Positions 1 to 64,000 of a stretch of 64,000 nt of DNA are shown piece after piece (position 1 is the stretch's first letter; every line of letters starts with the position of its first letter). The stretch covers positions 6,112,001 through 6,176,000 of the forward strand of contig CAVTTN010000002.1 in NCBI GenBank assembly GCA_963737655.1, in the 5' to 3' direction. This stretch comes from an uncultured Planctomycetota bacterium. GTDB lineage: Bacteria; Planctomycetota; Planctomycetia; Isosphaerales; Isosphaeraceae. A program made the position numbers and the translations under genes. The notes under the pieces were generated by a model, which ran no database searches, was not told the origin of the DNA, and saw only the letters and a list, made by a program, of their open reading frames with translations.

Positions 1-2
1 TG

Positions 3-734
3 ATGACCGACCGCCCCTCGGACGCCCGGTTCCTCGACCCGGCCGAGCGCGAGTGGCTCGAAGCGAAGCTGGAGGCCGAGCGCCGGGAGGTCGCGGCGAA
101 GGGGGTCGGCCTGGCGCAGGCCCTGCGGAGCCCGGCGGTCTGGATCCTCGCCCTGGCGATCTTCGCGACGAACATCGGCGGGTACGCCGCCGCCTTCTGG
201 CTCCCGAACGTGGTGAAGGGGCTCCTGGTCTCGACCCACGGCTCGGCCGACCCCGACGCCGTTTTCAACTGGCTGTGCGTGGCCTACCTGTTCGGCCTGG
301 CCGGGGTCTGGGCCTCGGGCCGGATCTCGGACTGGACGGGCGAGCGCAAGTGGGTGTGCATCGCGGCGCAGGTCCTGGCCGGGGCCTGCCTGATGGGCAG
401 CGTGTACCCCGGTCAGTCGTGGAACGCGACCTTCGCCTGGCTCTGCGCCTTCGAGGTCTTCGCCTTCGCCTGGCCCCCGCCGTTCTGGGTCCTGCCCACG
501 CTCACCCTGTCGGCCTCGGCGGCGGCGGTGGCGATCGGTTTCGTGAACATCTGCGCGAACGTGGCCGGGATGGTCGGCTCGCCGATCGTGGGCGAGATGA
601 AGGACGCCCGGTTCGGCGACCGGGCCTGCATGCTCTTCCTGGCCGGCTGCTACATCGCCGGGGGCGTCATCCTCGCGGCCCTGCGGGTGCCGAAGAGGGA
701 GGACAAGGCCGCCCCGGCGATCGACGAGACCTGA
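3..734 (+). CDS. MFS transporter (ACS/tartrate-transporter-like), 5'-truncated by the window edge
   Basis: Multiple hydrophobic helices; 'DRPSDARFL..EREWL' loop and 'GRISDWTGERK' MFS motif-A-like repeat. Confidence 0.8.
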   Translation: MTDRPSDARFLDPAEREWLEAKLEAERREVAAKGVGLAQALRSPAVWILALAIFATNIGGYAAAFWLPNVVKGLLVSTHGSADPDAVFNWLCVAYLFGLAGVWASGRISDWTGERKWVCIAAQVLAGACLMGSVYPGQSWNATFAWLCAFEVFAFAWPPPFWVLPTLTLSASAAAVAIGFVNICANVAGMVGSPIVGEMKDARFGDRACMLFLAGCYIAGGVILAALRVPKREDKAAPAIDET

Positions 735-847
735 GCCGGAAGCGGCCCGGCCGATCGTCGGCGGGTCGTCCCTTGCTTCGGCCCGGGGTCGGCGTATACT
801 GGCCCTCCTCGCGTCTCGGCCCGGGTGTTCCGCGGGGGGCAGGGGCG

Positions 848-1813
848 ATGCCTAGAGTGCTCGTGACCGATTCCACGTTCGAGAAACTCGACGTCGAGGA
901 GCCGATCCTCTCGGCCGTCGGCGGCTCGATCGACGCTCGCCAGTGCCGGACCGAGGCCGAGCTCGTGGAGGCCGTCCCCGGGGCCGAGTACATCCTCACG
1001 CAATTCGCCCCGATCAACGCGCGGGTGATCGCCGCGATGGACCGGGCCCGGAGGATCGTCCGCTACGGGATCGGCGTGGACAACGTGGACCTGGACGCCG
1101 CCCGGGAGCGCGGCATCCCCGTGTGCAACGTCCCGGCCTACTGCGTCGACGAGGTCGCCGACCACGCGATGGCCCTCCTCCTCGATGCCACCCGGCGGAT
1201 CTGCGCCAATGCCCGGCTCGTCCGCGAGGGGAAGTGGGGCCTGGCCCGCCCCCTGGGCCAGATGAAGGCCCTGCGCGACCTGACCGTCGGGATCGTCGGC
1301 TTCGGGAGGATCGGCCGGGAAGTCGCCGCGAGGCTCAGGCCGTTCAAGGGCCGGATCCTGGCCCACGACCCGAACGTCCTCGGCGGCGAATTCCGCCAGC
1401 TCGGGGCCGAGCCGGTGGGGCTCGATGTCCTGCTCGCCGAGAGCGACGCCGTGACCCTCCACTGCCCCTCCACGCCCCAGACCCGCCGCCTGATCGACCG
1501 CGCCGCGATCGGCCGGATGAAGCCGGGGGCCATCCTGATCAACGTGGCCCGGGGCGACGTCGTCGAGACCGCCGCGCTGATCGAGGCGATCCGGAGCGGC
1601 CGGATCTCGGCCGCCGGGCTCGACGTGACCGACCCCGAACCCCCTCCGGCCGACCACCCCTTGCGGGCTCTGGAGGACGTGGTCATCACGTCTCATGTGG
1701 CCTCGACCAGCGAGAAGGCCGTCCGCGCCCTCCGCGAGACGGCCGCCGAGCTGATCGCCGGGGCGATCCGGGGCGAGCCGCCGAGGAACGTCGTCAACGG
1801 CGTGACCGCCTGA
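848..1813 (+). CDS. D-isomer-specific 2-hydroxyacid dehydrogenase (CtBP-like)
   Basis: ATG at 848; 'RYGIGVDNVD', 'GFGRIG' Rossmann motif, 'LINVARG', 'DVTDPEP', 'SHVA'. The ORF-track start at 53 is a GC-rich extension. Confidence 0.9.
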   Translation: MPRVLVTDSTFEKLDVEEPILSAVGGSIDARQCRTEAELVEAVPGAEYILTQFAPINARVIAAMDRARRIVRYGIGVDNVDLDAARERGIPVCNVPAYCVDEVADHAMALLLDATRRICANARLVREGKWGLARPLGQMKALRDLTVGIVGFGRIGREVAARLRPFKGRILAHDPNVLGGEFRQLGAEPVGLDVLLAESDAVTLHCPSTPQTRRLIDRAAIGRMKPGAILINVARGDVVETAALIEAIRSGRISAAGLDVTDPEPPPADHPLRALEDVVITSHVASTSEKAVRALRETAAELIAGAIRGEPPRNVVNGVTA

Positions 1814-1829
1814 AGCCCGAGGAGCCGCG

Positions 1830-2899
1830 ATGGCCGCCGCCCGAGTCGCCGTCGAGGAACTGACCGCCTTCTGTCACGAGGCCCTCGCCCGCGCCGGGGC
1901 CGATCCGACCACGCCGCGATCGCCGCCGAGGCCCTGGCGACGACCGACAGCCTGGGCGTCTTCACCCACGGCTCCAAGCTCCTTCCCGGATACGTCCGCC
2001 GCCTCCGAGCGGGCGGGATTCGCGGCGACGTCGATCCGAGGATCGTCGCCGAAGGGCCGTCCTGGGCGATCCTCGACGGCGGCTCCGCGCTCGGCCAGGT
2101 CATCGGCGTCAAGGCGATGGAAGACGCCATCGCCCGGGCCCGCCGGACCGGCGTGGCCTACGTCGGCGTCCGCAACAGCAACCATTTCGGCGCGGCCGGC
2201 TATTACGCGACGATGGCCGCGCGAGCCGGCTTCTTCGGCCTGGCGATGGCCAACGACGCCCCGAGCGTGGCCGCGCCCGGCTCTCGCGGGCCGGTCACCG
2301 GCACGAACCCCCTGGCCTATGCGATCCCGGCCGGGGACCGGGACCCGATCGTCCTGGACATCGCCATGAGCACCGTCGCGGGCGGCAAGGTCTATGCCGC
2401 CAAACAGCTCGGCAAGCCGATCCCGGCCGACTGGATCGTCGATCGCCGGGGGAGGCCGACCACTGAGGCCGCCCTCTATCCGCACGAAGCGGCTCTCGCG
2501 CCCATGAGCGGCCACAAGGGCTATGGCCTCGCCCTGATGATCGAGGCCCTTTCGGCGCTGGCCACCGGGGCCGCCGTGACGGCCGGCGTGGGCGGCTGGA
2601 TGTTCGGCGACCCGTCCGCCCCCACGAACCACGGGGCGGCCTTCCTCGCGATGGACGTCTCGGCGATGATCGGGGCCGACGCCTTCGCCGCCCGCGTCGG
2701 GGCCCTGATCGACGAGATCCATGCCGCCCCCACGGCCGAGGGGACCGATCGCCTCCTCGTCCCCGGCGAGCGCGAATGGGCGACCCGGCGGATCGCCCTG
2801 GCCGAGGGGATCGCCCTGCCGCCCGATGTCCTCGCCGCCCTGGCCCCCCTGGCCGCCGAACTTGGGTTGTCGCCCGCCTGGCTCACGAGGTCTTCATGA
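1830..2899 (+). CDS. Ldh_2 family (malate/L-lactate/ureidoglycolate-type) oxidoreductase, frameshift near 1906
   Basis: MAAARVAVEEL.. joins a second frame ..DSLGVFTHG.. SNHFGAAGYY.. GTNPLA.. GHKGYGL.. VPGERE; one C apparently missing at gatcc|gacc. Confidence 0.85.
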
Positions 2900-3702
2900 A
2901 AATCATCCGATATCAGGACGCAAGCGGTCGGATCGCGCTTGGATGCCTCCATCCCGACGGCTCGACCACCCGGCTCGACGGCGACCTCCTCGGCGACTTC
3001 CGAGACACCGGCGAGCCGGCCGACGTGGCGAAGCTCCTGGCGCCGATCGTCCCGGTGGACATCCTCTGCATCGGCCTGAACTACCGCCGCCACGCCGAGG
3101 AAGGCAAGCAAGCGATCCCCGAATGGCCGGTCCTGTTCATGAAAAACATCGGCGCACTCCAGAATCCCGGCGATCCGATCGTCCTGCCCAGGCAACTCCG
3201 CAGCGATGCGGTCGATTACGAGTGCGAGCTCGCCGTGGTGATCGGCAAGGCGTGCCGGAACGTGAAAAAATCGGAGGCGCTCGCTCACGTCCTCGGCTAC
3301 ACCTGCGCCAACGACGTGAGCGCCCGGGACTGGCAGATGCAGAAGGGCGGCACGCAGTGGTGCCGGGGCAAGACGTTCGCCACCTTCGCCCCGCTCGGGC
3401 CCTGCCTCGTCACGAAGGACGAGATCCCCGATCCGAACACGCTCCAGGTCCGCACGATCTTGAATGATCAGGTGATGCAGGACTGGAACACCGACGACAT
3501 GATTTTTGATGTGCCGACTTTGATCGAATTCCTCAGCGGGAGCACCCTCCTCTTGCCGGGGACGGTGATCCTGACCGGGACGCCTCACGGGATCGGCGGG
3601 GCGAGGAAGCCGCCCGTCTTCCTCAAGGACGGCGACACGGTGACGATCGAGATCCAGGGCATCGGCAGCCTGACCAACCCGGTCGTGGCCGAGGCGGAGT
3701 GA
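2896..3702 (+). CDS. Fumarylacetoacetate hydrolase family protein
   Basis: ATGA overlap with the previous gene; 'CIGLNY', 'DYECELAVVIG', 'NDVSARD', 'GKTF', 'ILTGTP'. Confidence 0.92.
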   Translation: MKIIRYQDASGRIALGCLHPDGSTTRLDGDLLGDFRDTGEPADVAKLLAPIVPVDILCIGLNYRRHAEEGKQAIPEWPVLFMKNIGALQNPGDPIVLPRQLRSDAVDYECELAVVIGKACRNVKKSEALAHVLGYTCANDVSARDWQMQKGGTQWCRGKTFATFAPLGPCLVTKDEIPDPNTLQVRTILNDQVMQDWNTDDMIFDVPTLIEFLSGSTLLLPGTVILTGTPHGIGGARKPPVFLKDGDTVTIEIQGIGSLTNPVVAEAE

Positions 3703-3706
3703 CCCG

Positions 3707-5704
3707 ATGGCGACCGTCACCAGAACGTCGGGCCGGACCGCCGCCGAGGTCGCGGGCCTGTACCGGACCATGCAGACGATCCGCCGGTGCGAGGAGGCGT
3801 TGGCCAAGGCCCATCAGCGAGGGCTGATCCACGGCGCCTGCCATACCTACGTCGGCCAGGAGGCGATCGCCTCGGGCGTGTGTGCCCACCTGAGGGCCGA
3901 CGACACGGTCTTCAGCACCCATCGCGGCCACGGCCACGCCCTGGCCAAGGGCGTCGATCCCCGAGAGCTGGCCGCCGAGCTGTTCGGTCGCTCGACGGGC
4001 TGCTCGCGGGGCCGAGGCGGCAGCATGCACCTCTTCGCCCCCGAGGTCGGCCTGATGGGCACGACCGGGATCGTCGGCCCCTGCATCCTCCAGGCCGCCG
4101 GCGCCGGCTACAGCGCGAAACTGCTCGGCGACGACCGCGTGGCCGTGGCGTTCTTCGGCGACGGCGCCGTGAACAACGGCGCGTTCCACGAGGGGCTGAA
4201 CCTCGCGAGCATCTGGAAGCTTCCCGTCCTGTTCGTCTGCGAGAATAACGGGTTCGCCACCGAGGTCCCCTTCGATTACTCCAGCGGGAACCCGGGAGTC
4301 GCAGGCCGGGCCGCGAGCTACGGGTTGCCCGGGGTCGAGGTCGATGGCAACGACGTGTTCGCCGTCTCCGACGCGGCCCTCGAAGCGATCGAGAGGGCGC
4401 GGAGCGGCGGAGGCGCGACCCTGATCGAGTGCAAGACGTATCGGACCCGCCCCCACGCCGAGGGGATGGGCGATTACACGTATCGGACCCGCGAGGACGT
4501 CGAACTCTGGAAGCTCCGATGCCCGATCCAGCGATTGCGGGGGCTCGCCATCGAGGAATCGCTCCTCGACGCCGCCGATCTCGACGCGATCGACGCCGAG
4601 ATCGAGGCCCGGATCGCCGAGGCCCTCCGGTTCGCCGAGGACAGCCCATATCCCGAGCCCGGATCGGCGACCGATCACATCTACGCCCCCCCGGCCCCGC
4701 CGCCCGTCGAGCCTCCGGAGGCGAGAAGTCGCGAACTCACGTTCATGAAAGCGACCCTCGAAGCCCTGACCTCGGCGATGGAGGCGGACCCGACGATTTT
4801 CGTGCTCGGCGAAGGGATCGGCAAGCGAGGCGGCAACTTCGCCACGACCCTCGGGCTCTACGACCGCTTCGGCCCGGTCCGCCTGTGCGACACGCCCATC
4901 AGCGAGCGAGGGTTCGTCGGCCTGGCCTGCGGGGCGGCGATGACCGGCACCCGGCCCGTGGTCGATTTCATGTTCGCCGACTTCGTCCTGGACGGCGTGG
5001 GCGAGATCCTCAACCAGATCGCCAAGATGCAATACATGAGCAGCGGCCGGCTCAAGATGCCCGTCCTGCTCCGCGGCTGCATCGGGATCGGCCACTCGGC
5101 GGCGACCCATCATTCGGGCAATTATTACGCGATGTACGCCCAGTTCCCCGGCCTCCGCGTGGTCGTCCCCTCCTCGGCGGCCGACGCCAAGGGCTTGCTC
5201 GCCCGGGCCCTGCGATCGGACGACCCGGTCCTCTTCCTCGAACATCGCGAGGCCCTGGCGATCAGGGGGCCGGTGCCCGAGGGGGATTACGAGATCGAGT
5301 TCGGCCGCGCGGCCGTCGTCCGCGAGGGGACGGATGTAACCGTGGTTGCGCTCGCATTCATGGTGTATCAATCGCTGAAAGCGTGCGCGATTTTGGAACG
5401 TGAGGGGATCTCGGTCGAGCTGATCGACCCCCGGACCGTCGCCCCGCTCGATTCGGGGACGATCCTGGGGTCGGTCCGCAAGACCGGCCGCCTCCTGATC
5501 GTGGACGAGGCGTTCTCGCCGTTCGGCCTGGGCGCCGAGATCGCCGCGAGGGTCGCCGACGCCGGGTTCGATGACCTGGACGCGCCGATCCGCCGCCTCA
5601 ATGGCGTCCATACTCCCACGCCGTACAGCCCCCCTCTGGAAGCCGCCGTCGTGCCCTCGGTCGAGGCGATCGTCGGAGCGATCCGCGACCTCGTGGCCGA
5701 GTGA
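3707..5704 (+). CDS. Fused E1 alpha/beta subunit of a 2-oxoacid/acetoin dehydrogenase complex
   Basis: TPP motif 'GDGAVNNG..CENN' in the N-half; 'DTPISE', 'ELIDPRT', 'LDAPIRR' E1-beta motifs in the C-half. Confidence 0.92.
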   Translation: MATVTRTSGRTAAEVAGLYRTMQTIRRCEEALAKAHQRGLIHGACHTYVGQEAIASGVCAHLRADDTVFSTHRGHGHALAKGVDPRELAAELFGRSTGCSRGRGGSMHLFAPEVGLMGTTGIVGPCILQAAGAGYSAKLLGDDRVAVAFFGDGAVNNGAFHEGLNLASIWKLPVLFVCENNGFATEVPFDYSSGNPGVAGRAASYGLPGVEVDGNDVFAVSDAALEAIERARSGGGATLIECKTYRTRPHAEGMGDYTYRTREDVELWKLRCPIQRLRGLAIEESLLDAADLDAIDAEIEARIAEALRFAEDSPYPEPGSATDHIYAPPAPPPVEPPEARSRELTFMKATLEALTSAMEADPTIFVLGEGIGKRGGNFATTLGLYDRFGPVRLCDTPISERGFVGLACGAAMTGTRPVVDFMFADFVLDGVGEILNQIAKMQYMSSGRLKMPVLLRGCIGIGHSAATHHSGNYYAMYAQFPGLRVVVPSSAADAKGLLARALRSDDPVLFLEHREALAIRGPVPEGDYEIEFGRAAVVREGTDVTVVALAFMVYQSLKACAILEREGISVELIDPRTVAPLDSGTILGSVRKTGRLLIVDEAFSPFGLGAEIAARVADAGFDDLDAPIRRLNGVHTPTPYSPPLEAAVVPSVEAIVGAIRDLVAE

Positions 5705-5721
5705 CCCGGAGTTCCGCCCCG

Positions 5722-6906
5722 ATGGCCGTCGAGATCCGCATCCCCCGCCTCGGCTGGAACATGGAAGAGGGCGTGTTCGTCGGCTGGCTGAAGGCCGACG
5801 GCGACCCGATTCGCGAGGGCGATCCGCTGTTCACCCTCGAAGGCGAGAAGTCCGCCCAGGAGGTCGAGGCGACCGAGTCCGGCGTGCTCCACGTCCCGGA
5901 GACGGCCCCTCGGGCGGGCCAGACGGTGCCGGTCGGGGCGCTGGTCGGCTTCGTCCTCGCTCCGGGCGAGTCGCCGCCGTCGGCGGTCGCGGTTCGGGCT
6001 CCGACGGCGACCGTCGCCGAGGTCGCCGAGGCGGCTGAGAAGCCTCCCCGACCGGCCCGCAACGGCGTGAAAGCCTCGCCGCTGGCCCGGCGGATCGCCC
6101 GCGAATTGAACATCGACTGGACCACCCTTCGAGGGAGCGGCTCGTCGGGCCGGGTCCGCAAGGCGGACGTCCTCGCCGCGTCTCGTCGCGATCCGGCGGC
6201 CGTCGCGGATCGCCCCTCGCCCGCGTCGCGATCGGTCCCGCTGACCCCGACCCGCCGGACGATCGCCGCGAGGATGGTCGAGAGCCGATCGACGACGGCC
6301 GCCGTGACCCTCACCACGACCGTCGACGCGACGAACCTGGTGAACCTCCGCGAGCAGTTCCGCGCCTCGAAGCCCGACGAGGTCCCGGGCTTCACGGATT
6401 TCCTCGTGAAGCTGTCGGCCCTCGTCCTGAAAGACCATGCCGTGATGAATTCGCGATGGCTCGGCGATCGGATCGAGCTGCTCGACGAGGTGAACGTCGG
6501 GATCGCCGTGGATGCCGAGGCGGGGCTGCTCGTGCCGGTGATCCGAGGGGCCGACGCGCTCGGGCTCCGCGAGATCGTCCGGAGGTCTCGCGACCTGATC
6601 GGCCGGGCCCGCGGGGGCTCGCTCCGGGCCGAGGAGATGCAGGGCGGGACGTTCACGATCACGAATCTTGGCGCCTTTGGGATCGAAACGTTCACGCCCA
6701 TTGTGAATTCGCCCGAGTGCGCGATCCTCGGCGTGGGGAGGATCGCCAGGCAGCCGGTGATGGTCGGCGAGTCCGCGGTCGGCCGCGACCGGATGCCGTT
6801 GAGCCTCACGTTCGACCACCGGATCGTCGATGGCGGGCCGGCCGCGAGGTTCCTCCGGGCGGTGGGCCGGGCGATCGAGAACCCCGGACCGTGGCTCATG
6901 TCCTGA
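5722..6906 (+). CDS. Dihydrolipoamide acyltransferase (E2)
   Basis: Lipoyl domain 'EGEKSAQEV', E3-binding 'ASPLARRIA..GSGSSGRV', catalytic 'FDHRIVDG'. Alternative start GTG at 5701. Confidence 0.92.
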   Translation: MAVEIRIPRLGWNMEEGVFVGWLKADGDPIREGDPLFTLEGEKSAQEVEATESGVLHVPETAPRAGQTVPVGALVGFVLAPGESPPSAVAVRAPTATVAEVAEAAEKPPRPARNGVKASPLARRIARELNIDWTTLRGSGSSGRVRKADVLAASRRDPAAVADRPSPASRSVPLTPTRRTIAARMVESRSTTAAVTLTTTVDATNLVNLREQFRASKPDEVPGFTDFLVKLSALVLKDHAVMNSRWLGDRIELLDEVNVGIAVDAEAGLLVPVIRGADALGLREIVRRSRDLIGRARGGSLRAEEMQGGTFTITNLGAFGIETFTPIVNSPECAILGVGRIARQPVMVGESAVGRDRMPLSLTFDHRIVDGGPAARFLRAVGRAIENPGPWLMS

Positions 6907-6922
6907 GAATCGAGGAACGCTC

Positions 6923-7704
6923 ATGCGATGCGACCTGGAGGGCAGAGTCGCCCTGGTGACCGGCGCGGCCCGGGGGATCGGCCGGGCGATCGCCGACCGC
7001 TTCGCCGCGAACGGCGCGAACGTCGTCTATTCCGACATCGACGAAGCCGGCGCCCGCGAGGCGGCCTCCTCCGTGGCCGGCGCCTCGTGGCGAAGGCTGG
7101 ACGTGACGAGCGGCGAGGACGCCGACTCCGCCATCGGGGCGATCGTCGCCGAGCATGGACGGATCGACATCGTCGTGAATAATGCGGGCATCAATACGAT
7201 GGCCCATCGCGTGACGATCGACGAGTTCCCCCGGTCCGAGTGGGACCGCATCCTCGCCGTCGACCTGACCGGCCTGTACGAGGTCAGCCGCGCCTCGGCC
7301 CGCGCGATGAAGGCGCGGAAATCGGGCCGGATCATCAACGTGGCGTCGATCGCCGGGCTCGTGCCGCTCCGCCTGCAATGTGCGTTCGTGGCGGCGAAGG
7401 CGGGCGTGGTGAACCTGACCAAGGCCATGGCGCTGGAGCTCGGGGCCGACGGCATCCTCGTCAACGGGATCGCGCCGGATCGACCCTGACCGACGGGACG
7501 CGGCAGCTCTTCTACGGCGAGGGCGGCCTGTTCCGCGATTCGGTCAAGGCCATGCTGGCGCACGTCCCGCTCGGGAGGCCGGCGGAGGTCGAGGAGATCG
7601 CCGTGGCGGCCCTGTTCCTCGCCGATCCCGAGAATAGTTACATGAATGGACACATTTTGACCGTGGACGGCGGCTGGACCGCCGGATATGCTCGCGAGTT
7701 CTGA
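6923..7704 (+). CDS. SDR family oxidoreductase, frameshift near 7475
   Basis: 'TGAARGIG', 'NNAG', 'VNGIAP|GSTLT..PLGR..VDGG'; the catalytic YxxxK reads FVAAK. Confidence 0.85.
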
Positions 7705-7719
7705 GCCGGCCGGTCGCGG

Positions 7720-8502
7720 TCACTCGCGGAGGAGGTCATCCGTGAACGCCCGGCTGGCCTGGAGGCCGAGGCGGATCGTGCCGAGGTCGCTGCCGACTTC
7801 CAGCATCCGGCAGCCCCGGCGGATCAGCGCGCGGGTCCGTTCCAGGCCGATGGGGACGGTCCCCCAGGCGATCCCGGCCGCGTCGCAGACGTCGGCGACG
7901 TGGTCCATCGCCGAGAGCAGCTTCGGGTTGTCGAACTGGCCGGCGATCCCGAGCGATGCGCTCAGGTCGGCCGGGCCGATGAACAGGAGATCGACGTCGG
8001 GCACCCGGGCGATCGCCTCGACGTGCTCCAGGCCGTCGAGGTTCTCGATCTGGATGGCCACGAACGTGTCGCGGTTGCATTTGTCGATGTATTCGGCGAA
8101 CGGGATCGCGCCGTAATCGCCGTCGCGGTTGCTGCCGTTGAGCCCTCGCCGGCCCCTGGGCGGGAACTTGACCCAGCTCACCACGCGCTCGGCCTCCTCG
8201 GCGGAGCGGACGTGGGCGGCCATGATCCCTCCGGCGCCGACCTCGAGGAACCGCATCACGGAGGCATAGTCCGTCGCGGCCATCCGGACGAAGCTGTCGA
8301 GGCCGGAGGCGCGGATGGCCATCGCGGCGCCCTGGACGGTCTCCAGGGTCACTCCGCCGTGCTCGTGGTCGAGCCAGAAGGCGTCGAAATGGCCGCGGAG
8401 GGCCACGATCTCCGCGAGCTTGGGGCTGAGCAATTGCCCGGTCGAGAAGACCCGGACGAGCTTCCCCTCGGCCAGAAGCCGCTTGATCCCTGAAGGCATC
8501 AT
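7720..8502 (-). CDS. HpcH/HpaI aldolase family protein
   Basis: 'DHEHG', 'KFPPRGRRG', 'QIEN', 'FIGPADLS' motifs; convergent with the operon. Confidence 0.9.
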   Translation of the reverse strand: MMPSGIKRLLAEGKLVRVFSTGQLLSPKLAEIVALRGHFDAFWLDHEHGGVTLETVQGAAMAIRASGLDSFVRMAATDYASVMRFLEVGAGGIMAAHVRSAEEAERVVSWVKFPPRGRRGLNGSNRDGDYGAIPFAEYIDKCNRDTFVAIQIENLDGLEHVEAIARVPDVDLLFIGPADLSASLGIAGQFDNPKLLSAMDHVADVCDAAGIAWGTVPIGLERTRALIRRGCRMLEVGSDLGTIRLGLQASRAFTDDLLRE

Positions 8503-8643
8503 CCCCTCCGAAGCGGACGGACCCCTCTCGATCGGCCCTTGCCCGGGGCGAGGGCGTCGCCACGATAATCGAACCCCCGGCGCGAGTCCATTCGGTTACA
8601 ATCGCGGCCTCTCCGTCGACCGGCCCGGCCCGAGGGAATCGTC

Positions 8644-11136
8644 ATGACGAGGAAGAAGGTCTTTTCGATCGCGATCGTGGTCCTCGTCTCCGCCGGGGCC
8701 GCCGGGCTGGCCCGTCGGGCGGTGCTGCGGATGGGCAAGCAGCCCGATGGCTCGTTCCTGGTGTCGTCGGGGCAGAGGGTTGAGGGCGGCTCGCTCGCCT
8801 TCGACGGCCGCCCGATCGACCTGGCGTTGTATCCCTCGGGCGAGTTCTTCGCCGTGTTGAACAAGAGCCGGGCGTTCCTGGCCGATGCCTCGGGCGTGCG
8901 GCCCGGGAGCGTGGCGACCCTGGGCGGCGACGCGGGTTTTCGCGGCCTGGTCTGGTCGCCCGACGGCCTCCGCCTCTTCGCCAGCACGGCCGCCGGTCAT
9001 GTCCAGGTCTTCCGGCTCGATGGCAAGCGGCTGAAGGTCGAGACGCGGATCCGGATCGCGCCGACGGCCGACGACCCCAACCCCGTCCCCGGGGGGATGG
9101 CGATCACCCGCGACGGCTCCCGGCTGTTCGTCGCGGCGGCCAACCGCAACGCCGTGGTCGAGGTCGATCTCGCGAAGAACGAGAGGGTCCGCGAATTCGC
9201 CGTCGAAAACCTCCCGTTCGAGCCGAGGCTGACCGACGATGAATCGACGCTGATCGTGAGCAACTGGGGAGGAAGGCTCGCGAGGCCCGGGGAAAAGACG
9301 GCCAAGAGCCAGAATCTCGATATCCTGGTGGACGACCGGGGCGCGCCGGCGTCGGGATCGGTATCCTTGATCGATCGGAAGGCCGGCACGTCTCGGCGTG
9401 TGGAAGTCGGCATCCATCCGACGGCCGTGGTCGTCTCCGGGCGGAGGGCCTACGTCGCCAACGCGATGAGCGACTCGGTCTCGGAGATCGACCTGGATTC
9501 GGCGACGGTCTCCCGGACGATCGAGCTGCGTTGGGGATCGCTCCGCGTCCTCGGCGGGATGCCCAACGCGCTGGCGATCCGGGGGCGGACGCTGTTCGTG
9601 GCCGACGGCGGCGATAACGCATTGGCGGAAGTCGACCTGGAGGCCGGTCGAGTGCTCGGATATCGCCCCGCCGGCTATTTCCCGGTGGCCGTGGCGCTCG
9701 CTCCCGACGGGAAAACGGCCTACGTGCTGAACACGAAGGGGAACGGGTCGGTCAGCAAGACGACCCTCGGCCGCCCCGGCAATGCCCACGATTTCCAGGG
9801 GACCGTGACCGTGGTGGACCTGGCCCGGGACCTCGGCGAGGCCACGGCGCTCGTGGCCCGCAACAACCGATGGGAGAGCCGACCGGGACGCCCGCCGGGA
9901 AGAGTCTATAACGGCGCGATCAAGCACGTGATCTACATCATCAAGGAAAATCGCACGTATGACGAGGTCTTCGGCGACCTGCCCCAGGGCGAGGGCGACC
10001 CGAAGCTGTGCTCCCTGGGCGAGGCGGTCATGCCGAACCATCGCAAGATCGCTCGCGAGTTCACCCTGTTCGACAATGGATATGTGAGCGGGACGAACAG
10101 CGCCGACGGCCACGCCTGGTCCACTCAGTGCCTGGCGAACGATTATCTGGAACACTTCTACGTGGGCTATTCGCGGACCTACCCCGACGACGGCGACGAC
10201 GCGATGGCGATCTCCTCCGGGGGCGCCCTGTGGGACGCGGCGGCCCGCAAGGGGAAGTCGATCCGCGTCTACGGCGAGTTCTGCGACGAGGCCCTGGCGA
10301 GGGTCGAGCCCGAGCCGAACGACTGGTTCGAGGTCTGGGAGGACCGCAAGGCGGGGACCCACAAGTTCAAGTTCTCGGCCGACACCCGGCTGGCGAACCT
10401 CCGGCCCTTCATCAACCGCGAGGTGCATTACTGGCCCCTCCTGATGAGCGATCAACATCGCGCGGATGTTTTCATCCGGGAGTATGAGCGGTTTTGCAAG
10501 GATGGCCGCGTCCCCGACCTCACGATCCTGAGCCTGCCGTGCGACCACGGCGAGGGGGTGAACCCCAAGTACCCCACGCCCCGGGCGATGATGGCCGACA
10601 ATGACCTGGCGCTGGGGCGGATCGTCGAGGCGGTCTCGAAGGGCCCCGAGTGGGATCGGACGTGCATCTTCGTGGTCGAGGACGACGCCCAGTCCGGCCC
10701 CGACCACATCGACGGCCACCGGACCGTCTTCCTCGCGATCAGCCCGTTCAGCCGGCGGAAGGCCGTCGATTCGACGTTCTACACCCAGGCGAACATGATC
10801 CGGTCGATCGAGATGATCCTGGGCCTCGATCCGATGAATCGGTTCGACTCCGTGGCCGAGCCGATGGTCTCCTGCTTCACCGACGAGCCCGACCCGACCC
10901 CGTACCGGGCGGTGCCGAACAACGTCCCCCTGGACGAGAGGAACCCCTCGGGGCCGAAGATCTCGGCGGCCGATCGGTACTGGATGGAGAAGACGCTGTC
11001 GCTGGACTGGAGCCACCTGGACGCGCCGGACCCGTTCTGGCTGAACCGGATCAACTGGTACAGCCTCTTCAAAGGTGAGCGGCCCTACCCCGATCGGCCC
11101 GGGGAGCGTCCCGGTCGGGAGGATGCCGACGACTGA
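8644..11136 (+). CDS. Secreted YVTN/YncE beta-propeller + phosphoesterase (alkaline-phosphatase superfamily) fusion
   Basis: Signal peptide; 'AYVANAMSDSVS' propeller repeats; 'IKHVIYIIKENRTYD', 'VEDDAQSGPDH'. Confidence 0.85.
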   Translation: MTRKKVFSIAIVVLVSAGAAGLARRAVLRMGKQPDGSFLVSSGQRVEGGSLAFDGRPIDLALYPSGEFFAVLNKSRAFLADASGVRPGSVATLGGDAGFRGLVWSPDGLRLFASTAAGHVQVFRLDGKRLKVETRIRIAPTADDPNPVPGGMAITRDGSRLFVAAANRNAVVEVDLAKNERVREFAVENLPFEPRLTDDESTLIVSNWGGRLARPGEKTAKSQNLDILVDDRGAPASGSVSLIDRKAGTSRRVEVGIHPTAVVVSGRRAYVANAMSDSVSEIDLDSATVSRTIELRWGSLRVLGGMPNALAIRGRTLFVADGGDNALAEVDLEAGRVLGYRPAGYFPVAVALAPDGKTAYVLNTKGNGSVSKTTLGRPGNAHDFQGTVTVVDLARDLGEATALVARNNRWESRPGRPPGRVYNGAIKHVIYIIKENRTYDEVFGDLPQGEGDPKLCSLGEAVMPNHRKIAREFTLFDNGYVSGTNSADGHAWSTQCLANDYLEHFYVGYSRTYPDDGDDAMAISSGGALWDAAARKGKSIRVYGEFCDEALARVEPEPNDWFEVWEDRKAGTHKFKFSADTRLANLRPFINREVHYWPLLMSDQHRADVFIREYERFCKDGRVPDLTILSLPCDHGEGVNPKYPTPRAMMADNDLALGRIVEAVSKGPEWDRTCIFVVEDDAQSGPDHIDGHRTVFLAISPFSRRKAVDSTFYTQANMIRSIEMILGLDPMNRFDSVAEPMVSCFTDEPDPTPYRAVPNNVPLDERNPSGPKISAADRYWMEKTLSLDWSHLDAPDPFWLNRINWYSLFKGERPYPDRPGERPGREDADD

Positions 11137-11140
11137 GGGC

Positions 11141-13477
11141 CTATCGGGGGTCCGGGATCGCCCGTGCCGCGTCGCGGAGCGAGAGGATCTCGCGATTCCG
11201 GGCGGCGGCCGAGAAGCTCGGGTCGATGCGAAGGGCCCGCGAGTAGGCGAGGCGGGCCTGGTCGAACTTGCCGAGCCCTTCGAGGGCCAGGGCGTGGTTG
11301 AAGGCGCACTCCGGGCTCGTCGGCGAGAGCGCCTCGCAGACGCGGAAGGCGGCGGCGGCCTCCTGGAAGCGTCCCAGGCGGTAGGCGCAGAGGCCCAGGT
11401 GGAAGTTCGGCCAGAAGTCCTGGGGGCGTTCCTCAAGGGCCCGCTCGAACTGAGCAAGGGCCTCCACGAGCCGGCCGGATCTCAGTTCGAAGCGGCCGAG
11501 GTCGTCGTGTTCCCGGGCGTTCCGCGGAGGGCCGACGTCCTCGGCGGCGACCCCTCCGAGCTCGGCGGCCAGCGCGCGGGCCAGGCGGCTCAACGAGGGG
11601 CTGGGGCCGCAGGTCTTGCGGGCTTCCTCGACCGTGGTCAGGGCCTCTTTCAGGGCGAGCGGCCGGTCGTCGGCCGTCGTCCGGCGGGCCTGGGCGTCGA
11701 TCCCGACGAGGGCGAGCTCCCGCAAGTCGTCGCGGACCCGATCGGCCAGGCCCGGGACGGCCCGGCCTCTCGCCCAGTCCATCAGCGGCTGGCGATCGTC
11801 CCAGATCGCCGAGAAATGCTCGTCGAGGGCCCGGGCGGCCTCCTCGTCGGGGGCCTCGGCGCCGAACCGGAACCGGATGAGGTCGGCGAGGCGGTGGAGT
11901 TCGTCGGCCTTCTGGCCGATCCGGGCGGTTCGGAGTTCCTCGCGGACTTCCGCCTCGGCCCTCCCCTGCCCGACCAGCCCTCGGACCCGCTTCAGACCAC
12001 GATCGAGGATCGCGACGGCCTCGCCGTGCCGACCCTCGGCGATCCGGGCCCGGCCGGAGGCGAGCGCCTCGTCCTTGTCGCGGACCCTCTGGCGATACTC
12101 GGCCGAGGCGAGGGTCAGCGCGACCAGGAGGCCGCCGAAACCGCCCGCGAGCGTCAGGCCCCGGGCGAACGACGACGGGCTCCGCCTCCGCCACTTCCGC
12201 CATCGCTCGCGGAGGCTCCGGTTCGGCACGCCCCGCAAGGGCAAATCGCCGAGGTGCCGGCGGAGGTCGTCGGCCACGGCGGAGGCGTCGGGGTAGCGGT
12301 CGGCCGGATCGTCGGCCAGGCAGCGGCCGATCAGGTCGCCGAGGCCGACCGACCCGCCCGGCCCGGGCCTCGTCGCGATCGGCGAACCTCGGCCGACCCG
12401 CCCCGGGCCGTCCAGGGACTCGACCAGGAGGAGGCCCAGGGCGTGGAGGTCGGCCCGATGGTCGATCGCCCGCTCGGTCGGGTCGCCGAGGGTCGCGGCG
12501 CGGAAGGCGGCTTCCTGCTCCGGGGCCATCCAGCCGGGGGTCCCTCCGAGCCTCCCTCGGACGATCGCCCTGGCCGCGACGGGGTGGCGGGCCAGGTGGA
12601 AATCCAGGAGCAGGGGCAGGCCGTCGGCGGCGATCAGGACGTTCGACGGCTTCAGGTCCATGTGGACCAGCCCTCGCGAGTGGGCCGAGTGCAGGGCGTC
12701 GGCCATGCACGCGGCGATCCAGCAAACGGCCTGCTCCCAGGTCGCCTCGCGGAGGTAGCGGCGGCACGGGCCGTCGGTCACGGGCGGCTCGGCGGATCGG
12801 GGTTGGGAGCGGTCGAGAGCGCTGAGCAGGTCCGCCCCTCGTCGTCGAGCCGGCGGGATCGTCGCGACCTCGGCGAGGAGGCGGTCGAGGCTCGCGCCGC
12901 CGAGATACGGCATGCAAAGCCCCCGGAGCCGCCTCTCGGGGAAGGTTTGCTCGGAGAACAACGGGAGGATGTGGGTGTTCTGGAGCCGGGCCAGGGCGAG
13001 GTGCTCGTCCTGGTCGGCCGGCTGGAACTTGACGACCACGAGGCGATCGGCCAGGGCGGGCTCGCGGGCCAGGTACGTCCGGCCGGAGGCCCCCCGGCCG
13101 AGCTCTTCGAGCAGGAGGAACGGGCCGATCTCCTCGCCGACCTCGGGCAGGGTCGCCGAATGGGTCGTGGCTTCGAGGAAGCGGTCGAAGTCCAGGAGGA
13201 CGGCCAGCTCGGAGCGGAACTTCGGGAATCGGGCGAGGACCTCGCGGGTCTCGGGCGCGTGGCCGGCCTCTCGTCGCGAGAGGACCTCCTCGTAGATCAG
13301 GCGGACGAGGGCCTCGGGGTCGCGGTCGGCATTCTCGGCGATCAGGCCCTCCAGGGGGGCGAGGTCCCCGAGGGATCGGCGCCCGGCCAGGTCGTCGAGG
13401 CGGTCGCGGACCCAGGTCGAGGCCGAGGACGGCCCTCCCGGGCTCGGGGACTCGGAGAGGAACGGGTCGGACGACAT
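11141..13477 (-). CDS. Hanks-type Ser/Thr kinase with a TM segment and C-terminal TPRs
   Basis: 'LGRGASG', 'VVK', 'HMDLKPSN', 'DFH', 'GTPGWMAPE'; TPR-like helices at the C-terminus. Confidence 0.9.
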   Translation of the reverse strand: MSSDPFLSESPSPGGPSSASTWVRDRLDDLAGRRSLGDLAPLEGLIAENADRDPEALVRLIYEEVLSRREAGHAPETREVLARFPKFRSELAVLLDFDRFLEATTHSATLPEVGEEIGPFLLLEELGRGASGRTYLAREPALADRLVVVKFQPADQDEHLALARLQNTHILPLFSEQTFPERRLRGLCMPYLGGASLDRLLAEVATIPPARRRGADLLSALDRSQPRSAEPPVTDGPCRRYLREATWEQAVCWIAACMADALHSAHSRGLVHMDLKPSNVLIAADGLPLLLDFHLARHPVAARAIVRGRLGGTPGWMAPEQEAAFRAATLGDPTERAIDHRADLHALGLLLVESLDGPGRVGRGSPIATRPGPGGSVGLGDLIGRCLADDPADRYPDASAVADDLRRHLGDLPLRGVPNRSLRERWRKWRRRSPSSFARGLTLAGGFGGLLVALTLASAEYRQRVRDKDEALASGRARIAEGRHGEAVAILDRGLKRVRGLVGQGRAEAEVREELRTARIGQKADELHRLADLIRFRFGAEAPDEEAARALDEHFSAIWDDRQPLMDWARGRAVPGLADRVRDDLRELALVGIDAQARRTTADDRPLALKEALTTVEEARKTCGPSPSLSRLARALAAELGGVAAEDVGPPRNAREHDDLGRFELRSGRLVEALAQFERALEERPQDFWPNFHLGLCAYRLGRFQEAAAAFRVCEALSPTSPECAFNHALALEGLGKFDQARLAYSRALRIDPSFSAAARNREILSLRDAARAIPDPR

Positions 13478-13498
13478 CGAGGGAGCCTCGCGGCGGGT

Positions 13499-14086
13499 TC
13501 AGTTCGCCCGTATCGGGGCCGTTCGCATGCGGCGGGCGAGCTCGTAGAGGATTCGGCGGACGCTGCCCTCGTGGAGGCCGACGGCCGAGGCGATCTCGGC
13601 CAGGGAGCGGCCCTCCCTCTTGAGACGGAGAATGGTTTGATGCGTCGGGGGGCAGCGGCGGAGGAGGTCTTCCCAGAGCTCGCCGGCCTGCGCCACCTCG
13701 CTCGGCGAGGGGCCTTTCGCGCGGGGGAGGTTGCCCGAGGCAGACGGGTCGAGCGGGCGCTCTTTCTCCAGGGCCCGATGGTGCTTGCGGTGGTGGTCGA
13801 TCAGGCGATTGCGGGCGACCCGGACGAGGAAGGCCCGGAATTGCGCGGGGTCGCGGAAGCTCGGGTCGTTCGCCTCGACCCCGCAGAGCAGGTCGGCCCA
13901 GATCGACTGGACGACGTCCATCGAGTCGAGCTTGGCGCGGAGGGGGCCGCTGAGCCTCCGCCGGACGGCCATCCTCAGGTACGGTTCGTAGCGCTCCAGG
14001 GCGGATCGCGCGGCCGAGACGCCGCCTTCGCGAAGGTCCTTGAGCAGCTGGGCGAGGGGGTCGGTCGCGGCGGCATCCGTGCTCAT
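13499..14086 (-). CDS. ECF sigma factor, kinase-associated type
   Basis: sigma2 'YEPYLRMAVRRRL..DSMDVVQS', 'VARNRLID'; sigma4 'REGRSLAEIA..GSVRR'. Confidence 0.88.
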   Translation of the reverse strand: MSTDAAATDPLAQLLKDLREGGVSAARSALERYEPYLRMAVRRRLSGPLRAKLDSMDVVQSIWADLLCGVEANDPSFRDPAQFRAFLVRVARNRLIDHHRKHHRALEKERPLDPSASGNLPRAKGPSPSEVAQAGELWEDLLRRCPPTHQTILRLKREGRSLAEIASAVGLHEGSVRRILYELARRMRTAPIRAN

Positions 14087-14090
14087 CAGA

Positions 14091-14941
14091 TCACCTCGGC
14101 AGCCAGAGTCCCGGGATCAGGGGCGGGGCGAGCGGTCGTCGGGAGCGGTCCTCGCGCCATCGGCGACGGGCCTCGATCGCGCCGAGCGTGGCGACGCAGG
14201 CGAGGCCCAGCGCCAGCGATCGCCCGGCGCCCGGGCCTCCGAGGGGGCCGATCGCTCCGAGTTCGCCGACCTCGTCCAGGACGTGATCCCACGCGTCCAG
14301 GAGGAATTCGCCGGAGAACGGGCGGGCCTGGTCGATGGGTCCGGCGGCGACGGGCGTGGGGGCGGCCTCTTCGCGGCCATCGGGTCCCGATTCGGCCTGG
14401 TCGGCCGGGGGCTCCGCGGCTCGGACCCGGGCGGAGGGGCGGTGAGGAACCCCGGGGACTCGGCCGGGGCGCCGGCCGGGCCGGCGGGCTCGGCGTTGGT
14501 CGCCGTGGCCGGGGCGATCCCGGGGGCAAGCGGGCTGAGCATCTGGCCGGGGCGGTGTTCCTGGGCCGGCGGGAGTCCCGACGAGTCGGAGGCGTCGCCC
14601 GGAGCGGTCCCGGGATTCGGGGCGGGCGCCAGGCTCGAGGGATCGGCCGGGCCGGTCGGGGACGAGTCCGGCGTGAGATCCCGCTCCGAGGGGAGGGCGT
14701 CCTCGTCCTCGTCGTCGGCCCGGGCCTCGGCCACCGGGGCCGTCGCCGACCCCGCCGATCGCGAGTCGATCTCCGAGGCGTCATCGGGATCGTCGGCCGT
14801 CGCGGCCCCGACCGAGGCGTGGGCGACGATCGCCGGAGGTGCCGGCGAGATCCAGGACGAGTGCGCGAGCAGTCGGCGACCTTCCAGGAGGTCCACCCGG
14901 GGGCCGAACGGGCGGCGGCGAGTCTGGGGGTGCTTCGGCAT
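14091..14941 (-). CDS. Planctomycete hypothetical protein: N-terminal LEGRRLL motif, acidic/Pro-rich linker, C-terminal TM + RRRW; frameshift near 14420
   Basis: MPKHPQTRRRPFGPRVDLLEGRRLLA.. switches to a frame absent from the ORF track that ends ..SLALGLACVATLGAIEARRRWREDR..GLWLPR*, 4 nt before the sigma start codon. Confidence 0.6.
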
Positions 14942-15189
14942 GGCCACGACGTCCCTGAGTGCCGATCGAAGTCTCCCGATCCCGGGAGCGGCGTTCGAGG
15001 CCGAGGCACACCCGTCATACTCGATTTCGGGCCCGCGAACCAGGCCAGTCGAGGCCCGGGGCGGCGGCGGCCCGGCCCCTGGTCTCGCCTCCGAAAAATC
15101 GCGCTCGGCCGTCGGGGAGGAATCCGTTTCCCGGGGTGTCGAGCGGCCCGGGGCCTCTCGGATTTCAGGATGTTCGAGATTCGGAGGAC

Positions 15190-15915
15190 ATGATGTCAAG
15201 AAAGTCTCTGGTCGCCGCGGCCTCGGTCATTCTCGCGATCCACGGCCCGGGCGGGACCAAGGCGGCCCAGGCCCAGGGTGCGGCCCCGGCCTCCTCGCCG
15301 ACGAAGGCGGGCCGGATGGAGGCGGACCTGGAGGCCAGCCGCGTCTTCATCAAGGTCACCTCGGGCAGCCGCCTGGGCCATGACCACGGCGTGATCGGCC
15401 GCTTGGAGTCGGGCTGGATCGCCCCGGGCACCGGCGGGGAGCTGGTCTTCGCGATGAAGACGTTCGTGACCGACACCCCCGAGGCCCGCAAGTTCGTCGG
15501 CCTGACCGCACCGATCAAGGCGGCCGATCGCGAGAAGTCCTGCTCCAACATGCTCTCGGCCGACGTCCTGGACGTGGCCCACTATCCCAAAGCCACGTTC
15601 AAGATCGACTCCTTCCGCCCGACCGGCAAGCAGGCGGCCGGCGCGCCCGGCGATTATCGCCTGACCGGCAGCTTCACGCTCCACGGCACGACCCGCCCCC
15701 TGACCATCGACGCCAAGCTGGAGCCGGGCGGGGCGCCGGGGACGTCTCGGCTCCGAGGGGCGTTCTCGATCCTTCAAACCGAGTTCGGCATCCAGCCCTA
15801 TTCGGCCCTCGGCGGCCTGGTCAGCATCGAGGACAAGCTGGACATCTGGGGCGAGTTCGTCGTCCGGAACGCCGCGAGCCAGGCGAAGGGGACGGCCCCG
15901 AAGGTCGTCCGATGA
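15190..15915 (+). CDS. YceI family lipid/polyisoprenoid-binding protein
   Basis: GGAGGA RBS, signal peptide, 'LDVAHYPKATF', 'GSFTLHGTTR', 'QTEFGIQP'. Confidence 0.8.
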   Translation: MMSRKSLVAAASVILAIHGPGGTKAAQAQGAAPASSPTKAGRMEADLEASRVFIKVTSGSRLGHDHGVIGRLESGWIAPGTGGELVFAMKTFVTDTPEARKFVGLTAPIKAADREKSCSNMLSADVLDVAHYPKATFKIDSFRPTGKQAAGAPGDYRLTGSFTLHGTTRPLTIDAKLEPGGAPGTSRLRGAFSILQTEFGIQPYSALGGLVSIEDKLDIWGEFVVRNAASQAKGTAPKVVR

Positions 15916-16622
15916 TCGTCCTGGACCGCGTGACGAAGGTCCATCGCGAGGGGGGCCGCCGGGTGGTCTCCCTCCGCGAGGTCAGCCTGAGGATCGAGCC
16001 GGGGGAGTACGTCGCGATCATGGGGCCCAGCGGCTCCGGGAAATCGACGCTCCTCCGCCTCCTCGGCGGCCTGGACGCCCCGAGCTCCGGGGCCGTGCGG
16101 TTCCTCCGCCGCGACCTGGCCCGGCTGAGCGAGCGGGAGCGCTCGCTCGACCGGCGGCGGCGGATCGGCTTCGTCTTCCAGGAGTTCAACCTCGTCCCCT
16201 CGCTCTCGGCGGCCGAGAACGTGGCCCTGCCGATGCTCCTGGACGGCCGTCCTCGCCGAGAGGCGATGGCCCTCGCCCGCCGGTGGCTCGAACGGCTCGG
16301 CCTGGACTCCCGGGCCGACGCCCGACCCGAGGCGCTCTCCGGAGGCGAGAGGCAGAGGGTTGCCATCGCCCGGGCCGTGGCCATCGGGCCGTGCCTGGTC
16401 CTCTGCGACGAGCCGACCGGGAGCCTGGATTCGGCCTCGGGCCGGGAGGTCCGCACGCTCCTGAGGTCCCTGCCGAGGCCCGGAGAGACGTCGGTGGTGA
16501 TGGTCACCCACGACCCGGAGGCCGCCGCCGACGCCGATCGGATCGTCCGCATCCGGGATGGGAGGATCGAGGAGGCCCCGGACCCGAAGGAGTCCCATGC
16601 TCGCTCTCTTTCGCGTCCTTAG
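15912..16622 (+). CDS. ABC transporter ATP-binding protein (LolD/MacB-like)
   Basis: Walker A GPSGSGKS, 'GFVFQEFNL', LSGGE signature, 'DEPTGSLD', 'VTHD'. Confidence 0.93.
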   Translation: MIVLDRVTKVHREGGRRVVSLREVSLRIEPGEYVAIMGPSGSGKSTLLRLLGGLDAPSSGAVRFLRRDLARLSERERSLDRRRRIGFVFQEFNLVPSLSAAENVALPMLLDGRPRREAMALARRWLERLGLDSRADARPEALSGGERQRVAIARAVAIGPCLVLCDEPTGSLDSASGREVRTLLRSLPRPGETSVVMVTHDPEAAADADRIVRIRDGRIEEAPDPKESHARSLSRP

Positions 16623-19164
16623 CGTCCGGGAGGCCCTGGACCATCCGGTTCGCTCGGCCCTGGTGGCGGCGAGCCTCGCGCTGGGCGTCGTCGCGTGGAC
16701 GACCACGTGGCTGCTGAACGAGGCGCTCGACGCCGCCCTCCTCGCCTCGTCCCCCGCGACCGAGGCCGACCTGTACCTCGGCCACGGGGATTCGGGACTT
16801 CGTCGCGAGCTGCTCGACCGCGTGGTGAGGGTCCGGGGCGTCCGCTCGGCCCGTCCGGTGGTGATCGAGCGGATCTTGATCCGAGGGAGGTCGGACGTCC
16901 CCGCCGTCCTCGTGGGGATCGACGTGGCGATCTCCGACGCCGGCGCGAGGGCCGCCGGGGTCAAGATCAGTCCCGGGGCGTCGGCCGCGTTCCTTCGGGG
17001 CCTGGTCCTCCGAAGGCATCCGGTCCTGATCGGCCGGTCCCTCCGCGAGGCCGTGGGCCCGGGCGGCGGGAGGCTGGTCGCGAGGATCGGCGGCGAGCGC
17101 CGGGAGCTCGATTGCGTGGGCACGATCGACGGCGACGGCGCCGCCGGTGCCCTGGGAAGCTCGGTCGTCCTGACCGACGCGCGAGTCGCCGCCCAGCTCG
17201 CCGGCCACCCGGACCGGGTCACCCGGTTCGACATTGAGGTGGACGACCCGGCCGAGCTGGGCGGCGTCCGCGACCGGCTCCGCGCGGTCGTCGGCGATCT
17301 CGGCGAGGTCATCACGCCCGAGGGCCAGGGCCGGCGGACCCGCGAGGCCCTCGGCGCGCTCCGAGTCGGGTTCGGCCTGTGCGGGGCGGGGGCGCTGGGC
17401 CTCTCGCTGTTCCTCGTCGCGAACGTCCTCGGCGTGACCGTGGCGGGCCTTCGGAGGACGATCGGCCTCGTCCGCTCGATCGGGGCGACCCCGGGGCAGG
17501 TCCGCCTGGGAATCCTCGGTCAAGCCCTGCTCCTGGGCCTGATCGGCTCGGCGGCCGGGGTGCCGATGGGTTGCGGGGTCGCCCGCCTGGCCGTGGGGCC
17601 GCTCCTCCGCGCCGTCGGCGACCTGTTCGTGCCCCTGCCGCCCGGTCGCGTGGAGCTCACGGCCGGGGTCGCCCTGGTGGGCGTGGCGGCCGGGCTCGTC
17701 ACGGCGATCCTCGCGGCGTGGATGCCGGCCTCCCGGGCCGCGTCGGTCTCGCCGAGGGAGGCCCTGAATGCCGTGGGACCGGACGCCGATCGCCCCGGAC
17801 GGGCCCGCCTGCCGATCGCGATCGCGCTGGGCCTGGCGGCGGCCGTCGCCTTCTTCGCGGGTCGAGGGGCGCCGTCGCCCCTGGCGGCGTACTCGGCGCT
17901 GGTGCTCGGAATCGGGGCGACGTTGCTCGTCGTCCCGATCGCGACGACGACCGTCGCCCGGGCCCTCCGCCCGATCGCCGGCCTTCTCGGCGGCATCCCG
18001 GGGCGCCTGGCGATCGATGGCCTGATCCGGTCGCCGTCCCGGGCCGGGGCGGCGGTCGCGGGGCTGGCCGGCGGAGTGGCGTTGATGATCCAGACCGGCG
18101 GGGTGATCCAGGGGAACGAGGGGGCGGTCCGCCGATGGGTCGATCGCTGCATCACGGGCGACCTGTTCGTCACCTCGGGAGGCCCGATGAGCGCCAGCGG
18201 CCGGATGGTCCCGATGGCCGAGTCCCTCGGCCCGCGGATCGAGGCGGCGCTGCCGGGTTCGCGGGCCGTCCCGATGCGGTTCCGCCACCTGGACTGGTCG
18301 TGGAAGGGGCGGAAGACCCAGGTCCTCCTGCTCGCGCTGGACGCCCGGTCCTACGTCGCGATGGCCGCCGACCGCCGGCCTCCCTTGCTCGACCTGGACC
18401 TCTATCGCCGCCTCGAAGGGCCGGGGACGGCGCTGGTCTCGGAGAACTTCGCCGCGCTGAACGGGATCGCCGTCGGCCAGACGATCGAGCTGCCGGGGGC
18501 CTCGGGGCCGGTCGCCTTGAAGGTCGTCGGCACGGTGGTCGATTTCTCGAACAGCCGGGGGACGATCCTGGTGGATCGGTGCCGCTATCGGGACGTTTTC
18601 GATGCGTCATCGGTGGACCTGTTCGCGGTCGCCCTGGGCGGCCTCGATCCGGGGACGTCTCAAGAAACCCTGTTGCGGTCGCCGTGGGCGGCGGATGCGG
18701 CGATCCAGGCCATGCCGCGCCGGGCGCTCCGCGAGCACATCCTCGGGATGATCCGCCGGCTTCATGGCGTGGCGTATGTCCAGGAAGTCGTGGCGGCGGC
18801 GGTGGCGTCGCTGGGGGTGGCGGCCTCGATGCTGATCTGCGTCCTTCAGAGGAGGCGAGAGCTCGGGCTGCTCCGGGCCGTGGGCGCGACGCCCTCGCAG
18901 GTCTTCGGGACGGTGATCCTCGAGGCCGGGTTCCTCGCGTTGATCGGCGTCGGCTTTGGTGCGATGATCGGGCTGGGCCTGGAATGGTACGTCTTGCGGG
19001 TGCTCTTGCTGACCGAAACCGGCTTCGCCTTCCCGGTGAGCGTGCCGTGGGCCGACGTCGGGCTCGTGGCGATGGGCGCGGGCCTGGGTTCTCTCCTGGC
19101 CGGGCTCGGGCCGGCGATCTCGGCCTCCCGGATGCCGCTGAGCCGGGCCCTGGGTCGCGGATGA
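16597..19164 (+). CDS. ABC transporter permease with duplicated FtsX/MacB-type domains
   Basis: Two repeats 'IGLVRSIGATPGQV' and 'ELGLLRAVGATPSQV'; many TM helices. Confidence 0.88.
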   Translation: MLALFRVLSVREALDHPVRSALVAASLALGVVAWTTTWLLNEALDAALLASSPATEADLYLGHGDSGLRRELLDRVVRVRGVRSARPVVIERILIRGRSDVPAVLVGIDVAISDAGARAAGVKISPGASAAFLRGLVLRRHPVLIGRSLREAVGPGGGRLVARIGGERRELDCVGTIDGDGAAGALGSSVVLTDARVAAQLAGHPDRVTRFDIEVDDPAELGGVRDRLRAVVGDLGEVITPEGQGRRTREALGALRVGFGLCGAGALGLSLFLVANVLGVTVAGLRRTIGLVRSIGATPGQVRLGILGQALLLGLIGSAAGVPMGCGVARLAVGPLLRAVGDLFVPLPPGRVELTAGVALVGVAAGLVTAILAAWMPASRAASVSPREALNAVGPDADRPGRARLPIAIALGLAAAVAFFAGRGAPSPLAAYSALVLGIGATLLVVPIATTTVARALRPIAGLLGGIPGRLAIDGLIRSPSRAGAAVAGLAGGVALMIQTGGVIQGNEGAVRRWVDRCITGDLFVTSGGPMSASGRMVPMAESLGPRIEAALPGSRAVPMRFRHLDWSWKGRKTQVLLLALDARSYVAMAADRRPPLLDLDLYRRLEGPGTALVSENFAALNGIAVGQTIELPGASGPVALKVVGTVVDFSNSRGTILVDRCRYRDVFDASSVDLFAVALGGLDPGTSQETLLRSPWAADAAIQAMPRRALREHILGMIRRLHGVAYVQEVVAAAVASLGVAASMLICVLQRRRELGLLRAVGATPSQVFGTVILEAGFLALIGVGFGAMIGLGLEWYVLRVLLLTETGFAFPVSVPWADVGLVAMGAGLGSLLAGLGPAISASRMPLSRALGRG

Positions 19165-19997
19165 TCGGGGCTTTCCACTCACTCGATGAGGAGCCGGGAC
19201 ATGGATGTCCATCGACGATTCTGGGCGCGTTCGGCGCCCTCAATCAGGCACTTTTCGCGGTCACGGTGGTCCGATTGTTCGTGTTCTTGAAGGGAGGCGA
19301 GGGCTTCCATGCCTGGATCGCCCCGGGGCTCCGCTGGGCGTGGTTGGATAGTCTCCTGGCGGTCCAATTCGCCGTGCTCCACAGCGCGATGCTCTGGCCT
19401 TCGATCCGATCCCGGTTGAATCAAATGATGCCGACGGCCCTGGGCGGCAGCTTCTTCAGCGCGTTCACGTGCTTGAGCCTTTTCCTGACGATGGAACTCT
19501 GGCACGCCAGCCCCTCCGCGCTCTGGCGACTCGATGGCGGAGGGCGTTGGGTCGTCTCGGGCCTGTTCTTCGCGAGCTGGGCGGCGCTGGTCTATAGCCT
19601 CTGGCTGACGGGCTTCGGCTACCAGACCGGCTTCACGACGTGGTGGGCCTGGCTCCGCCGCGAGGAGACGCCCCGGAGGGCCTTCGCGCCGAAGGGGGCC
19701 TACCGCTTCGTGCGCCATCCCGTCTACCTGAGCTTCCTCGGCCTCGTCTGGTTCAATCCCGAGATGACGACCGATCGCCTGGTGCTCGCGCTCCTCTGGA
19801 CGGCCCACATCGCCGTGGGCAGCCACCTGAAGGACCGGAGGATGGAGCGGTTCGTCGGCGATCCGTATCGCGAGTACGAGGCCCGAGTCCCCGGCTTCCC
19901 GATGATGGTCGGCCCCCTGGGGAAGAAGGTCCGGCGCGACGGTTCGCACGGGGCTTCAACGCCCCCTCTCGTCCGGTCGGAGGCGACGGCCCGGTGA
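19161..19997 (+). CDS. Membrane methyltransferase of the ICMT/nurim/MddA-like family
   Basis: ATGA overlap; 'QFAVLHS', 'GAYRFVRHPVYL', 'YREYEARVP'. Confidence 0.72.
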   Translation: MIGAFHSLDEEPGHGCPSTILGAFGALNQALFAVTVVRLFVFLKGGEGFHAWIAPGLRWAWLDSLLAVQFAVLHSAMLWPSIRSRLNQMMPTALGGSFFSAFTCLSLFLTMELWHASPSALWRLDGGGRWVVSGLFFASWAALVYSLWLTGFGYQTGFTTWWAWLRREETPRRAFAPKGAYRFVRHPVYLSFLGLVWFNPEMTTDRLVLALLWTAHIAVGSHLKDRRMERFVGDPYREYEARVPGFPMMVGPLGKKVRRDGSHGASTPPLVRSEATAR

Positions 19998-20096
19998 TCG
20001 GGCTTCCCGAGCCTCCGGGTTGCATGGGCCATCGGGATCGACGATGATCCCCGGACGAGGCCGCTCCGCTTTGAGACCCTCCCCGAGGCCGCCGCC

Positions 20097-21563
20097 ATGA
20101 AGATCCTCTCGCTCGTCGCCCTGATCGCGATCGGAGGCGCCCCGTGCCTCGCCGCCGGGCTGCCCCGGAGCAGCCCCGAGGCCCAGGGCGTCTCCTCGTC
20201 GGCCCTCCTGGCGTTCGTCGAGGCCGCCGACAAGTCCATCGACTCGATGAACAGCGTGATGATCGTCCGCCACGGCCACGTCGTCGCCGAGGGGTGGTGG
20301 GCGCCGTACTCCGCGGAGGCCCCTCACTCGCTCTACTCGCTGAGCAAGAGCTTCACCTCCACGGCCGTGGGGATGGCCATCGCCGAGGGGAAGCTGAGCG
20401 TGGATGACGAGGTCCTCAAGTTCTTCCCCGACGACGCCCCGGCCGAGCCGAGCAAGAACCTCAGGTCGATGCGCGTGAGCGACCTCCTGAGGATGTCCAC
20501 CGGGCAGGTCGAGGAGCCGAAGCGGACCTCGGAGGAGCCCTGGACGAAGACCTTCCTCGCCCAGCCCGTCCCGTTCAAGCCGGGGACGCACTTCCTCTAC
20601 AACACGTCGGGCACGTACATGCTCTCGGCGATCGTCCAGAAGGCGACCGGCCAGACGGTGCTGGATTACCTGAAGCCCCGCCTCTTCGAGCCTCTCGGGA
20701 TCGAGAACCCGACGTGGGAGACCAGCCCCCAGGGGATCTCGACCGGCGGCTACGGCCTGAGCGTCCGCACCGAGGACATCGCGAAGTTCGGCCAGCTCTA
20801 TCTCCAGAAGGGGCGATGGGGCGGCAGGGAGCTCGTCCCGGCGTCGTGGGTCGAGGCCGCCACCGCCCGCCAGACGTCCAACGGCAGCAACCCGAAGAGC
20901 GACTGGGACCAGGGCTACGGCTATCAGTTCTGGAGGGCCCGGCACAACGCCTATCGAGGCGACGGGGCGTTCGGCCAGTACTGCGTCGTGATCCCCGATC
21001 AGGACGCCGTGATCGCCATCACCAGCGGAGTTCGGGACATGCAGGCCGTCCTGGACCTCGTCTGGGACAAGCTGTTGCCCGCGTTCAAGACGGAGTCGCT
21101 CTCGGCCGACGACGCGGCCCGCAAGGCCCTGGAAACGACCCTGGCCGGGCTCTCGCTGAAGCCCCAGGCCGGCTCCGCCGCGCCGGCGAAGGTCTCGGGG
21201 AAGAAGTACGTCTTCCCGGCCAATGACCGCAAGCTCGAATCGATCGCCGTGGAGGCCGACGGCGAGGGGAACGCGGCGACCCTGGTCCTCCGCATGAACG
21301 GCACGGACCGGAAGATTGCCTGCGGGGCCGGCTCGTGGAAGAAAGGCCGGCTGGCGTTCGGGCCCCTGCCCGAGGGGCCCATGGCGGCCTCGGGCGCGTG
21401 GACCGGCGAGGACACGTACAAGGCGAAGCTCGTGTTCACCGAGACCCCGTTCCAGGCGACCTTGACCCTGAAATTCACCGACGGCGAGGTCCGGTTCGAT
21501 TCCCAGTCGAACGTCGGTTTCGGGGCCACCCGTCAGCCGTCGCTCGTCGGCAAGGCGGAGTGA
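20097..21563 (+). CDS. Secreted serine hydrolase (beta-lactamase-related family)
   Basis: SxxK 'SLSKS', YxN-like 'FLYNT', 'RGDGAFGQ'; signal peptide. Confidence 0.88.
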   Translation: MKILSLVALIAIGGAPCLAAGLPRSSPEAQGVSSSALLAFVEAADKSIDSMNSVMIVRHGHVVAEGWWAPYSAEAPHSLYSLSKSFTSTAVGMAIAEGKLSVDDEVLKFFPDDAPAEPSKNLRSMRVSDLLRMSTGQVEEPKRTSEEPWTKTFLAQPVPFKPGTHFLYNTSGTYMLSAIVQKATGQTVLDYLKPRLFEPLGIENPTWETSPQGISTGGYGLSVRTEDIAKFGQLYLQKGRWGGRELVPASWVEAATARQTSNGSNPKSDWDQGYGYQFWRARHNAYRGDGAFGQYCVVIPDQDAVIAITSGVRDMQAVLDLVWDKLLPAFKTESLSADDAARKALETTLAGLSLKPQAGSAAPAKVSGKKYVFPANDRKLESIAVEADGEGNAATLVLRMNGTDRKIACGAGSWKKGRLAFGPLPEGPMAASGAWTGEDTYKAKLVFTETPFQATLTLKFTDGEVRFDSQSNVGFGATRQPSLVGKAE

Positions 21564-21570
21564 TCTCGCC

Positions 21571-22020
21571 ATGACCCCCGGACGCCGAGACCTTCGCTTC
21601 GCCTCGCTCGACGAGGTCATCGCCGACGTCGAGAGGCTCATTCAGGGGCATCAGACGGTCGGGCAATGGTCGCTGGCGACGATCTGCGCGCACCTGGCCG
21701 GGTCGATGAGGATGGCGGCGGACCTGCCGGCCTCGACCCGGCCCGACCCGTCGCTCCGCCTCCCCGAGCCGGACGTGGCACGGGTCTTCAAGGACGAGAG
21801 GCTGCCCGAGGGCCTGGACCTCCCGGCCGGGGCGACCGTTCCGACGGGCCTCTCGGAGGCCGAGGCCGCCGATCGCCTCCGGGCGGCGATCGCGTACTAT
21901 GCCGCCTCGCCGGGCCCCCAGGCGGTCCATCGTTATCTCGGCCCCCTGAGCCGGGCGCAGTGGGACCACCTCCAGCGGATCCATTGCGCCCATCATCTGA
22001 GCTTCGCGGTCCCCCGCTGA
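21571..22020 (+). CDS. DUF1569 (DinB-like) protein
   Basis: 'RRDLRFASLDEV', 'GQWSLATICAHL', 'HRYLGPLS..W..IHCAHHLSF'. Confidence 0.8.
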   Translation: MTPGRRDLRFASLDEVIADVERLIQGHQTVGQWSLATICAHLAGSMRMAADLPASTRPDPSLRLPEPDVARVFKDERLPEGLDLPAGATVPTGLSEAEAADRLRAAIAYYAASPGPQAVHRYLGPLSRAQWDHLQRIHCAHHLSFAVPR

Positions 22021-22209
22021 ACACGGCGGGTTTCGATCGCCGAAGGGGGGCCCCTCACGGTTTTTCGGGCCCCTGCCCTGGACTTCGGGGCCCGAGAGAC
22101 CTCCAATGGAGAGAAGAAGGCCGACGTTTCGATCCCGAGGGGCCGTCGGCGAGGACCGAACGCGGCACGCCCGGCCGGCCGGATCGCCGGGCTTCGAGGG
22201 GGACGACCG

Positions 22210-23472
22210 ATGGCCAGGATGGAAACGCCCGGCGAGACGCGACTCTCCCGACGGGCCCTGCTCCGAGGCGCGGGCGTGGCGATCGCCTTGCCCCTTCTCG
22301 AAGGGATGCTCCCGGCCGCTCGGGCGGGCGGGGCCTCGGCCGACGTCCCCCGGCGGATGGTGGCCATCGAGACGAACATGGGGATTCTCCCCCAGTACTT
22401 CTTCCCGGAGAACCCGGGTCGGGGCTATTCGCCGTCGCCGTATCTGGGGCGGCTCCGCGGGCTGGCCGACCAGATGACGGTGTTCTCCGGGGTCAGCCAC
22501 CCGGGCGTCACCGGGTTCCACGCCGCCGAGAAGTGCTTCCTGACCGGGACGCCCCACCCCGAGCGCGGCGGGTTCCGCAACGGGATCTCGCTCGACCAGT
22601 TCGCCGCCGAGAGGATCGGCGACCAGACGCGCTACCCCTCCCTGACCCTGGCGATGAGCAGCGAGGCCCCCACCCTGAGCTTCACCCGGAGCGGGGCGCC
22701 GATCCCGGCCCAACGCAGCCCCAACAAGCTCTTCCGCCGCCTGTTCCTCCAGGGCGATCCGGCCGAGGTGAAGGCCAACATCCAGGCCCTCCGCCAGGAG
22801 AAGAGCACCCTGGACTTCGTCGCCGCGCAGTCCCGGAGGCTCCAGAAGACGCTCTCCCGGGCCGATCAGCAGAGGCTCGACGAGTATTTCACCTCGGTCC
22901 GCGAGCTGGAGCGGCGGCTCGGAAGCGCCGAGGTCTGGGAGACGAAGCCCAAGCCCCGGGTCTCCGCCCCGCCTCCCCAGGACATCGACGACCCCCGCGA
23001 GTTCGTCCGCAAGACCCAGCTCATGTTCGACGTCATCAAGCTGGCGATCGAGACCGATTCGTCGCGGGTGATCTCGCTGTTCATCGACACGTCGATCATT
23101 CACAACATCACCCACCACGGCAACCGGCCGGACGTCATCGCCGAGCTCAAGGCCAAGGAGGAGGCGCAGTTCGACGTCCTCCAGAAATTCCTCCAATCCC
23201 TGGCCTCGACCCGAGAGCAGGGGCAAACCCTCCTGGATCGGACGATGGTGCTGTACGGGACGTGCATGGGCAGCGCCAACTCGCACGCCAACGACAACCT
23301 GCCGGTGCTCCTGGCCGGCGGGGGGTTCCGCCACGGCCAGCACCTGGCCTTCGACACCAAGAACAACTACCCGCTGACGAATCTCTTCGTCTCGATGCTC
23401 CAGAGGCTGGGGATCGAGGCCGACGAATTCTCGACCGGCCGCGGCACCTTCCGCGGCCTGGAGATGGCCTGA
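22210..23472 (+). CDS. DUF1552 protein
   Basis: Tat-like 'LSRRALLRGAGVAIALPLLE', 'ISLDQ', 'LDEYFTSVRELE', 'NLPVLLAGG', 'NLFVSMLQ'. Confidence 0.88.
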   Translation: MARMETPGETRLSRRALLRGAGVAIALPLLEGMLPAARAGGASADVPRRMVAIETNMGILPQYFFPENPGRGYSPSPYLGRLRGLADQMTVFSGVSHPGVTGFHAAEKCFLTGTPHPERGGFRNGISLDQFAAERIGDQTRYPSLTLAMSSEAPTLSFTRSGAPIPAQRSPNKLFRRLFLQGDPAEVKANIQALRQEKSTLDFVAAQSRRLQKTLSRADQQRLDEYFTSVRELERRLGSAEVWETKPKPRVSAPPPQDIDDPREFVRKTQLMFDVIKLAIETDSSRVISLFIDTSIIHNITHHGNRPDVIAELKAKEEAQFDVLQKFLQSLASTREQGQTLLDRTMVLYGTCMGSANSHANDNLPVLLAGGGFRHGQHLAFDTKNNYPLTNLFVSMLQRLGIEADEFSTGRGTFRGLEMA

Positions 23473-23532
23473 ACCCCCCTCCCGGCCCTTCCCCTCCGCC
23501 GGTCCTTCCCGATCGATCCTGGCCCACATCCC

Positions 23533-26152
23533 ATGAGCCGACCGATCCTCGCCGCCCTGGCCCTCGCCGCCCTGGCCCCCGCCGGCTCGTCCCGGGCCGC
23601 GGAGGCGCCGCCCGCCTTCTTCGCGACCTTCTGCGGCAAGTGCCACGCCCCGCCCGATCCCAAGGGCGGGCTGGACCTGGCGGGCCTCCTGGAGGCGCCT
23701 CCGGCCGACCCCGAGGCCCTGGCCCGCTGGGTCAAGGTCCACGACCGGATCGAGTCGGGAGAGATGCCGCCGAAGAAGTCCGCCCGGCCCTCGCCCGCCC
23801 AGGCCGCCGAGGCCCGGCGATGGCTCCGGGGCAAGATCGTCGAGGCCGAGCGCGTGAATTCGGCCGGCGAGGGCCGGACCCGCCTCCGCCGGCTGACCCG
23901 GGTGGAGTACGAGAACACCGTCCGCGACCTGCTGGACCTCCCCGGCCTGAAGTTCCAGGAACTGCTCCCGGCCGACGGCTCGGCCCACGGCTTCGACACC
24001 AACAGCGACGCCCTGGACATCTCGCACGTGAACCTGGCCAGCTACGTCGAGGCCGCCGACCTCGCCCTGGGCGCGGCCATCGTCACCCGGCCCGACGCCC
24101 CCCCGGTGACCCGCCAGCGGATCTCCCTGGCCAATCCCCACGGGTTCGTGGCCCTCGTCCTGCTCTACGGCGACGCCGTCATGCTCAAGGACAAGAAGCC
24201 CGACCCGGCCTTCCCTCCGGCCGGGGCCCAGCGCCACCTCGACCAGTTCGCCCACGAGTCGCTGGGCATGTTCGATTCCGAGAGCAGCGTCGGCCTGTTC
24301 CGGCCCGAGGACGAGTCCTTCCACCCCTCCTTCATCGAATTCTCGGCCATCGATCCGGGCCGGTATCGGCTCCGGACGTCGCTCTGGAGCTTCCAGTGGG
24401 ACAAGGGCCGGGTCCTGCCGGCCCGGGGCACCGAGGTCGGCCGGCTGTCGATCATCCACCTGACCGGCAACGGCACCGGGGGCGACCACCCGAACACGGT
24501 CCTGGGATACTACGACGCCCCGTCGCTGCAGCCGAAGGTCCACGACGTCGTCACCTGGCTGAACCCGAAGGACACGATCGGCTTCAACGCCGCCTCGCTC
24601 GCCCCCGGGCGCCCACCCGGGGCAAGGACCGCGCCCTGGGGTTCACCGGGCCCGGGATCGCCTGCGACTATCTCGAGGTCGAAGGCCCTCTCCACGACGT
24701 CTGGCCGCCCCGGAGCCATCGCCACCTCTTCGGAGACCTCCGCCCCACCGCGTTCCGGCCCGATCCGCGCTCCCCGACTCGGCCCCCCCACCGCGCCCCG
24801 GCTCGTCAGGAGATCTTCGCGGGGAAGAACCGGCCCAGTCCGGTCTCGGGCGTCTGGACGGTCCAGACCGCGAGGCCGCTGGAGGAGGCCGACCGCCTCC
24901 TCGGCGCGTTCCTCCGCCGGGCGTTCCGCCGGCCCGTCACGGCCGAGACCCGCCGGCAATACGTCGCACTGGTCCGCGAGCGCCTGAAGGACGGGGACTG
25001 TTTCGAGGAGGCCATGAGGCGGGCCTACCAGGCCGCCCTCTGCTCGCCCGATTTCCTCTACCTGATCGAGCCCTCCGGCGGGCTGGACGACCACGCCTTG
25101 GCCTGCCGCCTCTCGTACTTCTTCTGGAGGTCGATGCCCGACGCCGCCCTGATGAAGCGGGCCGACTCGGGGACGCTCCACCAGCCCGAGATCCTCCGCG
25201 CCGAGGTCGATCGCCTCCTGAACGACCCGAAATCCTCGCGATTCACCGAGGACTTCCTCGGCCAGTGGCTCAGGCTCCGCCAGATCGCCGCGACCGACCC
25301 CGACCGCAAGCTCTACCCGGAGTTCAGCCTCTATCTCCAGGATTCGGCCGTGGCCGAGAGCCGTCTCTTCTTCCGTGAGCTGATCGCCAAGGATCTCGGC
25401 GTCAAGCACCTCGTCAAGTCCGACTTCGCGATGCTCAATGAGAGGCTGGCGACGCTCTACGGCATCCCGGGCGTCACGGGCTCGGCGTTCCGCCGGGTGC
25501 CCCTCCCGGCCGGCTCGCCCCGAGGGGCGTTCTTGACCCAGGCGTCGATCCTGAAGCTCACCGCCAACGGGACCACGACCTCGCCGGTGCCGAGGGGGGC
25601 GTTCGTGATGGATCGCCTGCTCGGCCTGCCCCCCGACCCCCCTCCGCCGAACATCCCGGCCATCGAGCCCGACGTCCGGGCGCCCAGACGATCCGGGAGC
25701 AGCTGGCCCGGCATCGCTCCGACGCCTCGTGCGCCTCGTGCCACGCGAAGATCGACCCGCCGGGCTTCGCCCTGGAGTCGTTCGATGTGATCGGCGGCCA
25801 GAGGGACCGGTATCGGTCGATCGGCCAGGGCGATCCCGCCCCCCGGGCCGGGTTCGAGCCCTGGACCAACCTGATCTTCCGCCTCGGGCCGCCCGTCGAT
25901 CCCTCGGGCGTCCTGCCCGATGGCCGCCCGTTCCGCAATATCCGGGCCTTTCAGGACCTGGTCGCCGCCGACGAGCGCCTCCTCCTGACCAATCTCGCCC
26001 GCCGCCTGACGATCTTCGGCACGGGCCGCGAAATCTCCTTCGCCGACCGCGAGGAGATCGCCGGGATCGTGGACCGGACCCTCCAGGCCAAGGGCGGCGT
26101 GCGGACCTTGATCCATGAAGTCGTCCAGGGCCCCCTGTTCCGCGTCCACTGA
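23533..26152 (+). CDS. Planctomycete cytochrome c / DUF1587-1595-1592-1588-1585-type multidomain protein; frameshifts near 24615 and 25680
   Basis: CxxCH 'CGKCH' and 'CASCH'; 'RRLTRVEYENTVRDLL', 'RAFRRP', 'LCSPDFLY', 'RLSYFFWRSMPD', 'TSPVPRG', 'IDPPGFALESFD' spread over three frames. Confidence 0.85.
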
Positions 26153-26193
26153 CCTCGACCGACCGCCTCTCCTCGCGTTTCGGAGCCCCCGCG

Positions 26194-26775
26194 ATGAACC
26201 GGACATCGGTCCTCCTGGCCGGATGGCTCGCGGCCCTGGCGCTGGGTTCCAGCGGGGCCGCCGATCCTCCGGGGACGTACCGGCACAAGGTCCTCGGCCT
26301 GTTCTCGAAGGACCGCGAGCGCGTCTTCCGCGAGGCCCTCCGCAAGATCCCCGAGATCGAGCTGGTGAGCCTCGACTTCGACGACGCCGAGGCCGTCCTC
26401 CGCTATTCTCCCGCGAATCTGGCCTCGAAGGGGACGCCCGAGGAGATCGTCCGCGTCCTCAACCAGAAGGTCCAATCGATCACCGTGGCCACCCTGGGCA
26501 TCGGCGCCGCCCGGACCGGCCCCCCGGCGAAGTTCGCGAGGTTCGAGATCCCCGTGGCCGGGATCGACTGCGAGGCCTGTTGCTTCGGGGCCTACCGGGC
26601 GATCGCTCAGGTCGAGGGGGTCGAGGCGGCGACGGTCAGCTTTCACGACGGCCGGGCGATCGTGAGGATGGACCCGGCGAAGGCCGATCGCGCGAAGGTC
26701 GAGGCGGCCCTGAAGAAGCTGGGCGTCGAGGTCAAGGCTTCCGATATCGCTTCACCGAGTCCCCCGGCCCGCTGA
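26194..26775 (+). CDS. Exported heavy-metal-associated (HMA) domain protein
   Basis: Signal peptide; 'VAGIDCEACC..VEGVEAATVSF' HMA motif preceded by a Cys-less HMA-like repeat. Confidence 0.72.
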   Translation: MNRTSVLLAGWLAALALGSSGAADPPGTYRHKVLGLFSKDRERVFREALRKIPEIELVSLDFDDAEAVLRYSPANLASKGTPEEIVRVLNQKVQSITVATLGIGAARTGPPAKFARFEIPVAGIDCEACCFGAYRAIAQVEGVEAATVSFHDGRAIVRMDPAKADRAKVEAALKKLGVEVKASDIASPSPPAR

Positions 26776-29700
26776 TTCGCCCGTGGCGGCCCGTGCCTCG
26801 CCCCTCAGGACGGAGAACTCGGGCCATTCCTCCGGGAACAGGGTCGGTTCGGGGGAGTCGGCCGACCCGGGCGAGGCGAAGCCGGAGGCGAACCCCTCCG
26901 CCCGGCCGAGCCAGGCCCGGGCCTCCTCGACCCGGCCGAGCCGGGCATTCGCCAGGGCGAGCAACGGCCAGGAGGCGAAGGCCCGCGACGGGTCCTCCTC
27001 GGCGGCCGAACGGGCCCGGGCGATCGCCTCGTCGAACCGTCCGGCCCGGTACGCCGCCAGGCCCCGCGTCCAGTCGATCTGCGCGGCTTGCTTGCCCGAC
27101 GGCGGGACCGATTCGGCCAGCCGGAGCGCCTCGGCCGGGCCCGCCCCGCCGCCGGCCGCCAGGGCGGCGACCCTCGCGATCGGCCACGTCGTCGGCTGCC
27201 GCTTCGGGGGGGAATCCGGGGCCGCCCAGCGGTCGGCCAGGGCCCGAGAGCCGGCCTCGTCCCGGGCCATGAGCAGGGCCCGGGCCCGGGTCAGCCACGC
27301 GGGCCCCTCGTCGGTCTCCCCCGAGTCGGCCCATCGCCGCGAGTCCTCGGCCGAGCCCGCCCAGTCGCCGACCCTCAGGCGGAGGGCCGCTCGACGGGCC
27401 CTCGAACGGCCGTCCGGCGGTTCCTGGCCTCGGAGGCGGCCGAGGTGGAAGGCCACGGCCCCGGCCTGGCCCGCTTCGAGGGCCGATTCGGCCTCGTCCA
27501 GATGATGGACGAACGCCCGGGACCGCGCCTCGCGGCTCCGGGCCGCCGGGCCCGTCGGCGGCGAGCCGTCCCAGACGGCCACGCTCCCATCCCAGTTCGA
27601 CGAGGCCAGGAGGAGGCCGTCGGGCCTCCAGGCCACCCTCGGGTTGAACCCTCCGTCGCTCGGCCTCCGCCCGTGGACCCGCAGCGCCACGAGCTCCTCG
27701 CCCGTGGCCAGGTCCCAGACCATCGTCTTCTCGCGGTCCGCTCCGGCCAGGCGCCGGCCGTCGGGGCTGAAGGCCAGGCGGAAGACCGGGACCTGCTCCT
27801 TGGCCCGGAATCGGTGGATCGCCTCGCCCGAGACGGTCGACCACACGGCCACGGCCCCATCCATGTCGGCCGCGGCGATCCGCGAGCCGTCGCCGTTGAA
27901 GGCGATGGCGATGATCCGATTCCGGCCGAACGCCAGGCGGAGCCGGTCGGGCCCTCCGGCCGAGGGCCTCACGCAAACGAACCCCCGGCCGGGCGAATCC
28001 GGGGGGCTTTTCCCCGTCTTTTCATAGTCGTCGAAGGCGATCTCCGATCCGTCCGGGCCGAAGGCCATCGCCCCCTGGATGTGGATGTCCGGGAATCGCG
28101 CGGAGGTCCAGGAGGTGCGCGTCGTCCCCGAATTCACGTCCCAGACGCGGAACGCCCGGCGGTCCGGCTCCTTCTCGAACGAGTCGAGTCCGCTGGCGGC
28201 GGCGAACCGGCCGTCGCGGCTCAGGGCGACGAAGACCGCCGGCCACGGCAGGCCCGAGAGCCTCCGATCCCGGCCCGAGTCCAGGTCGCGGACCACGATC
28301 GTCGTCCGGTCGTCGGAGATCGTGGCGAGCCTTCGGGCCCCGGCGTCGAAGTCGGCGGGGGTCGCCGGGCTGAGGTAGCGGCCGGTCAGGTCGGCGAACG
28401 GCCCGGCTTCGAGCCGGTCGGGCCCCGAATCCCAGGTCAGGACCTGGCCGCTCTTGCGGACGATCCTCAGCCGGCCGTCGTCGCCGAAGGCCATCGCCTG
28501 GGCGCGGACGTCGGGCAGGGCGCGGTATTCCGGGTCTCGGGTCAGGTCCCAGAGCTTCACGTCGCCGTCGCGGCGCCCGCCCGAGGCCAGGAGCCGGCCG
28601 TCGGGCGAGAAGGCGAGGCAGGCGGCGCGTTCGGCGTGGCCGCGGAGGATGCCACGCGGGGCGCCGGTCCTCACGTCCCACAGGCGGATCGTCGCGTCTC
28701 GCCCGGCCGTCGCGGCGAGCCGGCCGTCGGCGCGGAAGGCGACGCCCAGGACCGGCCCGTCATGGCCGATCAGGTCGTGACTCACGCGGCCCGAGGCGAG
28801 GTCCCAGATCCTCGGCGGCTCGGTCGCCACGACCAGGAGCCGCTCGTCGGGGCTGAAGGCCAGGTCGGGCCCCTCGCCCCGGAAATAATCGGCCCGATGC
28901 CCCGGGGGGCCCGCCGGGCCGTGAGGAAGCTCCGCGAGCCTGGCACCGGTCTCGGCCGAGAGGATCGCCACGGCCGCCGGCCCGCTGACCGCGATCCGCC
29001 GCCCGAGAGGCCCGACCGTCGCCCGCCCGCCGTCGGAGGCGAATCGCCGGGCCTCCGCCCGATCCTCGGCCCGAAAGAACACCACCGAATCCTTGCCCCC
29101 GGCGACGAGGAAGAGGCCGTCGGGCGAGAACCCGACCGTGCCCCCGGCCTCCCATCGCGCGATCTCCCGCCCTGAAGGGACGGCGACGAGCCTCGCCTGG
29201 CCCCCGGCCCCGCTGACGGCCAGGCTCTTGCCGTCGGGCGAGAACGCGACGCGGCAGGCGGCGATCGGTGCCTCGATCCGGGCGCCGCGATGGCCGTCGG
29301 CGACGTCGAACAGATCGACCCAGCCGTCCGCGAGCCCGGGATTGCCGATCGGGTTGTTGAAGGGGTTGATCGTCAGGGCGGCGAGCCGGGTGCCGTCGGG
29401 GTCGAGGGCGACGCCGGTGGTCTCGGGGAAGACCTCGTCCTTGACGCCGAAGACCTCGGGGTGGTTCAGGTTGCGGAGGTAGCCCCATTCCCATCCCCGG
29501 CGGGAGGGCTCGGCGGCTTCCAGGAGGGAATCCACGCGATCGACGGCGGCCCCTCGCCACTCCAGGCGGGCCCGGGCCACCTGGCTCACATACAGGCTAT
29601 CGCGGGCCCGGTCGTGGGATTGGGCGGCGAGCTTGCGACCGGCCAGGGCGTCGTCGGCCTTCGCCTCGGCCCGCCTCCAGAGCACCGTGGTCGCCGCGAG

Positions 29701-31013
29701 GCCGGCGACGACGGCCAGGGCCAGCGCCGCGACCAAAGACGCCTTGCCCGGCTCCCTCCGGCACCACTTCGCCGCCTGCCCCGCCGGAGAGACCCGCCGG
29801 GCCCGGATCGGGCGGCCGTCCAGGAACCGGCGGAGGTCCTCGGCCAGCGCCCCGGCCGAGCCGTAGCGGGCGCCCGGCGATTTCTCCAGGCATTTCAGGC
29901 AGATCGTCTCCAGGTCGCGCGGGGTGTGCCTCTGAAGCTTGCCCGGGGGCAGGGGCTCGTGCCGGGTGACCTGGTCGAGCGTCGAGAGCGGCGTCTCCCC
30001 CTGGAACGGCGGCCGTCCGGTCAGGGAGGCATAGAGGATCGCCCCCAGGGCGTAGACGTCGGTGGCCGGGCCGACCTCCGCCGGGGCCCCCGGGCCTGCT
30101 CCGGGGCCATGTAGCTGGGAGTCCCCAGGATATCGCCGGTCCGCGTCAGGCCGCCGTCTTCTTCCATGAGCTTCGCCAGGCCGAAGTCGGTGATCTTCGC
30201 CGAGCCGTCGGCCGCCAGGACCACGTTCGCCGGCTTCAAATCGCGGTGGACGACCCCCTGACCATGGGCGTACTCGGCCGCCCGGGCGAGCGCCTCGACC
30301 AGGCCGGCGGCGCCCCTCGGGTTCATCGGGCCGGAGGCCAGCCGCCGTTGAAGGCTGCCGCCCGGGGCATACTCCAGCGCCAGGAAGCCCTGGCCGTCGT
30401 GCTCGCCGACCTGGTGGACCTGGACGATGTTCGGGTGGCCGAACCTCGCGGCGGTCTCGGCCTCGGCGCGGAACCGGGCCGCCACTCCGGGCTCGGCCAG
30501 GAGCCACGGGCGGATCACCTTCAGGGCCACGAGCCGGCCGAGCCCTCGCTGGCGGGCCTTGTACACGACCCCCATCCCGCCCCGACCAATCTCCTCCAGG
30601 ACGTCGTAGCCGGGCAGATCGGGAGGGGCCGAGGCCCGCGACTCCCCGGGATGGCGCTCCGGGTCGGTCGGCTCGTTCGCCCGGAGGGCCCGGTGCAGGT
30701 CGAGCTGGCGGAGCAACCGCTCGGAGAATCGGGGGAACCGGCCGATCAACTCGTCCGCCGTCGGCGGCTCGCCCAGCTCCTCGCGGACGAGGAACTCGTT
30801 GTAGATCAGCTCGAACTGCGCCTCGTCGTCCCGGCCGAGCTCGGGGTAGAGGCCCAGGTACTCCTCGACCGGGGCGTGCCGTCCGTCCCGCCACCGTTCG
30901 AGCTGGTCGGCGCAGAGTCGATCGACGAGAGGGCCGTCCCCGTCCTCGGGGGAATCGAGGCCGTCCGGGGCGAATCGCGTGGTGGGGGCGAACGGTTCGG
31001 CGGGATCGTCCAT
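26752..31013 (-). CDS. Ser/Thr kinase with WD40 repeats and C-terminal TPR-like helices; frameshift near 30088
   Basis: 'IGRGGMGVVY', 'HRDLKPAN', 'DFG', 'MAPEQARG|APAEVGPATDVYALG'; repeated 'AFSPDG', 'GH..WD'. Confidence 0.9.
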
Positions 31014-31115
31014 CGGCGGCCTCTCTCTCAATCTCCGGGATCGGGGCCGAGACGGCGCCCCGAGGGCCCATTGCCGCGGAGGGGCCGGGCGGACACCGGC
31101 GCCGCTCGCCCGGGC

Positions 31116-31721
31116 TCAGCCGGCCACCGAATCCAGGCCGAGCTCCTCCTCGACCCGGGCGATCGCCCGCGAGAGCTGCTTCCGCCGGGCCTCGGGCGTG
31201 CCGCCCATCGCGGCCGAGACGCTCACCCAGTCCATCCCCTGGGCCCGGAGCTCGGCCATCTCGCGCTCCTCGGCCGAGAGCTTCTGGCGGAAGACCTCCA
31301 GGAGCTCCCGCCGGGCGACGATCTGGCTCGGCGTCTCGGCCCGGGCCGGGGCGGCGTCCTGCCCGGGCTCGACCGTCTCGACCCGCCGGACGTCGCGACG
31401 GCCCCTCTGATGGAACCGGACCTGCTCGGCCAGCTTGTTCCGGGCCATCCCCACGAGCAACGGCACGAGCTGCCGGGGCTCCTCCAGGTCGAACTCGCCG
31501 ACGGCCGCCCGGACGAAGAAGCTGGCGAGCACGGCCTGGCAGATGTCCATCGAGTCGAAGACCCGGCGGAGCCGGGGGTTCCTCAGCCGGAGCCAGCCCC
31601 GGACCTCCAGGCGGATCTCCGGCTCGTACAGCCGGACGAGCTCCTCGGCCGCCCGGTCGTCCCCGGCCCGGACGCGGCGGATCAGGTCGGAGTAGATTTC
31701 GCCGTCGAGCGGTTGGGCCAC
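31116..31721 (-). CDS. ECF sigma factor, kinase-associated type
   Basis: 'LIRRVRAGDDRAAEELV..YEPEIR', 'DSMDICQ', 'MARNKL', 'GMDW..GGTPEARRK'. Confidence 0.88.
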   Translation of the reverse strand: MAQPLDGEIYSDLIRRVRAGDDRAAEELVRLYEPEIRLEVRGWLRLRNPRLRRVFDSMDICQAVLASFFVRAAVGEFDLEEPRQLVPLLVGMARNKLAEQVRFHQRGRRDVRRVETVEPGQDAAPARAETPSQIVARRELLEVFRQKLSAEEREMAELRAQGMDWVSVSAAMGGTPEARRKQLSRAIARVEEELGLDSVAG

Positions 31722-31824
31722 GGAGGGCGATCCTCGGTCCCGACCGGGCCCGCCCCCGACTGGGGCCGTCGGCCCGATCGTCCCCGATTGTGATCGCCCG
31801 GGGCACCGCTGTCTATCCCTTGGA

Positions 31825-31880
31825 GCAGTGGGCAGTGGGCAGTGGGCAGTGGGCAGTGGACGGAGCAGTGGGGAGTGGGC
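31825..31880. repeat. Intergenic heptamer tandem repeat (GCAGTGG)x5 plus degenerate copies
   Basis: gcagtgg x5 at 31825-31859, then gcagtgg/ggagtgg. Confidence 0.9.
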
Positions 31881-31900
31881 GGTTCCGTGCTGGTTGCGGC

Positions 31901-33009
31901 TCAGGGTTCGACTCGCTTCATTTCCCTCTGGCCGTCGCCGACCTGGAAACGGGCCCCGGAGATGGTGCCGTCGCCTTGCTTGTGGAACGTGAAGCGGCCG
32001 TCGGTCCAGGGCATGGCGAATTCGGTCTCGGAGACCGGCACGAGCTCCAGGGCGCCGGACGGAACGGGAAGGTGGCGGTCAGGTGGTCCCCTTCCCTCGC
32101 GATCTTGACCCTCGCGGCGCCCGGCTTCGAGCCCAGGAGATAGGTCCCGGCGAAGCCGTCGAGCACGGCGCCGGAGAGGGTCACGGCCTTCGGTCTCGCC
32201 GTTTGGGCCTCGGTCGGCGCGGCGCGTTCGGGCATCTCGCGGACCCAGATGTTGCGGTACTTGACCGGGTGGTCGTGGTCCTGCAAGGCGATCGGCCCCT
32301 TGCCGCCGGTGTCCTCGTACGGCAGCCACTTCAGCCAGGACGTCGGCCCGAAGGGCTCCTCGTTGTCCTGGATCAGCAGGCCGTTGTGGAACACGGTGAT
32401 CCTCGCCGCCTCCGTCAGCTTGCCCGAGGCGTCGAACCTCGGGCGGCGGAAGGCGATGTCGTAGGCTTGCCACTGGCCGGGCGGTCGCGAGGCGTTGACC
32501 AGCGGCGGATACTGGCCGTAGATCGCCCCGGCCTGGCCGTCGGCGTAGGTCTCGGCCCGGTACGAGTCGAGGACCTGGATCTCGAACAGGCCCATCAGGA
32601 AGACGCCGCTATTGCCTCGGTCCTGGCTGGTCCCCTTCGGCGGGTCGGGCGCGGCCCATTCGATGTGGAGCTGGACGTCGCCGAACTTCGCCTTGGTCTC
32701 GATCGGCCCGGTGCCCGGGGCGGTCTCCATCACGCCTTCGACGACCTTCCACCGCGCGGGCCCGCCGTCGCGGCCCTGCCAGGCGTCGAGGTTCGAGCCG
32801 TCGAAGAGGACGACGGCATCCTTCGGCGGCTTCGTCGCGACGGGCGAGTCGGCGGGCTCGACGGCCGGAGGTTTCGGGCGGCGGACGTCGTGTTGACGCC
32901 ACCGGGCCGGGGCCGGGGTCTCGGGCGCCTCGCCGGCCACGAGCAGGGCGACGGCCCCGGAGGCCGCGATCAGGCAGGCGATTCCGGCGGATCGGGAGAG
33001 GGATGGCAT
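31901..33009 (-). CDS. DUF1080 (3-keto-disaccharide hydrolase) protein with a small C-terminal domain; frameshift near 32058
   Basis: 'PPKDAVVLFDG', 'FGDVQLHIEW', 'GNSGVF', 'EIQVLDS', 'LQDHDHPVKYRNIWVR'. Confidence 0.88.
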
Positions 33010-33108
33010 GGCGACAGGGCTCCTCCGCGCGAGTGGGGACGTCCGCGACCGCGGACGTCCCCAGGATAGCAAGCGGGCCCGTCGATCCCAACCGACCCGC
33101 CTTGGGAT

Positions 33109-33792
33109 TCACGCCGTCTCGGCCGCTCCTCGGCGGCGACGACGGACGATCGCGCCGAAGGCCGTCGCCCCGATCCCCAGCAGGGCCAGCGAGCCCGGCT
33201 CCGGCACCGACCTCGTGACCAGCGCCACCGGCGGGGTGTCCAGCACCGAGACGCTCCCCGACCCCGGCGCGATCTCCAGTTGCACCAGCGGATCGACCCC
33301 GTTGCCGACCGGCAGGAGCGGGTTGAAGTCCGCGTCCAGGACGCCGAAGAAGAACGTGGTGGCGAACTCGTTCGGGTTGCCGTCGGGCGCGTTGATCGCC
33401 GCCCCGCCGAGGGTCACGTCGAACGACAGCCGGCTCCCGGCGCCGAACGTCACGTTCTCCAGCAGGTCATTCGTGATCGTGCCGTTGTCCAGCGAGAGCG
33501 TCCCGCCCGGCAGCGGGGCGGTCTGGGAGGCGTCGCCCATCGTCGTCCCGCCGAGGAACGCGATCCCCTGCTCCCGGACGTTCGCGACCGTGGCCGTCGC
33601 CTGCTGGTAGAACGCGCCGCCCGGGTTGAACTGGAAATAGATCTCGCCGGACGTCCCCGAGGCCACGGCGGTCGCATCCACGTCCACATGGTATATCAGG
33701 TCGGCCCGGGTCGGCGCCGGCAGGATCAGGAAGAGGCCCAGGACCAGGGCGGCGAGGGCCGGGGCGAAGCGGTTTGGCGTGCGGTCGTTCAT
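33109..33792 (-). CDS. PEP-CTERM sorting-domain protein (resembles the NF038129 family)
   Basis: Signal peptide '..RADLIYHVDVD..FQFNPG'; C-terminal 'VPEPGSLALLGIG..RRRRR'. Confidence 0.88.
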   Translation of the reverse strand: MNDRTPNRFAPALAALVLGLFLILPAPTRADLIYHVDVDATAVASGTSGEIYFQFNPGGAFYQQATATVANVREQGIAFLGGTTMGDASQTAPLPGGTLSLDNGTITNDLLENVTFGAGSRLSFDVTLGGAAINAPDGNPNEFATTFFFGVLDADFNPLLPVGNGVDPLVQLEIAPGSGSVSVLDTPPVALVTRSVPEPGSLALLGIGATAFGAIVRRRRRGAAETA

Positions 33793-33894
33793 CGCTCGTC
33801 TCCTTGGCATGGTCGCGTGTTGAGTTATGAAAATTCTCGATGTTTCGTCGGCCTTCGAGGCGATCCGAAGAGGGGGGTGGACCGCCGGATGGAG

Positions 33895-33966
33895 GAGTAG
33901 GTCCGACTTCAGTCGGGCCTACCGGGGAAATTCTCAAGGTAGGCCCGACTGAAGTCGGACCTACTC
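33895..33966. repeat. Inverted pair of GTAG-type REP elements
   Basis: GAGTAGGTCCGACTTCAGTCGGGCCTACC (33895-33923) and its exact reverse complement (33938-33966). Confidence 0.85.
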
Positions 33967-34009
33967 TCCCCCTCCTTCGCCGTGGGAAATCACCCCACCG
34001 GCTCGCCTC

Positions 34010-37000
34010 TCAGGAGATCGAATAGGCCCGGAGGGCGTAGTCGAAGAGGAGGCGGGCCGGGTTGCGGAAGGTCAGCGTGACGACCATCGACTGGCCCGGC
34101 GCGATCGGGGCCGGCGGGGCCACGAGGAGATAGGGCAGGCCGGCGCCGGTCGTCCCGGAGGCGTTCGCCACCGAGACCGATCCCGGCAGGCCCGCCACGA
34201 CCAGCTCGAACGGCTTCGTCAGAGGGGTTGCGGCGTTGTTCGTGATCGTGAGCTGGACGTTGTAGAGGCCGGTCCGGAAGTTGTAGAGCTGGCCTCCCCG
34301 GCGGATCGAGAGCGACGAGGAGACGTCCGGCTCGGAGGTCACCGAGGCGTCGGCCGTCGCCGTCCGGCCGGTCGGGACGTGGCTCAGGACGACCGTCGGA
34401 TGGAACAGGCCGGCGGTCAGGTAGGTGTGCGTCCCGCTCACCGAGATGACTCCCCCGGCGACCTCCACGGTCGCCGCCGCGACGCCCGAGCCGTCTCCCC
34501 AGTTGACCGTGGCCGAGTAGTCGGCCGGGGAGAAGGAGGCGCCGTCGGGGTCGGTGAAGGTGGCAAGCGTGACCGGGCCGGTCGAATCCCCCTGGAGGGC
34601 CGTGACCGAGGGCGTCGAGACGACCGTGATCGGCCGGGCCGCCGAGGCGGTCAGGGAGAACGTCGCGAGGCCCAGGGCGTCGGAGTTCGTCGTCGCCGAG
34701 ACCTGGAAGGCTCCCGCGATGGCTCCGGCGGCCAGGATCGGCGCCGAGGCGAGGCCCTGCGAATCGGTGATCGCGGAGGCCGTCGAAAGTCCTCCGAGGA
34801 ACGTCGCGGTCGCGCCCGACTCCCGGTGATCGCGGAGAACGTAACGCTTGCCCCGGCCACCGCGTTGCCGAACGCGTCGGTCACGCGGACTTCCAGAGGC
34901 GTGCCGAACGCCGACGTCACGACGGCCGATTGCGAGTTCCCCGACACGACCGAACCGGCCGCCGCCGCTCCGGCCTGGACGATCACGTTCGCCTGGGTGG
35001 CCGAGAGGCCCGCCCCGGAGTCGGTCACGGTCAGCGTCTGCGACCCGGCCGTCTTCAACGTGGCTGAGAACGTGCCGAACCCGAGGTCCAGCGAGCCGGA
35101 GGCCGGCAGGATGGCCCTCGCGTCGCCGCTGGCGAAGGTCAGGGCGTCGCGGTCGTCATAGGAGGGCTGGCCGAAGGAATCGACGGCGTTCACGGCGAAG
35201 AGCTGCGTCTGGCCGGCCGCGGTGGGTGACGGGAAGAAGACGTTCAGCCGGCTGGCCGTGGCCTGATAGGCGCCGATGTCGATCACGGTGCCGCGGGTCG
35301 CACCCCTCTGGTCGGTCCCGGGGTCGGCCGAGCCGGAGCCGCCGTCCAGGGCGAGGCTGCCGGGCCGGGGGGCGAAGGTGGGTGTCGGCCCGCCGTTGTC
35401 CTGCAACGGGCCGAGGAGCGGGTCGAGCGGGCGGTCCGGGGCCCCGAAGAAGACGGCGTCCTGGCCGTTGGTCACCCCGGTCACGCCCGAGGCCACGCCG
35501 AGCAGGTCGTTGGTGCTTCCCGGGGCGAACGTGGCGGCGGCGTCCGGGCCGTTCGAGGCGGTGTTGCCGGCGAGGATGCTGTCCCGGACCAGCGCCGGCG
35601 CGCCGAGTCCGTGTACAGCCCGCCGCCCGAGTTGGCCGAATTGCCCACGAGCGTCGATCTCAGGAGTGTCACGGAGCTGATGGCGTTGGAGTCCGGGCCG
35701 AGCGCCCGGCCGGAGATCGCCCCGCCGAGGGAGGTTCCGGCATTGTCCACGAACGTCGAGTCGCTGATCGTCGCCGACGAGCCGCCCAGCGCGGCGATCG
35801 CCCCGCCCACGATGTTCGCGAAATCGTTGTTGAAATAGCTCCGGGTCACCGTCAGGACGCCGCCGATGCCCGCCGCCGACGCCCCGCTGTCGATCGCCCC
35901 TCCATAGTTGAAGGACGTATCGCCCACGAACGTCGATTCATCGACCGAGAGCGTCCCCCCCAGGCTCGTCACGGCCGAGCCGAACAGGTCGTTGAAGGTC
36001 GATCGCTCGATCGCGACCGACGTGCCCCCGGCCGTCGCCACGATCCCCCCGGTATACGGCTGGTTGGTCGCTGGCAGGGAGCCGTGGAGGACCGCGATCG
36101 AATCGACCGCCAGGGCCGCGCCGGCATCGACGGCGATGCCCGTCGATCCCGGGGTGAAGTCGGTGTCGAGCGTCACGGCGTTGACGGTCACGTCGGCGTC
36201 GAGGCCCGCGTGGATCACGCCGTCGGGGGTCGTCGGGTTGCCCAGGATGGTGAGCTGCGAGGCCCCCGGGCCCTGGATCGTGATTTGGCCCTGGAGCGCC
36301 GGCAGGGGCGAATTCAGGGCGATCTGGCCGGTCACGGCGAACTCGATCACGAGGTCATAGAGGGCGCCGGCCTGGACCTGCCCGGCCGGCAGGGAGGACA
36401 GCGGGATCGTGCCGTCGGCCGCCTCGATCGCCTGGCGGAGCGTCAAGGAGCCGGCCGGGGGGTTGGCGTCGGCCGTCGAGTTGACGGTCAGGACGGTGGG
36501 CCGGAACGGCCCCTGGGCCTCGACGGCGCCGAGGTCGCGGCCGTCGCCGCCGGCGGCGTTCAGGCGGTCGGGGATGTCGCTGATCCGGGGGAATCCTCGC
36601 TGATCGTTCGGGTTCGCGGTGTCGGTCGAGGGGCTGGGCCCGCCCCGGTCGATGGCCGGGCTGGCGGGGGTCGGGGCCATCGTCAGCGTCGGCCCGCCGT
36701 TGTTTTGCAACGGGCCGAGGAGCGGGTCGAGCGGCGAGGCGTCGGTGCCGATCAGGTTGTTGTTGCCGAAGGCGACCAGCCCGGCCTGCCCGGTCCCGTC
36801 GCCGATCAGGTTGAAGGCGCTGGACGTACTGAAGGTGGCGGAGGCGTCGTCGGGCGAGCCGGTGGCCGAGTCCCTCGTGTTCTTCGCGACGATCGAGTCG
36901 ATCAGGGTGATCGGTTGGCCGGCGTCGCCGTAGATCCCTCCCCCGAGGGGCGAGCCGGAGTTGATGCCCGCGAGGTTGCCCACGACGGTCGAATCGGCCA

Positions 37001-37900
37001 GGGTCAGCGCGATCGAGCCGGCCGGGGAGCCGATGGCCCGGGCGGCGATCGCCCCGCCGAGGAGGTTGGCCTGGTTCTGCGTGAAGGTCGAATCGGTGAT
37101 CGACCCGCGGGCCCCGGCGTCGAGATAGACTGCGCCCCGGAGTAGTTGGCAAAGTCGTTCACGAACAGGCTGTCGGTCACGGAGAAGCCGCCGCCCTGGC
37201 CGTGGCTGTCGGCCCCGATCAGCAGGGCCCCGCCGTTGCCGCTGCTGGAGTTGTTCGAGAAGGTCGATCGCGCCACGGTCAGCGACGCCGCCCCCTGGTC
37301 GACGACCGCCGGCGCGAAGTTGCCGTCGAACGTCGAGTCCTCGACGTCCACCGTCGCTCCCTCCTGGTTTGCCAGGATCACGGCGCCGATCTGGGCGTCG
37401 CCGCCGCCCAGGCCGATCCGCGAGAAGGTGTCGTTCCGGGCGGTCAGGGAGGCATTGGCCCCCACGACGATGGCATTGGCCCCGCCGCCGCCCAGGCTCA
37501 GGCCGGAGACCTGCGTCGAGGCGCCGTCGCCGACGGTGAAGATCGTGGCCACCGTGAGGAGGTTCGGGTCGATCTTGACGTTCAGGCCGGATGCCCCGGG
37601 CCCCGTGATCGCCAGGGAGCCGGTGATCGTCGGCAGGGGCGTCTCCAGGGTGATCGCCCCGGAGACGGCGAACTGGATCACGTCGGGATGGGCCGGGTCG
37701 GTGTTGCCGTCCGCATCGGCGGCGAGCAGGGCCTGGCGGAGGGTCGTGACGTTCGCCGGGGGATTGGCGTCGGCCAGCGAGGTGACGGTGAAGGTCGTCG
37801 AGAGGACCTGGCGGACCTCCAGGGCCTCCAAGGCGGGCCGGCGCCGCGAGCGATCCTTGCGGGGCCGACCGGTTCGGTTCTCATGGCGTCTCAAGGTCAT
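34010..37900 (-). CDS. Large extracellular protein (~1,300 aa): beta-helix/polymorphic-membrane-type repeats, two choice-of-anchor Q-like domains, Ig-like domains; frameshifts near 37135, 35610 and 34825
   Basis: 'PALEALEVRQVLS', 'TVTSLAD..TLRQA', GGAI/FxxN repeats, two 'DPLLGPLQ.NGGPT..DQRG' blocks, 'VNWGDG..GTHTY'. Confidence 0.8.
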
Positions 37901-38166
37901 GGATGCGGCTCCTCCGAGGGAGACTCGGCGCGGACCCGGGGCGCCACCGCCCTGGGAGGGCGGCGCGTCGGATCGTCGGGGCCGGGCTCGCCGGCCGCTG
38001 GATGGCCTGGGGGACCGATCGCCGGGGAGGTTCCGATGCCTCCTCACTCGGCCGATCCCGGGTCCGCGGCCCGTCTCCTCGGAGGGAACATGGTCAGGAG
38101 CGGCCGGGGCCGGACAGAACTTTCCGGGAGACTCCCCGGGCCCGCCCCTCGCGAGGCCGTCTCACC

Positions 38167-39285
38167 TCATCGAGGGGCCGCTCCGCCCCACGCCTTCTTC
38201 GCGGACTCCTGGAGGGGATGCGAGCCGTCGGGCAGGCGGTCGCCGGCCACCTGCCAGAAGAAGACCCCGCGGAACCCGTTTTCCCTCGCCCATCGCGCCT
38301 TGATCGCCACCGACTCCTCGTCGTCGTAGCCGATCACCTTCGAATGGTCGGCCGCGATCAGCCACGGGTTCTTCGTCTCGGCGTCCCACTCGCGACGCCA
38401 GCCCCCCTCCTTCAACAGCCGGGCGAGGTTCGCGTAATCCCCGCCGGGGAGCCGGCCCTTCGGGGCCCCCTTCGTGGAGGCATACGGCTCGGAGACCGGG
38501 AATCCCCGGCCATACAGCGGGATTCCCACGGCCAGGCGGTCGGCCGGGATCTTCCTCTCCTCGACGAGGAACCTCATGGTCGCCTCGGTCGATCGCGCCG
38601 GCCCCTTTGGCGCCTTCGACGAGGCGAACAACGGGGAGTGGTGGCCCGCGAAGTCGGTCCAGCCGCCGGTGAAGTCGTAAGTCATGACGTTCACCCAGTC
38701 CATCGTCTCCAGGAGGAACGCCCGGTCGAGCCAGCGGAGCGTCCCGGGGTTGGCCGAGGCGGCCATCGTCAAGACCATCTTGCGATTCTTCTTCAGGCCG
38801 AGGGCGTCGAGCTCCTTGCGGAACCGCCGGCAGAGCCTCTCGAAGCCGGCGACCTCCTCGCGGGTGTCGGGATACTCCCAGTCGAAGTCGATCCCGTCGT
38901 AATCGGCCTGATCGACGAGGGCCAGCACGTCCCGGGCGAAGCGGTCCTCGGCCTCGGGCTTCGCGACGATCGCGGCGAACTGCTCATCCCAGCCCCAGCC
39001 GCCGAGCGAGATCAGGACCTTCACGCCTTTTTCATGGGCCCGGGCCGTGAGCTCCCGGCTCGGGACGCTCGCCGTCGTCTTGATCCGCCCCTCGCCGTCG
39101 GCCACGAGGAAGGCGTGGCAGAGGTGCGTATAAAGCCGGTAGTCGATCCCGCCGGTCCGGCCGAAGACGTAGCCCACGAACACCGGGTCGGCGGCCTTCG
39201 GCTCGTCCGCGAGCGACGCCGACGGCAGGACCAGGACCGAAGCGGCCATCGCGAGGACGGCCCGGCGATTTGGGGAGAGGCGCAT
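38167..39285 (-). CDS. Glycoside hydrolase family 18 (chitinase-like)
   Basis: 'ISLGGW', catalytic 'DGIDFDWEYP', 'VMTYD', 'YDDEES', 'GVFFW'; N-terminal RR signal. Confidence 0.92.
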   Translation of the reverse strand: MRLSPNRRAVLAMAASVLVLPSASLADEPKAADPVFVGYVFGRTGGIDYRLYTHLCHAFLVADGEGRIKTTASVPSRELTARAHEKGVKVLISLGGWGWDEQFAAIVAKPEAEDRFARDVLALVDQADYDGIDFDWEYPDTREEVAGFERLCRRFRKELDALGLKKNRKMVLTMAASANPGTLRWLDRAFLLETMDWVNVMTYDFTGGWTDFAGHHSPLFASSKAPKGPARSTEATMRFLVEERKIPADRLAVGIPLYGRGFPVSEPYASTKGAPKGRLPGGDYANLARLLKEGGWRREWDAETKNPWLIAADHSKVIGYDDEESVAIKARWARENGFRGVFFWQVAGDRLPDGSHPLQESAKKAWGGAAPR

Positions 39286-39368
39286 CGTTCGAACCCTTGC
39301 CGAGAGCGGGAGGGAGAGGTCTCGGGCCTCACCATAACGTCGGGCCGGCCCGGCGGCCATGCCAGGCC

Positions 39369-39854
39369 CTATCCCTTCGATCGGGCGATCGCCGCGACCT
39401 GGGCCCCGACGGCCCGGATGTAATCCTCCGGGGCGATCAGGATTTGCAGGCCCCGGGTCCCGGCGGAGACCGAGATCACCTCGAAGAGCGTGGCCGTCTC
39501 GTCGAGGTAGACCGGATACGCCTTCTTGCCGGCCAGCGCGGTCACGCCTCCCCGGATGTAGCCGGTCAGAGGCTCGACCTCCTTCAGGGGGACCGTGTCG
39601 GCCTTCTTGTCGCCAGTGGCCCGAGCGAGCGCCTTGGGGTCGAGCTCGCAATCGCCCGGGACGACCGCGAGGCAGACGCCCCCCTTGTCGCCCCGGGCCA
39701 CCAGCGTCTTGAAGACCTGCTCCGGCGGGAGCCCGATCTTCTTCGCGACCCCCTCGGCGGCGAGGTCGTCGGGATCGACCTCGTACTCCCGGAGCTCGAA
39801 CGAGACGCCCAGGCGCTCCAGGAGCCTCACGGCGTTGGTCTTCGCGGTCGCCAC
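39369..39854 (-). CDS. ybaK: Cys-tRNA(Pro) deacylase YbaK
   Basis: 'KTNAVRLL', 'VFKTLV', 'TGYIRGGVT', 'SAGTRGLQI'. Confidence 0.88.
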   Translation of the reverse strand: MATAKTNAVRLLERLGVSFELREYEVDPDDLAAEGVAKKIGLPPEQVFKTLVARGDKGGVCLAVVPGDCELDPKALARATGDKKADTVPLKEVEPLTGYIRGGVTALAGKKAYPVYLDETATLFEVISVSAGTRGLQILIAPEDYIRAVGAQVAAIARSKG

Positions 39855-39905
39855 GATCGGGCCCTCGCTCGCCCCGGAAAGGGCCCGATCCTAGCAGACC
39901 GCCGG

Positions 39906-41402
39906 CTACTTTCGGAGGAGGAGCCGGTACGCCAGGGTCTCGGCGTTGGCCACCTTCGCGGCCTCCAGGATCGCCGCGTCGCCGTCCTTGCAGTAGGAGA
40001 ACGGCTTGCCGGTCATCGGGTCGTCGGGGACCGGGACGATCGTCACCGCGTCGAGCCGCTCGGGCAGCTTGCCGCCGTCGGCCTGGGCCTGCATCCGGAT
40101 CGCCTCGATCGCGCGGAGGGCGGCCACCCGGCGATCCAGCCTCGTCGGCGCGACCTGGATCTGCACGAGGGCCGGGAAGAGCTGGCCGAAGACGTTGATG
40201 GGGCGGCCCTTCAGGGCGTTCAGCCTCTCGGTGATCCCCGGGGCCATCGCCTGGGCCTGTGGGAAGGACAGGTAGCTCATCTTGAACACGTCGTCGCGGA
40301 CCTCCCGGTATCGGTCGGCCAGGAACCGGATGATCACTTCGGCGTCGGACATCCCGGCGATCGAACCTCGCTTCGCCGTCTCATACTCCCGGGCCTCGGG
40401 CAGCACGAGGACGGCGAAGCTCGCGGGGTTCGTGCCGGCGATCCCGGAGGGGCTGTCGGCGTTGGCGACCTCCTTGTTCAGGCGGATGAGACGGGCGTGG
40501 AGCCGGGGTAGCAGGGCCTCCCATTCCCCCTCGGTCCTCGGCCGGTCGAGGTCGGTGATCTCGGGGACGAGCCATTCGCCCAGCTTCTGCTCGTTCTCCA
40601 GGGCCCCGCGGAGGTCGATCAGGGGGCGAGGCAGGGCGGTCAGGGCCCAGTAGAGGTTCGGGGCGTCGGGACGGGAGATCAGGTCCTCCACCCGGTCGAG
40701 CATCTGCATTTCCATGGCGATCCCCACGAGGCCGTTGATCACGAACGGCCCGTCGCCGACGTGACGGCCGAACGCCAGGCCGGTCTCGATCGTGCGGACG
40801 GCCCGGTCCTGCCACTGCGAGGCGGTCGAGGGCTGGCCCGCCATCGCGGCCTTGATCCGCTCCAGGCCGGTGCGGGGGGCCGCCGCCTCGGCGATCTCCA
40901 GGCGGGCCGCGACGCAGAGCAGGCGCGCCCAGGTCCTCATCTCCTGGGCGTCGGGCAGGAGGATCTCGATGGCGTTCTCCTTCTCCTCCGGCAGCGTGTA
41001 ATTCCAGTCGCACGACTTGCGGCGGGCCCCGAAATCCAGTTGCTGGAGCCGACGCGCCCATTGGTTGACGAGCTTGCGGGCCTCATCCAGGGGCAATTCC
41101 TCGATGGGCTTCTCCAGCCAGTCCGTGGCCTTCGTGTTGATGTTGGCCAGGGCGTCGGAGGGGGTCTCGGCGCCCAATCGGTTGTAGATCGGGGCGGCGT
41201 CCCCCGGCGTCCTCTCCGAGGAGAGCGGGAACAGGCGATATCGCAGGGCCGGCGACGGCGCGGCCATCGGCGAGAGCGTGAGCTCTCGCGGCTTGGGCGC
41301 CGGCGCGGCGGCCCCGGGCTTCAGCATCGATTCCTGGGCCATCACCCCAGCGGGCCAGGCCGTCAGCACGAGGCTGGCGACGACGATTCGGGCGGCATGC
41401 AT
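39906..41402 (-). CDS. Secreted planctomycete hypothetical protein (helical)
   Basis: Signal peptide; coding-like composition; 'PNLYWAL', 'PDDPMTGKPFSY'. Confidence 0.75.
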   Translation of the reverse strand: MHAARIVVASLVLTAWPAGVMAQESMLKPGAAAPAPKPRELTLSPMAAPSPALRYRLFPLSSERTPGDAAPIYNRLGAETPSDALANINTKATDWLEKPIEELPLDEARKLVNQWARRLQQLDFGARRKSCDWNYTLPEEKENAIEILLPDAQEMRTWARLLCVAARLEIAEAAAPRTGLERIKAAMAGQPSTASQWQDRAVRTIETGLAFGRHVGDGPFVINGLVGIAMEMQMLDRVEDLISRPDAPNLYWALTALPRPLIDLRGALENEQKLGEWLVPEITDLDRPRTEGEWEALLPRLHARLIRLNKEVANADSPSGIAGTNPASFAVLVLPEAREYETAKRGSIAGMSDAEVIIRFLADRYREVRDDVFKMSYLSFPQAQAMAPGITERLNALKGRPINVFGQLFPALVQIQVAPTRLDRRVAALRAIEAIRMQAQADGGKLPERLDAVTIVPVPDDPMTGKPFSYCKDGDAAILEAAKVANAETLAYRLLLRK

Positions 41403-41451
41403 CGGCGAATTCCTCCAAAACGACGGGAAACGGAGTCAGTGGATGGACGAT

Positions 41452-41549
41452 GCCGGGTGGCATGCCCACGAAGCCGTGGGCATGGCTTCGATCGCGGTCC
41501 TGGGTCCATCCGAAGACATGCCCACGAAGACGTGGGCATGCCACCCGGC
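41452..41549. repeat. Inverted pair of REP-like palindromes (second family)
   Basis: GCCGGGTGGCATGCCCACG...CGTGGGCATGCCACCCGGC; each unit has an internal hairpin CATGCCCACG-N4-CGTGGGCATG. Confidence 0.8.
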
Positions 41550-41587
41550 CCCGATCTTTCGAGGTCGGGAGAGGCCCTCGAACGGGT

Positions 41588-42052
41588 TCAAAGATCGACG
41601 AGCCCTCCCGGCCTCCGGGCGCTCAGGGGCGAGAGCGGCGGCTCGGGGTTCGATGGGGTTCGGACGGTCGGGGGCGGGGCGGGTTGGGCGTCGCTGGGGC
41701 CCGATCGCCATTGCTGGGTCAGTCTCAGGTAGCTGCTCGGGTCCGGTTCGGCGATCGGAAGAGGCCGGATCGGCTCCGAAGCCGGCTCGGGGGCCTTCGT
41801 GACGATCACGTCCCGAACTGCCCCCGGCCTCCCGACGATCCGGACCATCGCCGCGACGTTCGCCGCCACGAGCAGGACGGCCAGGGCCGAGGCGACCCGC
41901 CAGCGGACGGCCGATTCGGCCCTGGCTGCCGCTCGGCCCGCCTCGAAGAGCATGCGGTCCCGGTCCAGCCTCGGGGCCGAGGGGGACCAGCCGGCCAGGC
42001 GTCGTTCCAGGTCGTTCAGGGGCCCTTCGGGGCCAGGTCCGTGAGGGGACAT
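41588..42052 (-). CDS. Single-TM hypothetical protein, candidate anti-sigma factor
   Basis: 'LNDLERRLAGWSP..DRDRMLFEAG' followed by one TM; overlaps the 3' end of the ECF sigma gene. Confidence 0.65.
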   Translation of the reverse strand: MSPHGPGPEGPLNDLERRLAGWSPSAPRLDRDRMLFEAGRAAARAESAVRWRVASALAVLLVAANVAAMVRIVGRPGAVRDVIVTKAPEPASEPIRPLPIAEPDPSSYLRLTQQWRSGPSDAQPAPPPTVRTPSNPEPPLSPLSARRPGGLVDL

Positions 42053-42522
42053 GGGCGTTCGAGCCTCTCGTGGAGCCGGGCCAGCCCGGCGGAATAGCGG
42101 CGGTGGGCGGTGGTCAGGGAACAGCCCTGGAGGCGGGCGATCTCCTCGAAGGTCAGCCCGCCCCAGAGCCTCGCCACGATCGCCTCGCGGCCCTCGGGGT
42201 CGAGGCCTTCGAGCATCTCCGAGGCGGTCCGGGCGTCGATCCGGTCGTCGGCCGAAGCGAAGAGGGTCTGGTCCGGGGAGGCCCTCGCCTCGCGCCTCCT
42301 CCTCCGCCGGTCCCCCCGGCTCGCGGCGATCGCCCCGTTGCGGACGACCCGGTAGAGCCAGGCGAGCGGACGGTCGGGCGTCGATCGCTGGGCGGCGAGC
42401 TTCACGAACGCCTCCTGGACGACGTCCTCCGGCGCGTCGGACCACTGGCGGGCATACAGGGCCAGCCCTCGGGCGTGGTCGTCGAACAGGCTTGCCAGCA
42501 GATCCGGCCCGATCCTCGCCAT
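42016..42522 (-). CDS. ECF sigma factor (canonical type)
   Basis: 'LALYARQW..PEDVVQEAF', 'WLYRVVRN', 'GLTFEEIA..TAHRRY'. Confidence 0.88.
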   Translation of the reverse strand: MARIGPDLLASLFDDHARGLALYARQWSDAPEDVVQEAFVKLAAQRSTPDRPLAWLYRVVRNGAIAASRGDRRRRRREARASPDQTLFASADDRIDARTASEMLEGLDPEGREAIVARLWGGLTFEEIARLQGCSLTTAHRRYSAGLARLHERLERPCPLTDLAPKGP

Positions 42523-42769
42523 CCCGAGCCCCCCGCGATCCCGGCCCGATCCGCCCCTCTATGCTCAAGGACGCCGCCGTCCGCCCGGTTTTCCGCTCTG
42601 GCCGGAAGAATTCCGAATATGAGGCATTCCGGAAGCGATCGCGCCCGGAACGCCATCAGGCGCTTGTTTTTTTCGCCCAACCATCCGATATTGTGAGGCT
42701 AACCCATCTTATTGTGGCGTTTCGTGCCAGGGCGCCCGAATCCGTTTGACTTTGCATAAGGGCAGGACT

Positions 42770-45700
42770 ATGAACGAGCCTATGCATAACTCCAACGGAG
42801 ATCCGGCGGGGGGTCGTCGCCGCCGCCGAGGGGCGGGCCTTCGCCCGGGGGCCGCCGCCCTCGAGCGGCTGGAAGACCGGCGGCTGATGGCCACCCTGTT
42901 CGTGAACAACACGGGCGACAGCGGCGCGGGGACCCTCCGCCAGGCGATCCTCGACGCCAACAGCGTGGGCGGGACCTCGACGATCGACTTCACGATCACC
43001 GGCTCGCCGGGCGTCCAGGTCATCGCCCTGGCCGGGCCGTTGCCGTCGATCACGGCGACGGTCCTGATCGACGGCTATAGCCAGGCCGGCTCCAGCATGA
43101 ACTCGCTGGCCGTCGGGGACAACGCCGTCCTCCAGGTCGAGCTGACCGAGGCGTCCAACTCGTCGCCGTTCATCCCCCTGACGCTGGACTCGGGCTCGAC
43201 GGTCCGGGGGCTGGTCATCGGCGGGTTCCCCGGCCAGGCGGCCATCGACGCGTTCGGCAGCGGCAACCTCATCGTCGGCAACTTCCTCGGCACCGACGCC
43301 TCGGGATCGACGTCCCTGGCCAACGGCACGGGCGTCCTGGTCGGCGGGCCGGCCAACACGATCGGAGGGGCCGACCCGTCGCTCCGCAACGTGATCTCGG
43401 GCAACTCGGGCATCGGGATCGACCTCCAGGGCAGCATGGCCACGGCCAACGTGGTCCAGGGCAACTACATCGGCACGGACCACACCGGCGCCGCCGCCCT
43501 GGCCAACGGCCAGCAGGGCGTGTTCGTCGAGCAATCCGCCTCGTCCAACACGATCGGCGGCTCGGTCTCGGGCGAGGGGAACGTGATCTCGGGCAACGGG
43601 TCCCAGGGCGTCTTCCTGTCCGGCCTGGCGGTCAGCGGCAACCTCGTCCAGGGCAATTACATCGGGCTGGACGCCTCGGCCTCGATCGCCGTGCCGAACG
43701 TGACCAACGGCGTCGAGAACGGCCTGGCCGACCATACCTCGATCGTCGGCAACATCATCTCGGGCAACTCGATCGGCGGGGTCACCTTCGACGGCCGGGG
43801 GACGGACCTGTCCGGGCTGATCCAGGGCAACCTGATCGGCACCAACGGGACCGGGACGGCCGCCGTGCCCAACCGCAACGACGGCGTGGACGTCCTCAGC
43901 GGGACCGTCGGCCTGACGATCGGCGGGACCGCCGCCGCCGCCCGCAACGTGATCTCCGGCAACGGCGGATTCGGCGTCTTCGTCACCGGCTCGGCGACCT
44001 CGGGCAACCTGATCGTCGGCAACTACATCGGCCTGAACGCTCCCGGCACCGCGGCCCTGGGCAACACGATCTCCGGCGTGGACCTCCAGGGGGGGACGAC
44101 CGGCATCACGATCGGCGGCACCTCCTCCGCGTCTCGCAACGTGATCTCCGGCAACGGTTCGGACGGCGTCCTGATCGACGGGATCTCCGGCGCCACGGGG
44201 TCCAACGTCGTCCTGGGCAATTACCTCGGGACGAACGCCTCGGGCTCGGCCGCCGTGGGCAACGTGGGCAACGGCGTGGAGATCGAGCAGGCGACGTCCA
44301 ACACGATCGGCGGGATGGCCGTCGGCTCGGGCAACGTGATCTCGGGCAACGGCGTGGGCGTGGCGATCAGCGGGGCGTCCTCCACGGGCAACCTCGTCCT
44401 GGGCAACCTGGTCGGCACCGACCCCACGGGCAAGGCGAAGCTCGCGAACACCAACGACGGCATCGACGTCGGCCTGAACGTCGGCTCCCTGACCATCGGC
44501 GGGACGGCCGCCTCCGCCCGCAACGTGATCTCCGGCAACGCCCAGAACGGGATCACCCTGAACTCGGGCCCGGGGGTCGCGATCCTCGGCAATTACGTCG
44601 GCACCGACATCTCCGGGACGATCGGCCTGGGCAACGCGGCCCACGGCATCCGCGGCGCCTCCGCCACGAACCTGACGATCGGCGGGACGGCCTCCGGCGC
44701 CGGCAACGTGATCTCGGGCAACGGCGGCGACGGGATCATGCTGCAGGGCGGGGGGACGAATCTCGTCCAGGGGAACCTGATCGGCCTCGGGTCCGACGGC
44801 GCCTCGCGGGTCGGCAACGCCAATGACGGCATCGCGCTGGTCCTGAGCACGACGGCCGGCACCATCGGCGGGACCTCGGCGGCGGCCCGCAACATCATCT
44901 CGGCCAATGTTTACGGCGTGTCCGCCCTGGACGTCCAGGGGGCGGCGATCCAGGGCAACTACATCGGCACCGACCGGGCCGGAGCCGCCTTCCTCGGCAA
45001 CACCTCCGGCGGCCTCCTCTTCACCGACTCGGCGAACAACACCCTCGGCGGGACGGCCTCCGGCGCCGGCAACCTGATCTCGGCGAACCTCGGCCACGGG
45101 GCGGACTTCACCGGGACGGGCACGACCGGCAACCTGATCGCCGGCAACCAGATCGGCACCGATGCCAACGGCGGGAGCCTGGGCAACTCGGGCGACGGCA
45201 TCTTGTTCCAGGCCGGCGCGTCGAGCAACATCGTCGGCGGGACGACCTCGGGCGTCTCGAACGTGATCGCCTTCAACGCCCTCTCCGGCGTGGTCGTCCA
45301 GGACAGCAATTCCGTCGGCGACGCGATCCTGTCGAACTCGATCTTCTCCAACGTGTCGCTCGGGATCGACCTCGGCGGCGACGGCCCGACGGCGAACTCC
45401 CCGGGCGGGCCCCACGTCGGCCCCAACGACCTCCAGAACTTCCCGCTCGTGAACATCGCGAGCGTGAACCAGACCGGCACGACGATCATCGGGACGCTCG
45501 ACAGCACGCCCAACACGACGTTCCTGATCCAGTTCTTCTCCGACACCGGCGGCCCGTCGGGCTTCTCCCAGGGGGGCACGTTCTACGGCCAGACGACCGT
45601 GACCACCAACCCCTCGGGCCGCGTCACGTTCTCCGCCAGCGTCCCGCCGATCGCCCAGGGGGCGGCGCTGACGGCCACGGCCACGAGCCCGACCGGCGAC

Positions 45701-48700
45701 ACCTCCGAGTTCTCCCAGAGCACGGTGGTGGTGAACACGAACAACAGCGGGTTCGGCTCGCTCCGCCAGGCGATCACCGACGCGAACCTCTACCCCGACA
45801 TCCCTCCGACGATCTCGTTCCAGATCCTCACCCCCGGCGTCCAGACGATCGCCCCGATCACCCCCCTGCCCGCCCTGACCGTCCCCCTCCTGCTCGACGG
45901 CTATTCGCAGCCCGGCTCCAGCATGAACTCGCTGGCCGTGGGCGAGAACGCCGCGATCCTGGTCGAGATCTCGGGCCGGTCGATCGCCACGTCCCCCGCA
46001 TACGGCCTGGACATCGAGGGCCCCGGCGTGTCGATCCGGGGCGTGGCGATCGACGGGTTCAACGGCAGCGGCATCCTCGCGCAGAACGTTGGCGGGTTCC
46101 AGGTCTCGGGCAGCTACCTCGGCGTGGGGCCATCGGGGACCGCCTCGGTCCCGGGCAACTCGCTCGACGGGATCACCCTGATCGGCACCAACGGGGGGAC
46201 CGTCGGCGGACTGACCCCGGCCGACCGCAACGTGATCTCGGGCAACACCCGAGAGGGCGTCCTGGTCCTCAGCGGGCTGTCCCCCGCCACGGGTGCCCTG
46301 ATCGCTAACAACTACATCGGGACGGACTCCTCGGGCACCGTCCCGGTGGCCAATTCGGCCGGCGGCGTGGCGATCTCGCTCGGCAACGCGATCACGATCG
46401 GAGGGGCGACGATCCCGGCCCGCAACGTGATCTCGGGGAACGTCGGGATCGGCCTCCAGGTCGCCGCCGGGAGCGTCGGGACGGTCATCCAGGGGAACTT
46501 CATCGGCACGGACGCCTTCGGGTCGGCCGCCGTGGCCAACTCCGTCGGCGCCGAGGTCGACGCCGCCGGGACGACGATCGGCGGGGCCTCCCCCGAGGGC
46601 TTCGGCACGTCCCCGGGCAACGTGATCGCCGGCAATTCGTCGCTGGACCTCTCCGTCCCCGGCACCACCGTCTCGGGCCTGGTGATCCAGGGGAACATCT
46701 TCTCCGCCGACGTGAGCGGGACGACCGTGCTGTCTCCCGGGACCAACTCCGACAGCGTGTTCCTCGGCAATTCGATCTCGGCGATCACCACGATCGGCGG
46801 GACGGCCGCCGGCGCCGGCAACCTGGTCGGCCACGGCCTGACCCTGAACGGCTCCGGCTTCCTCCTCCAGGGCAATTTCATCGGCACCAACGCGGCGGGC
46901 ACCGGCACGCTCGTCGGCGGCCAGAACGTCCAGGACATCCACGAGCTGGCCACCCACGTGACCATCGGCGGGACCGCCCCAGGCTCCGGCAACCTGATCT
47001 CGGGGTCCGCCACGTCCGGCATCTACATCGGCACCGGCGTCGGGAACGGAACGAACTCCGACGTCTTGATCCAGGGAAACAAGATCGGCACCGACGTCTC
47101 GGGGACGGCCGCGATCCCCAACTTCGACGGGATCTATGCGCAGACGAACCTCGGCGTGACGATCGGCGGGACCTCGGCCGCGGCGCGGAATATCATCTCG
47201 GGGAACGCCGATGGCGGCGTGGCCCTCGGGGACATCGATGACGTCGTCCTGGGCAACTACATCGGCACGGACACGACCGGCTCCACGGCCCTGCCCAACG
47301 GGGCGGGCCTGTTCATGTTCGGGTCCGAGAGCGGCCTGATCCTGGGCGGGACGACCGCCGGGGCCGGCAACGTGATCTCGGGCAACTCGTCGTACAACGC
47401 CCTTTTGACCCGGGGCGGCAACCTCGTCCAGGGAAACATCTTCGGCCTCGACGCGACCGGGATGAACGTCGTGGCCAACGGCGGCCCCGGCCTCCGCCTC
47501 TTCGACTCCGGCGGAGGCCAGCCGGGCGGTGACACCGTCGGCGGGACGACCGCCTCCGCCCGGAACCTCGTCTCCGGCAACACCGGTAGCGGGATCGAGG
47601 TCAACGGCTCGAACGCCGTGATCCTCGGCAATTACGTCGGCCTGAACCTCGCCGGGCAGGCGGCCGGGAACACCGGGGCCGGCATCGCGATCCTCGGCGG
47701 GACCAGCAACACGATCGGCGGGACCGCCTCGGGCTCCGCCAACGTGATCTCGGCCAACGACGGCGACGGCGTGGCCCTGTCCGCCGCCGCCGACAACAAC
47801 GTGATCTCCGGCGACCTGATCGGCACCGACCCCTCGGGCACCTCGGCCCTGGGCAACTCGGGATCGGGCGTGACCATCGCCGACTCGTCGTTCAACATCG
47901 TCGGCGGTCTGACGGCCGCCGAGCGGAACATCATCTCGGGCAACGGCGACGGCGGCTCGACCCACGGCAATGGCGTCCAGATCACCGGCTCGAACGCCGT
48001 GGGCAACGCCGTCCTGGGCGACTACATCGGCACCGACTCGACCGGCGGGGTCGCCCTGGGCAACTCGCTCGCCGGGGTCGTGCTCGCCTCGGGGGCCACG
48101 AACTCCACCATCGGCTTCAACGTGATCTCGGGCAACGCCGCCGACGGCGTGGTCGTCCAGGACAGCACGTCCACCACGAACTTCATCCTCGGCAACGAGA
48201 TCGGCACGAATTCGACCGGGACGGCCTCGCTGGGCAACGGCGGTTCGGGCATCCTCCTGGACGGGGCGGCCCAGGTCACCGTCGGCGGGACCGTCTCCGG
48301 CTCCGCCAACGTGATCTCGGGCAACTCCGCCAACGGCATCACCCTGGCGATGGTCAACGCGACGTCGGCCCCCGGCGCGGACCTGATCGCGGGCAACCTC
48401 ATCGGCACGGACGCCTCCGGGACTCAGCCCCTGGGCAACTTCGGCAACGGCATCCTCCTGGCCGACGGCGCCTTCAACGTGACCATCGGCGGGACCTCGG
48501 CCGGGGCCCGCAACATCATCTCGGGCAACCTCACCAACGGCATCGGCCTCCAGGGCGTCGGCACGTCCAATAACCTGATCGTCGGCAACTACGTCGGCAC
48601 CGACCTGACCGGCTCCTCGGCCCTGGGCAACGGCGATCCCACCAACCAATCCGGCACCGGGATCATCGACGGCGCCGGGCCGGGCAATACGATCGGCGGC

Positions 48701-51700
48701 ACCATCGCCGGCGCCGGCAACGTGATCTCGGGCAACGTCCTGGACGGCATCGACCTCCTCGGCGCCTCGGGCGAGCTGATCGTGGGCAACCGGATCGGGA
48801 CCGACGCCACCGGGACGTTCGCTTTGAGCACCAGCGGCGCGTCCGGGATCATCCTGACCGACCTCGGCTCGCCCGGCACCGGCTCGAACAACAACACCAT
48901 CGGCGGCGCCTCGCCCGGCTTCGGCAACCTGATCTCGGGCAACGGGCCGAGCGATTTCGGGATCGACATCGACGGCACCGAATCGACGGGCAACCTGATC
49001 CTGGGCAACACGATCGGCGCCAACGCCGCCGTGACCGCCGCCCTGGGCAACGGCAACGGGGTGGGATTGACCAACGGCGCGGCGGGCAACACCGTCGGCG
49101 GGACGGCCTCCGGGTCGGCCAACATCCTTTCGGGCAACATCAACTCCAACGTCCTCCTGGATGCCTCCGGGCCGAACCTGGTGGTCGGCAACCTGATCGG
49201 CTCGAACGCGACGGGGACCGCGCCCTGGATTCGACCGTCACGACCACCGCCGGCATCTTCCTCGACAATGGCTCGCAGGGCGTGACGATCGGCGGGACCG
49301 CCCCCGGCTCGGGCAACCTGATCCTGGGCAACGCCGGCCACGGCATCCTGATCCAGGGCCACAGCTCCGGCAACGGCACGCCGACCAGCGGCATCCTCGT
49401 CGAGGGGAACGTGATCGGGTCGAACCAGATCGGCTCGAAGACCCCGGGCGGCTTTTCTGGCAACGGCAACTCGGGCGTGGCGATCGCCGCCGGGGCCTCT
49501 AACAACACGATCGGCGGCTCGATCTCGGCGGCGGCCAACACGATCAACGGCAACTCCGCCGACGGCGTGAGCCTCCAGGACCCCGGCACCACGGGCAACC
49601 TGATCGCCGGAAACCTGATCGGCGTCGATCGCTCCGGGACGATGGGGATCGGCAACGTCGGCAACGGCGTGAGCGTCTTGAACGGCGCCAGCAACAACAC
49701 GATCGGCGGCCCCTCGGCCGCGTTCGGCAACACGATCGCCTTCAACTCTCTGGCGGGCGTGGCGGTCACGGGCAGCACCACCACCGGGATCTCGATCCAG
49801 TCCAATTCGATCTACTCGAACAATCGGCTGGGGATCGACCTCGGCGGGACGGGCTCGCCGTCGCCGAACCCGTCCAACGGGGCCCCGGGCTTCCCGACGA
49901 TCTCGGCGGTGGCCACGGTCAGCGGCTCGACCACGATCAGCGGGAGCCTCCGGGGCACGTCGGGCCAGACCTACACCGTCCAGTTCTTCGCGAACAAGGC
50001 GGCGGACCCCTCCGGATTCGGCCAGGGGCAGCAATTCCTCGGTCAGGCGTTCGTGACGGTCCCGAGCTCGGGGATCGGGACGTTCGTGGGGGCCCTGAGC
50101 ACGCCGATGCTCGTCGGCTCGTTCTTCACCGCGACGGCCGACCTCTCCGGGAGCACCTCGGAGTTCGCCGCGGCGGCCTCCCCGCCGATGATCCTCACGC
50201 CGTTCATCGTCACCCGGACCGACGACGGCGCGTTCGTCCCCGGCGGCCTCACGCTCCGCCAGGCGATCCAGATGGTCAACGCCAACACCCTGCCCGGGAC
50301 GCCCACGATCGGCTTCGCCATCGCCGGGGGCAACCAGGTGATCCGGCCCACGTCCCCCCTGCCTGTGATCCTCAACGCCGTGGACATCGACGGGTCCGCG
50401 CCCTCGCAGTTCCCCACCCAGACGATCACGCTCGACGGCTCGCAGGACGTCGGCGACAACGGCCTGACGTTCGTCGCCGGCGGCAACACGCTCTCGGGCC
50501 TGGCGATCGTGAACTACCATCGCGACCCGACCGTGGCGGCCACCAATAGCGGGGTCGTCCAGGGCGTGGGCGTCTTCTTGCAGGGCGGCAACACCCTGAT
50601 CCAGGGAGACTACATCGGCACCGACCGGCTCGGCACCTCCAACGAGGGGAACGAGCTGGCGGGCCTCCTCGTGTTCTCGTCGGGGAACACGATCGGAGGG
50701 ACGACGCGGGCGGCCCATAACGTGATCTCGGGCAACGGCTTCCTCCGCATCCCCAATCCCAGCCTTCCCGGCAGCGGGTTCGGCCTGGACCTCCCCTCCT
50801 CGGGCTCGACGAACAATCTCGTCATCGGCAACTTCATCGGGACGACGCCCGACGGCGAGTCCATCCTGACCAACGCGGCCGGCGGCGTGGCCGTGGAGAA
50901 CGCGACGGGCAACACGATCGGGGCGGCCCTCGGCACCGATGCGCAGGGCTTCTCGCTCGGGGCCAACCTGATCTCCGCCAACGGCGGGCCCGGCATCCTC
51001 CTGTCGAATTCCGCCACGCTCGTCCAGGGGAACCTGATCGGCACCGACGCCGCCGGCACCATGCCGCTCGGCAATCAGCTCCAGGGGATCTCGATCGCCC
51101 CGGACGACCTCGGATCGACCATCGGAGGGGCCGGCGCCGGCCAGGGGAACCGGATCGCCTTCAACGGCGACGGCGGGACCGTCTCGGGCACCGGCGCCGG
51201 GATCGGCGAGTACTTCTCCTCGCCTTCGGGCACGATCTCCTCGGCCGGCGCCTCGGCGATCATCCGGGGCAACCTGATCTACGGCAACGCCAACCTCGGG
51301 ATCGACCTGGCCAACGTCGGAGTGACCGCCAACCGGCCTCCCACGACGGTCACCGACCCCAACCGCTTCCCGAATTACCCCGTGCTGACCTCCGCCACGG
51401 TCTCCGGCGGCAACCTGATCGTCACCGGCACCTTCGACGGCACCGAGAGCACGCCCACCACGCTCGACTTCTTCACCAACGACGCGGCCGACCCCTCCGG
51501 CTTCGGCGAGGGGCAGTTCTATCGGGGGTCGATCACCTTCACGACCGACGCGAACGGCCATGCCGCCTTCACCGCGACGCTCTCCGGGACGATCGGCGCG
51601 AGCCAGGTCATCACGGCCACGGCGACGAGCTTCGCGACGTCCGAATTCAGCCAGGCGATCCCGCTCTCGACCGTCCCCCCGCCTCCGCCCCCGCCCCCGC

Positions 51701-54094
51701 CGATGTTCTCGCTCTCGCTGGCCGGCTCGCCCGAGCCGGTCGGGGTGGCCGACCTCGTCACCTACACGCTGACGGTCACCAACGTCGGCGAGGTCGCCGA
51801 GGACGTGGTCCTCGAAGAGGCGTTGCCGGTCGGGCTCGACCCGATCTCGCAAAACGGGATCGTCAATCCGCCGCCGGCCGGCTCGTCCGCCTTCTATCAG
51901 GTCGATGTCGGCGTGGTCCAGCCCGGCCAGAGCCAGACGCTGGTCGTCCAGGCGAGGCCGACCGTCGCCGGCACCTTGACCGTCTTCGCCGACGCCCGGA
52001 TCGGCACGACCGGCACGCCCACGATCGTCTCCACGTCGTTCGCGACGCACTCCATCTTCACCTTCAACGTCCTGAACAACAACGACAGCGGCTTCGGATC
52101 GCTCCGCCAGGCGATCCTCAACGCGGACGCCTCCGGGACGGCGCAGGCCATCCATTTCCAGCTCCCCTCGAACCAGCTCACCATCCAGCCGGTCACCGCC
52201 CTGCCGGAAATCACCGTGCCGATCGTGATCGACGCGACTTCCCAGGCCGGCTTCGCCGGGTCGCCCATCGTCACGCTCGACGGCTCTCAGCACGGCGCCG
52301 CCTCCCCGTTCCACGGCCTGGTGATCGACGCCGGCGCCTCGACGATCCGCGGCCTGACCATCGAGAACTTCCCCGACGACGGCATCCTCCTGAAGGGCGC
52401 GGGGGATTCCACGATCGTCGGCGACGCGATCCTCTCCAACGGCGACACCGGCGTGTTCCTCCAGGGGTCCGTCGGCAACACGATCGGCGGGACGGCCTCG
52501 GCGGATCGCAACGTGATCTCCGGGAACGCGTTCGTGGGGGTTCAGATCTCCTCCGGGTCGTCGTACAACCTGGTCCAGGGGAACTTCATCGGCCTGGATT
52601 CGACCGGCATGAAGCCCAAGGGGAACGGGCTGGACGGCGTGCTCATCAGCGCCTCGTCGAACAACACGATCGGCGGGGGGTCCCGGCGCCGGCAACGTGA
52701 TCTCGGCCAACGGCGAGGTGAACGTCCAGATCTTCCAGGGTTCGGCCTCGGGGAACGTGGTCCAGGGGAACATCATCGGGCTGGACGCGACCGGCGAGGA
52801 CGGCTTCTTCAGCGTCGCGGCGGCCTCTCGGGGCGAGAGCGACGTGGGCGTGTTCGTCAACGGGGCGCCCGGCAACTTCATCGGCGGCCCCGCGACCGGC
52901 CAGGGGAACCTCGTCTCGGGCAACGCGGCCGGGATCGAGATCTACGACTCGGGGGCGACCGGCAACCTCGTCGTCGGCAACCACGTCGGGCTGGACCAGG
53001 CCGGGACCAAGGCGATCGCCAACTCGATCGGCGTCCTCCTCTTCGGCGCCCCGGGCAACACGGTCGGCGGGACCGACCCCGGCTCGGCCAACGTGATCTC
53101 GGGCAACTCGCAGGTCGGCGTGAGGCTCGACGGCTCCGGCGCGACGAGGAACGTGGTCCTCGGCAACCTGATCGGCCTGGACCCCTCGGGCACGACGGTC
53201 GTCCGCAACCTGCTCTCGGGGATCTTCCTCAACGCGGCGCCGGGCAACACGATCGGTCCGGGCAACCGGGTCGTCGGCAGCGGGGTCTCGGGCCTCCAGA
53301 TCTCGACGCCCGGGTCCTCGGGGAACCTCGTGATCGGCAACGTCCTGGGCGTCACGGCCGACGGGACGACCCGGGGCAACGGGACGGTGGGGATCTTCCT
53401 CGACAACGTCCCGGGGACCACGATCGGGGGCCTCGGCGCCGGGCTCGGCAACCTGATCGCCGGGAACGCGGAGGTCGGCATCGAGGTCCTGGGCTCGTCG
53501 GCCACGGGCAATCTGCTCCAGGGCAACACGGTCCGGGGCAACGGCGTGGCGGGGATCGCCGTCGATACCTTCGGCGCCAACACGATCCCCCTGACCGGCA
53601 CCGGGGCGAACCTGGTGACGGGCAGCCCGGAGACGGTCCGCTACGTCCAGCCGGTGGGGCCGCAGGTCTCGGGGATGAGCGTCGGCGGAAGCTCGTCGAT
53701 CGCGACGCTCTCCCTGACGTTCAACGTACCCATGAACGCCAAGCGCGCCGGCAACCGCCGGGGCTATCGCGTGGACATCCTCAACGCCAAGGGGAAGAAG
53801 ATCGGGTCGGTGGCGATCGCCTCGGTCTCCTACGACGAGACGACCCGGACCGCGACGATCAGACTGGCGAAGGCGGTCTCGGCCTCCGGCTCGTACCGGA
53901 TCACCGCGTTCGGCACCGGCCCCCACGCGCTCCTGGACGACTCCGGCCGACGGCTCGACGGCCAGGCCAACGGCAGCTCGGGCAGCGATTACGTCGCCGG
54001 ATTCGGATCGCCGACGGCCCGCGCCGCGATCGCCCACCGCGCCATCCCCCGGGCCCGCCACTGGGCGAAACGGCTCGCGGTCAAGCGGAGGTGA
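42770..54094 (+). CDS. Giant (~3,770 aa) extracellular right-handed beta-helix repeat protein with a DUF11-like Ig domain; frameshifts near 49225 and 52680
   Basis: 'LERLEDRRLMA' export motif; four 'G.LRQAI' modules; dozens of 'TIGGT...RNVISGN..G..QGNYIGTD' repeats; 'GDTSEFS' Ig ends; 'VTYTLTVTN'. Confidence 0.85.
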
Positions 54095-54154
54095 GGTCGG
54101 GGGGCGTCCCTCGCGCCTGCGAGATCCGCGGCGGAAGCCCCCCGTCCGATCGTT

Positions 54155-55198
54155 TCAATAGGCGTCTCCGCCGACGATCTCCCCCCCGGCGACGGTCCCC
54201 AGCGCCCTCCAGACGGTCCCCTGGATCGACGACTTGACGAACCTCACCGAACCGTCTCCGAGGAGGGCGTTGACGCCTCCCGGGTGGTAACTCCGGGCGG
54301 TGATCGCGGCGAAGGTGGGGCCGCCGTCCTCCTCGTTCTTGCCGTTGAGGTCCAGGTCCATCCCCTTGTAGGAGGACCGGCCGAGGATCCGCTTGTTCGG
54401 CGGCCAGGCCGTGGTGAAGCCGGCGGCGTGGGCGTGGCCGTCGGCCCATTCGGTGTGGAACTCGTGCTGGTTCTGGGTCACGCACGCGCCGTCGTCGTAC
54501 TCCGGGGCCACGGTGAACGGGTCGGCGTCGGGGTCGGGGATCAGGTTCGGATTGTTCACCGAGGGCAAGGGGGTGTGCCGGCAGTTGGAGGCGGCCTGGT
54601 AGGTCGTCACCTCCGCCGCCACGACCGTCTGGCTCAACCCATCGACGAATTCCGAGAGCCTGCGGCTCCGGTTGGGACCGAACGCCTGGCGGTTCTCCGG
54701 CCCGTTGAACCCTCCCCAGACGAACCAGTCTCCCTGACAGAAGCCGTAATTGACCACGCCCAACGCGCCATAATCGTGCTGGGAGATCTTCGTGTTCACC
54801 TCGCTCGGGCAGAGGAACACGTTGACGTTCAGCGCGATGACCGTGGCGTTCGGCGGGTCTTCCTTGAAGACCTGCAAGTTCGCGGCGTTGAACAGGACGT
54901 TGCCCTCGACGAACGGCAGGATGCGGGCCTGGGCGCTCCATCCGGTGTTGAAGACGACCGAATTGCCGGTCCCGGAAAGGGCCATCGCCATCGGCAACGC
55001 GCCGGCGACCGCCTCGTAATTGGCCAGCGCCAGGCCGATCTGCTTGAGGTTGTTCGTGCACTGGGCCCGCCGGGCCGCCTCCCTCGCCGCCTGGACGGCC
55101 GGCAGGAGCAGCGCCACCAGGACGCCGATGATCGCGATCACGACCAGGAGCTCGATCAGCGTGAAGCCGCGACGGGCCGTCGGGTGGGAGGTCGCCAT
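54155..55198 (-). CDS. DUF1559 prepilin-type N-terminal cleavage/methylation protein
   Basis: '[47 protein letters not shown]'; '[18 protein letters not shown]'. Confidence 0.95.
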
Positions 55199-55343
55199 GA
55201 GGAAGGCTCACGCGAGGGGTCGACGGCCGAGGGGACGCCGGGCGGGCCGTCGCTCGGCCCCGAGGGCCCGCCATCTCCGAAAGAATACGAAGACGGCGCG
55301 GCGGCGGTCAAGCCGAATTCTTTAGGATTTCCGGCCGCTGGCG

Positions 55344-55595
55344 TCAGCGCTCGATGCGGATGAGCACCCGTCCGTCGTGGACGGCGATATCGACGTCGCG
55401 GAGGCCGTGGGCCGGCAGGGTGACCTCGAAGTAGAGATAATCCTCGTCTTCCCACCGGGCGAGGCGGGAGTCGTCGGGATTGGCCTCGGTGTCTCCCCGG
55501 CCGGCGGCATCCAGGGACGAGAGGAGCCGCGCTAGGAGCGATCGCGCCGAGCAGGGACCGTCCTCGAGACCAGCGGGATCGTGGGCAGGTTGCAT
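55344..55595 (-). CDS. Small hypothetical protein resembling half of an Hsp20/alpha-crystallin domain
   Basis: AAGG RBS; 'EDEDYLYFEVTLP..DVDIAVHDGRVLIR'. Confidence 0.5.
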   Translation of the reverse strand: MQPAHDPAGLEDGPCSARSLLARLLSSLDAAGRGDTEANPDDSRLARWEDEDYLYFEVTLPAHGLRDVDIAVHDGRVLIRIER

Positions 55596-55600
55596 CGATT

Positions 55601-56155
55601 TTACCTTCTTCGAGGAGTCACCGGTCGAGGGCGCCGGTCGTCGCCACGTCGCGACGGGGGGCCGGGCGCGGCCGTGATGAGAGGACTGGGAGGCTGGGAC
55701 GGATCGGCGGACTGCGGCATGTCGGCGCGGGGGACGATGTCCCGGAGGACTTCGATCCAACGATCGCCGAGCTCGGCTTTAGTCACGAAACCCGAAGCCC
55801 CCGCGCCGAGGGCGGCGGTCCGGTATTCTTCAGCGTCCTGGATCGAGACGATCACCACAAGGGGAGAGTCGTCCCGGGCGGCGAGGCGGCGGGTGGCCTC
55901 CAGGCCCCCCATCTCGGGCATGTGGAGGTCCATCAGGACGAGGTCCGGGCGGAGGGCCTCGACCATCCCCAGGGCCTCCCGCCCCGAGGACGCCGAGCCG
56001 ACGAATTCCGTCCCGCCCGAGGCCTCCAGGAGCCGCCGGGCCGCGGCGAGGAACGTCGGGCTATCGTCGGCCAGGAGGACCCGGAGCCGGACCGGCGGCC
56101 GGGTCGCCAGGGCCGAGAGATCGCCGTCCGATTCGGGGGTGGTCTGGAAGTTCAC
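55601..56155 (-). CDS. Stand-alone receiver-domain response regulator
   Basis: 'VLLADD', 'PDLVLMDLHMPEMGG', 'GASGFVTK'; the C-terminal tail is uncertain. Confidence 0.82.
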   Translation of the reverse strand: MNFQTTPESDGDLSALATRPPVRLRVLLADDSPTFLAAARRLLEASGGTEFVGSASSGREALGMVEALRPDLVLMDLHMPEMGGLEATRRLAARDDSPLVVIVSIQDAEEYRTAALGAGASGFVTKAELGDRWIEVLRDIVPRADMPQSADPSQPPSPLITAAPGPPSRRGDDRRPRPVTPRRR

Positions 56156-56272
56156 GGGCGGCGTCCTGCGGCGCGAGTCGGGCGGATGGACCAGTCTCGC
56201 CCGCTCCGGCCCGCCATGGTATCGGGAGATCCCCGGGCCCGGACCGGGGCCTTCCCGATCCTCGGCCGGGGC

Positions 56273-56977
56273 TCAGCCCTCGGGCCGGACCAGGCCGATC
56301 CTCACGGCGTAGCGGACCAGCCCGGGGACATCGTGGATGCCCAGGCGATCCATGAGCATCCGTCGGTGGGTCTCGACCGTCTTGGCGCTGACCCCGAGGG
56401 ACCGGGCGATCGCCTTGGTCGTCTGCCCCTCGGCGATCCCCCGGAGGACGTCGCGCTGTCGGGGCGTGAGCCGGTCCTCGGCCGGCTCGTCCGGGCCGGG
56501 GGCGGCGGGCGTCCGGGCCGGGGCCTCGTGGTGGAGATACGTCCCGCCCCGGGCCACCTCGCGGAGGGCCCGGGCCAGGTCCTCGACCTCGGCATCCTTC
56601 GGCAGGAAGCCCGCGGCCCCCGCCTTCTCCGCCTCGCGGACGTAGACCTCGTCCCGGTGCATCGACAGGACGATCACCCGGGTCTCCGGGAACTCGGCGG
56701 CGACCCGCGCCGCCAGTTCCAGCCCGTTGAGACCGGGCATCGCGATATCGGTCAGGAGCACGTCGGGCCGGAGCTCGGCCACCAGGCGGAGGCCCGTCAC
56801 GCCGTCGGCCGCCTCGGCGATGACCTCGACGCCCTCCAGCCCCCGGAGCAGGACGCGGAGGGCGGCGCGAAGCAGGGCGTGGTCGTCGGCCACGACCACG
56901 CGGGTCGGCGGCCCCGGCCCTCCCCCCGAGGGCCCGTAAGGCTCGCGTGCGGATCGCCCCGAGTCGCGATCGCTCAT
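56273..56977 (-). CDS. NarL/LuxR family response regulator
   Basis: 'VVADDH', 'DIAMPGLNG', HTH 'LTPRQRDVL..GQTTKAIA..KTVETHR'. Confidence 0.93.
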   Translation of the reverse strand: MSDRDSGRSAREPYGPSGGGPGPPTRVVVADDHALLRAALRVLLRGLEGVEVIAEAADGVTGLRLVAELRPDVLLTDIAMPGLNGLELAARVAAEFPETRVIVLSMHRDEVYVREAEKAGAAGFLPKDAEVEDLARALREVARGGTYLHHEAPARTPAAPGPDEPAEDRLTPRQRDVLRGIAEGQTTKAIARSLGVSAKTVETHRRMLMDRLGIHDVPGLVRYAVRIGLVRPEG

Positions 56978-57189
56978 GGCACCGCCCCCTTCGTCAGGGA
57001 TGCCGGCCCCATCGCGCCGCTCTCCTGCCCGGCGACGCCTCGGCTCCGGCTATGGAGGCCAGGACGAACGCCCCGGCCTCAAAGGATTTTAACGCGAATG
57101 ATCCTCCACATGCCCAGAAAAAAGAATTTCACCGATCTCAGAATTCCGGCCCCGCGAGACCGGGCCGCGGGGAGGCCGAGGACCGGCGG

Positions 57190-58361
57190 TCACTTCCTCG
57201 CCTTCGCCCCCGACTCCGCCGCCTTCCCGAACGCGCCCGCGCCGCCCCGCCGTCGCCGGGGAACCCCGCGTGCTGGACCAGCCAGACCAGGATCAGCCCT
57301 CGGTCGCGATCGACGTGCATATCCGTCGAATACGCCCCGCCGTGGCCGAACGAATTCCCGCCGACCGACCAGCCCAGCCCGTATCCTTCTTTCACGTCCG
57401 GCCTCGTCTGCTTCTTCGTCATCTCCGCGATCGCCTCGGCCGAGACGTACCGCTTGCCGTCGAGCTCCCCGCCGTTGAGGAGCATCCTCAGGAACTTCGC
57501 CAGGTCCTCGGCCGTCGAGAACAGCCCTCCGGCCGGCATCGGCTGTCGGGAGCGGTCGTCCAGGGGGTACTTGAGCTGGCCGATGGTCGTCTCCTCCAGC
57601 CCGGCCTTCGCCGAGTCCGGCCTGTACGACTTCGCCAACCGGGCGAGCTGGTCCCCGCTCGGCCAGAACGTCGTGTCCTTCATCCCCAGGGGCTTGAACA
57701 GGCGATCGTCAAGAAATTGCTCATAGGGCATGCCCGAGACCACCTCGATGATCCGCCCGGCCGTGTTGATGCCCGCGTTCGAGTATTGATATTTCGCCCC
57801 GGGCTCGGACTGGAGCGGCGTCATCGCGTAGCTCATCGCCCCTTCGCGGAGCGTGAGGAGGTCCAGGGTGGGCCGCTCCATCGCCGAGGAGAACGGCAGG
57901 CCCGAGGTGTGGCTGAGGACCTCGCGGACGGTGATCGGGTGCGACGGCCTCTTCAGGATCACGTAATCCTTGTCGCGAGCGGCCGAGACCCAGAGGTCGC
58001 CGAACTCGGGCAGGAATTTCGCCACCGGGTCGTCCAGCTTCACCTTGCCCTCGTCCACCAGCATCATCAAGGCCGTCGCGGTGATCGGCTTGGACTGCGA
58101 GGCGATCCAGAACAGGGCGTCCCGGGGCATCGCCTTCTTCGCGGCGACGTCCGACCACCCGACCGCGTCGACGCTCACCACGCCGTCCTTGTCCGCCACG
58201 AGGGCGACGGCGCCGGCCAGGACCCCGCGATCGACGTACGGCTTCAAGGCAGACGCGACGGCTTCGGACGATTTCCGCTCCTCCTGGGCGATCGCGGGGG
58301 CCGCGACCATCCCGGCGACGAGGCAGGCCAGAAGCGTTCGGGACGAGGGGGACCGGCTCAT
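57190..58361 (-). CDS. Secreted serine hydrolase (beta-lactamase-related); frameshift near 57240 in the last helix
   Basis: 'IASQSK', 'LSHTSG', 'YSN', 'GGLFST', 'GHGGA'; the repaired C-terminus ends ..GAFGKAAESGAKARK*. Confidence 0.88.
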
Positions 58362-58573
58362 GGGCGGGACTCTCAGGGTTCCAGGGGTGATCGGCGAGTC
58401 TCGCCGAGCATGGCCGCCGGCCGCCGTCGATGCAAGGGACGCGCGGGCGCCGCGACCCCGGTCCGAGGCGGCGGATTGTCCGGCGATCGGCCCCGGTCTA
58501 TGATCGGGGCGAGGGTCGCGAGGGCGCTCGCGGCCCGATCCGGGTCGGTCGGCCGAACCTCCAGGGGCCTCGC

Positions 58574-59673
58574 ATGGCGTCTGTCCCCAGCCCGCGAAGA
58601 CGACGGATCGCCCGGGGCGTGCTCGACGGCCTGGCGGCGGTCGCGGCCCTGGCCGCCGTGGGATGTGTCGCGTTCGTCTTCCAGCCCTTCGGCCGACGGA
58701 CCTGGACGTTCGCCGCGGCCCTGGCGGCGTTCGCCTGGCTGGCCCGGGGGCTCTGCGCCGAGCCCCGGGCCCCTCGCCCGCCCGGGGGATCGGCCGGGCC
58801 CCCCGGGCGACCCTCGCGGGGGGGCTGGCCGTCTGGCTCGGCCTGATCGCCTGGGCGGCGGTCAGCCCCGGAGGGCCGATCCCCCCTCCGAAGGCCGACC
58901 CGACGGCCCTCCGCATCCTGACCTGGAACATCCTCTTCGGCTCCGACGGCGGCCCGCCCTGGGGCCGCAAGGACTGGGCCGTCCGCAAGCTCGCCCTGCG
59001 CGACGCCCTCCGCGCCACGCGGCCGGACCTCCTCTGCGTCCAGGAGGCCCTGGACGGCCAGGTCCGGTTCCTCGAAGCCGAGCTGCCCGGCCACCGCCGC
59101 GAGGGGGTCGGCCGCGACGACGGCCGATCGGCGGGCGAGCACTGCGCCATCTTCTTCGACGCCTCCCGGTTCGACCGGCTCGACGGCGGCACGTTCTGGC
59201 TGGAGGAGCCCTCCGACCGTCCTCCCGGCGGCCCGAGGCTCGGCCCCAAGAGGATCTGCACCTGGGTCCGACTCCGAGACCGGACGACCGGCCGGGCGCT
59301 CCGCCTCTACAACGCCCACCTCTACCTGACCGAGGCGGCGCAGATCCGGGCCGACCGGATCCTCCTGGCGCGGGTCGCCTCGGGAGACCCCGGGGACGAC
59401 GTGTTCCTCGCCGGGGACTTCAACGCCACGCCCGGCTCGCCGAGTCGGAACCTCCTCTCCGACTCGGGGCTCGTTCCGGCGTCTCGGCCCTCGGCCGAGG
59501 CCCCCGACGCGCCGACCTACCAGTTCTACGGCCTCCGCTGGAAGAGCCTCGACGAGATCTACGCGAGCCCGGGCTGGCGCGCCTCGGGGCGGTGGGTCGT
59601 GGACGCGAAGCCGGGGAACAGCTTCCCTTCCGACCATTTCGGCGTCCTCGCCGACCTCGTCCCCCGGCGCTGA
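58574..59673 (+). CDS. Endonuclease/exonuclease/phosphatase (EEP) family protein with N-terminal TMs; frameshift near 58790
   Basis: 'ILTWNI', 'CVQE', 'NAHL', 'GDFNA', 'SDHFGV'. Confidence 0.85.
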
Positions 59674-59770
59674 TCGCCGGCGGCCCGACCCTTCGGCACC
59701 CCCTCCCGGGCTCGGCAAACTCCCGGCCCGGTTCGGTTCGGCCCGCCTCCCTTTCGACCAGGAGTCCTCC

Positions 59771-61531
59771 ATGAGATTCCGAATCGCCCTCGCGGCCGTC
59801 GCCCTCGCGGCCTCTCCGGCCCTCGCCGACGACCCGCCCTCCGACATCCGCGAACTCAAGCTCCGCGACTGGGAGCCGAAGTCGAGGATGGTGACGAAGG
59901 CCACCGCCGTCGATCGGCCGAAATTCCCGGTGATCGACGTCCACAACCACCTCGGCGGGGGCAAGGACCGGCTGACTCCCGAACTCGTCGCCCGATACCT
60001 CCGCGAGATGGACGCCGCCGGGGTCCAGACCGTCGTGAACCTCGACGGCGGCTGGGGCGATCGGCTGGTCGAGACGATCGCCGCCCTCGACTCGGCCCAC
60101 CCCGGCCGCTTCCTCACCTTCGCCCTGATCGACTTCTCCGGGATCGACGACGAGGGCTGGAGCCGGCGAGAAGCCGACCGCCTCGAACAGAGCTTCCGCG
60201 CCGGCGCCCGGGGCCTGAAGTTCCACAAGACGTTCGGCCTGAACGTCCGGTACAGGGACGGCCGGCTCGTCCCCGTCGACGACCCCAAGCTCGACCCGAT
60301 CTGGGACGTCTGCGCCCGCCAGAACCGGCCCGTCCTGATCCACACGGCCGACCCCTCCGCGTTCTTCACCCCGCTCGATCGCTTCAACGAACGCTGGCAT
60401 GAACTCAACCAGAACCCCGGATGGCTGTTCTTCGGCGACAGGTTCCCGAGGCGGCAGGACCTGCTCGACGCCCTCCACCGGGTGATCGCCAACCACCCCG
60501 GGACCACGTTCATCAACACCCACTTCGGCAACAACGCCGAGGACCTGGCGGCCGTCGCGGAGAAGCTCGACAAATACCCCAACATGTTCGTGGACATCGA
60601 CGCGAGGATCTCCGAGCTCGGCCGCCAGCCCTACTCGGCCCGCCGGTTCTTCCTCAAGTATCAGGACCGAATCCTCTTCGGCACCGACACCCCGCCCGAC
60701 CGCAAGGCGTATCGCATCTACTATCGCTTCCTCGAAACGGATGACGAGTACTTCGACTGTTCCGAGAGCCACCATCGCCAGGGATTCTGGAACATCTACG
60801 GGATTTTCCTGCCCGACGAGGTGCTCGAAAAGGTCTACCGCAAGAACGCCGAGCGTCTGCTGGCGATCCCCCCGGCCTCGACGGCCTCGAAGGAGCTTCG
60901 AATCCGCCGGACGGAGGACTTCGAGGTCACCGGCGACGGCTCGGCGGCGGCCTGGGCGAAGGCCGAGTGGACCCCGCTGAGCGGCAAGGGCCGCGGCGAT
61001 CACCCGGAGACTCGCATCAAGGCCCTCTATTCGTCCAGGGGCCTCTACGTGCTGATGGACGCGGCCGACCGCAAGGTGACCTCGACGAAGACCGAGGACT
61101 TCGACAGCCTCTGGCTGGAGGACGTCTTCGAGGTCTTCCTCTGGCCCGACGAGCGCGACCCGATCTATTTCGAGTACGAGATTTCGCCCCGAAACAAGGA
61201 GCTGGCGATCCTCGTGCCGAACCTCGACGGCAAGTTCCTCGGCTGGCGCCCGTGGTTCTACGGAGGCGACCGCAAGACGAAGAAGGCGACCTCGGCCCGA
61301 GGCGGCAAGCTCGAACCGGGGGCCGAAATCACCGGCTGGACCGCGGAAATCTTCCTCCCCTTCGAGCTGCTCCGGCCCCTGAGGAACGTCCCGCCGAAGC
61401 CGGGGACGCGCTGGAGGGGCAATTTCTACCGGGTCGATTACGACGACGGCAAGGCCACCGAATGGGACTGGTCCCGGGTCGGCCCAAGCTTCCACGACTT
61501 CCAACGATTCGGAGTCCTCGTGTTCGAATAA
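59771..61531 (+). CDS. Secreted amidohydrolase fused to a CBM9-like domain
   Basis: AGGAG RBS; 'IDVHNH', 'IHTADP', 'THFG', 'FGTD'; C-terminal 'EDVFEVFL..YFEYEISP..WTAEIFLP..NFYRVD..FH..FG'. Confidence 0.85.
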   Translation: MRFRIALAAVALAASPALADDPPSDIRELKLRDWEPKSRMVTKATAVDRPKFPVIDVHNHLGGGKDRLTPELVARYLREMDAAGVQTVVNLDGGWGDRLVETIAALDSAHPGRFLTFALIDFSGIDDEGWSRREADRLEQSFRAGARGLKFHKTFGLNVRYRDGRLVPVDDPKLDPIWDVCARQNRPVLIHTADPSAFFTPLDRFNERWHELNQNPGWLFFGDRFPRRQDLLDALHRVIANHPGTTFINTHFGNNAEDLAAVAEKLDKYPNMFVDIDARISELGRQPYSARRFFLKYQDRILFGTDTPPDRKAYRIYYRFLETDDEYFDCSESHHRQGFWNIYGIFLPDEVLEKVYRKNAERLLAIPPASTASKELRIRRTEDFEVTGDGSAAAWAKAEWTPLSGKGRGDHPETRIKALYSSRGLYVLMDAADRKVTSTKTEDFDSLWLEDVFEVFLWPDERDPIYFEYEISPRNKELAILVPNLDGKFLGWRPWFYGGDRKTKKATSARGGKLEPGAEITGWTAEIFLPFELLRPLRNVPPKPGTRWRGNFYRVDYDDGKATEWDWSRVGPSFHDFQRFGVLVFE

Positions 61532-61548
61532 TCCAAGGAGAAGTTCCT

Positions 61549-61716
61549 GTAGGGTGCATGAAATGCACCGTTGTGTAGGGTGCATGAAATGCACCAAGCC
61601 CGCGGGGGTTCTCGGCCGCCTTCCTCGTCCTCGTGGGGGCCGTCTCAAGCGCAGGTTGAGGGAATCGGTAGACGGCCCTCGGCCGTCGCGATGTTGGTGC
61701 ATTGCATGCACCCGAC
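61549..61716. repeat. Cluster of GTAG-type REP elements (third family): two direct copies and one inverted copy
   Basis: GTAGGGTGCATGAAATGCACC at 61549 and 61575; inverted degenerate copy TTGGTGCATTGCATGCACCCGAC at 61694-61716. Confidence 0.8.
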
Positions 61717-61751
61717 GGGGTCATTCCCCAGGATGCCCCACAAGAAACCCC

Positions 61752-61780
61752 TTGACGCACGCCGCTTCACCCGCTATCAT
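61752..61780 (+). promoter_or_regulatory. Sigma70-like promoter
   Basis: TTGACG-N17-TATCAT upstream of the AAGGAGG RBS of the 61827 gene. Confidence 0.65.
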
Positions 61781-61826
61781 AGTGTTCGTTAGTCCAGTTT
61801 GGCGGGCAGAAGCAAGGAGGTGGGCG

Positions 61827-62117
61827 ATGACCCCCGATTCCAGTTCGAATCCGACCGTCGATGTGGTCCGATGGACGTTCACGGCCGATCCCGCCCATCG
61901 GGGCGAGATCGAGAGCCACCTGGACGACCTCGGGGCCGACGTGGTGGCCCGGGGCGAGGGGCAGTTCGTGGTCTCGTGGGAAGAGCCCGAGGGCGATCTG
62001 GACGAGGTTTTGGAAGCCCTCTGGGCCCTCAACGGGTCGCCGTTCGAGGTCACTCAGGAGGAGTTCCACCGGGTGGCCATCCACAGCCTGTCTCCGGCCG
62101 AGGCGGACGCGGCCTGA
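61827..62117 (+). CDS. Small acidic hypothetical protein
   Basis: AAGGAGGTG RBS, ATG at 61827, MTPDSSSNPTVDVVRWTF.. Confidence 0.7.
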   Translation: MTPDSSSNPTVDVVRWTFTADPAHRGEIESHLDDLGADVVARGEGQFVVSWEEPEGDLDEVLEALWALNGSPFEVTQEEFHRVAIHSLSPAEADAA

Positions 62118-62156
62118 TCGCTCGCGAGATCGATGGCTTGAGGAGACATCCCGACG

Positions 62157-62918
62157 ATGGACGCGGCCCCCTCGAAGATCGCGATCGTGACCGGCGCCGG
62201 CTCGGGGATCGGACGGGCGGCGGCCCTGGCCCTGCTGGGCGAGGGATACTCCGTCGCCCTCGCCGGCCGGCGGCCCGAGCCGTTGCACGAGACGGCCGCG
62301 CTCGCCGGGTCGGCCGGGGGCCGGGCCCTGGTCGTCCCGGCCGACGTGACCGACGAGACCTCGGTCCTCAACCTGTTCGAAGCGACCCTCCGGGCGTTCG
62401 GCCGGCTCGACCTGCTGTTCAACAACGCCGGGACGAACCTGCCGGCCACCAGCGTCGGCGACCTGACGTTCGAGGGGTGGAAACGGGTCCTCGACGCCAA
62501 TCTGACCGGGGCGTTCCTCTGCTCTCGCGAGGCGTTCCGCCGGATGAAGGCCCAATCGCCCCGAGGCGGGCGGATCATCAACAACGGGTCGATCTCGGCC
62601 TACACGCCCCGGCCGGGCTCGGCCCCCTACACGGCGGCCAAGCACGCGATCACCGGCCTGACCAAGAGCACGGCCCTGGACGGCCGCCCGTTCGACATCG
62701 CCTGCGGCCAGATCGACGTCGGCAACGCCGAGACGCCGATGACCGCGAAGATGAAGGACGGCGTCCCCCAGCCCAACGGCTCCACGGCCGCCGAGCCGAC
62801 GATCGACCCGGCGCTCGTGGCCCGGGCCGTCGTCTACATGGCCAGCCTCCCCCTGGAGGCGAACGTCCTCACCATGACGGTCATGGCCACCAAGATGCCG
62901 TTCGTGGGGCGGGGCTGA
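62157..62918 (+). CDS. SDR family oxidoreductase
   Basis: 'TGAGSGIG', 'NNAG', 'YTAAK', '[11 protein letters not shown]', 'MPFVGRG'. Confidence 0.92.
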
Positions 62919-62945
62919 AGTTCCGAAAAAAGCCGCACTGCCCCC

Positions 62946-62974
62946 TTGCATGCGTTCGGCGACACCATTAGAAG
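62946..62974 (+). promoter_or_regulatory. Putative sigma70-like promoter of ncRNA copy 1
   Basis: TTGCAT-N17-TAGAAG; hexamers and spacing are conserved in copy 2 while the spacer sequence diverges. Confidence 0.55.
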
Positions 62975-62998
62975 AGTCCTGCTCTCGACGAGAGGCAA

Positions 62999-63252
62999 GG
63001 GTCCGGGAGGACAGGTCTAGCTCGGTGCCCTGCACCGGGGCGGCGTTGCGCCGCCCGAGCGTTCGGCCGGTCATGCGTCACAACGAAGGCTGTTTCAGAC
63101 TCGCTTCTCGGGGGAATTACCCCACCGGGGCCTGCGGGTCTGGAGCAACCCCGCCGATCGGGGTTCCGCAGGCCCCGGTGGGGTAATTCCCCCGGCGAGT
63201 CCGAGAGCCTTCGATGTCCCAGGTCTTGAAGTAGAGCGGCCTCCCCGACCCC
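62999..63252 (+). ncRNA. Retron msr-msd-like ncRNA, copy 1
   Basis: Outer imperfect IR GGGTCCGGGAGG..TCTA / TAGA..CCTCCCCGACCC; candidate branch G63020; stem-loops 63023-63037 and 63038-63056; long hairpin 63084-63213 with a perfect 29-bp stem. Confidence 0.7.
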
Positions 63253-63261
63253 GATTCCGTG

Positions 63262-63296
63262 CGAGGCGGGCCGGACTCTCCCTCCGGCCCGCCTCG
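63262..63296 (+). terminator. GC-rich 14-bp hairpin downstream of ncRNA copy 1 (no U-tract; terminator or processing stem)
   Basis: CGAGGCGGGCCGGA-CTCTCCC-TCCGGCCCGCCTCG. Confidence 0.4.
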
Positions 63297-63353
63297 TCTC
63301 GGGTCGATTTTCGACGAGTCGAGATGAAGTTTGACGAAATTCGGACGGGGCCC

Positions 63354-63382
63354 TTGCATGCGTGTCCCGGCATCATTAGAAG
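63354..63382 (+). promoter_or_regulatory. Putative sigma70-like promoter of ncRNA copy 2
   Basis: TTGCAT-N17-TAGAAG, 408 bp after the first. Confidence 0.55.
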
Positions 63383-63405
63383 AGTCCTGCGCTCGACGAG
63401 AGCAA

Positions 63406-63660
63406 GGGGTCCGGGAGGAGAGGTCTAGCTCGGTGCCCTGCACCGGGGCGGCGTTGCGCCGCCCGAGCGTTCGGCCGGTCATGCGTCACAACGAAGGCTG
63501 TTTCAGACTCGCTGACCGGGGTGATCACGACCCCTACGGCGGCGGGTCTGGAGCAACCCCGCCGATCGGGGTTCCGCCGCCGTAGGGGTCGTGATCACCC
63601 CGGCGAGTCCGAGAGCCTTCGATGTCCCAGGTCTTGAAGTAGAGCGACCTCCCCGACCCC
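63406..63660 (+). ncRNA. Retron msr-msd-like ncRNA, copy 2
   Basis: Same architecture as copy 1 (offset 408 bp); candidate branch G63428; perfect 30-bp stem 63516-63545/63574-63603 with a different sequence. Confidence 0.7.
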
Positions 63661-63667
63661 GATTCGT

Positions 63668-63706
63668 CGCGGGGCGGGCCGGACTCTCCCTCCGGCCCGC
63701 CTCGCG
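63668..63706 (+). terminator. GC-rich hairpin downstream of ncRNA copy 2
   Basis: CGCGGGGCGGGCCGGA-CTCTCCC-TCCGGCCCGCCTCGCG (one G-T pair). Confidence 0.4.
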
Positions 63707-63758
63707 TCGGGTCGAACTGCCCGACACGTCTCCCGACCTTCGAGGCGAGGAACCGGCC

Positions 63759-64000
63759 GTGAGCACCTCGATCCGCCTGGACGAAGTCCGTCGGGCCCTG
63801 GAGGCGAGGGACCCGGCCCTGATCGACCTCGTCGTCGAGCTCGCCGGGTCGAGCGACCCGGAGCCCGAGACCCCGATCCGCGAGGGCGCGCCGACCTTCG
63901 CGAAATTCCTGGCCGAGACCCGCTCCCAGGACTTCCGCCGCAAGCCCCGACCCGAGCAGGGCATCGAGCGCCAGGCGAAGCTCAAGGCCCTGGAATCGCC
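63759..64000 (+). CDS. 5' part of a gene running off the window; candidate retron-associated protein
   Basis: GAGG RBS, GTG at 63759, open to the end: MSTSIRLDEVRRALEARDPALIDLVVELAGSSDPEPETPIREGAPTFAKFLAETRSQDFRRKPRPEQGIERQAKLKALES..; absent from the ORF track. Confidence 0.7.
   Translation, partial: MSTSIRLDEVRRALEARDPALIDLVVELAGSSDPEPETPIREGAPTFAKFLAETRSQDFRRKPRPEQGIERQAKLKALES

Follow-up and report, generated by a model that had tools for sequence, protein, structure and literature searches.

The window analyzed here is a 64,000-nt stretch of the genome of an uncultured Planctomycetota bacterium of the family Isosphaeraceae, and near its end lies a non-coding direct repeat with a period of 408 bp. 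We find that this repeat consists of two complete msr-msd cassettes, which head a Type XIII retron operon (Table 1). A preliminary description of the window had read the repeat as a retron non-coding RNA (ncRNA), with an a2 arm, a branching G, msr stem-loops, an msd hairpin and an a1 arm. When both units were re-inspected, the period was reproduced and every element was located where it had been placed; the layout itself is borne out by a structure that covaries across 28 relatives.

In unit 1, the outer arms pair 62999-63010 with 63240-63251, the inner 4 bp of the a2/a1 duplex are 99% paired in 28 relatives, and a hairpin of 130 nt occupies 63084-63213. The two units are 98-100% identical on the msr side, in the tip and in the 3' part. 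Their main difference is a perfect 29-bp stem, the core of which is only 52% identical; in unit 1, the AATT of this stem is flanked by G and C runs. The unit folded as RNA (z -9.5) and the msd part folded as a DNA strand (z -11.9) are each more stable than any of 200 shuffles. The promoter proposed earlier, TTGCAT-N17-TAGAAG, is present as a motif, and a related motif, TTGC-N17/18-TA(C/G/T)AA, recurs upstream of relatives' units, but a strict sigma-70 scan finds 0 sites. A strict terminator scan also finds 0 sites and does not call the downstream GC hairpins. An Rfam search of the unit returned no family at gathering score, only sub-threshold matches to miRNA hairpins, and BLASTN and a broad HMM found no unit in the genome besides these two. 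Elsewhere in the window, a REP-like palindromic 22-nt repeat occurs at 61548-61595 and 61696-61716 as two direct copies and one inverted copy, and related arms recur among the genome's 543 long inverted repeats.

Table 1. Features of the two-cassette array and adjoining gene (window coordinates), with msd pieces found in relatives
Feature	Position	Strand	Basis or remark
Unit 1 promoter-like site, TTGCAT-N17-TAGAAG	62946..62974	+	TTGCAT at 62946, TAGAAG at 62969; putative, from sequence
Unit 1 a2 arm, ends TCTA	62999..63019	+	pairs with 63232-63251
Unit 1 predicted branching G, within TAGC	63020	+	AGC invariant in 28/28 aligned units
Unit 1 msr	63021..63074	+	stem-loops 63023-63037 and 63038-63056, short closing helix
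Unit 1 variable stem, left arm (has AATT)	63109..63137	+	100% complementary to 63166-63194
Unit 1 conserved tip, 28 nt	63138..63165	+	identical in unit 2
Unit 1 variable stem, right arm	63166..63194	+	100% complementary to left arm
Unit 1 a1 arm, starts TAGA	63232..63251	+	sequence, pairing with a2
Unit 1 GC hairpin	63265..63293	+	terminator-like, without T run; similar one after most relatives' units
Predicted msDNA 1, ~165 nt	63067..63231	-	predicted from a1 boundary, RNA-end hint and 8-base overlap as in Mx162
Unit 2 promoter-like site	63354..63382	+	TTGCAT at 63354, TAGAAG at 63377; 17-nt spacer
Unit 2 msr-msd (a2, msr, msd hairpin, a1)	63407..63659	+	unit 1 layout at +408
Unit 2 predicted branching G	63428	+	
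Unit 2 variable stem, left arm	63517..63545	+	contains 8-bp palindrome GTGATCAC
Unit 2 variable stem, right arm	63574..63602	+	100% complementary to left arm
Unit 2 GC hairpin	63673..63701	+	sequence
Gene 1 start, HEAT/ARM, 1077 aa	63759..64000 (window ends inside gene)	+	PADLOC, Pfam, folds
Isolated 3' msd arm pieces in relatives	L045:2551-2607, L046:2561-2616 and 3662-3704, L047:3401-3463, L142:973-1018		

The operon starts 45 nt past unit 2 on the same strand and has the order HEAT-HEAT-SWIM-RT, called by PADLOC as HEAT-ARM_XIII, HEAT-ARM_XIII, SWIM_XIII and RT_XIII. After gene 1, and beyond the window, come a WD40-HEAT gene, a gene with clamp-like, SWIM and WGR parts, and the reverse transcriptase (RT). 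The preliminary description had proposed a search for a retron-type RT with YADD and VTG motifs past position 64,000. The RT of the adjoining operon (G000:C2:6187182, window-equivalent 75182) has YADD at 310 and NAAIH (region X) at 202, with ITG replacing VTG at 362; it matches RVT_1 above the Pfam cut-off, and its best PADLOC model among 46 families is RT_XIII (E 1.1e-159; runner-up 1.5e-95). Its start lies ~11.5 kb past unit 2, so that the ncRNA is not contiguous with the RT gene and three genes stand between them. We consider the assignment of the two units to a Type XIII (Mx162-class) retron, made via the proteins, to be well supported at the sequence level, and the units are very probably working Type XIII ncRNAs. 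Two further RTs were seen in this genome, a second retron-like one of 468 aa with YADD (L002, G000:C2:719484-720116) and a partial one of another kind (L004, G000:C2:4064750-4064977).

Type XIII (clade 10) includes Mx162, Sa163, Ne144 and Mx65 (Mestre et al. 2020, PMC7736814). As far as that account describes the type, the planctomycete system shares with it a long N-terminus on RT_XIII, a SWIM protein with the CxCx12CxH and DEDE patterns, two HEAT/ARM genes and a predicted msDNA in the size class near 162 nt. It differs from the Type XIII systems described there in having at least two cassettes per RT, which stand 11.5 kb before the RT or are scattered in trans, in its fixed-length, palindrome-rich variable stem, and in a SWIM protein whose N-terminal half models as a sliding clamp and not as a transposase.

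The accessory proteins were compared by profile and by predicted fold. The HEAT/ARM genes correspond to PADLOC PDLC02921 and PDLC02919, and in gene 1 a weak similarity to BRCT (E 7e-4) falls slightly short of the cut-off, which it exceeds in a relative. The SWIM protein (L001:13306-15174) matches the SWIM_XIII profile at E 1e-197, and both CxCx12CxH and Dx7Dx4Ex30-32Dx37E (DEDE) occur in 16 of 16 SWIM rows, with slightly widened spacings. In its AlphaFold model (pLDDT 76, 16-row alignment), residues ~50-355 adopt a PCNA-like fold (Z 14.9, rmsd 3.1 over 214; VIA, on the predicted model), residues 552-622 correspond to WGR domains (Z 8.9-11.9), and winged helix and SWIM parts are also included; the top Foldseek rows are all DNA sliding clamps (E 2.7e-7). 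The DEDE pattern, which Mestre et al. linked to transposases (PMC7736814), sits within the clamp-like part. This region of the SWIM protein is thus modeled as a clamp and not as a transposase, although a shared fold, itself predicted, does not demonstrate a function. Clamp, WGR and BRCT modules are established binders of duplex DNA or of its ends that do not discriminate by sequence, a property in keeping with a stem whose length is fixed while its sequence is free. No toxic domain was recognized in the three accessory proteins by Pfam or fold comparison, and a protein atlas search returned hypothetical and SWIM clusters only.

Two genes of the operon are irregular. The WD40-HEAT gene (L001:10385-10850) has two frameshifts when compared with G092, where the frame stays open over 2290 codons; frames are open in G093 as well. 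The RT (L001:16500 onward) does not have the stop present in relatives; these irregularities are either assembly error or decay. Within the window, the translations of ORFs 49282-54237 and 57138-59261 turn by eye from protein-like to shadow-frame-like near the end, which suggests more frameshifts in the assembly.

RNA-library contigs accumulate on the msr part; they come from relatives that are 82-100% alike, and none of the sequencing runs contains the window's strain (best share 0.08). In one run of four, pieces start with the first base past the branching G and stop 54 bases further on, and what we take to be adapter sequence flanks both ends of a relative's piece spanning the positions equivalent to 63021-63074. 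These ends match the expectation for a branched, RNase H-trimmed msr and give a weak hint of one. According to a review, TAGC is the commonest branch context and Mx162 has an 8-base overlap (PMC6868368); with the same overlap, the predicted msDNA length comes to ~165 nt.

To place the array in context, we searched 121 genomes of the window's family, where the unit was matched in 30. A 20-nt pattern occurs in 29 of the 121, 11 of them with tandem arrays of 2-3 units (a tally that counts G048, in which one unit is split across two contigs), and a second pattern gave arrays in 10 of 27 genomes. Gene 1 lies directly 3' of the ncRNA at 27 of the 30 family loci, and the exceptions consist of pieces at contig ends or a fragment. 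The operon of Singulisphaera sp. GP187 is laid out as in the window's host, and scanning the genome collection with gene 1 yielded 1 locus only.

The structure is strongly conserved in these relatives. In an alignment of 28 units, pairing holds for 96.8% of cells (35-49% in slid controls), and two-sided changes number 405 versus 116 in shuffles. The variable stem is Watson-Crick paired in 978 of 988 cells from 38 units, and its length is 29 bp in 56 of 63 units drawn from three families and metagenomes. Between units of the same array, by contrast with the msr side (identity 0.71-0.98), stem identity is 0.09-0.65 in 17 pairs, and near-identical stems are absent within all arrays compared (the same 17 pairs); the DNA upstream of the units has diverged to near random. 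In 7 genomes, several having single-unit neighbors, the units of one array form a supported sister clade, which indicates that arrays arose or were homogenized repeatedly.

Several single loci are of separate interest. Two AT-rich genomes of another class have the same operon, with one homologous ncRNA immediately 3' of the RT (L050:5464-5667, L051:5725-5944). Three members of the window's family have isolated, intergenic 45-60-nt pieces of the 3' msd arm (the msDNA 5' end) away from the operon (Table 1), recalling the partial msDNA copies reported for Nannocystis. In metagenome units L037:675-906 and L039:22-250, the stem arms disagree at 7-10 positions, as if through recombination between different cassettes or misassembly. 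In L035 (1476-1709 and 2547-2770), an inverted, indel-ridden second cassette copy lies ~840 bases upstream and is possibly an assembly artefact.

In f5, another family of the same class, we observed much larger repertoires. A two-part pattern is matched by 55 of 237 f5 genomes, of which 42 have at least 2 matches and 9 have 10-24, compared with 0-1 for the reversed control. Most copies lie dispersed along the chromosome and share one cognate RT: all 5 f5 genomes tested have a single RT at 65-70% identity, and other RTs reach ≤48%. A phylum-wide 14-nt pattern led mostly to chance matches (11 of 15 fetched places without a full unit) and exposed orphan copies in f5 genome G800, whose 10 matches represent 7 places. 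For a closer analysis, we collected all matches of 11 genomes, the G800 orphans and one locus each from others, a total of 159 distinct matches. Full-length cassettes are present at 149 of the 156 with enough flank, the first 24 bp are perfectly paired in 120 of 159 (19 cassettes with >2 mismatches were dropped from the stem set), and AGC stands at the branch site in 150 of 157. The arms differ between copies yet remain complementary, own a2/a1 arms forming a duplex of -34.7 kcal/mol versus -23.6 for swapped arms. A promoter-like motif lies upstream of 61 of 158 cassettes (2.4 in shuffles), and flanking direct repeats are no commoner than in swaps.

Gene 1 is found within ~1.5 kb at only 16 of the 159 f5 loci, and the remainder lie among ordinary genes. 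Among 140 of the 274 ORFs flanking orphan cassettes, a scan found no RT, DNA methyltransferase or restriction family, and one YhgA-like transposase. The f5 orphans are therefore intact cassettes, copyable solely in trans. The preliminary description had named a dispersed MITE with many scattered copies among the outcomes that would count against a retron. Most relatives' copies are indeed dispersed, but they are intact cassettes, and we rejected a MITE: the own genome has two copies, and relatives show no excess of direct repeats, with arms and stems differing between copies. The suggestion of several separately promoted ncRNAs per RT is strengthened by relatives, in which the pattern recurs as family arrays and as f5 repertoires with one cognate RT. 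The unit was not found in plasmids, phages gave one chance match, and viral pattern matches (17 and 1) were all chance by HMM. In G884, two cassettes of contig C23 repeat stems of other contigs (L202-L204 versus L187 and L197), which could reflect a true duplication or a redundant assembly. A second Type XIII subtype, with an RT 42-48% identical and a SWIM gene nearby, is common in the class (L083, L084, L096, L097, L101, L102); no ncRNA was found by HMM within ~16 kb of it.

In a first set of 46 non-redundant variable stems, 4-bp palindromes number 100 versus 78 expected, and 6-bp palindromes give p of about 0.05. AATT is found in 10 of these stems versus 2.4, at 8 positions, with a family-wise p of 0.003 (0.047 with stricter de-duplication); the motif set AATT/GTAC/GATC was chosen post hoc, after the sequences had been inspected. 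A new set of 114 stems, <70% alike to one another and to the first set, contains 129 6-bp palindromes versus 71 expected, 68 versus 23 of 8 bp and 33 versus 8 of 10 bp, with 46 of the 64 hexamer palindromes present. De-duplication at 70% leaves stems that still share descent, and through this kinship the p-values of palindrome enrichment overstate the significance. Odd-spaced palindromes (CCWGG, GANTC type) show no overall enrichment in the new set. The controls fall below expectation, which applies to a1, a2 and the linker within these cassettes and to 128 hairpin arms from elsewhere in the own genome. Hexamer use is uneven (ACCGGT 14 versus 3.6, GAATTC 7 versus 2.2, CCGCGG 0 versus 5.1), and the same palindromic site occurs at many stem positions. 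Two spaced motifs are also recurrent, GAANNNNTTC in 10 stems and CTCA-N4-TGAG in 4.

Within genomes, only 4 of 699 stem pairs are ≥80% identical, while 7 stem pairs are common to different genomes. Orthologous stems evolve more slowly than fourfold sites in some genera, and a faster-than-neutral test was mixed; in one genus, seemingly unrelated operon-adjacent stems are better read as cassette swapping. Restriction-type avoidance of stem motifs by the host was not seen for AATT, GATC or CCGG.

Retrons in which the msDNA stem acts as a sensor offer a frame for these observations. Retron-Sen2 is triggered by Dam methylation of the msDNA GATC, and its effector recognizes that methylated site in one set position (bioRxiv 10.64898/2026.10.13.758329); Retron-Eco1/Ec86 is triggered by Dcm (10.1101/2023.08.16.553469). 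The predicted planctomycete msDNAs resemble both, as far as these reports describe them, in a stem carrying a possible methyltransferase site; they differ in having many stems with sites at varying positions, where Sen2 and Ec86 have one ncRNA, one fixed site and other effectors. From the Dam and Dcm precedents we prefer the reading, in which we place roughly even confidence, that this is a Type XIII retron with a library of double-stranded DNA baits for site-specific DNA-modifying or DNA-binding proteins. Each unit would be transcribed independently, as the motifs suggest and the relatives' RNA contigs hint. Priming by the RT at a branching G, yielding 2'-5' linked DNA, is established retron chemistry; by homology, the single RT_XIII would prime there and copy the msd into a 2'-5' linked DNA hairpin of ~165 nt. 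In this hairpin, the base and tip are fixed and the 29-bp duplex between them has fixed length and pairing with a sequence specific to each cassette, enriched in even palindromes such as AATT/GAATTC, TGATCA and ACCGGT. The HEAT proteins and the clamp-like SWIM-WGR protein might grip the hairpin by its shape, exposing the duplex as bait. A foreign enzyme that methylates, cuts or binds the stem, for which a phage or plasmid methyltransferase, a restriction-type nuclease or a dimeric DNA-binding protein are candidates, would then switch the complex and set off defence, by analogy with Sen2/Dam and Ec86/Dcm. Extra cassettes would widen the range of watched sites, the window representing a two-cassette form of a system in which relatives carry up to about twenty, which would act in trans.

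With somewhat less confidence, we extend this reading to a sensor library that spans the genome and can be expanded. A single RT with a single clamp/HEAT complex might serve up to ~twenty independently transcribed, polylinker-like baits that together monitor most foreign palindromic sites, that is, the recognition sites of foreign methyltransferases, nucleases or repressors, with specificity changed by gain or swap of a 400-bp cassette.

Several observations are contrary to the bait reading. The palindrome signal of the window's own family is modest. The lack of enrichment of odd palindromes weighs against it, as many methyltransferase sites are odd, and fits a mutational origin equally. Palindromes of 10-16 bp exceed most restriction sites, which also counts against it, as do the host's failure to avoid AATT or GATC, the slower-than-fourfold orthologous stems in some genera, and the frameshifted WD40-HEAT gene and stopless RT. 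The many stem positions seen here are hard to square with an effector that, like that of Sen2, reads a methylated site at a fixed position.

The hairpins might instead be decoys or sponges without a suicide switch, although we think this unlikely. Multicopy hairpins would titrate dimeric DNA-binding proteins, a different one per cassette, such as incoming elements' restriction enzymes or methyltransferases, phage repressors or host regulators. The long even palindromes (8-16 bp) and the two spaced motifs resemble operator sites, the three accessory proteins have no recognized toxic domain, and the available text of Mestre et al. (PMC7736814) notes vertical inheritance of Type XIII and possible domestication. 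Pure titration leaves unexplained, however, the strict 29-bp length, the fixed tip and an 11-kb operon with BRCT-like, WGR and clamp-like domains.

A mutational origin, with neutral stem sequence, appears to us less likely still. Only length and pairing would matter, copies would provide dosage, and the palindromes would arise from U-turns of the polymerase between the arms. Such U-turns predict the observed restriction to even-centered palindromes; the two metagenome units with chimeric, mismatched stems suggest inter-copy recombination, and the similarly diverged upstream DNA in arrays agrees with neutrality. However, palindromes are depleted in the remaining paired arms of these cassettes and in those elsewhere in the genome, hexamer use departs from half-site frequency (see ACCGGT and CCGCGG above), and stems are common to different species yet almost never duplicated within a genome.

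In a further reading, which we hold to be quite improbable, the RT or the DEDE-motif SWIM protein would spread the cassettes as a non-autonomous mobile or retroposed element without benefit to the host. Copies scattered among ordinary genes, partial msd copies away from the operon in three relatives and the DEDE pattern of all 16 SWIM proteins compared would fit such spread, and the Ne160 repeats have been interpreted likewise in the review account (PMC6868368). On the other hand, the copies carry a promoter and msr, both absent from msDNA; direct repeats flanking them are not in excess; arms vary with complementarity kept; and the DEDE region is modeled as a clamp. Finally, stems serving as guides or acquired memories that pair with foreign nucleic acid can hardly be credited: fixed-length variable segments in a constant scaffold, many per genome, do resemble a spacer library, but the stems differ from sampled foreign DNA in being double-stranded throughout and rich in palindromes, neither of the two window cores has a match elsewhere in the own genome at ≤3 mismatches, and neither has an exact 20-nt match in viral contigs, a weak test because planctomycete phages are thinly sampled.

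Multi-copy retron ncRNAs have partial precedents. The preliminary description held that described retrons typically pair one ncRNA with one RT, to which Ne160 of Nannocystis is already an exception, its msr/msd repeats lying far from an RT: Retron-Nex1 of Nannocystis exedens has duplicated msr and msd with no RT within a kilobase (Lampson and Rice 1997, via PMC6868368), and the other retron of this myxobacterium is Type XIII. Ne160 resembles our system in these repeats away from the RT; unlike here, it was read as repeated insertion, and a stem library, palindromes and an in-trans repertoire do not appear in the review account. UG27 systems, in the preprint text available, have variable ncRNA arrays in which one RT system serves several units with short cDNA hairpins and no genome complementarity (bioRxiv 10.64898/2026.09.22.753630). 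They likewise have structurally conserved, sequence-diverse units served by one RT system, but involve a class 2 unknown-group RT and are mostly phage-borne, with contiguous arrays and bulged hairpins, whereas the planctomycete cassettes belong to a chromosomal retron and have a branch G, a promoter-like site per unit and perfect 29-bp stems, often dispersed. In a 2026 survey, Planctomycetota account for 26 Type XIII RTs, and the words "tandem" and "array" are absent from the survey's available text (PMC13712802). In the full-text literature, with few subscription papers, we found neither natural multi-cassette retrons whose palindromic stems vary nor any retron described as having a clamp fold. 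The window's pair of cassettes represents the small end of a recurrent multi-cassette repertoire, for which Ne160 and UG27 are the partial precedents.

The earliest msDNAs to be discovered belong to Type XIII, yet the literature searched yielded neither a study of how a Type XIII retron functions nor a function for its msDNAs. The stems make the long-open function of Mx162-class msDNA directly testable against enzymes of known specificity. If the bait reading is true, retron specificity would be modular and expandable in trans, unlike in systems with one ncRNA and one trigger, and the orphan msr/msd repeats of Nannocystis would be explained. It would also mean that RT-adjacent surveys miss most Type XIII ncRNAs, that a sliding-clamp-like fold joins the retron effectors, and that these bacteria possess a natural multiplexed RT accepting any 29-bp duplex insert.

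Follow-up and report, generated by a model that had tools for sequence, protein, structure and literature searches.

Variable duplex stems in the predicted msr-msd RNAs of a planctomycete type XIII retron

Two RNA units and a retron operon at the locus

The window analysed here is a 64,000-nucleotide stretch of contig CAVTTN010000002.1 (positions 6,112,001 to 6,176,000, forward strand) from an uncultured planctomycete of the family Isosphaeraceae (GCA_963737655.1). Near its 3' end lie two tandem units on the plus strand, spaced 408 nt apart, which are the only such units of the source genome. Copy 1 opens with a promoter-like element at 62946–62974 (TTGCAT, 17 nt, TAGAAG), followed by an a1 arm at 63005–63021 ending in TAGC, with the predicted branching G at 63020, and by an msr of two short hairpins at 63023–63056, assigned from the fold and from conservation in alignment A2. 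The msd, the predicted msDNA template, extends over 63081–63231 with approximate ends, as judged from the fold and from covariation in alignment A4, and comprises lower stems, a main stem and a top. Within it, the variable 29-bp stem (63109–63137 with 63166–63194) and the constant 28-nt top (63138–63165) occupy 63109–63194. The unit closes with an a2 arm at 63232–63245, identified from its sequence and its pairing with a1, and a terminator-like hairpin at 63252–63306, which has a weak U tail and was missed by a consensus scan. Copy 2 has a promoter-like element at 63354–63382, an RNA running from a1 to a2 at 63413–63653 by its fold (predicted branching G at 63428), a variable stem of 30 bp at 63516–63603 that bears the same 28-nt top, and a terminator-like hairpin at 63660–63714. 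The window also contains, at 61548–61734, an intergenic repeat of palindromic, REP-like character that includes inverted copies and a tandem duplication of 22 nt and is unrelated to the retron units.

Four co-oriented genes follow on the 3' side of the units and run past the window end. The first, whose 5' end lies at 63759–64000 (+, PADLOC), encodes a 1077-residue HEAT-ARM_XIII protein (P0001); beyond the window come a WD40/HEAT gene, SWIM_XIII (P0002) and RT_XIII (P0003, G000:C2:6187182-6188510, best PADLOC model, E 1.4e-159). The sequence-only reading had taken the pair for retron RNAs, and this identity is borne out by the PADLOC names RT_XIII, SWIM_XIII and twice HEAT-ARM_XIII downstream of the two units. 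The RT carries the motifs NAAIH, YADD and ITG, corresponding to the NAXXH, YADD and VTG-like motifs of clade-10 retrons, the linked SWIM zinc-finger protein (cluster 114) is present with E 1.2e-197 and a Pfam SWIM match, and two HEAT/ARM genes (PDLC02921 and PDLC02919) stand ahead of it. The general msr-msd anatomy is also found, with a1/a2 pairing, a priming G in TAGC, msr hairpins and a long msd stem. The contiguity of RNA and RT gene that is expected of a retron is lacking here, the RT start lying about 11.5 kb downstream of copy 2 with three genes between, and Rfam returned no family for the RNA at gathering score, only generic hairpin look-alikes. Taken together, homology, anatomy and co-occurrence show, at the level of sequence comparison, that the two units belong to a type XIII retron as its msr-msd RNAs. 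The WD40/HEAT gene (L001:8989-15309, past the window end) contains two frame changes, near 12380 and 12850, and is matched by PADLOC in pieces spanning 4–1067 and 1224–1968 of 1972, reflecting either an assembly error or decay of this retron. The genome holds two more RT-domain matches (G000:C2:719484-720116 and G000:C2:4064750-4064977).

The SWIM protein, modelled from an alignment (pLDDT 78), is predicted to adopt a two-domain PCNA/9-1-1 clamp fold at residues 50–350, which match PCNA with Z 15.4 and an rmsd of 2.9 over 217 aligned residues; the top rows of a Foldseek search are all clamps. The clamp-like part is followed in the model by a winged helix at residues 370–432 and a WGR-like end (Z 11.2). 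The protein is thus predicted to resemble a PCNA-like clamp, a shared fold that by itself shows no function.

Comparison of the two window hairpins confirmed that each 5' arm is the exact reverse complement of its 3' arm (63109–63137 and 63166–63194 in copy 1, 63517–63545 and 63574–63602 in copy 2), that 11 positions distinguish the 5' arms, every one of them compensated and inside the 20-nt core, and that the 28-nt tops are identical (0/28 differences). Two further statements of the earlier reading needed adjustment. The stems were said to be equal in length, which is true of the 29 bp common to both, but copy 2 adds the pair 63516/63603 to give 30 bp; the msr region, said to be identical, is nearly so, with 1/101 differences between a1 and the lower stem. 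The remaining differences are distributed over the promoter spacer (6/12 sites), the leader (4/29), the 4-nt bulge before the stem (3/4), the 3' part (1/56) and the terminator-like hairpin (8/60), and those in the bulge, promoter spacer and terminator-like hairpin indicate that the duplication is not very recent. Both RNAs fold far more stably than shuffled sequences (z −8.1 for copy 1 and −8.5 for copy 2), as does the predicted copy 1 cDNA when folded as DNA (z −11.9). The stem of a genome of the same genus (G081) has 6 and 7 changes from the window copies, which are themselves 11 apart; this intermediate indicates that stepwise change is possible in the lineage, and the sequences of the window pair taken alone are compatible with stepwise change too.

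Distribution and form of the units in relatives

The named relatives carrying the system belong to the Isosphaeraceae or are planctomycetes of Gemmataceae type. In the window's own family the RNA occurs in 28/121 genomes and a close RT in 28/121, with both in 25; in the sister family f5 the figures are 38/143, 38/143 and 36, with one RT at E<=1e-120 per genome. These counts are not independent since the genomes are related. Multi-copy genomes also hold weaker related RTs (36–56% identity). Seventeen of the 28 own-family genomes have a single copy and 11 have two to three tandem copies, and the first operon gene lies directly 3' of the RNA in 27/30 loci. The expansion into many payloads that the earlier reading envisaged was found in relatives: in five near-complete genomes of genus g57 and allies, the covariance model R1 gave 37, 23, 13, 14 and 8 matches, corresponding to 34, 20, 13, 12 and 7 distinct units once antisense, partial and weak rows were removed. 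These dispersed copies are whole transcription units sited between unrelated genes. TAGC is exact in 125/152 units, a1/a2 pairing is higher within units (8.5/12) than between units (6.7/12), and a promoter-like spaced motif precedes 101/152 units compared with 3/152 control windows, while a sigma-70 and terminator consensus scan of the units gave no matches. Contigs from two presumed-RNA runs span only the RNA part of L194, and such contigs cannot establish expression.

Outside these families, a Nannocystis genome (G629) has the same operon and a tandem pair of units with different stems about 9 Mb away, no RNA being found within 6 kb upstream of the operon; among 150 further genomes of its phylum the RNA occurs in 9, with no operon gene within 1.5 kb. 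This separation of RNA and operon suggests that the RNA is probably used in trans. The same genome contains a second type XIII locus of the order SWIM-RNA-RT, whose adjacent msr-msd has a similar plan (L352:8280-8505). The system was found in 0/150 other genomes of a wider phylum sample. A search for viral copies yielded no SWIM relative and one 3' RNA fragment, and the matches listed from a metagenome pattern scan are mostly chance. A 20-mer match in L037 was likewise dismissed as chance, the genome concerned having true copies elsewhere.

Several arrangements were observed alongside the intact units. Fragments of 25–45 nt from the RNA 3' part, to which the predicted msDNA 5' end is complementary, stand alone at gene junctions in L041, L048, L074, L170, L181 and L031; L041 and L170 have two each, and one such fragment lies in a viral contig. 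They are possibly captured msDNA or conversion relics. Copies in L275, L284, L277 and L306 are divergent to an ORF resembling the terminase large subunit in translation-based comparison, a fragment without Pfam match; L275 and L284 have 853 bp at 96% in common, yet differ at 15/24 core sites. In L283, L294 and L306, copies are interspersed with SMI1/KNR4 and Imm11 immunity genes.

The proposal that the stem functions as a DNA duplex is backed in relatives by covariation of the main helix and by the spectrum of mismatches. Stem length is 29–30 bp in 157/182 units, counted with 18 partial matches skipped. After 10 decayed or chimeric units were dropped, 140 of the remaining 172 are perfectly paired, with 39 mismatches in 5000 cells, and nearly all stem sequences are different. 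In the f5 alignment A4 (25 sequences), 27/29 pairs of the main helix changed on both sides and 0 on one side only, and 99.4% of 725 cells are paired. Read on the RNA strand, A·C mismatches of the stem (22) outnumber G·U (6, p 0.004), as opposed to the terminator-like hairpins (G·U 59, A·C 13) and a1/a2 (G·U 40, A·C 26) of the same units. An A·C on the RNA corresponds to a G·T wobble in the reverse transcript, which points to selection on the cDNA duplex. In this respect the stems are unlike msd stems in general, which PMC6868368 describes as mismatched. The stem is capped by an 8–9-nt bulge with invariant CTGG..CAAC, and a position pair of the top hairpin (A4 columns 69/79) is unpaired in 25/25 sequences; the unpaired position and the bulge are likely a protein-recognition element. 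Units with arms from different stems (L177, L206 and L208) or with the stem deleted (L096 and L204) were also seen and are either misassemblies or exchange intermediates.

Variation of the stem sequences has the character of replacement. Only 2/772 within-genome pairs differ at <=5/24 core sites, and ten paralog pairs whose scaffolds share at least 85% identity have stems that differ at >=11/24 (random 16.9). Eighteen syntenic pairs with flanks 84–96% identical, drawn from three or four genomes with loci shared and two pairs decayed, fall into nine with 0–1 stem changes (flanks 85–96% identical) and nine with 12–18, with none between. In three cases an identical stem and top occur at different loci, with promoter, msr, a1/a2 and terminator following the locus, and the exchanged tract approximates the msd. 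Stems that are either unchanged or wholly replaced, together with identical stems at different loci, indicate that the hairpin behaves as a cassette open to exchange. Cassette swaps in relatives uphold the division into a fixed scaffold and an interchangeable payload that had been proposed from the window alone, with the correction that the payload is about 24–25 of the 29 bp and not 20. Gradual drift, the pattern that would have spoken against this proposal, is not seen in the sister family, but change in the window's own family can be stepwise. Judged from the sequences, the msd-sized tract fits conversion mediated by msDNA and equally ordinary conversion between the most conserved flanks. 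Tandem copies differ at 8–17 core sites (13 arrays), and the stem of the operon-linked copy differs even between close species. An 18–19-bp block of the copy 1 stem recurs in f5 stems, inverted at the same place, and a similar theme is seen in another phylum.

The cores are rich in internal palindromes of at least 5 bp, which occur in 59% of 165 cores compared with 28% of dinucleotide shuffles, in 70% of cores of the f5-type group, and in 34% (shuffles 22%) of the group with window-type flanks (n=50, including 7 units of genome G429). Patterns of the form X-reverse X-X amount to 5.2% in f5 compared with 0.4%, and this excess may mean that the palindromes are traces left by fold-back mutagenesis and do not mark sites under selection. 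No enrichment was seen for fold-back from the constant flanks, and a shared GGG-N-CCC motif was not above shuffles.

Targets and possible roles of the stems

The sequence-only reading had viewed the stems as decoy or sensor sites and had suggested searching for their sequences elsewhere. In the source genome the window cores have 0 matches within 2 mismatches, and in viral contigs, searched with the two window cores of the 165, exact matches were no more frequent than chance (11 for a 16-nt and 1 for a 17-nt pattern, not exceeding a rough chance estimate). Six related viral matches that might have marked a stem as a CRISPR-like spacer proved to be the coding end of an unrelated phage gene. The methylation idea tied to the GATC (Dam) site of copy 2 finds no backing: GATC occurs 25 times compared with 18.7±3.5 in shuffles, CCWGG is not enriched, and GANTC and GGNCC are depleted. 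Patterns for a host operator matched at 15 and about 95 scattered places outside the units, for which the control was unsuitable, and one pattern matched nowhere. The cores have slightly more 12–14-mers in common with the source genome than shuffles do. Searches that came out blank or at chance count against a role of the stems as bait.

Such a bait role is nonetheless the leading reading, because methylation of msDNA sets off the retron Ec86 and msDNA degradation sets off Sen2, as reviewed in PMC12409349, and by this analogy we consider the chances about even that the stems act as baits for foreign DNA-acting proteins. Each unit would be a separately transcribed msr-msd RNA, which the single close RT of the genome would copy, in trans, into msDNA. 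The stem would work as DNA, its length of 29–30 bp and full pairing fixed, as the comparison of units shows, probably because the retron proteins, with the predicted PCNA-like clamp domain among them, grip a B-form duplex of defined length whatever its sequence. As a cassette it would be replaced wholesale and copied between loci in tracts approximating the reverse-transcribed part, as in the three cases above, so that a cell would carry a set of different, palindrome-rich duplexes, of which the window would be the two-member form. A foreign sequence-specific binder, methylase or nuclease hitting any one duplex would disturb the complex and trip the system, and since any stem could do so, more copies would widen the sensed range. 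Counting against this model, 17/28 own-family genomes keep one copy. A stronger version appears rather doubtful to us: an evolving repertoire in which one RT and one clamp/HEAT machine may be loaded with any of dozens of dispersed RNAs, their palindromic duplexes made by fold-back, spread between loci by msDNA in a natural form of retron recombineering, and selected as each baits a different foreign DNA-binding protein. If true, it would amount to an inherited sensor library that keeps diversifying and picks up proteins through the DNA sites they recognise, instead of nucleic acids through base pairing.

The bait reading has its most serious competitor in a stem that is a structural spacer only, a perfect 29-bp DNA duplex being needed for which any sequence serves; we hold this to be distinctly possible, though short of probable. 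Turnover would then be fast, with template switching at hairpins and fold-back generating palindromes, arm-to-arm correction keeping the pairing, and the conserved flanks inviting gene conversion, while extra copies would raise the msDNA dose or be neutral or selfish passengers of the RT. The X-rcX-X excess in the sister family, the unmatched-arm, stem-deleted or decayed units (10/182 dropped; L096, L204), the lack of targets for the window cores in host and viral contigs, the stepwise change of own-family stems and the hitch-hiking suggested by copies adjoining terminase-like and immunity genes are all in line with it, and the predicted clamp-like fold would suit binding that is blind to sequence. 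Conversion, however, should homogenise the stems, yet only 2/772 within-genome pairs are alike, and nine syntenic pairs hold the stem to 0–1 change with flanks of 85–96% identity. The recurrence of one block inverted across families, with a similar theme in another phylum, and the retention of promoter-like elements in 101/152 units are also hard to reconcile with a spacer of arbitrary sequence.

Housekeeping decoys, in which the stems titrate dimeric regulators or repair proteins of the host and the HEAT, WGR and clamp parts serve chromosome maintenance or development, seem improbable. The palindromes do look operator-like, the predicted WGR-like, winged-helix and clamp domains would suit such a role, and cores and host genome have the slight 12–14-mer excess in common; PMC7736814 notes vertical inheritance of type XIII, and mismatched msDNA can sequester MutS according to PMC6868368. 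Set against this, the neighbours of 54 dispersed copies show no regulator pattern, motif searches led to scattered, coding-like matches, the operon-linked copy differs between close species, and presence is patchy (28/121 and 38/143). That the units are not retron templates at all, and instead form an independent structured RNA or a palindromic mobile repeat ahead of the operon, is very hard to credit. The 11.5 kb to the RT, the unlinked RNAs of the Nannocystis genome and of 10 loci of its phylum, and the missing Rfam family would allow it, but the RNA co-occurs tightly with the RT (25 of 28 and 28; 36 of 38 and 38), has the first operon gene directly 3' in 27/30 loci, contains TAGC, a1/a2, two msr hairpins and a long msd, shows a DNA-type mismatch spectrum, and is similar in plan to the RNA just before the second type XIII RT (L352).

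Relation to known systems

Type XIII is the class in which msDNA was first found. It corresponds to RT clade 10, with Mx162, Sa163, Mx65 and Ne144 (Mestre et al. 2020, PMC7736814), and is already known from Planctomycetota (PMC13712802); no defence function of the type is shown in the literature covered. Retrons are usually treated as one RT with one adjacent RNA. PMC7736814 defines them with a contiguous ncRNA and makes no mention of copies in doing so, although its supplement may list such RNAs, and the census in bioRxiv 2024.01.25.577267 looked for RNA within 500 bp of RTs, a search radius in which the RNAs described here would be missed. The openly available papers covered contain no natural multi-copy or dispersed msr-msd set. 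What is new is therefore a natural set of many different stems of the same length per single close RT, type XIII itself being known. Up to 34 templates, acting in trans as we infer, and a swappable duplex of fixed length would change the picture of one RT and one RNA; the variable stems offer ready-made probes for the type XIII trigger. The family would also supply a natural RT scaffold able to take up any duplex of 25 bp as payload, and it may include natural examples of gene conversion driven by msDNA.

Compared with type XIII as described in PMC7736814, the system has in common the RT with N-terminal extension, the SWIM protein, the two HEAT/ARM genes and the msr-msd plan with TAGC (the common priming context in PMC6868368), short msr hairpins, a long msd stem and a1/a2. 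It differs in that the RNA lies 11.5 kb away from the RT or is not linked to it, carries promoter-like and terminator-like elements of its own, and is present as 2–3 tandem or as many as 34 dispersed copies whose stems differ. With Ec86 (Eco1) and Sen2 it shares an msDNA duplex that foreign DNA-modifying enzymes can hit, but those retrons have one RNA per RT, small toxin effectors and a shown function (PMC12409349), whereas here there are many RNAs, HEAT/clamp effectors of megadalton scale and a candidate trigger role suggested by analogy. Engineered retron arrays and protein-binding retron DNA (bioRxiv 2023.07.17.549397 and 2023.09.27.556556) are alike in combining one RT with several ncRNAs and in displaying protein-binding DNA on the msd stem. 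The engineered arrays are synthetic, whereas the units described here are natural, fixed in length and swapped from one chromosomal locus to another. CRISPR arrays and DGR cassettes likewise place a variable payload of fixed length in a constant scaffold, several per cell. Here the payload pairs with itself to form a duplex, the two window cores matched neither a protospacer nor a template, every unit comes with a promoter-like element of its own, and Cas1/Cas2 and Avd are absent. REP/BIME and other dispersed palindromic repeats are similarly intergenic, often behind convergent genes, and rich in hairpins, but in the present units the constant parts make up a retron scaffold, it is the hairpin that varies, and presence tracks one RT.
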